Source of the DNA: Lentisphaerae bacterium GWF2_45_14
GTDB taxonomy: Bacteria > Verrucomicrobiota > Lentisphaeria > Victivallales > GWF2-45-14
Direction: 5' to 3'
Assembly: GCA_001804785.1 (NCBI GenBank)
Contig: MHBG01000010.1
Coordinates: 1 to 39,940 of the forward strand
Length of the DNA: 39,940 nt
The position numbers and the translations under genes are program-made. How positions within the stretch are numbered: the stretch's first letter is position 1; each line of letters starts with the position of its first letter. Of the stretch, positions 1 to 39,940 are shown in pieces. The notes beneath the pieces are model-generated. The model ran no database searches, had not been told where the DNA came from, and saw nothing but the letters and a program-made list of their open reading frames with translations.

Positions 1-70
1 GTTTATCGTCAGATGAGGCTGATTTTTAGGTACAAAATGGGGAGCAGAGAGTATTTGCGAGGGAAAAGTA

Positions 71-160
71 TGGCGGAGAAGGTGGGATTCGAACCCACGG
101 TGCAGTTGCCCGCACACAGCATTTCCAATGCTGCGCCTTCGACCACTCGGCCACCTCTCC
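71..160 (-). tRNA. tRNA-Ser (anticodon GGA), about 90 nt with long variable arm and encoded CCA
   Basis: Reverse complement reads GGAGAGGTGGCCGAGTGGTCGAAGG...GGTTCGAATCCCACCTTCTCCGCCA. This gives a canonical acceptor/T-arm (GGTTCGAATCC), an anticodon stem CAGCA/TGCTG with loop TTGGAAA (anticodon GGA), and a long extra arm typical of Ser. Confidence 0.85.
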
Positions 161-334
161 ATGTCCTCAAAGTCTTAAGATAATGAAGACGAGGCTCTGA
201 ATATAGTTCTTCTTTTGTGATAAGCAAGGATTACAAGCATTGGCGAAGCAACTTTTTATTTTTTCCGTTCAATGGAATTTTGTATTTGAAAAACAAGGGT
301 TATATTAAAGTTTTGTTTTAATCTTCATCGTTAA

Positions 335-2872
335 ATGGTGTTTTACATGGCAGAAAATGTTGCGGTAAAGAATTCAGATAAGAAGGCGCGCACGGCAAAG
401 CCTCGGATGGTAGTTGGCGGATTCAGATTCAAGTATGTGTTTCTGAGTGTGATGATATTGCTTTTTATCTTGGCGTTGGTTTCGCACAGTCCGGAGGACA
501 TGGCAGTCATAGAGGGTGGTTCGGACGAGCTGGTCAGGAACTGGATAGGACCCGCGGGCGCGAATGTATCGAGGCTGATGTTTTATCTTTTTGGCGTCGC
601 GATATATCCGATAACGGCGATACTGGTGGTTTCGGCTGCAAGGCCGTTTCTATCTTTTCCGATAAACAGGCGGGGTTATATAGGGGCGTTGATTTCGTTG
701 TGCCTCGGGATTACGATATTTTTCGCGATATGGCCGACAGATTTTTGTTCGTACACGGAGAAGCTGGGGATAGGGGCGGCGGATGTTCCATGGTCGGCGC
801 TTTCCGGCGGGGTAATCGGCCAGCAGCTTGCGGCTCCTGGCTATGGAGACATAGAGCCCGGGCTTATCCGCAGGGTTATCGGGACGATTGGGACTTGTGT
901 TGTAGCGTCGGTATTGGTACTTACAGGGGCGATTTTTGTATTTCTGGCAGACTGGAAGAGTGTGGTATTTTCATTTTTCAGTTCCTTTGATTCCATAGCT
1001 GGGGAGGCTGGAGGGCTTTTGCGAAGGCGGCAGACCTCTGATGAAGAAGAGCTTGAAGATGCGGAAGAAAAGGTTGTTTCCGAGGCGAAGCCGTTGTCGC
1101 TTTTCGCGCGTACGAGAGAAACGAATGAAACGAAGGCCGCGGTGCTGCCGGAGAAGGAGATTAAGCCTGTTGCTGAAGTTGTTGAAGCTCCGCAGGAAAA
1201 GGCTGAGATTTTTCCGGACCCCAAAAAGGTTACGGCCCCTAAATTGACTGGAGATGAACCGTTGCTGCGTCCATTGTCGGGGAAGAAGAAGGATTCTTTG
1301 GACATGGGGCGGAGCAGTTTTCAGTTGAGCAGTGAATTTATACTTCCGCCTGTTACGATGCTTCAGAAGCAGGAAGACGCGAAGACTCAGAGCGCAGACT
1401 GGCTTGAGGAGTCGAAGAGAATACTTCAGAGGACGCTTGAGAGTTTCAAGGTTGAGGGGATGGTTACGAATTTTATTTCAGGGCCGCGCGTGACTCGTTT
1501 TGAAATATCGCTTGCGCCGGGCGTGAAGGTTGAGAAAGTTACGAGTATAGCGAACAATATAGCGATGGAGCTTGAGGCTAAAAGTATAAGAATCCTTGCG
1601 CCTATTCCCGGTAAGAACGCGATTGGGGTCGAGGTGCCTAACGCCGTGCCGTCAGGTGTTTCGCTAAGGTCAATGATGGAAACGCCGGAGTGGAAGGCGG
1701 CCAAAGCGGCAATTCCAATCGTGCTGGGGAAGGATGTCGGCGGCAAGCCTGTTGTCATGGATTTGTCAAGGGCACCGCATCTTCTTATTGCCGGGGCGAC
1801 CGGCAGCGGAAAGAGCGTGTGTATGAACACGCTTATAATGAGTCTGCTTTTTAAATTTTCGCCTGAAGATTTGAGGCTGATACTTGTCGATCCGAAGGTG
1901 GTTGAACTTGAGATGTACACGCCGTTGCCGCACCTGATAACTCCTGTGGTGAACGACCCGCAGAAGGTTCCTATAGCGTTGCGCTGGGCCGTTAACGAGA
2001 TGGAAAAGCGTTACAGGATACTGGCGAAGGTGAAGACAAAAAATCTTGAGGGCTTCAACAAGAGACCGATTCCGTCCGAACCCGTACTGGACGATGCAGG
2101 CAATGAGATACCCGCAAAAATGCCTATACTCGTTATAATAGTGGACGAACTTGCGGACGTTATGATGACGGAGGCCAAGGGCGACGTTGAAACGTCGATT
2201 GCCAGGATTGCGCAGAAGGGCCGTGCGTCCGGCATTCATATAGTCATAGCCACGCAGAGGCCCTCCACAAACATCATTACCGGCGTGATCAAGGCTAATC
2301 TGCCTTCACGAATCGCTTTTCAGGTAGGCTCGATAGTTGACAGCCGCGTTATTCTCGACCAGAAGGGAGCAGAGTCCCTGCTCGGACGCGGCGATATGTT
2401 GTTCGTTCCCCCCGGCGGAGCGGTGCTTGAGCGTATTCAGGGAGCGATGGTTGAAGACTCCGATATCCAAAAAGTGGTTGAATTCGTTGCCGGTCAGGCA
2501 GAGCAGAATTTCGATGACAAGGTTATTTCCGGCGATGAATCTGAGCTTTCCGGCGATGATGGCGAGATGCCGGAAGGCGATGATGATGATTTTGACGAGA
2601 GTTCCCTCAGTGAGGGACTTGATCCGCTCATAAGGGAAATGGTCGCGAAATATTCGGAACCCTCCGACGATGAGAACATAATCAAGTCGCTTGAAATCCT
2701 CTTCAGGGAGAGAAAGATAAGCACAAGCTACATTCAGCGCAGACTCGGCATAGGGTATAACAAGGCGGCCGAGATAATGGATATCTTCGAAAAGAGGAAT
2801 CTTGTGAGTCCGCCGCTGGCAGGTGGATCAAAAAGAAATATTCTTGTCTTTGACGAGATAGAAAATAATTAA
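335..2872 (+). CDS. ftsK: DNA translocase FtsK. It has N-terminal membrane segments, an acidic/Pro-rich linker, an AAA+ motor with Walker A GATGSGKS, and a C-terminal gamma winged-helix (YIQRRLGIGYNKAAEIMD).
   Basis: 845-aa ORF with Walker A, DEL(A)D Walker B and the FtsK gamma domain signature at the C-terminus. The start may be the ATG at 350 (MAENV). Confidence 0.95.
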   Translation: MVFYMAENVAVKNSDKKARTAKPRMVVGGFRFKYVFLSVMILLFILALVSHSPEDMAVIEGGSDELVRNWIGPAGANVSRLMFYLFGVAIYPITAILVVSAARPFLSFPINRRGYIGALISLCLGITIFFAIWPTDFCSYTEKLGIGAADVPWSALSGGVIGQQLAAPGYGDIEPGLIRRVIGTIGTCVVASVLVLTGAIFVFLADWKSVVFSFFSSFDSIAGEAGGLLRRRQTSDEEELEDAEEKVVSEAKPLSLFARTRETNETKAAVLPEKEIKPVAEVVEAPQEKAEIFPDPKKVTAPKLTGDEPLLRPLSGKKKDSLDMGRSSFQLSSEFILPPVTMLQKQEDAKTQSADWLEESKRILQRTLESFKVEGMVTNFISGPRVTRFEISLAPGVKVEKVTSIANNIAMELEAKSIRILAPIPGKNAIGVEVPNAVPSGVSLRSMMETPEWKAAKAAIPIVLGKDVGGKPVVMDLSRAPHLLIAGATGSGKSVCMNTLIMSLLFKFSPEDLRLILVDPKVVELEMYTPLPHLITPVVNDPQKVPIALRWAVNEMEKRYRILAKVKTKNLEGFNKRPIPSEPVLDDAGNEIPAKMPILVIIVDELADVMMTEAKGDVETSIARIAQKGRASGIHIVIATQRPSTNIITGVIKANLPSRIAFQVGSIVDSRVILDQKGAESLLGRGDMLFVPPGGAVLERIQGAMVEDSDIQKVVEFVAGQAEQNFDDKVISGDESELSGDDGEMPEGDDDDFDESSLSEGLDPLIREMVAKYSEPSDDENIIKSLEILFRERKISTSYIQRRLGIGYNKAAEIMDIFEKRNLVSPPLAGGSKRNILVFDEIENN

Positions 2873-2894
2873 TAGTGGTGTATTTTAGCGTATT

Positions 2895-3956
2895 ATGACA
2901 GATAAAGACAACAATTTGAGTGCGGGGCCGGAAGCAGGGGGTGGGCATGAGTTCCTTCCTCTCGACTTTTCCATGAATGAAAAGCGTTCTGGCGATAAGC
3001 GGGTTGCCGCCGAAAAAATGCCGCTGCCCGAAAGTGACGAGCATCTTCAGTCCGGGCCTGCATCCACGCAGTCTGCCGTAAAGTTGCCTTTATATGACGC
3101 AGTCAGAAATACCGCGGCGCCTCAGGAGGAAATGCCTTCTGTTCCAGAAAATGCCAAATCGCTGAATGAAGTTTTCCCTGAAGATAAAGATGATTCAACT
3201 ATATTTCCGACAACTCATTCGTCCCTGAATTCAGACACGGAAATAGCCGAGTTAAAGAAAAAATTTGAGGATGAGCCGCCATCTGCGCCACGGACGGCGC
3301 CCAAAAGTCCCGCCATGCTGAGGCGTGGATTTCCGCCGGTGCCACCGAAGCCGAAAGCGCCTTCCGTGAAGCTTGTCCAGCCCAAGACGCCGGTGCTTCT
3401 CACAGGAAGTATTTCGCCTGAAAACGCCAGTCCGGGACAGATTCTCCAGGAAGTAAGGGTCAGAAGCGGCTTGAGTCTTGCTCAAGTCGAACAGATCACC
3501 AAAATAAAGGCGGACTACGTATCATCTCTGGAACGCGATGATTACAAATCGCTTCCGCCCCCGGTTTATGCAAATGCCTACGTGAAAAATCTCTGCTCTC
3601 TCTATAATATAAGTCCAGAGGATACGGAATTGATCCTGAAAAACATCAAGAGGGATTCAAGCCAAGTGGTTTCTGAAGAGATAATCCAGCACATAGAGGA
3701 GGAGATGCAGGTAAATCCCGAAGAGGAGCGCAAGGTGAAGCGTTTGATATTTGCGTTTATCGCGATTGTCATTATTTTTGTGAGCTCACTGGTTCTGCTA
3801 GGGGTTAAATTATATAATTCTTATAAACGCGGAGGTCTTGCCGCTTCATCTGTTGAACAGGCTACTGTGTTTGACGAGAAGGAACTTGAAAAACTTATTG
3901 TTCCCCAAACTTTTAGCATAGACGAGCTTCCCGCTCCCAAAGAGCGCGGAAGATAA
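2895..3956 (+). CDS. RodZ-like XRE-type HTH membrane protein. It has a long Pro-rich disordered N-terminus, an HTH_25-like segment, one TM helix and a short C-terminal extracytoplasmic part.
   Basis: The segment ILQEVRVRSGLSLAQVEQITKIKADYVSSLERDDYKSLPPPVYANAYVKNLCSLY matches the RodZ/HTH_25 pattern (ExxRLxQVSxxxkIxxxxlxALExDdfxxLPgxxfxRGyxrxYA). It is followed by the hydrophobic stretch LIFAFIAIVIIFVSSLVLLGV. Confidence 0.55.
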   Translation: MTDKDNNLSAGPEAGGGHEFLPLDFSMNEKRSGDKRVAAEKMPLPESDEHLQSGPASTQSAVKLPLYDAVRNTAAPQEEMPSVPENAKSLNEVFPEDKDDSTIFPTTHSSLNSDTEIAELKKKFEDEPPSAPRTAPKSPAMLRRGFPPVPPKPKAPSVKLVQPKTPVLLTGSISPENASPGQILQEVRVRSGLSLAQVEQITKIKADYVSSLERDDYKSLPPPVYANAYVKNLCSLYNISPEDTELILKNIKRDSSQVVSEEIIQHIEEEMQVNPEEERKVKRLIFAFIAIVIIFVSSLVLLGVKLYNSYKRGGLAASSVEQATVFDEKELEKLIVPQTFSIDELPAPKERGR

Positions 3957-4011
3957 CGGATTATTCAGGACAATTGAAAACCTTCTTACCCGGTGTTATA
4001 TTAGCGGACTT

Positions 4012-4491
4012 ATGAAAATATTATTTATCAACGGGCCCAATTTACAGTTGTTAGGTCAGCGTGAGCCGGAGCTTTACGGCGGCTTGACACTGGATGGTCT
4101 CGAAAAGAACCTAGGGGAAATAGCAGACTCATTAGGGGTCGAGGCGTTGTTTTTCCAAAGCAATAGCGAAGGGGCGATTGTTGACAGGATCGGGCAGACG
4201 CTTAAAGACGGCGTTGCCGGAATCGTCATCAATCCGGCCGCTTACACGCACACGAGTGTTGCTCTTAGGGATGCTCTCGCGGCGGTAAAGGTTCCGGCCA
4301 TCGAAGTACACATCAGTAACGTTCATGCACGGGAGCAGTTTAGGCATCTTTCTCTTACCGCTCCTGTCTGTCTAGGGCAGATATGCGGACTGGGTACGGA
4401 TGGGTACGAGTGGGCGTTGAGGGCAATGGCCAAATATCTCAAAGAAAAAATCCAAGAAAAACAGAGGGACGGAGAAAAGAATGAAAATTGA
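4012..4491 (+). CDS. aroQ: 3-dehydroquinate dehydratase, type II
   Basis: Classic AroQ N-terminus [29 protein letters not shown] and the motif [18 protein letters not shown]...[19 protein letters not shown] conserved aroQ-accB-accC arrangement follows. Confidence 0.9.
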
Positions 4492-4933
4492 CGAGATCAA
4501 GACTATTGTGAAACTGATGTCTGAGCACGATCTTACGGAGTTCAAGATTGAGGCGGAAGAGATGCGTCTTTGCATTAAGAGAGGCGCCACCGAAGGCGTT
4601 TCCGTAATTGCCGCGCCTCAGGTGGTTCATTCTTCCATTCCCGCGGCCCCTGCCGTCTCTGCCCCTGCGACAGTCGAGTCGACGAAAAGCGCGGTCGCCG
4701 TAAATACAATAGATGCCCCGATTGTTGGAACTTTTTACCGCTCGCCTTCTCCCGATACGCCTTCGTTCGTTAAACCCGGCGATAAGGTGCAGCCCGATTC
4801 AGTAGTCTGCATAATCGAGGCAATGAAGGTGATGAACGAAATCAAGGCAGAAAAGAGCGGGGTGATAAAGGAAATTCTCGTAGAGAACTCCTCTCCCGTC
4901 GAATACGGCCAGCCGCTTTTTGTCATAGAATAA
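4481..4933 (+). CDS. accB: Acetyl-CoA carboxylase biotin carboxyl carrier protein
   Basis: Ala/Pro-rich linker followed by a biotinyl domain with the EAMKVMNEI biotin-attachment motif. GGAG RBS upstream; the start overlaps the aroQ stop. Confidence 0.9.
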
Positions 4934-4957
4934 CAGGATGAGACGGGGTTTACATAC

Positions 4958-6328
4958 ATGTTTGATAAAATACTTATAGCCAACCGCGGAGAAATCGCAC
5001 TCAGGATAATAAGGGCATGCCGTGAACTCGGCATCCAAAGCGTACTGGTTTATTCAAAGGCGGACGCCGAAAGTTTGCCGGTAAAGCTTGCCGATCAGGC
5101 AGTTTGCATAGGCCCCGCCGCAGCCCATGAGAGTTATTTGCTCATAGAAAGAATAATCAGCGTTGCCGAAATATGCGATGTGGACGCAATCCACCCTGGG
5201 TATGGATTTCTGGCCGAGAACGAACATTTCGCAGAAGTCTGCAAAAGTTGCAACATAATATTTATCGGGCCAACCCCCGAACAAATGAGGGCCATGGGCA
5301 ATAAGTCAATTGCCCGCGAAACGATGAAAAAGGCAGGGGTTCCCATAACCCCAGGTAGCGAAGGTATTATAAACAGCGAAAACGAGGCCACAAAAATGGC
5401 TCGAAAACTCGGTTACCCCGTGATAATAAAAGCTTCTGCTGGCGGAGGCGGAAGAGGTATGCGGGTGGCCCACAACGATGCAAGCCTGGTGCAGGGCTTT
5501 CATGCCGCAAAGACGGAGGCGGAAAGAGCGTTTGGTAATGGCGATGTATATATAGAAAAATATATAACGAACCCGCGTCATATAGAATTCCAGATACTTG
5601 CCGACTCTCATGGAAACATTGTCCACCTTGGCGAGAGGGATTGCAGTATCCAGAGGCGCCACCAGAAACTTATAGAGGAATCTCCCTCTCCCGCGCTTTC
5701 AAGCCAGCTTAGGAAAAAGATGGGTCTTGCCGCGGTAAGAGCCGCCAAGGCAGTAAATTACATTAACGCCGGCACCATCGAATTCCTGCTTGGGAACAAG
5801 GATGAGTTCTATTTTATGGAAATGAATACACGTATACAGGTAGAACACCCTGTTACTGAAATGATTACGGGCATAGATCTCATCAAGCAGCAGATAAAAA
5901 TTGCTACCGGTGAAAAGCTTGCTTTCGGTCAGAAAGACGTACAGTTCAAGGGACATGCGATAGAATGCCGCATAAATGCGGAAGATCCACACAGAAACTT
6001 TGCTCCGTCCCCTGGCAAGGTAAGCCTTTTCATTCCGCCGGGCGGAAGGAATGTGAGGGTCGATACTCATGTTTACAGCGGGTATTCTATCCCGCCGAAT
6101 TACGACAGCATGATAGCCAAGGTGATAGCCTACGGGAATAACCGCAAGGACGCCATCGACGTTTGCAAGCGCGCTCTCGAAGAGACTATTATAGAAGGTG
6201 TTAAGACAACTATCCCCTTCACTCAGTTTGTCATAAATTCAAAAGAATTCATGGCCGGCAAATATGATACCGGTTATATCGAAAAAGTTATCAATGAAGG
6301 TCATTTTCAAAGCGTGGAGAAAAAATGA
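4958..6328 (+). CDS. accC: Acetyl-CoA carboxylase biotin carboxylase subunit
   Basis: [27 protein letters not shown]-terminus, an ATP-grasp domain and the [14 protein letters not shown] motif. Confidence 0.95.
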
Positions 6329-6795
6329 AAGCTAAAGGCAAGATAAGGCATCCCATTTACCAGCAGGAGATTCCGTTGGAAGAACCTCCTGATCAGGGAG
6401 TAGTTAAAATACATGAAAATGTCATATCCGCCATAGTGAGAAAGGCTACATGTTCTGTTGAGGGGGTTGTGCGCCTTGCCGGTAGCACATTCCTTGATAA
6501 TATCGCGGAAATTGTAGGAAGCAGAAGGATTCATGATCGTGCGATAACAACGGATATCGAGGGGGGCGAGGTCTCGATACAGGTCAAAATAAATATAATG
6601 TATGGAATGAGTGTGCCTGCACTTGCCTCACGTGTGCAGACCGCGGTAATAGAGGCGGTAGAAGAGATGACAGGCATGAAGGTCACCCGCGTCGATGTCT
6701 TTATACAGGAAGTGGAGACGGATTCCGAAGGAGATGAAAGTGAGGACGAGGCTCCGAATGAGGAAGACCTTCGTGATAAACTAGACTCAAATTAA
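6325..6795 (+). CDS. Asp23/Gls24-family (alkaline shock protein) envelope-stress protein with an acidic C-terminal tail
   Basis: 156 aa. The [50 protein letters not shown] pattern is typical of DUF322/Asp23. Translationally coupled to accC (ATGA overlap). Confidence 0.8.
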
Positions 6796-6804
6796 GGTGG
6801 TGGA

Positions 6805-7269
6805 ATGATAAAGCAGCTTATAGACCGAATAATCGATTTCAACGACCCTGAAATGTTCAATTTCCAGACGGGTTATCTCGCGGGCCTTTCAGTAGCTCTC
6901 GCGATAATTATGATATTTCTCTTTGTTAAAATATTTTTCATGATATTCTTTCACCATCCGCGGCGTGCCAAGGGCATTACCATCCCCGACGAGAAAGGGG
7001 ATATTTTTGTCAGCAGTAGAGCTATTCTCAGCATGATTTCCTCGCTTGAGGGGAACTTTCCGTCTGTAAGCTTCGAAAAAATAAAGATTTTTCACGGACG
7101 AAAAGGTTATATTGTCATAATCAATATGGTACTTTCCGCCTCCGGTATGGGACTTCCGGAATTGAACCGCCAGATAAAGGAACGGGTTTTTTCTAAATTC
7201 AAGGAGTCGCTGGGGATTACATCAGTCGAAGAAGTCAGGATCAACGTATCCGACACCGCGTCCAATTAA
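6805..7269 (+). CDS. Small membrane protein, possibly an AmaP-like membrane anchor partner of Asp23
   Basis: 154 aa with an N-terminal TM helix (LAGLSVALAIIMIFLFVKIFFMIFF) followed by a soluble domain loosely resembling the Asp23 fold. It sits immediately downstream of asp23, as Asp23-anchoring proteins do in Firmicutes. Weak. Confidence 0.4.
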   Translation: MIKQLIDRIIDFNDPEMFNFQTGYLAGLSVALAIIMIFLFVKIFFMIFFHHPRRAKGITIPDEKGDIFVSSRAILSMISSLEGNFPSVSFEKIKIFHGRKGYIVIINMVLSASGMGLPELNRQIKERVFSKFKESLGITSVEEVRINVSDTASN

Positions 7270-7282
7270 TTCCCGGACCGAT

Positions 7283-7864
7283 ATGCGTCTTATTCTTGCT
7301 TCGGTCTCGCCTAGGCGAAAAGAACTTCTGAAAAAAGCAGGTTTTGCCTTCGAAACATTCGCCCCTGACACGGATGAAATTTCCGAGGGGCTTTATTTTG
7401 AAAAAGTCGCGCTTTTTAATGCTATCAGAAAAGCCGAATTTGTTGCCGGTCTTTTCCCTGATGCCATGGTCATAGGAGCAGATACCGTGATTGAAAGCGA
7501 AGGCCGGATTCTTGGCAAACCGTGTTCTCTTTCGAATGCAGCCGACATGCTTTCGTCCCTTTCCGGAAAAGCTCACAGAGTAGTCAGTGCGGTTTGCGTC
7601 AGAAATATCGAAAAATCAATATCTTGTGTATTTGCAGAGCTCTCTACGGTATATCTCCGGGATTTCGGTGCCGATACCATAGATCGCTATTTGAGATTGG
7701 TGAACGTTTTGGACAAAGCTGGCGCCTACGCTGTTCAGGAATACGGAGATATGCTTGTCGAGAAACTAGACGGGTCTGTTGAAAATGTTATCGGGCTTCC
7801 CACTGCCAGGCTTACCGAATCTCTGAATCATCTTCTTTCAGCTGTTGAACATCAAGTGACTTGA
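7283..7864 (+). CDS. maf: Maf-like nucleoside triphosphate pyrophosphatase (septum formation protein Maf)
   Basis: MRLILASVSPRRKELLKKAGFAFETFAPDTDE N-terminus, GADTVI and VIGLP motifs. The 3' end overlaps the convergent response-regulator gene by about 53 nt. Confidence 0.9.
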   Translation: MRLILASVSPRRKELLKKAGFAFETFAPDTDEISEGLYFEKVALFNAIRKAEFVAGLFPDAMVIGADTVIESEGRILGKPCSLSNAADMLSSLSGKAHRVVSAVCVRNIEKSISCVFAELSTVYLRDFGADTIDRYLRLVNVLDKAGAYAVQEYGDMLVEKLDGSVENVIGLPTARLTESLNHLLSAVEHQVT

Positions 7865-9044
7865 TCATGGACTCAGCTGAACGTATAATATCTTCAGCCA
7901 AAGCCGATTCCGATTTTTCTCCAAGAGCTCCTCTTATCGTGTTTGCGCAGGCTATTATTTTATTCAGTTGAATCCTGACGCTTTCCGCCGCGGATGCGAC
8001 TGTTTTTCCTTCGTTTCGGTCATGCGTCTTGTTTTCCGGCTGTGAGTGAATGCCGGAAAGGACTTCTCCGGCGGTCATACCCAACAGAATGAGCAGGTTA
8101 TACCATTCAGGATCATTCTGCGCCACTATGTCTGACAATATTGCCGCGGCGAAAAAATTTTCGCGTCTGAGCGGGAGAATATATTTATTCCCAATATTTT
8201 GAGTGGCTCGGCATTCCAGAAGGCTTCTGCTGTTTTCCTGAACAAATTTTTCCGCTTCTTCATTCGATATTTCGATACACTGCTTTATCTCCCATCGGGT
8301 CAGATTATCGTTCCATACGGCCATAAAGGCGTTCTTCGATTCTGTAAATGCCTGAATTGCTTTAAGCATAGAGAGATAGACATTTTTTTCCCCGGAAGAC
8401 GCCGCCGTTTTAAGCCTGCTCATACTTTTGATTATAGACTCAAGCCATGACTTACGCTTACGCTCAGTGGCTTCGGCATTCCACTTCGACGTAAGGCAGA
8501 AGGCCGCCTGTGATATTTCGTCGGCATGGAACGGCTTCTTTATGTAAAGCAGTTTTTCGGGGCGGGGGATGGCTTCCGAGATTGCTTTTTGGTCATGGTC
8601 GGCATATGCGGTCATAACTATGATTTCGACATCCTGATCTATTTCTCGGATTTTTTTCGCGGTTTCGAGTCCGTCCGGGCCGGGCGGCATTCTTATGTCA
8701 ATGAATGCCAGGGCGAAAGGTTTTCCAGCCGCGATGGACTCCTGGGTCATTTTGAGGGCCTCTTCCCCGTTGCCTGCCGTATAGACTTCATAGGAATCCT
8801 CTGAATTCTCATCTTCCCCTGAGGGGGAGGGACTGTTTATTTTCCCGCTCAGGCGCTCACGTATTTTCTGAACGAAGAGTGAAATTTCGTTTTTCCGGGT
8901 TGTCCTGAGCAAAAGCTTGGCAAGATGCTCTCTAAGGTCACGCTCATCATCAGCAATTAGAATTCGTTTATTAAGCAGCATTTCAAACTCCGGGGGGTTC
9001 TTTTCCTGTATTTGGAACTTAGTTCCTGGTGCTCTGCTAATCAA
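7812..9044 (-). CDS. Orphan response regulator: a REC domain with a 35-40 aa insertion after beta1, plus a 200-aa C-terminal domain of unknown function
   Basis: ILIADDE ... YEVYTAGNGEEALKM ... FALAFIDIRMPPGPDGLETAKKIREIDQDVEIIVMTAYAD ... LYIKKPF is a CheY-like receiver. The C-terminal about 200 aa show no motif I recognise (no HTH, HD, GGDEF or EAL signatures visible). Confidence 0.7.
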   Translation of the reverse strand: MISRAPGTKFQIQEKNPPEFEMLLNKRILIADDERDLREHLAKLLLRTTRKNEISLFVQKIRERLSGKINSPSPSGEDENSEDSYEVYTAGNGEEALKMTQESIAAGKPFALAFIDIRMPPGPDGLETAKKIREIDQDVEIIVMTAYADHDQKAISEAIPRPEKLLYIKKPFHADEISQAAFCLTSKWNAEATERKRKSWLESIIKSMSRLKTAASSGEKNVYLSMLKAIQAFTESKNAFMAVWNDNLTRWEIKQCIEISNEEAEKFVQENSRSLLECRATQNIGNKYILPLRRENFFAAAILSDIVAQNDPEWYNLLILLGMTAGEVLSGIHSQPENKTHDRNEGKTVASAAESVRIQLNKIIACANTIRGALGEKSESALAEDIIRSAESMIKSLDVQQLKEDDSEIR

Positions 9045-9140
9045 GCGTCCTCGCCGATTTAAGCTCAGAAAAATCGTGCCAGAAAAAATGGGATTTAAAA
9101 TTTTTATTCATAAGTTATTCAAAATACGTAAATTAGAGAA

Positions 9141-9196
9141 ATACACAATATATTGTTATAATTTTATTTGCCATCTACCATATTGTGTATTATTAT
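9141..9196 (+). promoter_or_regulatory. Putative nrdD promoter (TTGCCA-17-TATTAT) overlapped by two NrdR-box-like half-palindromes (ACACAATAT ... ATATTGTGT) about 30 bp apart. A second TATAAT sits at 9157-9162.
   Basis: Box 1 at 9143-9158 (ACACAATATATTGTTA) matches 14/16 of the NrdR consensus acaCwAtATaTwGtgt. Box 2 at 9173-9188 has a perfect right half (ATATTGTGT) and lies in the spacer between -35 TTGCCA (9168-9173) and -10 TATTAT (9191-9196). ATACACAATAT at 9141-9151 is the exact inverted repeat of 9180-9190. Confidence 0.4.
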
Positions 9197-9297
9197 AGGT
9201 CATTCGATAAGCTTTCCGGGCTTGGATATTTGAGGACCGGGAAGTTGGGGGACCAATAGATTCAATTTGTTTTTTCGAAGAGGAGGAAAGTCGTATT

Positions 9298-11322
9298 ATG
9301 TCTTCTGCATTGCCCTGTGAAAACGTGAGGAAAAGGGACGGCCGCGTCGTTCCATTTGAACCGGAAAGAATTACAATCGCCGCGGGAAAAGCCTTGAAAG
9401 CTTCCGGCGTCGCAAAATCCGGCGATAAAATAGCCAAGACCATTTGTAAGGACGTCATCGGTTCTTTGGCGGAGATGAATCTCAGCGAGGCTCCGGACAT
9501 AGAGCTTGTCCAGGACCTTGTGGAGCAATCCTTTATCCGAAGGGGCCTGTCAAAGGCCGCCAAACTCTATATTCTCTACAGAGCTCAGCATGAAAAAATA
9601 CGCGAGAGCAAAAAGCTCCTTATGGACGTGCAGGACCTCGTGGCCTCCTACATTGACAAGGAAGATTGGCGCGTCAATGAAAATTCAAACGCCGGCTACT
9701 CATATGCCAGCCTGCTCAATCACGTCAGCGGCGCTGTCATCGCACAGTATACACTTTCAAACATCTATCCCAAAGAAATCGCCGATGCTCATTCAGAGGG
9801 CGATTTTCACCTTCATGACCTTTCATGCGGCATTGTAGGCTACTGCGCCGGCTGGAGCCTCAGGCAACTACTCACCGAGGGATTCAGAGGCAGGGGAGGC
9901 CGCGCCAGCGCCGGACCCGCAAAACATTTCGATACCGCGCTGGGACAGATAGTGAATTTCCTCTCTACTCTCCAGACGGAATGGGCAGGTGCCCAGGCGT
10001 TTAACTCATTCGACACGCTGCTCGCTCCCTTTGTAAGGGAAGACGGCCTCGATTATACGAAGGTCAAACAGAATATCCAGCAGTTCGTCTTCGGACTCAA
10101 TATTGCAAGCCGCTGGGGACAAACTCCGTTTACGAACCTTACATTTGACTGGGTTGTTCCGGAAGACCTTAAAGGCCACCCCATCATCATCGGCGGCAAG
10201 ATGCTCGAAGGCAAATGCTATAAAGACTATCAGAACGAAATGGATATGATTAACCGTGCCTTCCTTGAAGTCATGAGCGAAGGAGACAGGGATGGAAGAA
10301 TATTTACATTCCCAATACCGACATATAATATTACCAAAGACTTCAACTGGGAAAGTGCAAACGCGAAGCTTCTCTTCAAAGTGACCGGCAAATATGGCTT
10401 GCCTTACTTCCAAAACTTTATCAACAGCGACCTCAACCCCGGAGATGTCCGCAGTATGTGCTGCCGCCTCCAGATGGATATCCGCGAACTCAGGAACAAA
10501 ACCGGCGGCCTTTTCGGCGCTGGCGAGCAGACTGGTTCGATCGGCGTGGTAACAATCAATATGCCGCGCCTCGGCTATATATCCAAAAATGAAAATGAAT
10601 TCTTCGCCAGACTCGAAAACCTTATGGTGCTCGCCAAGGATTCAATGGAGATCAAACGCAAGATAGTTCAGCGTCATCTTGATGGCGACCTCCTTCCTTA
10701 TACCAAGACATATCTCGGCACGCTTAAAAACCATTTCAGCACTATCGGTCTTGTCGGACTCAATGAGGCATGTCTCAACTTCCTCGGATGTTCGATATGC
10801 GACAAAGAAGGCTCAGAATTCTCAGTAAGGGTTCTGGACTTTATGCGCGACAGAATAGCCGAGTTCCAGGCCGAAACGGGGCATATCTATAACCTTGAGG
10901 CGACTCCCGCCGAAGGAACAAGCTTCAGACTCGCAAGAATCGACAAAAAGAAGTTTCCCGATATAATCTGTGCCGGAGACACGAATCCCTATTATACGAA
11001 CTCGTCTCAGCTTCCAGTCGGCTATACCGACGACATCTTCGAAGCCCTTGACCTTCAGGAACCTCTCCAGAAAAAATATACCGGAGGTACTGTATTTCAT
11101 GGCTTTATCGGTGAAAGAATACATGACAGCGACCAGGTGGCAGTTTTAGTCAAACGAATTGCTGAAAAATACAGAATACCCTATTTTACCATTACTCCGT
11201 CTTTCAGCATCTGTCCGGTTCATGGATATATTCCTGGCGTGCACCATGAGTGCCCGGTCGATACCAATGAGAACTCGTCAGATGAAGGCAGTACGGATTC
11301 CTTCAAACTTGTAGAGGCTTGA
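9298..11322 (+). CDS. nrdD: Anaerobic ribonucleoside-triphosphate reductase (class III RNR) large polypeptide. It has an N-terminal ATP-cone and ends within the C-terminal Zn-ribbon, before the glycyl-radical motif.
   Basis: ATP-cone (VRKRDGRVVPFEPERI), NrdD core and ITPSFSICPVHGYIPGVHHECP. The expected ...KCG...RVCGY continuation is absent from this ORF, which ends 21 residues later at TGA 11320. Strong GAGGAGG RBS upstream. Confidence 0.9.
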   Translation: MSSALPCENVRKRDGRVVPFEPERITIAAGKALKASGVAKSGDKIAKTICKDVIGSLAEMNLSEAPDIELVQDLVEQSFIRRGLSKAAKLYILYRAQHEKIRESKKLLMDVQDLVASYIDKEDWRVNENSNAGYSYASLLNHVSGAVIAQYTLSNIYPKEIADAHSEGDFHLHDLSCGIVGYCAGWSLRQLLTEGFRGRGGRASAGPAKHFDTALGQIVNFLSTLQTEWAGAQAFNSFDTLLAPFVREDGLDYTKVKQNIQQFVFGLNIASRWGQTPFTNLTFDWVVPEDLKGHPIIIGGKMLEGKCYKDYQNEMDMINRAFLEVMSEGDRDGRIFTFPIPTYNITKDFNWESANAKLLFKVTGKYGLPYFQNFINSDLNPGDVRSMCCRLQMDIRELRNKTGGLFGAGEQTGSIGVVTINMPRLGYISKNENEFFARLENLMVLAKDSMEIKRKIVQRHLDGDLLPYTKTYLGTLKNHFSTIGLVGLNEACLNFLGCSICDKEGSEFSVRVLDFMRDRIAEFQAETGHIYNLEATPAEGTSFRLARIDKKKFPDIICAGDTNPYYTNSSQLPVGYTDDIFEALDLQEPLQKKYTGGTVFHGFIGERIHDSDQVAVLVKRIAEKYRIPYFTITPSFSICPVHGYIPGVHHECPVDTNENSSDEGSTDSFKLVEA

Positions 11323-11442
11323 AAAACATAGAAAAACGATATTCCATGGATTAAGCTGTCAACCACCACCCACCCACCCGGCGGCGGACATCCTTGGAAC
11401 GAAGCAACATATATAAATCAGCATAAAAGGAGAACTATTACG

Positions 11443-11598
11443 ATGTCTAAGTGCGGAAGCAAAACAGAAGTCTACAGCAGGGTCTGCGGATATTTCAGAC
11501 CCGTCGAAAATTGGAACAAAGGCAAAAAGGAAGAATTTAAAGACCGTAAGTCTTATACTCCTGCCGCAAATGAACAAGCCAAGGAAGCCGTGGCCTGA
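11443..11598 (+). CDS. 51-aa NrdD C-terminal fragment: the second half of the Zn-ribbon plus the glycyl-radical motif (RVCGY) and the conserved NWNKGKKEEFKDRK tail, as an independent ORF
   Basis: Translation by hand: MSKCGSKTEVYSRVCGYFRPVENWNKGKKEEFKDRKSYTPAANEQAKEAVA. AAGGAG at 11427-11432 sits 10 nt before the ATG. It is in the same frame as nrdD but separated by the in-frame stops TGA 11320 and TAG 11329. It is not in the ORF track because it is under 60 aa. Confidence 0.6.
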   Translation: MSKCGSKTEVYSRVCGYFRPVENWNKGKKEEFKDRKSYTPAANEQAKEAVA

Positions 11599-11605
11599 GA
11601 ATATT

Positions 11606-11644
11606 CCGGGTTTTAATTCCCCGGTCCTTTAACAAAGACCGGGG
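11606..11644 (+). promoter_or_regulatory. Two mutually exclusive GC-rich hairpins between the nrdD tail ORF and nrdG (CCGGG/CCCGG versus CCCCGGTC/GACCGGGG): possible attenuator or processing site
   Basis: Stem A is 11606-11610 with 11620-11624. Stem B is 11619-11626 with 11637-11644; they share the CCCCGG segment. There is no clear U-tract, so this is not a strong intrinsic terminator. Confidence 0.3.
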
Positions 11645-11700
11645 ATTATTCTGTACACCCGAATAATTGAGGCACAATTTTCATTTGATAGTTTATTATC

Positions 11701-12417
11701 ATGAATATAAGAGGTTTTCAGAGATTTACCCTGGTAGATTTTCCAGGAAAAATGGCGTGTGTAGTATTCGTCGGGGAATGCAACTTCCGCTGCGGCTACT
11801 GCCATAACCCATGTCTTGTTTTTGATCCGGAAAGCCAGCCGTTGATCTCCGAAGATGAGATTGTTTCATTCCTCGAAAGAAGAAAGGGCAAACTCGATGG
11901 TGTTGTCGTAAGCGGCGGCGAACCTTCCCTCAGGAACGGTCTCGAAGAGTTTATGGCAAAGGTCAAGCGGCACGGCTTCCTTGTTAAACTCGACACAAAC
12001 GGCAGCAATCCCGAAAGGGTCATCGCTGCACACCGTGACGGTCTTATAGATGCCCTTGGTATTGATTATAAAGCGCCATCATTGAAATATAATCAGATTG
12101 CCAACTGTTGCACCAAAGACCTCTCCTCAAAAGTGCGAAGACTTATAAAATACGCCGTTGAAAATGATATATTTATTGATGTCAGAACCACCGTCCACAG
12201 GACACTTCTTTCAATGGATGATCTCGCCGAAATGAGAACCGAGCTTGATTCTCTGGGGCTGAAAAACTGGACACTTCAACAGTTTAATCCTGTCGAAGTT
12301 ATTGATGACAAACTCCTTACTAGTAAAACATATTCGGATACCGAGCTTGTGGAAATCTCTTCAAGCCTGCCCAATACCCGAGTAAGAGGTCTTACCGGTG
12401 TTTTTCTCGACACCTAA
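11701..12417 (+). CDS. nrdG: Anaerobic ribonucleoside-triphosphate reductase activating protein (radical SAM)
   Basis: CNFRCGYCHNP radical-SAM CX3CX2C motif near the N-terminus, a GGEP motif, about 238 aa, immediately downstream of nrdD. Confidence 0.85.
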   Translation: MNIRGFQRFTLVDFPGKMACVVFVGECNFRCGYCHNPCLVFDPESQPLISEDEIVSFLERRKGKLDGVVVSGGEPSLRNGLEEFMAKVKRHGFLVKLDTNGSNPERVIAAHRDGLIDALGIDYKAPSLKYNQIANCCTKDLSSKVRRLIKYAVENDIFIDVRTTVHRTLLSMDDLAEMRTELDSLGLKNWTLQQFNPVEVIDDKLLTSKTYSDTELVEISSSLPNTRVRGLTGVFLDT

Positions 12418-12521
12418 AAGGGCTCCGCCTTTGAAATCCCTGTCTACATACGGCATCGTTTTTTTGGGATTCGCCGCAATCTTATGTTGAAAAACCTATC
12501 GGTTATACTAAACTAGTCAAC

Positions 12522-13556
12522 ATGGAAGAAAAAGGTACATATTCACTGGCAAAAGTTGCGGCCGAGCTAGGCGTAAGCAAGACAGCCGTATCTTTCGTTG
12601 TGAACGGGATTGCCCGTAGCAAAGGAATAAGCGCGAAGCTGGAGAAGCGCATAAGCAGCTTTTGCAGAAAAGTAGGATACCGTCCCAATATTCATGCACA
12701 GAGAATGAACAGCCGTCTTGTCAAAAATATTGGGATACTTATAGATAAAATAGCGGCAAGAGATGAACGGTCGCCGTTCTGCGAATACAACATATCGAAC
12801 GTCATCGGGGGGGTGGCCGAGGCGGCGGATGCCGCGGGTTATCGCTTTACTTTCCAGTTTTATTCAAAGGGAATGGAAAAGGCAAGCATCTTTGAATGGT
12901 TTGATAACAAGGAGATAGACGGGCTTATCTATTACGGATTTGGAATGCCTGAAGAGTGGAATCAAAGATTCAGAGAAGAAAAATTCAAAGTCGTAGGTAT
13001 TTCCATAGATCCGGCTCAGGGTATTCCGTGCGTCAACGTGGATAATTATGAGGCATCATTCAAGCTTACGAAGCATCTCATAGGAAAGGGTCATCAGAAA
13101 TTTCTTTATTTTTCAGGCAGTCCGGACGCCTATCCCGGGAATGAGCGTTACAGGGGATTCAGAGACGCGTTACGGGAGGAAGGCATCAATTTTCCCAAGG
13201 GAAATCTTTTTGAGTCTGACTTCAATCGAGAAACGGCAAAAAATCTTATCAGGGACCGCTGGATGCGGGGAAAACTTGGAGAGGATGCCATTGTTTGTGC
13301 GAATGACAGCATGGCAGTGGGAGTCGTAAGCGCTTTAATCGGAGCCGGACTTAAAATCCCGGAAGGGATAGCCGTTGTCGGTGCCGACAATATTAATTTA
13401 AGCCGCTTCATCACACCGTCGCTTACAACATTCGATTATCTTCCTTTTGAGCAGGGAAAAGCGGCATTTACTCTTCTTCATGATATTATGACGGGCTCGG
13501 TGGTCCCAGAAAATGTGGTTCTGAAAACAACATTGCATCTTCGCAGCTCAGGATAA
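12522..13556 (+). CDS. LacI-family transcriptional regulator
   Basis: The N-terminal HTH YSLAKVAAELGVSKTAVSFVVNG is followed by a periplasmic-binding-protein-like sugar-binding domain of about 300 aa. Confidence 0.85.
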   Translation: MEEKGTYSLAKVAAELGVSKTAVSFVVNGIARSKGISAKLEKRISSFCRKVGYRPNIHAQRMNSRLVKNIGILIDKIAARDERSPFCEYNISNVIGGVAEAADAAGYRFTFQFYSKGMEKASIFEWFDNKEIDGLIYYGFGMPEEWNQRFREEKFKVVGISIDPAQGIPCVNVDNYEASFKLTKHLIGKGHQKFLYFSGSPDAYPGNERYRGFRDALREEGINFPKGNLFESDFNRETAKNLIRDRWMRGKLGEDAIVCANDSMAVGVVSALIGAGLKIPEGIAVVGADNINLSRFITPSLTTFDYLPFEQGKAAFTLLHDIMTGSVVPENVVLKTTLHLRSSG

Positions 13557-13753
13557 GATGGCTTTTGGGTTTATTTCTCAATTCACGGTTTGACTGGTCA
13601 TGTCACTTATGCCGAGCCTGCCCGCCGCTTCTCGCACATTTTTATCTTCAGTCTGATGTTAATTCTCGGGGAAAGAAGAGCTTTTTTTCTTGCGCTGACG
13701 GCATCGGTGATATATGAGTATACAAGGTCAAACACAAGATAGGCAAAACTACA

Positions 13754-14785
13754 ATGAAGACACAATTAAGTACAGTTTTCTTAATACTCGCTTTTTCGGC
13801 AGCGCTTTGCGGCGCGGAAGAAAAAAGTTTCGAAGCGCTCCTCTCGAAGGCGAAGGATGGCGACGCGTATTCACAGGGGGCGGTGGCATCCATCTACCGA
13901 CGGGGCCGGAGCGATGTCAGAAAAGATTACATCGAAGCCTTCAAATGGGCCACGCATTCGTCCGTCCAGAATCATCCGCTCGGGATATTCAATCTAGCCG
14001 TAATCTACGAGAACGGACTGGGCGTGAAGGCCGAACCGGCGGAGGCGCAGGCTCTCTACGAGCAATCATTTGCGGGTCTAAAAAAACTTTCAGATGAGGG
14101 TGATCCTCTTGCGCAGGGTTGTCTGGGGTTCATGTACCTCACCGGCAAAGGCGTAAAAAAAGATCCGGCAGCGGCGGAAAAATATCTGCTCGCCAGCGCG
14201 GGAAAAGAATCCAGCGCCGCCGCGTTTCATAACCTTGGATACCTTTATCTGAGCAGGAATAATCCCGCAGACGAAGAGAAGGCCTTCGAATACTTCAAGA
14301 AGGCGGCGGAATCCGGATGCCCCGCCTCGCAGTATCAGATAGGGATGATGTATCTCAGCGGGAAAGGCGTGCCGAAGGACAGCTCAACGGCCTTTAGATA
14401 TATAAGTCTCGCGCATATAGGAGGATGCGAAAAAGCCCCTACCGTTTTCGGGATAATGCTGATGGACGGAATCGGCTCTATCGCGGACCCGGTCAAGGCC
14501 TTCAAGATACTCAGCGAAGAGGCGAAACAAGGCAATGTCGAGGCGTCATTCAGGACAGGACTCATCTACCTTAGCGGAAACGGTGCGCGGCAGGACAGCG
14601 AGAAGGCCTTTGAGTTTATCAAGTTTGCCGCCGATAAGGAACACCCCGGAGCCATGTATGCACTGGGTGCAATGTATGAAAATGGCAATGGGGTGGGAAA
14701 AGACAAATCGAAAGCTGCCGAGCTCTACAAAAAGGCCGCCGCGCTTGGGATTAAAGAAGCCGAAAAGAAGCTCAAGGCAATGTAA
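13754..14785 (+). CDS. Secreted Sel1-repeat (SLR/TPR-like) protein
   Basis: Signal peptide MKTQLSTVFLILAFSAALCGA, then at least 7 Sel1-like repeats (GDAYSQGAVASIY, GDPLAQGCLGFMYLTGKGVKKD, GCPASQYQIGMMYLSGKGVPKD, GNVEASFRTGLIYLSGNGARQD, EHPGAMYALGAMYENGNGVGKD). Confidence 0.8.
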   Translation: MKTQLSTVFLILAFSAALCGAEEKSFEALLSKAKDGDAYSQGAVASIYRRGRSDVRKDYIEAFKWATHSSVQNHPLGIFNLAVIYENGLGVKAEPAEAQALYEQSFAGLKKLSDEGDPLAQGCLGFMYLTGKGVKKDPAAAEKYLLASAGKESSAAAFHNLGYLYLSRNNPADEEKAFEYFKKAAESGCPASQYQIGMMYLSGKGVPKDSSTAFRYISLAHIGGCEKAPTVFGIMLMDGIGSIADPVKAFKILSEEAKQGNVEASFRTGLIYLSGNGARQDSEKAFEFIKFAADKEHPGAMYALGAMYENGNGVGKDKSKAAELYKKAAALGIKEAEKKLKAM

Positions 14786-14815
14786 GAGAGTTCAGTGTTC
14801 AAAAATCTACGGGCC

Positions 14816-15856
14816 CTATTTTGCGACGGAGGCAATCTGCTTGAAAATATCATTGAGCGAGACGGAAATGCCCCATGCCGGAAAGTGATCTTTTATCTTC
14901 CTTAGATCAGAGATATAGCAGATATGGTCGCCTTTTCTGTTTTCTTCAAGATATTCGTAGTCAAGCTTTTTGCCGGTAACATCGCCCGCAAGGTCAATGG
15001 CCTCGATCATGGATATGCTGTTATTTCTTCCGCCGCCGAGATTGTAGACTTCGCCGCAACGCGGGGAGTTGTAAAAGGCTTCAAAAAGTCGGCAGACGTC
15101 AAGTGAATGGATATTGTCCCTGACCTGTTTGCCCTTGTAGCCGTAGATTCTGTAATGGCGTCCTTCTTTCGCGCATTTGATGAGATACGCGAGGAATCCA
15201 TGGAGTTCAGCGGCTGAGTGAGCGGGACCGGTGAGGCAGCCGCCGCGAAAACAGGCCGTCTTCATTCCGAAGTAGCGTCCATATTCCTGCACCATTATAT
15301 CGGCGGCGACTTTATCGGCTCCGAATATGCTGTGAGTCGACTGGTCAATCCGCATGTTTTCGCTGACGCCGTGGAAGTCTTCGGGACGGGCGTAGTCGTA
15401 ACGTTTCTCAAGCTCTTTGAGCGGCATTTCGTTGGGTGCGTCGCCGTAGACCTTGTTGGTGCTCATGAAGCATATCGGGGCTTCGGGCGAATAGCGGCGT
15501 ACGGATTCGAGGATGTGCATAGTGCCCATAGCATTAACGTCGAAGTCATCGAAGGGGCGCGAGGCGGCGAGGTCGTGGCTGGGCTGCGCGGCGCAGTGGA
15601 TTATAAAGTCGGGCTTGTTCTGGCTGAAGAAGTCCAGAACCGCCTGTCTGTCGCGGATATCTATGACATAGTGGGTGAAGTTCTTTGCCGCGGCCTTGAC
15701 GCGGGCGAGGTTCCATGAGGTATCGCCATCGGCGCCGAAAAAGTCTTTTCGCATATTGTTGTCTATTCCGAGTACCTGCCAGCCTTTTGATTCGAAGTAA
15801 CATACGCATTCCGAGCCGATAAGGCCGCTGCTTCCCGTGACAATCAGTTTTTTCAT
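14816..15856 (-). CDS. NAD-dependent epimerase/dehydratase family protein (CDP-paratose 2-epimerase-like SDR)
   Basis: N-terminal Rossmann motif [15 protein letters not shown]...[12 protein letters not shown] and a YxxxK catalytic motif. About 346 aa. Confidence 0.8.
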
Positions 15857-15949
15857 GCGAAGACCCTTCTTTTTCAGTTATTCAGAATTATATTGTCACG
15901 TTTAATTTATATATCGATTTTCAATATTGCAAAAGGAATTGTGTTTATC

Positions 15950-16564
15950 ATGGCGGACATCGGAACGATAACGGGTTTTTTCATAAGCGTGTGGTTGAAG
16001 TTTTTCTTTCTGCTTACACCGTTTTTTGCTTTAACCGTATTCCTCGCAATGACAAAGGATTACAATCCGGCAAGGCGTAAAAAAACGGCCATAAAAACAA
16101 CGCTCGCGGTGGAAATAACATGCCTTTTTCTTTTTTTCTTCGGGAACTTCGCGTTCAAGATATTCGGAATCACGCTCGACTCGTTCAGAATCGGCGCGGG
16201 ATGCCTGCTCTTTCTCACCGCAATAAACCTTATAAAAGATTCCGGAACAACCGTTGAAAACCATGGCGAAAAAGAAATAAGCGTCGTGCCTATGGCGATA
16301 CCATTCATCGTAGGCCCCGGAACTACCGGCGCGCTTCTCGTTATGGGGGCAGACCTTACGCCTGTGATGCAGGTCACTGGCTGTGCGGCACTTACGCTGG
16401 CGATAGCGTGCATAGGCGTAATGCTCTTCATGTCAAGCGGAATACACAAAGTGATAGGCCGCCAGGGACTTGAAGTACTGAGCAAAGTCTCCGGCCTCGT
16501 AATAGCGTCGCTCGCCGCTCAGATAGTATTCACCGGAATAAAAAACTTCCTTAATATACAATGA
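15950..16564 (+). CDS. MarC-family (UPF0056) integral membrane protein
   Basis: Six predicted TM helices. The MarC-like N-terminus FISVWLKFFFLLTPFFALTVFLAMT. AAAAGGA RBS 13 nt upstream of the ATG at 15950, so the ORF-track start at 15893 is probably too long. Confidence 0.75.
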   Translation: MADIGTITGFFISVWLKFFFLLTPFFALTVFLAMTKDYNPARRKKTAIKTTLAVEITCLFLFFFGNFAFKIFGITLDSFRIGAGCLLFLTAINLIKDSGTTVENHGEKEISVVPMAIPFIVGPGTTGALLVMGADLTPVMQVTGCAALTLAIACIGVMLFMSSGIHKVIGRQGLEVLSKVSGLVIASLAAQIVFTGIKNFLNIQ

Positions 16565-17199
16565 ATATTGATGAAATATCACTGGCAGTCGCTAATGTCA
16601 TTGCGGAAAAAGCTCTGGAAAAAGATTGTCTTACCCTTGCGGTCTCAGGCGGCTCGACACCGGAAAGACTTTTCTCAATCCTCGCAGCAACTCCCATAAA
16701 CTGGAGTAAAGTCCATGTTTTCTGGGTTGATGAACGCTTCGTTCCCGTCGACAGCGAATTCAACAATTATGGAAAAGCTTACGAACTCTGGCTTTCTAAA
16801 ATAGATATTCCGCCGGAAAACATTCACAGAATGAAAACGGAAAAGGCGTCCGCCATCGAATCCGCGCGGGACTACGAAAAGGAACTGGAGGGATTCTTCA
16901 AAACCCCTCTGCCATCCTTCGACATCGTTCTGCTTGGAATGGGAGACGACGGACATACCGCATCGCTCTTCCCCGGCTCGCCCGCTCTCAATGAAAAAAA
17001 ACGCGCCGTCATAAGCGTCCCCGCTCCGACAACCGCAAAGCCCGCAGCCGAACGCATAACACTCACATTCCCCGCTATAAACAACTCCGCACAAAAGATT
17101 TTCATAATCTCCGGCGAAAAGAAAAAAGCGATGACTCTCGATATAAATAAATATCCCGCAGGCAGAGTCCTGAACGCCGAATACTTCATCGCCTCTTAA
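16561..17199 (+). CDS. pgl: 6-phosphogluconolactonase
   Basis: LAVSGGSTP ... VHVFWVDERFVP ... DIVLLGMGDDGHTASLFPG motifs of the 6-phosphogluconolactonase/NagB superfamily. 212 aa. Confidence 0.8.
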   Translation: MNIDEISLAVANVIAEKALEKDCLTLAVSGGSTPERLFSILAATPINWSKVHVFWVDERFVPVDSEFNNYGKAYELWLSKIDIPPENIHRMKTEKASAIESARDYEKELEGFFKTPLPSFDIVLLGMGDDGHTASLFPGSPALNEKKRAVISVPAPTTAKPAAERITLTFPAINNSAQKIFIISGEKKKAMTLDINKYPAGRVLNAEYFIAS

Positions 17200-17200
17200 T

Positions 17201-17219
17201 ACCAGCGCTTCCGGCTGGT
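17201..17219. terminator. Short bidirectional hairpin (ACCAGC-7nt-GCTGGT) between the convergent pgl gene and the 103-aa gene
   Basis: 6-bp perfect stem with a 7-nt loop fills the 20-nt convergent gap. No U-tract on either side, so it is weak. Confidence 0.35.
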
Positions 17220-17531
17220 TTACAGCAGACGGAGCATAAACTGGTCTATGTGGTATTCTTTGCCGTCGGGGGAGATATGGAGTTCCATTCTGTATTCGTA
17301 AGATTCCTCGAAGCCGGGGGTCTTGACTATTTTAACGGGCTTGAGGGTTAGACGGTTAGGGCCATTCTCGAAGCGTATCCTCTGCGAAGAAATAAGTTCA
17401 TGACCGTCGACCTTCAGAAATGCGATAAGCGTCCGCACCGAATCAGAATCAACTTCAAGCACGGGCGTAATAATGGAAACCCGTTCTTCCCTACGGACTT
17501 CGTAAGTTACTTTTATGTCTTCCAGTTTCAT
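17220..17531 (-). CDS. Hypothetical 103-aa cytoplasmic protein, co-oriented with the MFS transporter gene 6 nt upstream of it
   Basis: Clean ORF with even composition. No motif I recognise. Confidence 0.4.
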   Translation of the reverse strand: MKLEDIKVTYEVRREERVSIITPVLEVDSDSVRTLIAFLKVDGHELISSQRIRFENGPNRLTLKPVKIVKTPGFEESYEYRMELHISPDGKEYHIDQFMLRLL

Positions 17532-17537
17532 TATTTT

Positions 17538-18734
17538 TTAAACTCTTCTTTCAGTTCTTTTTCCAAGTAAAAACAGCCATACGGCGGCGGCAAAAGCAAA
17601 AACTATTCCGGCGGCAAACGTGACTTGCGCGCCCCACATGTACCATAAGCATCCGGCAATACCGCTGGAGAAAAATACGGCGATGCCCGTTACGAGGTTA
17701 AACATTCCGAATGCTGTGCCTTTGAGCTCCTTAGGAGTAATATCAACGATAATGGCCGCAAGCACTCCCTGGGTAAGTCCCATATGCAATCCCCAGAGCG
17801 CTACGCCTATTATGACAAGTAGCAAGGACATTCCCGAAAATGCGAGAAAAAAGTGGCTGATGATAAGAACCACAAGTCCTGCAAGCAGCATATATTTGCG
17901 GTCGATCCTGTCAGAGAGCTTCCCTGCCGGATACGAAGACAACGTATAAACGAGGTTCATCACAATAAAAACAAGAGGCAGAAGCCACGCCAGCAGACCG
18001 GTCTCATTCGCTTTCAATACCAGAAACGCCACGCTGAACCTTGCGAGAGACGCTACAGCCGCAATCCCGGTGATGGCCCAGTATAATTTGCCGAGACGGG
18101 CCAGATCCGTCCGGTTGATAGGGAATTTAGCTGTTCTCGTGCTTTGTTTATCCGACGGCTCCTTGACCGAAAAAATCATCAGATACAAGGCAATAAACGC
18201 CGGAATGACAGCAATCCAGAATACCAGCCTGTAATTATCAGAGGATATCCACATCAGGAGAATCGCCAGCAGTGGTCCCAAGAAAGCTCCCAGAGTGTCT
18301 AGCGACTGACGCAGTCCATAGCACTCTCCGCGGAGTGCAGGCGGCGCGATTTCGGCGACGAGCGCATCCCTCGGCGCGCCTCTGATTCCCTTGCCGATAC
18401 GGTCTATGAAGCGCGCCGTGGCGACGGCAGTCAGTGACCCGGCCAGCGGAAACAAGGGTTTGGTAAGGGCCGCCATTCCATAACCTATGACAGCCAGTAT
18501 TTTTCGTTTGCCCAGCCAGTCGCTTAACGCGCCTGAGAAAACTTTGGAAATAGACGCGGCGGCCTCTGCTATGCCCTCGACTATCCCCACGCTGAAGGTA
18601 GAAATGCCTAAGACACTGACCATAAAAACGGGAAGAAGGCTGTGTATTATTTCGGAAGAAATGTCCATGAACATACTTACGAAACCCAGCGACCATATAC
18701 TGCGGGGGATTTTATTCCCTTTATCTGATTTCAC
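17538..18734 (-). CDS. MFS transporter
   Basis: 398 aa, 12 predicted TM helices. The motif GKLSDRIDRKYMLLAG resembles the MFS loop 2-3 signature. Confidence 0.8.
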   Translation of the reverse strand: MKSDKGNKIPRSIWSLGFVSMFMDISSEIIHSLLPVFMVSVLGISTFSVGIVEGIAEAAASISKVFSGALSDWLGKRKILAVIGYGMAALTKPLFPLAGSLTAVATARFIDRIGKGIRGAPRDALVAEIAPPALRGECYGLRQSLDTLGAFLGPLLAILLMWISSDNYRLVFWIAVIPAFIALYLMIFSVKEPSDKQSTRTAKFPINRTDLARLGKLYWAITGIAAVASLARFSVAFLVLKANETGLLAWLLPLVFIVMNLVYTLSSYPAGKLSDRIDRKYMLLAGLVVLIISHFFLAFSGMSLLLVIIGVALWGLHMGLTQGVLAAIIVDITPKELKGTAFGMFNLVTGIAVFFSSGIAGCLWYMWGAQVTFAAGIVFAFAAAVWLFLLGKRTERRV

Positions 18735-18878
18735 CTGATACGTCCTGTTTTTTGATTATCGTTGAACGATATAATGCGGGAGTTCCGATTTCAACTCCTT
18801 TTTTAACATTGGAAGGTTGCTTGTGAACAATTTTGTGTTATTTAGTAAGGGAGTCAAAATTCAGGGGGAAACGGAAGT

Positions 18879-19478
18879 ATGGAGCATTTTACGGAATTCT
18901 TCACTCAGGCGGGAGAAATTCTCAAATCGGCACAGGTCAGATATGTTTACTGGTTTTTGGCACTCTTTGGAACCGCGATTTTTCTCGTGCAGCTTGTAAT
19001 GGTATTTTTTGGAATGCAGGGGGACACCGATACGGATGCCGATGGCGACATCTCGTTCGGGGAGCATGCGGACACGGGGATTTACGATCTTCGTTTTTTC
19101 TCGCTGAGAACAATCATAGCGTTCATAACATTTTTCGGATGGGGCGGCGTAATGTGGGGCGACGCGGGATGGGGCGGCTTTTTCGGTGCGTCAGCATGCG
19201 GGATTTTAATGATGTTCGTTACCGCTTTTATGATATTTGGACTTATCCATCTCCAGAAGTCGGGAAATATCTATCACAGTGATTATATAGGGTGCACCGG
19301 TTCGGTTTACCTTAAAATACCGGCGGGCAGGGTAGGATCCGGCATCGTTACCGCAAGCGTCAAGGGGACGCAGCGCGAAATTAAAGCTGTTGCAGATGAA
19401 GAGCTTCCGACAGGGACAGCTGTAACTATCGAGTCCGAGCTGGACGGCACCAGGTTTCTTGTAAAGAAACTGAATTAA
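18879..19478 (+). CDS. NfeD-like membrane protein (OB-fold C-terminus), partner of the downstream flotillin
   Basis: N-terminal TM helices followed by a C-terminal beta-rich domain (GSGIVTASVKGTQREIKAVADEELPTGTAVTIESELDGTRFLVKKL) typical of NfeD/YuaF short forms. Located immediately upstream of the SPFH gene. Confidence 0.65.
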   Translation: MEHFTEFFTQAGEILKSAQVRYVYWFLALFGTAIFLVQLVMVFFGMQGDTDTDADGDISFGEHADTGIYDLRFFSLRTIIAFITFFGWGGVMWGDAGWGGFFGASACGILMMFVTAFMIFGLIHLQKSGNIYHSDYIGCTGSVYLKIPAGRVGSGIVTASVKGTQREIKAVADEELPTGTAVTIESELDGTRFLVKKLN

Positions 19479-19512
19479 GTAGCAAAAATATGAATATAAA
19501 AGGAGTAGTCGA

Positions 19513-20985
19513 ATGAGTAATGTAATCGGAGTGACCTCATTGTTTCCGGGGCTTATAGCCCTCGTTGTTCTTGGAGCATTCGTAGTATTCGCCACGCTCG
19601 TGGCATTTGCGAGCCGCTATAAAAAATGTCCGTCCGACAGAATCATGGTTATCTACGGTAAGACCCGCGGAACCACTGCCGCGCAGTGTATTCACGGGGG
19701 TGCGAAATTCGTATGGCCTATCTGGCAGGACTATGGATATATCTCACTCAGGCCGATGCAGATAGAAGTTAATCTTGACAATGCGCTCTGCAAGCAGAAC
19801 ATCAGAATCAGCGTTCCCTCCGTCTTCACTGTCGGTGTAAGTATCGACCCGGGCATAATGAACAATGCCGCTGAAAGATTGTTCGGACTTCTTCCGACCT
19901 CGATTGCGGAGCTTGCCAAAGACATCATATTCGGTCAGCTGCGCCTCGTCATCGCGTCAATGACGATCGAAGAAATAAACGCCGACCGTGAAACCTTTCT
20001 CAAAAATGTAGAGCAGAACGTTACCGATGAGCTTAACAAAGTAGGACTCCTTCTCCTCAATGTGAATATTACCGACATTACCGATGAGAGCGGCTACATC
20101 AGCGCCATCGGGAAACGCGCCGCCTCCGAAGCCATCAACCAGGCCAGAGTCGAAGTCGCCGAAGAAGAAAGAAAGGGCGGAACAGGCGAAGCCGAGGCAA
20201 AAAGGACACAGCGTATCGCCGTGGCAAAGGCTGAGGCCGAAGCGCAGGCCGGTGAGGCAAATGCCGAAAGAGACCGCCGTATCGCCCTCAAGCAGGCCGA
20301 TGCTACCGCGACCGAAGGCGAAAATATTTCCGCCATCGAAATAGCCAAGTCCAATGCTCTCAGGTCGGAACAGGAAGCCGAGGCGTTCAGAAAAGCCGAG
20401 ACGGCCCGCAAAATAGCCGAAGCCCAGATACTCAAGAGTCAGTACGATGCTGAAAAAATAGCACAGACCGCCAGAACCGGAATGGAAACCGAAAAACAGA
20501 GAGCCGAGCAGATAGTTCCTTCGGAAATACATAAACAGCAGGTAGAAATAGCTGCCGAAGCCGAGGCTGAAAAACGTCGTCGCGAAGCCAGAGGCGAAGC
20601 CGACGCCATATTCGCCAGACTCGATGCGGAAGCCCGCGGTAACTTCGAAATATTGAAGGCCAAAGGCGAGGGCTTCAGCAAAATCATAGAGTCCTGCAAT
20701 GGTGACACCGACGCCGCCGCAAAAATGCTTCTCATAGAAAAACTCGAAGCGATTGTCTCCATGCAGACCGAAGCGATAAAGAATATCAAAATCGACAAGG
20801 TCACTGTATGGGAAGGCGGAGCAGGCAAGGACGGCAAAACATCTACCGCGAACTTTCTCAGCGGAATGATGCAGAGCCTTCCGCCTCTTCATGATGTCGC
20901 CAGCATGGCGGGAATAAACCTTCCCGGCTACCTTGGTAACGTCAAAAACGCCGAAGCAGCAGTGGAAAACGCACCCAAGGCGTGA
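19513..20985 (+). CDS. Flotillin-like SPFH/band-7 protein (FloT/YuaG-like)
   Basis: N-terminal TM segment, an SPFH domain, then a long Ala/Glu-rich coiled-coil (EAEAKRTQRIAVAKAEAEAQAGEANAERDRRIAL...). About 490 aa, the same size class as FloT. Confidence 0.85.
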   Translation: MSNVIGVTSLFPGLIALVVLGAFVVFATLVAFASRYKKCPSDRIMVIYGKTRGTTAAQCIHGGAKFVWPIWQDYGYISLRPMQIEVNLDNALCKQNIRISVPSVFTVGVSIDPGIMNNAAERLFGLLPTSIAELAKDIIFGQLRLVIASMTIEEINADRETFLKNVEQNVTDELNKVGLLLLNVNITDITDESGYISAIGKRAASEAINQARVEVAEEERKGGTGEAEAKRTQRIAVAKAEAEAQAGEANAERDRRIALKQADATATEGENISAIEIAKSNALRSEQEAEAFRKAETARKIAEAQILKSQYDAEKIAQTARTGMETEKQRAEQIVPSEIHKQQVEIAAEAEAEKRRREARGEADAIFARLDAEARGNFEILKAKGEGFSKIIESCNGDTDAAAKMLLIEKLEAIVSMQTEAIKNIKIDKVTVWEGGAGKDGKTSTANFLSGMMQSLPPLHDVASMAGINLPGYLGNVKNAEAAVENAPKA

Positions 20986-21006
20986 GAAGTTATCTCTGTA
21001 TTTTTC

Positions 21007-21045
21007 AGCGCTGTCGAGCTTTTGCTTTACAGCGCTTTCTTTTCG
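21007..21045 (+). terminator. Rho-independent terminator after the flotillin gene
   Basis: AGCGCTGT (21007-21014), a 14-nt loop, ACAGCGCT (21029-21036), then TTCTTTTCG. Confidence 0.6.
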
Positions 21046-21086
21046 TTACCAAGTCTGCGTAAAAATAGCAGAGACAAGATAACTGT

Positions 21087-22358
21087 ATGAAAATAGTTTT
21101 GCAGTCGTGGGGGTCCAACGGCGACATAAGGCCGGTGATGGCGCTTGCCGGAGGACTGAAGGCGGCTGGGAATAAGGTTGTTTTGCTCGCGACCTGCGTT
21201 GACAGCACCGACTTCAGCACTCTGGCCTCCGCTTCAGGCGTGGAGTATCTGAAAGTTCCCGAATCCGTAGAGCTGGACATTCCCGACTTTCTTAAAAAAA
21301 CTTCGAGTCAGGGAAATCTGCCTAGCGACAATATCAGGTTCGTCCGGCTTCTGATGGAGACGCTTTTTTTTCCTTATCAGGAAATAATGTTCGAAGAGGC
21401 TCTCAGGCAATGTTCCGATGCGGATCTGGCTATAGGGCATGTTCTTTGTTATCCGCTCCGTGCCGCCGCCGAGATACGGAAAATTCCCTATCTCAGCATC
21501 TGTTTCTGGCCGGGGCTTGTCCCGAGTTCTCAATACATTCAACCGGGGATGCCGGATTTTGGGCGCTTTATAAACCTGGCGGGGTGGAAAATTATTTATG
21601 CGGTTCTTAATATTTTGTTAAAAAGGAAGATTCGAAAGTTCTGGACATCAAAAGGACTCGCGCCTTTCCGGAATGTGCATGAAGACGTTTTCCTTTCAAA
21701 AGAACTAAACCTTGTCGCGGCAAGTCCGGTATTGTTTCAGCCGCCGCCCGACTGGGGGAAACGTCACAGGATGAGCGGCTTCCTGAATATTTCAGATGCG
21801 GCGGAGAATCTTACAACGCCCCGTGACCTTTCCGATTTTATCAGTTCCGGCGAAAGTCCTGTCTTTCTGGGACTGGGTTCAATGCAAATGATTCAACCGG
21901 AATATTGCACGGAGCTCTTAATCAGCGCTGCCCGCAAATCGGGACTCCGTGCGATAATCAACACCAATTCGGGCAAATTTCCGCCCGGCCTGTACGGGAA
22001 AAATATTTTTCTCGCCGGACAAGTCCCGCACCACAGGATATTCCCGCGCTGCCGGGCAGTACTTCACCATGGCGGGGCAGGGACAACTCACACGGCGTCA
22101 ATGGCGGGCTGTCCGTCGGTAACTATCCCGTTCATCGACGAACAGCTCAGTTGGGGACGGATTCTTCACAGCCTTGGCATAGGCACGAAGCCTCTTCCCT
22201 TCGTCCGCGCGACACCTGATAAAATCGCGAGACTTTTGCATATAGCCACGGAATCCGACGAAATGCTCAAACGCGCAGCCGTAATCGGCAGCGACATGCG
22301 CAATCACGACGGCGTAGCCGAAACCGTAAAAATAATAACGAACTTCTTACGGAAATAG
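21087..22358 (+). CDS. Family 1 glycosyltransferase (UDP-glycosyltransferase, MGT/UGT-like)
   Basis: MKIVLQSWGSNGDIRPVMALAGGLKAAGNKVVLLAT N-terminus and a C-terminal UDPGT-like motif HHGGAGTTHTASMAGCPSVTIPFIDEQLSWG. 423 aa. Confidence 0.8.
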   Translation: MKIVLQSWGSNGDIRPVMALAGGLKAAGNKVVLLATCVDSTDFSTLASASGVEYLKVPESVELDIPDFLKKTSSQGNLPSDNIRFVRLLMETLFFPYQEIMFEEALRQCSDADLAIGHVLCYPLRAAAEIRKIPYLSICFWPGLVPSSQYIQPGMPDFGRFINLAGWKIIYAVLNILLKRKIRKFWTSKGLAPFRNVHEDVFLSKELNLVAASPVLFQPPPDWGKRHRMSGFLNISDAAENLTTPRDLSDFISSGESPVFLGLGSMQMIQPEYCTELLISAARKSGLRAIINTNSGKFPPGLYGKNIFLAGQVPHHRIFPRCRAVLHHGGAGTTHTASMAGCPSVTIPFIDEQLSWGRILHSLGIGTKPLPFVRATPDKIARLLHIATESDEMLKRAAVIGSDMRNHDGVAETVKIITNFLRK

Positions 22359-22457
22359 CTTCACCCTCTGGGAGTCAGCGCTTCCGCCGCTGAACCACGG
22401 GCAGGCCGGGGGCCTGCACATAGCTGTGTTGCTTTCGCTACGCTGGCTCCACTTTTT

Positions 22458-22781
22458 ATTAAAGGCGTAAAGGATGAAAGCTTTCGCATCGAATTTCTTA
22501 AATACTTAGAGGACAACGTAGGGCAAAAATTGAGCATTGGAGAAATGGCGAAGAAAATGAAGATGAGCGAAAGTTCTTTCACGCACCTTTCAAAAAAAAA
22601 TCTTGGAGCATCTCCGGCAAAAGTCTTACTGTCCTGCAGAATGGAAAGGGCGGCAGAACTGTTGAAGGGAACGAAAATGTCCGTAAAGGAAGTCAGCGAC
22701 TCTCTGGCATTCGAAGACCAGTTTCATTTTTCAAAGGCTTTCAGGAAGCACTTCGGGACACCGCCGTCGGTGTTCAGGTAA
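22458..22781 (+). pseudogene. Remnant of an AraC/XylS-family regulator: only the C-terminal HTH domain of about 105 aa, with no N-terminal sensor domain and no proper start
   Basis: This frame reads ...FRIEFLKYLEDNVGQKLSIGEMAKKMKMSESSFTHLSKKNLGASPAKVLLSCRMERAAELLKGTKMSVKEVSDSLAFEDQFHFSKAFRKHFGTPPSVFR*, a typical AraC double HTH. The same frame is open back to the GT stop codon at 22356-22358 without any ATG. Confidence 0.6.
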
Positions 22782-22873
22782 TTTTGCAGTTATTGACATA
22801 GCTTTGCAGTTCCAGCCATTCAAAAATCAATCATGACACCTTATAATTTTAAACATCAAACAGGAAATGAACG

Positions 22874-23597
22874 ATGTTTAAAACGCCGTTAATAATAAAA
22901 CGCTGTGAACGAAATCCGATAATGACCGCAAGTCAAGTTCCTTATGACGCGGTACTCATCTTCAACGCAGCAGTCGCAAAATATCAGGGCAAATACGTCA
23001 TGCTCTTCAGGAACGACCATGATTTCAAACGAGAAGAGTTTGAGGCAATGAAAAACGGTGCTTTTTTCTGAAAAAACAGACGGCAAATATGTCAGGCTGG
23101 AGCGTCCGTTCCCGGTCTACGGAAGGGTAGAGAAGGAAGCTTTTGATATATGGATTTCGAAATCGCCCGACCTGCGTTACTGGGGAGACCACGAACTTCT
23201 GCTCGGCGCGGAAAATGTACCTTACGCGAATTGCAAAATAGGACCGGCAGCACCTCCTGTCAAAACGAAAAGAGGCTGGCTTACGACGACTCACGCGGTC
23301 TGGAAGCATGAAGACAGGGAACCCAAAAGCTGGCACGGCAACTGGCACAAGGAATACTTTGGCGGTCTCATGCTTCTTGATCTCGAAGATCCGACAAAGA
23401 TAATCGGGATGAGCAAGGAAGCGTTGCTTGTTTCCGAAGAAGATTACGAAATAGACGGTTTCCGCGGAAGCGTGATATTCCCGGGAGGAATGATACTTGA
23501 GGACTCGGGGGAGGTTAAAATCTATTACGGCGCGGCTGACACCGTGGAATGCCTCGTAACGGCGCACGTGGACGACCTGCTCAAGCTCTGTGTATAA
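22874..23597 (+). pseudogene. GH130 (DUF377)-like glycoside hydrolase/phosphorylase, interrupted by a +1 frameshift in a T6 run (23062-23067)
   Basis: Two adjacent ORFs (22874..23071 and 23058..23597) in neighbouring frames. The N-terminus has RNPIMTASQVPYDAVLIFNAAV; the C-terminus has GWLTTTHAV...LLDLEDPTKIIG...VIFPGGMILEDSGEVKIYYGAADTVECLVTAHVDDLL, a typical GH130 end. Removing one T from CTTTTTTC restores a continuous reading frame. Confidence 0.65.
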
Positions 23598-23735
23598 ATA
23601 TTGAACTGCGAAGAGTATTTTTTAGTTATAGCGATTTGATTATTTGCGGAAAAAGATTTAGTGTACGTGCTCCCGGTTCCGGAAAAATCTTTTCAACATT
23701 AAATATAAAAAAAATACTCCAAGGAGGTCAAAGAA

Positions 23736-25394
23736 ATGAGTTCCACAATTTCACCGCTGCAGAAGGCCAGAGCGTCATACAAGCCCAAACTTCCGCCCGC
23801 CCTCAAAAACGGCGCGGCAGTCATCATCAAAGAAGGCGAAAAGACAACTGCTATGGCGGACGCAGGCAGGATTGAGCAGCTTTTTCCTAAATCCTACGGC
23901 AGCCCGGTTATAACATTTGAAAAAGGCAGCGGGGCAAAGCTCCAGAAGCCGGTCAACGTCGGCGTTATTCTCTCAGGCGGCCAGGCGCCGGGCGGTCATA
24001 ACGTCATTGCCGGGATATTTGACGGCATAAAGAGTCTCCATCCCGAAAGCCGCCTCTTCGGCTTCATCGGCGGACCGAGCGGACTCGTGGACAATAAGTA
24101 CAAAGAGCTTACCTCCGATATTATCGACCAGTACCGGAATACCGGCGGCTTCGACATAATCGGATCCGGCAGGACAAAGCTCGAAACGAACGAGCAGTTC
24201 GAAAAAGGCAAGGAGAACTGCCTGAAGCTCGAAATCAGCGCACTCGTCGTTATTGGCGGCGACGACTCCAACACCAACGCATGCCTTCTCGCCGAGTACT
24301 ATCAGCAGAAAAATGTCCCGATACAGGTCATTGGCTGTCCTAAGACGATCGACGGCGACCTCAAGAACGAATGGATAGAGACCTCGTTCGGTTTCGACAC
24401 CGCGTGCCGAGTCTACAGCGAACTCATCGGCAACATCATGCGCGACGCGAACTCCGCCAGAAAATACTGGCACTTCATAAAACTCATGGGCCGTTCCGCA
24501 TCGCACATTGGCCTTGAGTGCGCGCTCCAGACTCATCCAAACATCGCACTCATATCCGAAGAAGTCGCAGCCAAGAAGCAGACCCTTGACGATATCGTAA
24601 GTCTTATGGCCGAAATCGTAGCAAAAAGAGCCGGATCCGGTCTCAATTTCGGGGTAGCGCTCATTCCTGAAGGGCTTATCGAGTTCATTCCCGAGTTCAA
24701 GGCACTTATTTCCGAACTCAACGACCTTCTCGCGCACGAAGCAGATACCTTCGCGAAACTCAGTTCAATCAGTGAAAAGCTCGTATTCGTAAACCACAAG
24801 CTCAGTAAGGACTCTTCGTACGTGTTTAGTTCGCTGCCGCAGGACATCCAGCTCCAGCTCTGCCTCGACAGAGACCCGCACGGGAATGTGCAGGTATCCC
24901 AGATAGCGACAGAAAAACTGCTTGCCGAAATGGTCGGACAGAGGCTTATGGAATGGAAGACCGAAGGCAAGTACAAGGGCAAATTTGCCACACAGCTGCA
25001 CTTTTTCGGCTACGAAGGCCGTTGCGCGGCGCCGTCAAACTTCGATGCCGACTATTGCTACAGCCTGGGATTCAGCGCGGCCGCCCTCATCGGCGTGGGC
25101 AAATCAGGTTACATGGCATCTGTACGTCATCTTACAAAACCCGCTGCCGAATGGGCTGCGGGCGGGATTCCCATAACAATGATGATGAACATGGAAAGAC
25201 GTCATGGTGAAGACAAGCCCGTTATCCAGAAAGCACTTGTGAAGCATGAGGGAGGCCCTTTCCTTAACTTCATCAAAAACAGGATTATGTGGTCGGTTGA
25301 GACCGATTACGTCTATCCGGGCCCGATACAGTATTTCGGCCCCACAGAAGTATGCGACCTCGTAACAAAGACTCTCGAACTTGAGCAGGCCTGA
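23736..25394 (+). CDS. pfp: Pyrophosphate--fructose-6-phosphate 1-phosphotransferase (long-form PPi-PFK)
   Basis: 552 aa. [26 protein letters not shown] and PKTIDGDL motifs, with the N- and C-terminal extensions typical of the long PPi-dependent clade. Strong AAGGAGG RBS. Confidence 0.9.
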
Positions 25395-25421
25395 AAATAA
25401 CAGGAACGGAGTAATCAGAAG

Positions 25422-25730
25422 ATGAGCGGCAACACGAAAATAGATGTTTCATACGTCGCGGAACTCGCCAGACTTGAACTGGCCCCGGAAGAAAAAGTGA
25501 AACTGCAGGAGGATATGGAAGAAATCCTCGGTTATATCGAGCTTTTAGAAAAACTCGACGTAAAGGACATTGTGCCGACCGCTCACGCGGCCCCGCTCCG
25601 CAATATATGGCGCGAAGACAAGGCGGGAACTCCGCCGGGAAAAGATATAATGCTCGAGAATGCACCAGGATTGATAGATGATGAACTTATCAAAGTCCCG
25701 CAGGTATTGCCGGGGGAGGGGATGTCATGA
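25422..25730 (+). CDS. gatC: Asp-tRNA(Asn)/Glu-tRNA(Gln) amidotransferase subunit C
   Basis: 102 aa. VAELARLELAPEEKVKLQEDMEEILGYIELLEKLDV GatC pattern; its stop overlaps the gatA start. Confidence 0.85.
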   Translation: MSGNTKIDVSYVAELARLELAPEEKVKLQEDMEEILGYIELLEKLDVKDIVPTAHAAPLRNIWREDKAGTPPGKDIMLENAPGLIDDELIKVPQVLPGEGMS

Positions 25731-27214
25731 TTACGCCGGACGCTCTGAAAAAACTTGATCTTGCCTCGGCTTCGGAACTGCTCGAGAAAAGGGAAATATC
25801 CTCGGTCGGGCTTTGCGAGGCATACCTCGCCAGAACTAATGAAGTCGATGGAAATGTAAAGGCATTTCTGAACATAGACCGCGAAAATATCCTGAGCCAG
25901 GCGGCGGAATCCGACAAGCGGCGTTTAGAAGGCAAAGAGCTCAGTCCTTACGACGGAATTCCAATAGCGATAAAGGACTGTATCTCCGTCAGCGGGCAGC
26001 CCTGCACGTGTGCTTCTAAAATACTCGAAAATTTCAAGTCCCCCTACGATTCGACGGTTGTTAAGAGGTTGAAAGAAAAGGGGCTGGTTATTTTTGGACG
26101 CACAAACATGGACGAGTTCGCGATGGGCTCATCCTGTGAAAATAGCGCTTACATGAAAACAGCGAACCCGTGGGATCTGTCACGCGTACCAGGCGGTTCA
26201 AGCGGCGGCTCGGCGGCAAGCGTCGCGGCGTCCGAAGTTCCGGTTTCTTTAGGCTCGGATACTGGTGGTTCCATAAGGCAGCCCGCCGCGTTCTGCGGGG
26301 TTACGGGGCTCAAGCCGACCTACGGAAGAGTGTCGCGTTATGGGCTTGTGGCGTTCGCGTCATCGCTCGACCAGATAGGGCCGATAGGCCATTCAGTTCT
26401 CGACACCGCCGCGATTCTCGATATTATAGGCGGTCACGACCCGCTTGATTCGACTTCGCTGCCGGAAGAGTCGGGAACATTTGCGGACGCGGTCAGAAAG
26501 TCGTCCGGCGGAAATTTGAAAGGCGTAAAGATAGGCATTCCCAAAGAATATTTTAATATTGACGCAATAGAGCCCGGGGTAAAGGCCGTGATGGAGGAGT
26601 CCGTTAATATCCTTCAAGCTCTCGGCGCTGAAACCATTGAAATATCACTTCCCCATACCGAATACGCGATAGCCGTCTATTACATAATCGCGACAGCGGA
26701 AGCCAGTGCGAATCTTGCCCGCTTCGACGGAATACGCTACGGCGTCCGCCCGTCAGACGCAAGCGACCTTAATAGTCTTTACTTCAAGATGCGCGGTCAC
26801 GGCTTCGGGAAGGAAGTCAAGCGCAGAATCATCCTCGGGACATACGTACTGAGCAGCGGCTACTATGACGCCTACTATCTGAGAGGCCAGAAGGTAAGGA
26901 CGCTTATAAGAAACGACTTTATGAACGCGTTCCAGAAATGCGACATTATCTTTGCTCCGGCGACGCCGTCGGCGGCATTCAAGTTCGGCGAAAAGTCAGA
27001 CCCGCTCCAGATGTATTTGGCTGACATTTTCACGATTGCTGTAAATCTTGCCGGGACATGCGCGATAAGTCTGCCCGCGGGGATTGACAAAGCAACTTCG
27101 ATGCCCGTCGGAATGCAATTTATTGCCCCGCCTCTAGGGGAGCACAAGATGCTTTCGGTTTCAAAAATATTCGAGGAAAACAGAGGCATAAAGGCGTTTA
27201 TCCCCTCCCTCTGA
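25727..27214 (+). CDS. gatA: Asp-tRNA(Asn)/Glu-tRNA(Gln) amidotransferase subunit A (amidase signature enzyme)
   Basis: Amidase signature GGSSGGSAASVAA...GSDTGGSIRQPAAFCG; 495 aa. Confidence 0.95.
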   Translation: MITPDALKKLDLASASELLEKREISSVGLCEAYLARTNEVDGNVKAFLNIDRENILSQAAESDKRRLEGKELSPYDGIPIAIKDCISVSGQPCTCASKILENFKSPYDSTVVKRLKEKGLVIFGRTNMDEFAMGSSCENSAYMKTANPWDLSRVPGGSSGGSAASVAASEVPVSLGSDTGGSIRQPAAFCGVTGLKPTYGRVSRYGLVAFASSLDQIGPIGHSVLDTAAILDIIGGHDPLDSTSLPEESGTFADAVRKSSGGNLKGVKIGIPKEYFNIDAIEPGVKAVMEESVNILQALGAETIEISLPHTEYAIAVYYIIATAEASANLARFDGIRYGVRPSDASDLNSLYFKMRGHGFGKEVKRRIILGTYVLSSGYYDAYYLRGQKVRTLIRNDFMNAFQKCDIIFAPATPSAAFKFGEKSDPLQMYLADIFTIAVNLAGTCAISLPAGIDKATSMPVGMQFIAPPLGEHKMLSVSKIFEENRGIKAFIPSL

Positions 27215-27228
27215 GAAAGGTTCGCCGG

Positions 27229-28437
27229 ATGAAAAGTAAGCTCTTAGCCGCATTGTTAATCTGCTTTTCGTTACAGCTTTATGCCGCGCCTCAGCCGGGG
27301 GACAGGGCACCTGACTTCACGATTGAGAGCTGGCTCAGGAACGGCCCGCTCAGAATAAGCCGTCCGGCAGGCATTCAGACGGACATTTACTATGCGGTTG
27401 TCTTCTGGGGGACATGGTCAAAGCAGTCTACCGATCTTTTTCCTTTTCTTAGCTATCTTCACAAAAAGTTCAACACGCGCGGACTCCTTATAGTGGCGAT
27501 ATCCCAGGAAAAAACGGGAGTTATCGAAAAATTTCTGGAAAAGCAGGGCGAGATAGAATTTACAGTGGCCGCCGACCGTGATGGAATTACAAGCGCGGCG
27601 TTTCTTGATGTTGACAGTATTCCGACCGGGTTCATTGTTGAGTCCACAAAGGGTGAAATAATGTGGAAGGGCGATCTTTCCGATATGGGCCGCGTTTTTG
27701 ATAAGATACTGAGTGGCGATTTCGATATTGAGGAACAGAAAAAGATAAGCGCTTTTCGCAAGGAACTTATGCTCGCGATGCAGTCCGGAAGCGACAGCCA
27801 GATGGCGGAAAAATGCGAAAATATCCTTAGGATAGACAAGCGCGATCCATCTGCCATAAGATGCATGCTCATGCTTTTCGAGGAAAAAAAGGAACCAGCC
27901 AAAGCACTTGAATTCATTGAGAAAATGATAGTCGGCGATCCCGATAACTCAAGTCTTTACTTTATAAAGGCGGAGCTGATGCCGGACAGCGGAAAAGACA
28001 CCGCGTCAATCAATTCGTTCATCAGGGAATTTCGGGAAAGATTTTCAAAGGACCACGCCGTGATGAATAATCTGGCAAACGTTCTTGTCGAAACGGAAGG
28101 GCCTCCTGGAGAAGCTCTTAAAGCGGCGGAAATGGCGGTGAAAAATATCTCGGGCCGCGACGACGCTCTGACTCAGGCGCTTTACTGTACCACGCTTGCA
28201 AAGGTTTACTGCTATCTGGGACAGCCTGGGTTTGCTGAAATATTTCAGCAGAAGGCCGTCCTCCTCCTGAAAGGCAAAAAAGGCTATAAGGAAGCCCTCG
28301 GAAAACTTGAGTTTTACAAGAGTGTTTCCACGGCTTCCAAAGACTTGAAAATGATAGAAGTTCCCGAATTCGAGCAATTCCCGGAAACGAAACACATTCC
28401 AGCCGAACTAGAAAAGTCCTCACCTGTCGCACCCTGA
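27229..28437 (+). CDS. Secreted thioredoxin-fold (TlpA/AhpC-TSA-like) domain lacking the CxxC motif, fused to a C-terminal TPR-like helical domain
   Basis: Signal peptide, then PDFTIESWL...VVFWGTWSKQSTDLFPFL...LLIVAISQE...IPTGFIVESTKGEIMWKG (Trx-fold pattern in which WCxxC is replaced by W-G-T-W-S-K-Q-S). It is followed by helical repeats of about 200 aa. Confidence 0.6.
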   Translation: MKSKLLAALLICFSLQLYAAPQPGDRAPDFTIESWLRNGPLRISRPAGIQTDIYYAVVFWGTWSKQSTDLFPFLSYLHKKFNTRGLLIVAISQEKTGVIEKFLEKQGEIEFTVAADRDGITSAAFLDVDSIPTGFIVESTKGEIMWKGDLSDMGRVFDKILSGDFDIEEQKKISAFRKELMLAMQSGSDSQMAEKCENILRIDKRDPSAIRCMLMLFEEKKEPAKALEFIEKMIVGDPDNSSLYFIKAELMPDSGKDTASINSFIREFRERFSKDHAVMNNLANVLVETEGPPGEALKAAEMAVKNISGRDDALTQALYCTTLAKVYCYLGQPGFAEIFQQKAVLLLKGKKGYKEALGKLEFYKSVSTASKDLKMIEVPEFEQFPETKHIPAELEKSSPVAP

Positions 28438-28454
28438 AAAATTCATGGAAGGAT

Positions 28455-29606
28455 ATGTATATGAGCACAGTCGCAGTGAAGAAAATACTCTCGGCAGAAT
28501 CAATGAGAAATTTGGGAGCGATTGGCGAAATTGACAGTGAAAACCTTTTATATTTGGAAAGTCTGGCGCGGCGAGTTTCAGAGGACGAGGCGTTACTGAA
28601 GCTTTTTGTAGACCTTTATCAGTGTATCTACAAAGGAGGCGAAGTTAGCCTGCCGGAAGAAATTGAAGCTATGAAGAACGACAGTTACGGATTTTACGCG
28701 CTTCTTGCGCTCGCCGGATTGCCGGAGGCTGAAAAGCATTTCAATAAGTTCGGGATACCGGAAGATATACGAAGAGGCGCTTATGTCGATACCGGCATAT
28801 GGATAAAACATTTTTACGTGAATACGGGAAGGCGTGGAATATCCCCGAGGATATTGGGATGGGAGCTTGGGCTTTTTAAGGGAAATCTGTACCGGATTGG
28901 CAGGCTACAGTTCGGGATAAAGCCATTTTACCATCAGGCAAGGGCACTCCGCAATATAAAAAACCGAAAAGTCCAGGCGTTTGCTTCGCCCGGAATGAAG
29001 TTTAACGGAGAGGGGCTTTGCGACGGAGTTGACGGTCATTTTGACGGTGCCGGAGCATGGGAATCCGAATATATTGTTTCCGGCAATAGCGTTACAGGGA
29101 ATCCTGTCTCCTCGGATGGTTTCGCCGCAAGGCAAAAGCTTACGCTCAATCTTTCAGAATGGGAAGAGGTACTCGCGCCGGGCGACCCCGTTATAGATGT
29201 TCATATACCGGAGGGCGGGCCGATGACGCTCGAGGCGTGTGCCGATGCGATGGACCGCGCTCTTAAATTCTTTCCCGAATACTTTCCCGACAAACCATTC
29301 AAGGCGTTCGCCTGCGAATCGTGGATCTTTGACCCGCATTTCGCATTGATATTGAAACCTGAGTCGAATATCGTAAAGTTCCAGAAAGAGTACTACCTCT
29401 TTCCCATAGAATGCAGCGGAGAAGACACTGCGTGGCGGATATTCGGCGAAAATGGGCTGGTGAACGGACTGGCGAACGCGCCGCGAAACAGCAGTATGCA
29501 GAAAGCCTGCGCGGAATTCATGGAGCGCGGCGGGTTTTTCAGGAGCGGCGGCGGCTTTTATCTGCTTGAAGAGATGCCCTACGGCAGAGCCGTCTACAGG
29601 AGCTAA
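28455..29606 (+). CDS. Conserved hypothetical protein (383 aa), function unknown
   Basis: Long clean ORF with balanced composition within the gatCA...accD co-directional run. No catalytic motif recognised by eye. Confidence 0.5.
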   Translation: MYMSTVAVKKILSAESMRNLGAIGEIDSENLLYLESLARRVSEDEALLKLFVDLYQCIYKGGEVSLPEEIEAMKNDSYGFYALLALAGLPEAEKHFNKFGIPEDIRRGAYVDTGIWIKHFYVNTGRRGISPRILGWELGLFKGNLYRIGRLQFGIKPFYHQARALRNIKNRKVQAFASPGMKFNGEGLCDGVDGHFDGAGAWESEYIVSGNSVTGNPVSSDGFAARQKLTLNLSEWEEVLAPGDPVIDVHIPEGGPMTLEACADAMDRALKFFPEYFPDKPFKAFACESWIFDPHFALILKPESNIVKFQKEYYLFPIECSGEDTAWRIFGENGLVNGLANAPRNSSMQKACAEFMERGGFFRSGGGFYLLEEMPYGRAVYRS

Positions 29607-29607
29607 C

Positions 29608-30330
29608 GTGACCTTGCCTGCACTTGAATCTCTTCTCATAAAAACGGCTGGAATATTCTGTTCTTTTCCTTGTCCCGGCTGCGGGAATCCCCTGCCGGAA
29701 GGAGAGCGAGCAAACTCGTTCTGCCGGGAATGCAAGGAGAAAATCAGGTTCATTACTCCTCCATTTTGTCCTGGCTGCGGCGGGGAGCTTGATGGTGCGT
29801 TGGCGGTCTGCTCAAAGTGTATGAGGGAGGAAAAGAGGCAGTGGCTGGAGGCGGTATCGCTTTTTGGGATGGAAGGGATGGGGCGGATACTTTTACACAG
29901 GTTCAAATTCTACAATACGCCCGAGCTGGCGAGGCCGCTGGCACGTTTGGCATCGGAAGCCCTTGAACGGGCGCGGACGGAGTTTGACGTGATCGTGCCT
30001 GTTCCGCTTCACTGGACGCGCCGCTTCATGCGCGGCTTCAATCAGTCGCGGCTAATGGCATCTTTAATTTCAGAATTTACGGGGAAACCTTGCGAAGGGA
30101 TGCTTGCAAGGACTCGGATGGGCCGGATTCAATCCAGGCTTACGCGCGAAGAGCGTAAAAAGAATCTTATTGGCGCTTTTTCTTTAAAAAAAGGGGCAAA
30201 TTGTAAAAAGCGCAATATATTACTGGTCGATGATGTGATGACTACGGGCTCAACTTTGTCAGCGGCGTCCGCCGAACTGCTGAAGTCGGGAGCATCCGCA
30301 GTCAACGTGTTCGTTCTTGCACGAAGATAA
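29608..30330 (+). CDS. comF: ComF-family protein (double Zn-ribbon plus phosphoribosyltransferase domain)
   Basis: CPGCGNPL...CRECK...CPGCG...CSKC followed by the PRTase signature ILLVDDVMTTGSTL. A GTG at 29608 lies right after the upstream stop, with a GGAG 7 nt before it; the ORF-track ATG at 29566 would overlap the upstream gene by 40 nt. Confidence 0.8.
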   Translation: MTLPALESLLIKTAGIFCSFPCPGCGNPLPEGERANSFCRECKEKIRFITPPFCPGCGGELDGALAVCSKCMREEKRQWLEAVSLFGMEGMGRILLHRFKFYNTPELARPLARLASEALERARTEFDVIVPVPLHWTRRFMRGFNQSRLMASLISEFTGKPCEGMLARTRMGRIQSRLTREERKKNLIGAFSLKKGANCKKRNILLVDDVMTTGSTLSAASAELLKSGASAVNVFVLARR

Positions 30331-30351
30331 CGATATAGAGGACAGAAGCAT

Positions 30352-31263
30352 ATGGCACTTTTTAGAAAAGCGAGGTATTCGACGCTGAACCCGACAGATA
30401 AAAGAGAGGATCAGCCATCAAAGAAAAAGGAAATCCCGCATGGCCTGTGGGAAAAATGTCCTCAATGCAGCGAAACAATTTACGCGAAGCAAAAGGAAGA
30501 AAATCTCAATCTCTGCCCGCGCTGTTCCTATCACTACCCTATGACCGCCTGGAACAGGATAAAACTCCTTACCGATGAGGGGTCGTTTTTAGAATTTGAC
30601 GCTGATATGGAGTCGGTAGACAAGCTTCAGTTTGAAGGAGTGGCTCCGTATCTGAGCAAGCTCGAAGAAAACAAAAAGAAAACCGGGCTCAAAGACGCCG
30701 TGGTTTATGGGACTGCCTCACTTGACGAAAGAAAATACGTACTTGCTGTAATGGATTTCCGCTTTCTCGGCGCCAGTATGGGCTGCGTCGTCGGCGAAAA
30801 AGTAACGCGGGCCGCCGAACTGGCGCTTAAGGAAAAACTGCCCTTCGTCATCGCTACCGCCAGCGGCGGCGCGAGGATGTATGAAGGTATGTTGAGCCTG
30901 ATGCAGATGGCGAAGACAAGCGGTGCGCTTGAGCGTCTCGACGAGGCCGGACTTCCTTATATAGTTATAATGACGCATCCGACGACGGCCGGAGTAACGG
31001 CCAGTTTTGCCTCGCTGGGAGACCTTATTCTCGCAGAACCGGGCGCGATGATCGCCTTTGCCGGGCCGCGCGTTATCAAGGACACAACCCAGGCAAAACT
31101 GCCCGAGGGATTCCAAACGGCTGAGTTTCTACTCAAAAAAGGCCTTATCGATAAAATCATCGGCAGGAAAAATTTGAGAAATGAACTTTCTCTCTGCCTT
31201 GAATATGTTACCTCGTCATGTAAAGTTCACAGTGCCGAACGAGGTAAAGCCCAGGCAAAATGA
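30352..31263 (+). CDS. accD: Acetyl-CoA carboxylase carboxyltransferase subunit beta
   Basis: N-terminal Zn-ribbon CPQCSETIYAKQKEENLNLCPRCSYHYPMTAW and a carboxyltransferase domain (GGARMYEGMLSLMQMAKTS). Confidence 0.9.
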   Translation: MALFRKARYSTLNPTDKREDQPSKKKEIPHGLWEKCPQCSETIYAKQKEENLNLCPRCSYHYPMTAWNRIKLLTDEGSFLEFDADMESVDKLQFEGVAPYLSKLEENKKKTGLKDAVVYGTASLDERKYVLAVMDFRFLGASMGCVVGEKVTRAAELALKEKLPFVIATASGGARMYEGMLSLMQMAKTSGALERLDEAGLPYIVIMTHPTTAGVTASFASLGDLILAEPGAMIAFAGPRVIKDTTQAKLPEGFQTAEFLLKKGLIDKIIGRKNLRNELSLCLEYVTSSCKVHSAERGKAQAK

Positions 31264-31270
31264 TTTTTTT

Positions 31271-31394
31271 GGGCCGGCTTGCCGGATCCTGTGCACTGGA
31301 GGAGGGCGAACCGAGTCAGATGGGGAACCAAGCAGCTCTAAGCCACGATTCCAGGTGCCGCAGGCCTTCTGGCAGTCGGCCCTTATTTTTATTT
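31271..31394 (+). ncRNA. ffs: Probable small (4.5S-type) SRP RNA, ffs: a long imperfect hairpin with a domain-IV-like apex and a U-tract terminator
   Basis: The 5' GGGCCG pairs with the 3' CGGCCC (31377-31382), followed by TTATTTTTATTT. The apex GAG-UCAGA-UGG-GGAA-CCA-AGCAGC-UC (31313-31338) mirrors E. coli 4.5S GGUCAGGUCC-GGAA-GGAAGCAGCC, with a GNRA tetraloop and a conserved AGCAGC loop. It lies upstream of rph-dnaX-ybaB-recR; ffs is commonly linked to dnaX. Confidence 0.6.
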
Positions 31395-31412
31395 CACACA
31401 GGATAAATTTTT

Positions 31413-32225
31413 ATGAACAGGCCGGACAACAGAAAAAACGATCAGCTTCGACGGGTTAAAATAACCAAGGATTACCTTAATCATCCGACTGGCTCGGTAC
31501 TCATCGAGTGCGGCGGGACTAAAGTGATATGCGCGGTATCCATAGATCCCGGCGTACCCCCATGGATGCGCGCCCAGAACGTGCCGGGCGGCTGGGTGAC
31601 CTCGGAATATGGAATGCTTCCCGGTTCCACCCACGACAGATCAAGACGCGAGGCAAACGCCGGTAAACAGGGCGGCAGGACAATGGAAATCCAGCGCCTT
31701 ATCGGAAGAAGCTTCCGCTCGGTAATCGATCTCGAAGCACTTGGGCCAAACACCGTTTACATCGACTGCGATGTGATTGATGCCGACGGCGGCACCCGCT
31801 GCGCCAGCATAAGCGGCGCGTCCGTTGCTCTCCAGATAGCATTCGGAAGGCTCCTCTCCACAGGACGGCTTAAAAAAAATCCAATGCGTGAAAATATCGC
31901 GGCCGTCAGCGTGGGAATAGTGAAAAATGAGATCCTTCTCGACCTCTGCTACGAAGAGGACTCCGGTGCGGATGTAGATATGAACATCGTAATGACGGAA
32001 TCCGGTAAATTTATAGAAGTGCAGGGTACCGCAGAAAAAGAACCTTTCTCTTTCGACACCCTTCAGGACATGCTCGGAACAGCGAAAAAGGGACTTGAAA
32101 CTCTTTTCAGCATTCAAGGCAAAACCCTTAACGACAACCCGATCCCCCATAATCGCAGTAAAAAGTTCGGCAACCTCGGCGAATTGCTCGACAATGTAAC
32201 AATCCAGCCCACGCAGGCAAACTAA
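31413..32225 (+). CDS. rph: Ribonuclease PH
   Basis: [35 protein letters not shown] ... [18 protein letters not shown] RNase PH motifs. Confidence 0.9.
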
Positions 32226-34102
32226 TGGGCGAATATCAGGTAATAGCCAGGAAATGTCGTCCGCAGAAATTTTCTGAGGTCATAGGGCAGGAACATATGA
32301 CCACGACATTGAAAAACGCCATAATCCAGGGCCGCATAGCACACGCCTATCTCTTCGTAGGCCCGCGCGGAATCGGAAAGACAACCACCGCTAGGATATT
32401 CGCGAAGGCGCTCAACTGTACATCGCCTCAGAACGGCGAACCCTGCTGCCTCTGCGATTCATGTGTTTCGATAGCCGATGGTTCGAATATGGACGTTATC
32501 GAAATCGATGCGGCAAGCCAGAATTCTGTCCAGAGCATAAGAGACCTCTGTCAGGAAGTGATGTTTTCACCCGTAAAAAGTAAATATAAAGTGTATATCG
32601 TGGACGAAGTCCACATGCTCCAGGCCACGGCCTGGAATGCGTTCCTCAAGACCATAGAGGAACCACCGGCCCACGCAAAATTTATCTTCGCGACGACCGA
32701 AGCCCACAAGGTGCTCCCGACAATCATATCGAGATGTCAGAGATTCGATCTTCGCAGGATTCCGTCTTCCATGATCTATGAAAGGCTCAAAGGAATAGCC
32801 ATCTCTGAAAAGGTGAGTATCTCCGACAGGGCAGTCAGGGCCATAGCCCGCGCAGCCGATGGTGGAATGCGCGACGCTCAATCATTGCTCGACCAGATGA
32901 TTTCCTTTTTCTCGGGGGAAGGCGCAGCGGCAATCTCCGAAGATCAGGTGCTTTCGCTCTTCGGACTTACATCGTCCGACGAAATGGAATCGCTCGTAAA
33001 GGCCGTCCTTTCCAACTCAAAGGCCGGTGCCGTAGCCAATATTCACAATCTCGCGGCACGCGGCAAAAATTTCGAGAAACTTTTCGAGGAACTCCTATTC
33101 TACCTCAGAGGCGTACAGCTCTGCTCAATCATTGAAAATCCCGAGGACATTCTGGAAGCAGGGGACGAGGCGGTGGATAAATACCGTGAAATGGCGCTGT
33201 CCGTCAATCCGGAAATAGTACAAAGACTTCTTGAGCAGCTTTCGCCGGTAGGCAATTCATTGCATAACGCTCTAAATAAACAGGTATTTATCGAAACACT
33301 GATATTGAAAGCAATGAGAATAGCACATTCCGTTTCTATAGATTCATTGCTCAGACGGCTTAATCAGATACGCAAAGACGGAGGTTTGGATTCTCTCGAT
33401 AATATTCCCGCAGCACCAGCCATGAGCGTCCCTGAAAAAGTCCAGGTCGAAAAAATAACTCCAACCCCGGCACCCTTGCCACGGCCGGTAGCGGAAACAC
33501 CCGTGCAGTCGAAACCGCTGCCTGAGCCTAAACCTGAGCCTGAGCCTCCTTCTTCCGTCTCTGAGTCTGAGCCGATAGAAGAAGAGCCGTTGGATGAAGA
33601 AATTTCGATGGATGAGGAAATGCCGTCACCGGAGACAGACGATGTGGAGATTCAGCCGCCGCCGGCCGTATCGCAGCATTCTTCCTCCACGAGAGTTGTC
33701 GAGACCCTTTCCACGCCCGAGCCGAAGGAAGTATGGCATTTGCTGCTGAAAGATGTCGAAGAAAATCTCAAGGATATAACACTCAAAAACTATCTCGCCG
33801 CGGGATTCCCCGAAAGCATTGAGGGAGAAAGGCTCAACATCGTCTTCGACGATGAGTTTGATGATGGTCATCTCGCGCGCATAAAGGAAAAAGCAGCCAT
33901 GCTCAATAAGCGGCTCCAGGCCGCCTCCGGCAGAAGGCACCTTGAGATTCACATCAAGTACAGAGAGGGCGTTCACGAGATACATCACGAAAAAAAACAG
34001 TCGCACGATGTTGCCGAGCTCAGGAAAAGAGTCGAGGCCAATGAATATGTTAGAAAAGCAATGAATATTTTCGGTGGACAGATCGTCGATATTCACGGTT
34101 GA
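32225..34102 (+). CDS. dnaX: DNA polymerase III subunit gamma/tau
   Basis: FSEVIGQEHMTTTLKNAIIQGRIAHAYLFVGPRGIGKTTTARIFAKALNC and the Zn module CxxC...C..C. A Pro/Glu-rich linker and the tau C-terminal region. The start overlaps the rph stop (TAATG). Confidence 0.95.
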   Translation: MGEYQVIARKCRPQKFSEVIGQEHMTTTLKNAIIQGRIAHAYLFVGPRGIGKTTTARIFAKALNCTSPQNGEPCCLCDSCVSIADGSNMDVIEIDAASQNSVQSIRDLCQEVMFSPVKSKYKVYIVDEVHMLQATAWNAFLKTIEEPPAHAKFIFATTEAHKVLPTIISRCQRFDLRRIPSSMIYERLKGIAISEKVSISDRAVRAIARAADGGMRDAQSLLDQMISFFSGEGAAAISEDQVLSLFGLTSSDEMESLVKAVLSNSKAGAVANIHNLAARGKNFEKLFEELLFYLRGVQLCSIIENPEDILEAGDEAVDKYREMALSVNPEIVQRLLEQLSPVGNSLHNALNKQVFIETLILKAMRIAHSVSIDSLLRRLNQIRKDGGLDSLDNIPAAPAMSVPEKVQVEKITPTPAPLPRPVAETPVQSKPLPEPKPEPEPPSSVSESEPIEEEPLDEEISMDEEMPSPETDDVEIQPPPAVSQHSSSTRVVETLSTPEPKEVWHLLLKDVEENLKDITLKNYLAAGFPESIEGERLNIVFDDEFDDGHLARIKEKAAMLNKRLQAASGRRHLEIHIKYREGVHEIHHEKKQSHDVAELRKRVEANEYVRKAMNIFGGQIVDIHG

Positions 34103-34148
34103 CAGGCTTGGCGAGGCCAATAGGAAAAAAACAGGAGAGCAAAGAGAT

Positions 34149-34469
34149 ATGTTTGGAAATTTAGGCGAAATAGCGAACCTTATGAAAAAGGCGAAGGATA
34201 TTCAGAAAAACCTGAAGGAAATGCAGGGAGACCTTGCGTCAATTGAATGTACCGGCGAAAGCGAAAACGGCATGGTCGAGGTCGTCGTCAGCGGAGACCT
34301 GACGGTAAAGAGGATTTTTATAAAGGAAGCCGCCATGTTTGATAGGGAGGTACTTGAGGATACCGTCCAGGCTGCGGTAAATAACGCGCTGGCCGGAGTA
34401 AAGGCGAAGTCTCAGGATAAACTTTCCAAGCTCACGGGCGGCATCAATATCCCAGGCCTGTTTAATTAA
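34149..34469 (+). CDS. ybaB: Nucleoid-associated protein YbaB/EbfC
   Basis: MFGNLGEIANLMKKAKDIQKNLKEMQGDLA YbaB signature, with an AGGAGAG RBS 9 nt upstream. The ORF-track start at 34074 is an upstream extension without an RBS. Confidence 0.85.
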   Translation: MFGNLGEIANLMKKAKDIQKNLKEMQGDLASIECTGESENGMVEVVVSGDLTVKRIFIKEAAMFDREVLEDTVQAAVNNALAGVKAKSQDKLSKLTGGINIPGLFN

Positions 34470-34484
34470 TTCCGGTGATATGAA

Positions 34485-35090
34485 ATGTCATCAAAATACC
34501 CTGAACCACTTAAAGAGCTGGTCGATTTTCTTAAATCGCTGCCGGGCATAGGCTTGAAAAATGCCGAAAGGCTGGCGTTCTCCATGCTTAAGTGGCCGCA
34601 GGATAAACTTGAGGCATTTGGGGATTCCGTAAAAAATTTAAAAAGCAGTGTTACTTCCTGTCCTGAATGCGGCAATCTCTCAAGCGAAGGCGTGCTCTGT
34701 TCAATATGCGTATCCGCGTCCCGCGACAGAAGCGTGATATGCGTCATCGAAGAATCTCTTCAGATATACACCATAGAATCCGGAGGGCTTTTCAAAGGAG
34801 TTTACCACGTGCTCGGCGGCAAGCTCTCGCCTCTGAGCGGCAGAGGAGCCGAAAGCCTGACAACGGATCTGCTGCACAGGCGCGTATCATTTGGCGGAGT
34901 CAATGAGGTCATCCTTGCGTTGAGTCCGGACGTTGAAGGCCAAGCTACTTCTGTATATATTTCTGAAATACTCAAGGATACGAATGTAAAAGTAAGCGTA
35001 CTTGCACGAGGACTTCCGGCAGGTTCCGATATTTCTTACGCCGACTCGGCGACTATTGCCGCAGCCATAAGCGGACGAAAGTCCTTGTAA
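34485..35090 (+). CDS. recR: Recombination protein RecR
   Basis: HhH motif LPGIGLKNAERLAF, the zinc finger CPECGNLSSEGVLCSIC and a Toprim domain; dnaX-ybaB-recR synteny. Confidence 0.95.
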   Translation: MSSKYPEPLKELVDFLKSLPGIGLKNAERLAFSMLKWPQDKLEAFGDSVKNLKSSVTSCPECGNLSSEGVLCSICVSASRDRSVICVIEESLQIYTIESGGLFKGVYHVLGGKLSPLSGRGAESLTTDLLHRRVSFGGVNEVILALSPDVEGQATSVYISEILKDTNVKVSVLARGLPAGSDISYADSATIAAAISGRKSL

Positions 35091-35092
35091 AC

Positions 35093-35803
35093 GTGAACCT
35101 CGTAATTCTTCTCAAAGATGATTTCAAGGATGAGTCGCATGCGGTCATAGAGGGACGGCGCGCGAAGCATATAATCGAAGTGCACCGCGCCGAAAAAGGA
35201 AAGCTTCTTAAGGCTGGTCTTCTAAATTCTCAAATCGGAACTGGATTGGTTACAGAAATATCGGCAGATTCGGTGGAGCTCGAAGTCAAGCTCTTCGGTA
35301 ATCCGCCTCCGGCTCCCCCAATTACGCTTATCGCTGCTCTGCCGCGGCCCAAGAGCTTCAGAAAAGTCCTCCATGCCGCTGTGTCGATGGGTGTCAAAAA
35401 TATATATTTTATTGCCTCGTGGAAGGTCGAAAAAAGTTACTGGGAAAGTCCGGTCATTGGCGAAAAAGAGGTTTTCGAGGAATCAATTCTGGCCCTTGAA
35501 CAGTCCCGTGACACCATCATGCCGCAGATATTTTTCAGGAAGCGTTTCAAACCCTTTCTCGAAGACGAGGTACCCGGGATTATAGAGGATGCTCAATGCC
35601 TTCTCGCGCATCCGGGGTCGCACCCTGTATGCCCCTGCAGAATCAGCCGGAAGGCGTTTCTTGCAATCGGGCCGGAGGGCGGTTTTACGGATTACGAAAG
35701 AGATTTATTCATTGAACGCGGTTTCAGTCCGGTAAGTATCGGGGAAAGAATACTCAGAACTGAGTTCGCCGTACCAGCATTGCTTTCTCGACTCATATTT
35801 TAA
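35093..35803 (+). CDS. rsmE: 16S rRNA (uracil1498-N3)-methyltransferase RsmE
   Basis: 236 aa. A PUA-like N-terminus and an SPOUT fold with IGPEGGF near the C-terminus. Confidence 0.8.
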   Translation: MNLVILLKDDFKDESHAVIEGRRAKHIIEVHRAEKGKLLKAGLLNSQIGTGLVTEISADSVELEVKLFGNPPPAPPITLIAALPRPKSFRKVLHAAVSMGVKNIYFIASWKVEKSYWESPVIGEKEVFEESILALEQSRDTIMPQIFFRKRFKPFLEDEVPGIIEDAQCLLAHPGSHPVCPCRISRKAFLAIGPEGGFTDYERDLFIERGFSPVSIGERILRTEFAVPALLSRLIF

Positions 35804-35869
35804 ACTTGATTTTTTTTCGGCACGCGACATTGTAAGCTTCAGATAAAACATAACGGGAGAATAGTCGAT

Positions 35870-37378
35870 ATGGAAAAAAATCTCGCCCGTCTGAAAAACG
35901 TCCTCAACGAAATTTATGACATAAACGCGGCCACTGCCGTCCTCTCATGGGACCAGCAGACGTATATGCCGAAGGGCGGGGCCGAGGAAAGGGCCTGTCA
36001 GCTTGCCGCCCTGAGTAAAATATCACATGAGAAATTCTGTTCCCCGGAAGTGGGCCAGTTACTCAATTCACTGGAAAAATCGGTGCCGTCGCTCAGTCGC
36101 GAATCGGATGAGGCGTGCCTCATAAGAGTAACAAGACATCTCTACAATAAGAAGACAAAGGTACCCGCTAAACTCGTCGCCGAATTCGCGTCTGTGACTT
36201 CAATTGCCCAGACCGTATGGGAAGAGGCCAGGGCAAAATCAGACTTCGCGATGTTTCGGCCCCACCTTGAAAAAATAGTAAGCCTTCGCCAGGAATATGC
36301 GGCGCTTTTTAGCCCTTACGACCATATCTATGACCCGCTCCTTGACGATTTTGAACCCGGTCTTAAGACAGCCGAGGTCTCAAGGATTTTCAATGAAATA
36401 AAGCCGGAACAGAGTAGGCTCGTGGAAAAAATTTCAGGGAAGCCTGAAATAAATAATTCTTTTCTGTTCAAGCCGTTGTATGATGAGCAGAGACAATGGG
36501 ATTTCGGCGTCAAGGTAGCAAGTGCCTTCGGTTACGACTGGACGCGCGGGCGGCAGGACAGGACAGCGCATCCATTCACAACAACATTCGGACAGGGCGA
36601 CGTAAGAATCACAACAAGAGTATTCAAGGACAACCTCATGTCAGGACTCTTCAGCACCATGCATGAGGCCGGACACGCCATCTACGAGCAGGGCATAAGC
36701 CGTCTGCTCAAGCGCACGGTGCTTTCAGACGGCGCGTCGCTGGCCATTCATGAATCGCAATCCCGCATGTGGGAAAATCTGGTGGGCCGCTCAAGAGATT
36801 TCTGGACGTATTTCTACCCGAAACTCATGGAAAAGTTTTCCGACGGCCTTGCCGGAGTCAGCATGGAAAATTTCTACCGGGCTATAAACAAGGTAAAGCC
36901 CTCATTAATAAGGGTCGAGGCCGACGAAGCCACTTACAATCTGCATATAATGCTGAGGTTCGAGCTGGAAAAAGACCTGATGGAAAATAAGATACAGGTC
37001 AAAGACCTTCCGGAACTCTGGAGAATAAAAATGTGCGAATACCTGAATGTGTGTCCCGAAAAAGATTCCGACGGCGTACTTCAGGATGTTCATTGGTCAT
37101 GCGGCATCTTCGGGTATTTTCCGACATACGCGATAGGCAACCTCGTCTCGGCCCAGCTTTGGGAAAAAATCAATGCTGAACTTCCGGGACTTTCCGGCTC
37201 CATAAGGAATGGGGAATTCAAGCATCTTCTCAGTTGGCTCAGGGACAAAATACACAGGCATGGCGCAAAATTCAGCCCGCAGGAACTTGTAAAAAAGGCT
37301 ACGGGCTCAGAGATAAGACCGGAACCATATCTGGCGTATCTCAAGAAGAAATTCGGCGATATTTACGGCCTCAACTAA
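35870..37378 (+). CDS. M32 carboxypeptidase (Taq-type metallocarboxypeptidase)
   Basis: HEAGHAIYEQG zinc-binding HExxH motif at the position typical of M32. About 500 aa. The HPF and DxRxT motifs are consistent. Confidence 0.85.
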   Translation: MEKNLARLKNVLNEIYDINAATAVLSWDQQTYMPKGGAEERACQLAALSKISHEKFCSPEVGQLLNSLEKSVPSLSRESDEACLIRVTRHLYNKKTKVPAKLVAEFASVTSIAQTVWEEARAKSDFAMFRPHLEKIVSLRQEYAALFSPYDHIYDPLLDDFEPGLKTAEVSRIFNEIKPEQSRLVEKISGKPEINNSFLFKPLYDEQRQWDFGVKVASAFGYDWTRGRQDRTAHPFTTTFGQGDVRITTRVFKDNLMSGLFSTMHEAGHAIYEQGISRLLKRTVLSDGASLAIHESQSRMWENLVGRSRDFWTYFYPKLMEKFSDGLAGVSMENFYRAINKVKPSLIRVEADEATYNLHIMLRFELEKDLMENKIQVKDLPELWRIKMCEYLNVCPEKDSDGVLQDVHWSCGIFGYFPTYAIGNLVSAQLWEKINAELPGLSGSIRNGEFKHLLSWLRDKIHRHGAKFSPQELVKKATGSEIRPEPYLAYLKKKFGDIYGLN

Positions 37379-37983
37379 TTATCATCATCGTCGTCGTCAT
37401 TGCCGGAAGCCCAGATATCCTTGGAAAGGGCTTCCTGCTGAGTAAGGTAGTCAACTACATTTCTGAGGTCTTTTTCAGCAGCCATATCTTTTGCTGTTTT
37501 TCCGTCGGGCGCCTTTACCTTGAAGTCTCCTCCAGCCTCGACAAGCATCTTTACGGAGTTGACATAGCCGCCTGACGCGGCGTACATTATTGCGGTCCAG
37601 CCCCTTTTATCTACTATGTTGACCTTGGCCTTGTTCATTATAAGGAGCTTGACCAGTGCGGTATTGAAACCGTCTTCGGCCGCATACATGAGCGGGGTTT
37701 TTCCGTTGTTGTCGGTAACATTGACAGCAGCGCCGTTGGTTATCAGAAAACTGACCATATCCTTATGTCCCTCGTCTGCGGCAGCCATGAGCGCGGTTCT
37801 GCCCTTATCGTCGGTAGCCAAGGCGCTCGCCCCGCATTCAATAAGATTTCTTGCGCCCTCAATATCGCCCCGGGACGCGGCCACGATCAGGTCGTTGTCC
37901 TGCTTGGTTATCGCAGAAAGCTCCACGCAGTCGAAAACAAACGCCAGCAGCGGAAAGAGAAGAAATTTTTTCATAAAACTCAT
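37375..37983 (-). CDS. Secreted ankyrin-repeat protein with a C-terminal poly-Asp tail
   Basis: Signal peptide [24 protein letters not shown], then about 5 ANK repeats ([45 protein letters not shown]...). It ends with ...[10 protein letters not shown]. Its stop codon overlaps the stop of the convergent M32 gene. Confidence 0.8.
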
Positions 37984-39317
37984 GCCTTTTGAGAGTTGAG
38001 GATTCTGGCGGTGACGGCTTTTTCGTATGCTTCAAAGTCGTTGATGCTGATGCGGGCCACGCCGGAGTCCATGGCGGCCTTCGCGACATATTTCGCCACC
38101 CTAGGAACGACACGCGGGTCAAAGGGTTTCGGAATGACAAAGGAATTCTTGAGCGGAGATTTGCCTTCGAACATTCCCGAGGCGGCATCTTCGGGATATG
38201 CCTTTGCGAGAACTTTCAATACGCCTTCCGGGATTTCCTCCATCACAATTTCCGCAATTGCTTTCGTCGCGGCAAGCTTCATCGATTCATTTATATCAGT
38301 AGCCCTGACGTCCAGTGCGCCTCGGAATATTCCGGGGAAGCCGAGGACGTTGTTGACCTGATTCGAGAAGTCGCTTCGTCCGGTGCCGACAACCGCCGCA
38401 CCGGCGGCAAGGGCTTTGTCGGGCATGATTTCGGGAGTCGGGTTCGCCATCGCGAAGATGATTGGACCCTTAGCCATTTTTTTAATCATTTCCTCGGTAA
38501 CGACGTTTCCTTTTGAAAGCCCCATGAAGACATCTGCGCCTTCAAGCGCTTCCGCGAGTGTCCGTGCTTTTGTATTGGAGGCGAACGCCTCCTTCTCCGG
38601 ATTCATTCCTTCTTTTCTGCCCTTGTATATTACTCCGATGGAGTCGCACATTATAAAGTTTTCACGCTTCGCCCCTGCGCTGATGTAGTATTCCGAACAC
38701 GCTATCCCCGCCGCGCCGGCGCCGTTGACAACGAAACGGCTTTCTTCTATTTTGCGTCCTGTGATTTTCAAGGCATTGAGAATTCCGGCGAGTGATATTA
38801 TGGCAGTGCCGTGCTGATCATCGTGAAACACGGGTATCGACATTTTTTTCTTGAGGGTCTGCTCCACTTCAAAGCATGCCGGAGCGCCGATATCCTCGAG
38901 GTTGATTCCACCGAAGCACGGTTCGAGCCGCTCTACCGTTTCGATAAGCCGGACGGCATCGGTAGAACCCTTCTCGTTGAAGACCTTGCAGAGGCAAAGC
39001 GGAACAGCGTCTATATCCGCGAAATGCTTGAAAAGCACGGCCTTTCCCTCCATCACGGGAATCCCTGCGTCGGGTCCTATGTTACCCAGACCTAGCACCG
39101 CGGTGCCGTCGCTCACGACTGCCACAAGATTATTTTTAGCAGTGTATTCCCAAACTGTGTCCGGCTTTTCCTTTATCTCAAGACATGGAACGGCGACTCC
39201 GGGAGTATAGGCCAGTGACAAGTCTTCTTTTGTTTCACAGGGCTTTGAAGGCTTGACAGTAATTTTGCCGGGAACTGGGAATTTGTGATAATCCAGGGCT
39301 TTTTTTTCGCTAGACAT
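37980..39317 (-). CDS. NAD(P)-dependent malic enzyme (malate dehydrogenase, oxaloacetate-decarboxylating), short form without a PTA domain
   Basis: [33 protein letters not shown] and FHDDQHGTA are malic-enzyme motifs; 445 aa. Confidence 0.9.
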
Positions 39318-39333
39318 ATGATATTTATCCTTT

Positions 39334-39940
39334 TTAATCTCTCACGGGTATATTGTGTTTTTTTAGAAATTCCTTTGCCTGTGGCACGCTGAAAATGCCG
39401 AAATGAAAAATGCTCGCGGCAAGCACGGCATCGGCCTTTCCCTTTTCTATGACTTCGAGCAGATGTTCGAGTGTCCCCGCTCCGCCGGATGCTATGACAG
39501 GAACAGAGACTCTTTCGGAAATAGCCCTTGTAAGCTCGCAGTCGTAACCATCTTTCGTGCCGTCTGCGTCCATACTGGTAAGAAGGATTTCGCCTGCGCC
39601 CAGCTTCACGCCCCGAATCGCCCACTCAACGGCATCGAGGTCAACGGCCTTGCGTCCTCCGTGTGTATAGACCTGCCATTTGTTTTTTTGACCGGGTACG
39701 CGCCGTGCGTCGATAGCGAGGACGATACACTGACTGCCGAACCTTTCCGCGCCGGCCCTTATAAGATCGGGATTGTCTACGGCGGAGGAATTTACGGAAA
39801 CTTTGTCGGCTCCTGAGTTAAGCATGAGGCGCATGTCCTCAACAGTTCTTATGCCACCGCCCACTGTGAGCGGGATAAACACCTGCTCAGCCGTCCTGCG
39901 GATAACGTCGACCATTGTCGAGCGGTTATCACTTGTAGCT
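39334..39940 (-). CDS. hisF: Imidazole glycerol phosphate synthase cyclase subunit HisF, 5'-truncated by the window edge
   Basis: [33 protein letters not shown] ... IVLAIDARR ... [20 protein letters not shown] ... [10 protein letters not shown] aligns to HisF from about residue 75 onward. The frame stays open to position 39940, so the N-terminus lies outside the window. Confidence 0.9.

Follow-up and report, generated by a model that had tools for sequence, protein, structure and literature searches.

A split anaerobic ribonucleotide reductase gene in Lentisphaerae bacterium GWF2_45_14 that most likely encodes a two-subunit enzyme with a free-standing glycyl-radical peptide

The nrdD locus described here most likely encodes a class III ribonucleotide reductase (RNR) of two subunits, in which the glycyl radical resides on a free-standing peptide that acts in trans on the catalytic chain. 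The support for this is comparative or comes from modelling, and there are no direct data on expression, formation of the complex or of the radical, or exchange of the peptide. The window, by which we mean the whole stretch of 39,940 nt from Lentisphaerae bacterium GWF2_45_14 that was analysed, would give rise to one NrdR-controlled transcript carrying three genes: a tail-less catalytic chain of 674 aa, a separately initiated glycyl-radical peptide of 51 residues and the activase NrdG. Taken as a whole, including the inferred docking and exchange of the peptide and its use by phages, a natural two-subunit class III RNR is the best explanation of the locus, and one that we consider probable.

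The large nrdD gene (9298..11322, + strand) encodes an ATP-cone and a catalytic barrel, lacks a glycyl-radical domain and ends inside the zinc knuckle. Its product is 100% identical to a database protein of Lentisphaerae bacterium GWF2_45_14, which is a metagenome-assembled genome. Pfam returns, together with the ATP-cone, a match to profile positions 1–528 of 562 of NRDD (PF13597; E = 2e-173), and NCBIfam returns NF006126 with 1018 bits against a cut-off of 548 (positions 3–648 of 684). With the finger-loop SMCCRL at residues 386–391, the NRDD catalytic domain expected of a class III RNR is present. The RVxGY glycine motif, which should lie on the same polypeptide, is missing from the 674-aa chain and is found instead on a separate 51-aa ORF; a reciprocal database search likewise found the motif in none of the 120 closest large-chain clusters. 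The large ORF ends ...SICPVHGYIPGVHHECP-VDTNENSSDEGSTDSFKLVEA*, its TGA stop at 11320–11322 being followed by a second in-frame stop, TAG, at 11329–11331. Alignment to the NrdD of T. maritima, where the zinc motif is CxxxH...CxxC (PMC4493059), places the knuckle codons retained on the large chain, Cys639-x-x-His642 ... Cys652-Pro653, at 11212..11256 (+). What remains is an acidic stub of 21 residues plus the TGA (11257..11322, +), with Asp655 at the place of the lost fourth Cys. Of 120 close large chains, 109 have E or D at this +3 position. The stub itself is weakly conserved, measuring 3–21 aa in relatives (58 junction loci) and reaching 36 aa in database clusters, and as judged from these alignments it is merely the divergent C-terminus of the large chain.

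The tail gene (11443..11598, +) encodes the 51-aa sequence MSKCGSKTEVYSRVCGYFRPVENWNKGKKEEFKDRKSYTPAANEQAKEAVA, in which Cys4 corresponds to the fourth Cys of the ancestral knuckle and the radical glycine, Gly16 (codon 11488–11490), lies in RVCGY, followed by a NWNKGKKEEFKDRK helix. Its Pfam match covers NRDD positions 526–562 of 562 (E = 1.9e-12), the profile being divided between the two ORFs in a clean break. A Shine–Dalgarno (SD) motif, AAGGAG, can be read off the sequence at 11427..11432 (+), 10 nt upstream of the ATG at 11443. The first-pass annotation had described nrdD as broken inside its second Cys pair, with ...HHECP on one side and KCG...RVCGY... on the other, and the two complementary Pfam matches bear this out; the coordinates that it gave for the split gene, stops, SD, ATG and tail ORF all agree with the sequence. 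The locus shares with the one-piece NrdDs of T4, E. coli, T. maritima and P. copri the ATP-cone, barrel, finger-loop cysteines, zinc knuckle, RVxGY loop and adjacent NrdG, but differs from them in that the break in the chain separates the two Cys of the second knuckle and the large chain has Asp or Glu at the place of the fourth Cys.

Between the Cys-Pro codons of the large chain (11251–11256) and the Lys codon of the tail (11449–11451) lies a block of 192 nt (11257..11448), of which 120 nt (11323..11442, +) form a non-coding spacer. No ORF was found within the spacer, Rfam gave nothing relevant at E ≤ 10, and neither a promoter nor a terminator was predicted on its + strand. Its folding energy shows no excess over shuffled sequence (z = +1.2), and a search around it for the target-site duplication or inverted repeats of an inserted element gave only short, chance-level repeats. 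The spacer does contain a clade-specific hairpin (~11342–11399) with a C-rich CCACCC loop, the motif occurring three times at 11366–11379. A part for this hairpin in the mechanism was considered and discarded, as it is limited to a subset of PVC-type spacers and is missing from Desulfuromonadales, prophage and viral tails.

Upstream of nrdD, at 9134..9196 (+), two palindromes, ACACAATATATTGT (~9143–9156) and ACCATATTGTGT (~9178–9189), both read directly off the sequence, overlap two good sigma-70-like promoters, TAGAGA-17-TATAAT and TTGCCA-17-TATTAT. We take the palindromes to be putative NrdR boxes from their likeness to the consensus, with no model behind the assignment. Downstream, a 12-bp inverted repeat separates the tail gene from nrdG (11618..11645, +), where no terminator was called. 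The nrdG gene (11701..12417, +) encodes a radical-SAM activase of 238 aa and of the NrdG2 type, with Pfam matches to Radical_SAM and Fer4_12 and 169 bits to NCBIfam TIGR02495 against a cut-off of 131, and so supplies the adjacent activase expected of a class III RNR. The earlier suggestion that the locus has a dedicated promoter/operator is borne out by the sequence upstream.

The arrangement is not peculiar to the window. The order large chain, tail, nrdG was found in 58 species-level genomes from Victivallales/Lentisphaeria, Thermoguttaceae, Verrucomicrobia, Kiritimatiellota and Desulfuromonadales, including the cultured isolates Victivallis vadensis DSM 14823, Malonomonas rubra DSM 5091 and Geothermobacter hydrogeniphilus, with large chains that are only 53–84% identical to that of the window. 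All 58 split loci have an ATG start and an SD-like motif in front of the tail, which answers favourably the proposal that relatives be searched for an independently initiated tail ORF. The spacer length in these loci ranges from 18 to 254 nt and, with the large chain as reference, 23 of the tails are in frame 0, 12 in +1 and 23 in +2. The order is kept in 56 of 60 chromosomal loci, and is permuted in the phage locus L113 to tail, nrdG, large chain. The 120 best tail homologues are without exception stand-alone proteins of 42–87 aa that start at or contain M-x-K-C-G, and all of them keep the N-terminal Cys. The dN/dS values of 0.075 for PVC-type tails and 0.020 for those of Desulfuromonadales indicate that the chromosomal tails are under strong purifying selection. 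Further loci break just past the zinc knuckle (L168, L169, L170, L251 and L254), each with a downstream tail of 44–67 aa that in L168, L170 and L251 is itself followed by nrdG. Since different lineages split nrdD at different points, the fission must be recurrent. At the level of sequence comparison, the two-gene arrangement is therefore shown to be ancient and widespread, to be under selection and not to depend on reading frame. In a diverse set of 159 large chains, 91 are tail-less; many tail-less relatives carry inteins elsewhere in the protein. A candidate group I intron after a truncated tail ORF in L252 was dropped for want of an Rfam match.

These comparisons bear directly on whether the break is real and whether it is ever mended. 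The window comes from a metagenome-assembled genome, and recent pseudogenisation or an assembly or sequencing artefact was a natural suspicion; it is refuted by conservation, the identical arrangement being present on independent contigs, the split recurring in 58 species including isolates, and both pieces being under strong selection. The other suspicion, that the pieces are rejoined during or after expression by an intron, an intein, ribosomal bypass or read-through to give an enzyme of one chain, draws on the known occurrence of group I introns and inteins in nrdD (PMC3653736), on the inteins of the tail-less relatives and on the window's two ORFs being in frame. It too is effectively refuted, if by a shade less completely. 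The spacer has neither an Rfam match nor excess folding energy, spacers shrink to 18 nt and every frame relation occurs, and the stub (3–21 aa) and the tail leader (2–3 residues) are far below the size of a split-intein half. Programmed bypass of the T4 gene 60 type was ruled out on the gap of 18–254 nt in three registers and the separate SD and ATG of the tail in all 58 loci; in L113, moreover, the tail is upstream of the large chain, and tails also exist as orphans. The first-pass annotation, which had listed a pseudogene, an artefact and an RNA-level intervening sequence as alternatives, had also pictured a discrete 192-nt in-frame block placed in the gene and attached meaning to its length being a multiple of three. 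Neither idea survives: spacer length and frame vary freely among relatives, and the in-frame relation in the window is a coincidence, because spacers of 18–254 nt occur in all three frame relations.

We then considered how the two chains might fit together. In the window, the zinc ligands Cys639, His642 and Cys652 are on the large chain and the fourth Cys is on the tail (Cys4), with Asp655 as a possible stand-in. Loss of the fourth Cys from the large chain with its retention on the tail is seen in the window's clade and in Desulfuromonadales. By contrast, the large chains of L113, L168, L170, L251 and L254 have a complete CxxC, and the notion of a universal complementarity between large chain and tail was abandoned, as it fails in these other lineages and one phage, where all four ligands are on the large chain. 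The earlier proposal of a zinc site built from both chains thus holds up as consistent with the data in the window's clade, where it is not demonstrated, and cannot be extended to split enzymes in general. An AlphaFold model of the two chains fused was uninformative when built from a shallow alignment (C-terminal pLDDT < 50), and a diverse alignment was used instead. The resulting model has a pLDDT of 89.6 overall and 91–95 in the tail core, and gives TM-scores, normalised to the target, of 0.68–0.76 against 8P23, 4COI and 1HK8. The pLDDT declines along the stub and falls below 50 for residues 666–674, which suggests that the stub is disordered. Because the model is of a single fused chain, with contiguous homologues in the alignment, it speaks for compatibility and not for assembly.

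Tails also occur without any large chain. Orphan tails, without a large chain in the neighbourhood, were found on at least 75 viral contigs, accounting for 75 of the best 80 viral loci, and in prophage contexts, with PHROG matches to terminase, portal, Sak4, SSB, RusA and helicase in the vicinity. They bear the RVCG[Y/F]F signature of split-type tails, each with an SD and an ATG of its own, and their dN/dS values are 0.11–0.20; in no orphan tail observed is the radical glycine or the motif around it missing. The first viral scan favoured the split-type signature; in a second scan free of this bias, the short ORFs were still mostly orphans of the M-x-K-C-G type. Isolated phages in GenBank yielded only one-piece NrdDs, the best match, MT835493, being a contiguous NrdD of 802 aa with a glutaredoxin-like extension. 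From the signature alone, the hosts of the viral contigs being unassigned, we infer that the phage tails may pair with tail-less host enzymes.

Two less favoured readings of the tails accept that the enzyme is in two pieces. Neutral gene fission could have fixed a heteromer after a break at a tolerant surface loop by the zinc knuckle, its two pieces assembling once and for good, in which case the tail has no part in exchange, repair or regulation and the phage tails are remnants or unrelated. The break junction is indeed surface-exposed and flexible (PMC4493059), as the low pLDDT at the end of the stub would also suggest, and the overlapping or abutting ORFs of some lineages resemble simple translational coupling. 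Functional split RNR subunits without a special role exist as well, such as nrdA-a/nrdA-b of Aeh1 (cited in PMC3653736). The chromosomal split could be selectively neutral. However, breaks that recur at several points suggest an advantage, and with so many orphan tails under selection, each having its own translation signals and its glycine, neutral fission is hard to hold unless a lone tail serves a large chain encoded elsewhere; we regard it as unlikely, while not dismissing it. Less likely still, and in our opinion improbable, is that the phage and prophage tails are decoys that compete with the host tail for the large chain or NrdG and so control or shut down host dNTP synthesis. Residues for binding would be conserved in a decoy too, and a hydrophobic, lipoprotein-like segment is joined in frame to some of the phage tails (L058, L080, L083 and L107). 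A decoy is nevertheless difficult to square with the retention of the radical glycine and its flanking motif, or with the many phages that encode a complete nrdD, and phages usually need more dNTPs, not fewer.

Returning to the two-subunit enzyme that we prefer, the peptide would dock in the barrel in the manner of the C-terminal domain of a one-piece NrdD, and in the window's clade its conserved N-terminal Cys would complete the Cys-His-Cys zinc site of the large chain. NrdG would put the radical on Gly16 of the free or docked peptide. With less confidence, we infer that, the oxygen-labile part being a separate peptide and cheap to make, a damaged tail could be swapped without remaking the 75-kDa chain, and that phages may supply extra tails, at a cost of ~150 nt of coding sequence, with which the host large chain would keep producing dNTPs during infection. 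Repair after oxygen exposure and phage boosting of the host dNTP supply are both inferences and have not been shown. The full version of this scheme makes the tail a consumable, exchangeable radical cofactor: O2 would cleave it at Gly16, the fragments would dissociate and a fresh tail would re-arm the still intact large chain, docking in the window's clade via its N-terminal Cys onto a zinc site of three ligands with Asp or Glu as a placeholder, and a tail-only phage auxiliary metabolic gene of 150 nt would hijack the host large chain and NrdG for dNTP production. We put this forward tentatively, as somewhat more likely to need revision than to stand as written.

Oxygen destroys all glycyl radical enzymes by cutting the backbone at the radical glycine. 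To our knowledge, GrcA/YfiD, which serves pyruvate formate-lyase (PFL), has been the one known remedy for 25 years. GrcA/YfiD of E. coli and Y06I of phage T4 are autonomous glycyl radical cofactors for PFL, and according to reviews of 2021 and June 2026 it is unknown whether spare-part proteins exist for glycyl radical enzymes beyond PFL (PMC8683613, PMC13450708). The suggestion in the first-pass annotation of a functional two-piece enzyme analogous to GrcA/YfiD gains strong comparative support from the conservation across phyla, the purifying selection, the permuted phage order and the stand-alone phage tails. Like GrcA/YfiD, the tail is a small free-standing protein with a glycyl-radical loop (51 aa, with homologues of 42–87 aa and phage orphans) that would complete a large chain without a working radical domain; a phage-encoded version exists, and activation is presumed to be by the cognate radical-SAM activase. 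The differences are that the enzyme is a class III RNR and not PFL, that the tail has ~50 aa against 127 aa for GrcA/YfiD and no disordered N-terminal domain, that its gene lies inside the nrdD–nrdG operon, and that in the window's clade it probably provides a zinc ligand. Nor is there, as with GrcA/YfiD, a coexisting full-length enzyme with its own radical domain at the locus. Because the window's large chain lacks a radical domain, the tail is expected to be an obligatory subunit and not a back-up. A PFL-type glycine radical domain was looked for in the tail, and at E ≤ 0.01 Pfam gives only PF13597 NRDD and NCBIfam only NrdD models; on these profile matches, the resemblance to GrcA/YfiD is functional and not one of family membership. 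Pfam, NCBIfam and PHROGs hold no curated model for the stand-alone tail. That phages carry the small peptide gene alone makes the tail a strong candidate to be the first radical module of the spare-part kind known outside PFL. We found no literature on a split NrdD tail, subscription journals being outside the coverage of the search.

Split RNR genes are known from phages, among them nrdA-a/nrdA-b of Aeh1, nrdD genes interrupted by an intron, an intein or a homing endonuclease gene (HEG), and the fragmented nrdD of phiAS4 (PMC3653736). The Aeh1 pair is similar in that an RNR catalytic subunit is encoded as two cooperating ORFs and functions without splicing (PMC3653736). These phage splits are otherwise sporadic, lineage-specific and caused by a mobile element in the gap, whereas the gap in the window has none: its spacer shows no ORF, Rfam match or excess structure that would point to an intron, intein or HEG. 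The NrdD split, unlike them, is conserved across phyla and recurrent at one structural junction, and it isolates exactly the radical domain, as a small piece that also circulates alone in phages.

The cultured hosts Victivallis vadensis and Malonomonas rubra offer a testable system for exchangeable radical domains, and the 51-residue tail a natural substrate on which radical installation by NrdG could be examined. Where genome annotation or RNR phylogenies filter by length or label these genes as truncated, they will give a wrong picture of anaerobic dNTP synthesis in Lentisphaerota, Planctomycetota, Desulfuromonadales and many uncultured groups. Among phage auxiliary metabolic genes, the orphan tails may form a new class of very small size, and at least four genomes carry a split operon together with an additional orphan tail.

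The nrdD gene of the window is split as the first-pass annotation described it, and every coordinate given there matches the sequence. The large chain (674 aa, 9298..11322, + strand) ends ...ICPVHGYIPGVHHECP, followed by an acidic stub of 21 residues and a TGA. Beyond a non-coding spacer of 120 nt, which carries AAGGAG at 11427-11432, 10 nt 5' of the ATG at 11443, a 51-aa tail ORF on the same strand begins MSKCGSKTEVYSRVCGYFRPVENWNKGKKEEFKDRK... In the Pfam NRDD profile (562 positions) the large ORF covers positions 1-528 and the small ORF 526-562, so that no part is missing and none is duplicated. The activase gene nrdG starts at 11701, 3' of the tail, and scores 169 bits against the NCBIfam NrdG2 cut-off of 131. 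Since neither a promoter nor a terminator is predicted on the + strand of the spacer, the simplest reading is that nrdD, the tail and nrdG share a single transcript. The dedicated promoter/operator proposed for nrdD was also recovered, as two promoter-like sites (9134-9196) overlapped by two NrdR-box-like palindromes ∼33 bp apart (9143-9189).

A gene in two pieces could reflect decay or an artefact. The window large chain matches a protein of Lentisphaerae bacterium GWF2_45_14 at 100% identity, and independent contigs with an identical tail show the same split. Searching with the 51-aa tail gave 440 matches; the best 120 of these, which were inspected, are all proteins of 42-87 aa with an M-(A/S)-K-C-G... 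start, at the N-terminus or at an internal Met. The converse search, with the large chain as query, gave 120 clusters (76-100% identity, 654-717 aa), and the glycine motif is missing from all of them. A scan with one genome per species gave 80 loci, and at 58 of these the large-chain gene is followed by a distinct tail gene. These belong to Victivallales/Lentisphaeria (including the isolate Victivallis vadensis DSM 14823), Thermoguttaceae, Verrucomicrobia and Kiritimatiellota, and to the Desulfuromonadales (including Malonomonas rubra DSM 5091 and Geothermobacter hydrogeniphilus), whose large chains are only ∼54% identical to that of the window. Only two of the 80 loci, from one Paceibacterota and one WOR-3 genome, have a contiguous nrdD, reading ...C(P/T)(K/A)CG... 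uninterrupted across the break point. At 56 of 60 chromosomal loci nrdG lies just 3' of the tail. Across the 30 core codons, PVC-type chromosomal tails have a median dN/dS of 0.075 and those of Desulfuromonadales one of 0.020; synonymous sites are close to saturation. Decay and artefact are ruled out by the split at 58 of 80 loci and by the stand-alone tails among the best 120 of 440 matches.

The two pieces might still be rejoined, and an inserted 192-nt in-frame block or an RNA-level intervening sequence had been suggested. Across the 58 split loci, the spacer ranges from 18 to 254 nt (median 65). Relative to the large chain, the tail is in frame 0 at 23 loci, in +1 at 12 and in +2 at 23, and every tail has an ATG start with an SD-like motif upstream. 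With variable spacers and all three frames in use, the in-frame distance in the window is a coincidence and not an inserted element. The window spacer had no match in an Rfam search and folded no better than shuffled sequence. In the viral locus L113, moreover, the tail (52 aa) comes first, then nrdG, and last the large chain (ending ...CPNCV before the stop); with the tail upstream, neither read-through, bypass nor cis-splicing can join them. For a split intein, the stub and the two-residue leader of the tail are far too short. Rejoining models, like pseudogene and artefact, are thus effectively excluded.

The break point falls within the zinc site, in its second knuckle. The corresponding site of Thermotoga maritima NrdD (CxxxH...CxxC) is on the barrel surface and forms part of a C-terminal domain whose movement is needed before NrdG can get at the buried glycine (PMC4493059). 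When large chain and tail were predicted as one fused chain, using a diverse alignment, the model (mean pLDDT 89.6, pTM 0.84) agreed with every solved NrdD. Its tail core (residues 681-710) had pLDDT 91-95, and the stub was of low confidence, with block means of 74 (residues 651-660) and 50 (661-670) and values below 50 for the last nine residues (666-674). According to this prediction both pieces fit the canonical fold and the stub behaves as a floppy end; it is no evidence of assembly. In the window's clade the fourth-Cys position of the large chain is Glu or Asp in 109 of 120 cases and the N-terminal Cys is kept in 120 of 120 tails, which fits a zinc site to which the tail would contribute the last ligand, the acidic residue perhaps holding its place. 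Desulfuromonadales large chains usually have a His one residue before that position. The proposal of a zinc site shared between the chains fits the window's clade but is not universal, the CxxC being retained on the large chain in phage L113 and several other lineages.

Tails also occur alone. At about 19 of the 80 bacterial loci there is a tail but neither nrdG nor, within 3.5 kb, a large chain. Judged by PHROG matches, the contexts at L030 (terminase large subunit, portal), L054 (Sak4-like protein, SSB, ERCC4 nuclease, ExoV/Dda helicase) and L076 (in the order Sak4, tail, SSB, RusA) are prophages, and in at least four genomes (UBA5247, CP091727, SUWI01, JAZRTH01) an orphan tail occurs alongside a split operon. 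On IMG/VR viral contigs, tail relatives were found on 193 stretches. The best 80 of these comprise 75 tail ORFs that stand alone, most of them with an ATG and an SD-like sequence of their own, and only five full-length NrdDs. No large chain adjoins any of the 75; L113 alone has one ∼900 nt downstream, past nrdG. Orphan tails keep the radical glycine and, judging from dN/dS (0.20 viral, 0.11 prophage), are under purifying selection. All 72 viral and 19 prophage tail cores compared are closer to split-host tails than to any of 71 contiguous C-termini, sharing with the former RVCG(Y/F)F as against RV(V/T)GY(Y/L) in contiguous enzymes. As this first viral scan was biased by its own search patterns, a second used an alignment of contiguous-type C-termini: 62 of 80 loci were ordinary one-piece NrdDs and 14 were short ORFs, mostly again of M-x-K-C-G type. 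A new mini-ORF type, with zinc knuckle and glycine loop together, also appeared; in L217, L222 and L240 it is a stand-alone ORF of 63-84 aa (...CGKDMPAVCPICGK..EVYSRVVGYLRP...), the gene break lying upstream of the knuckle. The phage-like contigs L166 and L167 carry tail-less large chains ending ...CPNHV and ...CPKC, and neither strand has a tail gene within 2.5 kb, so some mobile elements may carry the large piece alone.

The same split recurs at other break points. A large-chain search of 50%-identity representatives gave 150 diverse relatives (42-62% identity), many with inteins, of which about half stop no more than ∼75 residues past the zinc knuckle without a glycine motif. With loci-derived chains added, 91 of 159 are tail-less, ending as CP(L/V/Y)(E/D)..., CPHH...AA, CPxCDxE..., CPYPHTEE..YG, CPxC(K/L)xEQ... 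or with a stop directly past CxxC. Genomic context for endings other than the window's comes from sampled loci only. L168 (CPKCD...) has a 55-aa tail starting 2 nt past the large-chain gene, with nrdR directly upstream of the operon and nrdG after the tail; L169 (CPYPH...) a 60-aa tail on a contig that stops before any nrdG; L170 (CPLCDEE...) a 67-aa tail without the N-terminal Cys, overlapping by 4 nt and followed by nrdG; L251 (CPMCKN, then stop) a 44-aa tail, with thioredoxin upstream and nrdG then a dUTPase-family gene downstream; and L254 (CPRCKDEKL...) an overlapping 63-aa tail with no downstream nrdG called. On a rough NJ tree, Fitch parsimony requires ∼26 tail-state changes, a figure inflated by tree error; together with the differing break points, this argues for several putative independent fissions, or fissions and fusions, and not a single event.

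The closest functional analogues of the tail are GrcA/YfiD and T4 Y06I, autonomous glycyl radical cofactors for pyruvate formate-lyase (PFL). By sequence (Pfam, NCBIfam) the tail is no member of that family, and it is an obligatory subunit of the split enzyme, whereas GrcA is a back-up. Split phage RNR genes, by contrast, are sporadic and due to introns, inteins or homing endonucleases (PMC3653736). According to a 2026 review (PMC13450708), no spare-part protein is known for a glycyl radical enzyme other than PFL; the 2021 rescue paper (PMC8683613) agrees. Our full-text searches found no split NrdD tail, although subscription-only papers lay outside their scope and an earlier mention is possible; Pfam, NCBIfam and PHROG hold no model for a stand-alone one. 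The finding extends past the window, to a class III RNR made in two pieces, widespread and recurrent, whose radical peptide is mobile.

Comparison across the 58 split loci and the orphan tails shows a two-gene enzyme whose radical domain is translated separately and need not be encoded next to the large chain, and so supports the functional two-piece enzyme first inferred from the window. We infer that the peptide would dock as the usual C-terminal domain does and that NrdG would activate it, which is plausible because free GrcA and short peptides are both substrates of the PFL activase (PMC8683613). We infer with less confidence that the benefit would be cheap replacement of an O2-labile part; on exchange or repair there are no data, and a neutral fission leading to a fixed heteromer is a rival explanation of the same split. 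Phages would, equally tentatively and again without data, supply tails that keep the host NrdD working; alternatively, phage tails may be decoys.

Several further features of these loci were seen. In L254 (3850-4144) the large-chain end (KDEKLHEIDKKIEKLQKELEVEDEQE) and the start of the overlapping tail (NKEELKKELNDLRALRQEIL) form heptad-like charged helices, which may be a coiled-coil 'zipper' holding both pieces together in that lineage. In L252 (5710-6455, GCA_015485995.1) the large chain lacks a tail and contains an intein; thyX comes immediately after it, and then a 35-aa ORF stopping exactly at the radical glycine (...AEVYSRVVG), downstream of which neither a tail remainder nor an Rfam intron match was found. 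Many of the large-chain relatives P0241-P0390 are 800-1900 aa long, match in 2-5 separate stretches and have intein/LAGLIDADG Pfam matches; inteins are very common in this NrdD subfamily, alongside the tail split. In L058 (1601-2158), L080 (3492-3959) and viral L083, L107 and L132, the tail ORF lacks its own stop, and its frame stays open through a hydrophobic segment that has a lipobox (LSGC or LTGC). Either tail and lipoprotein are fused there, or a lipoprotein gene lies inside the tail ORF in the same frame. L014 (3501-4026, Lentisphaeria MAG chromosome CP091727) has three tandem tail genes 206 nt apart, each with an SD and differing by 1-2 synonymous changes, and its large chain has frameshifts typical of long-read errors; the triplet is either a recent triplication raising tail dosage or a long-read assembly artefact.

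In one sub-clade, comprising the window (11300-11319, 11584-11595) and L003, L004, L011-L013, L031, L035 and L059, the C-terminus of the stub is (F/L)K(V/I)(V/I)x(A/G) and that of its cognate tail (E/K)(A/K)VA; the two motifs seem to co-occur, although this is confounded by phylogeny and without statistics. Shortly after the large-chain stop, the window spacer has a hairpin (11342-11399) with a CCACCC/CCCACCC apical loop (11362-11379), also present in L163, L003, L004, L011, L012, L024, L026 and L059, where the stem sequence varies and the loop motif is kept. Its 47-nt block is ∼94% identical to the closest relative, while neighbouring stub codons have diverged; no U-tract follows it, and it has no Rfam match. 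The CCACCC motif is enriched in PVC-type spacers (9/35 versus ∼7% expected, P ∼7.5e-4) and was not found with Desulfuromonadales, prophage or viral tails. The hairpin may serve, in this clade alone, as a regulatory or processing signal that fixes how much tail is made relative to large chain.
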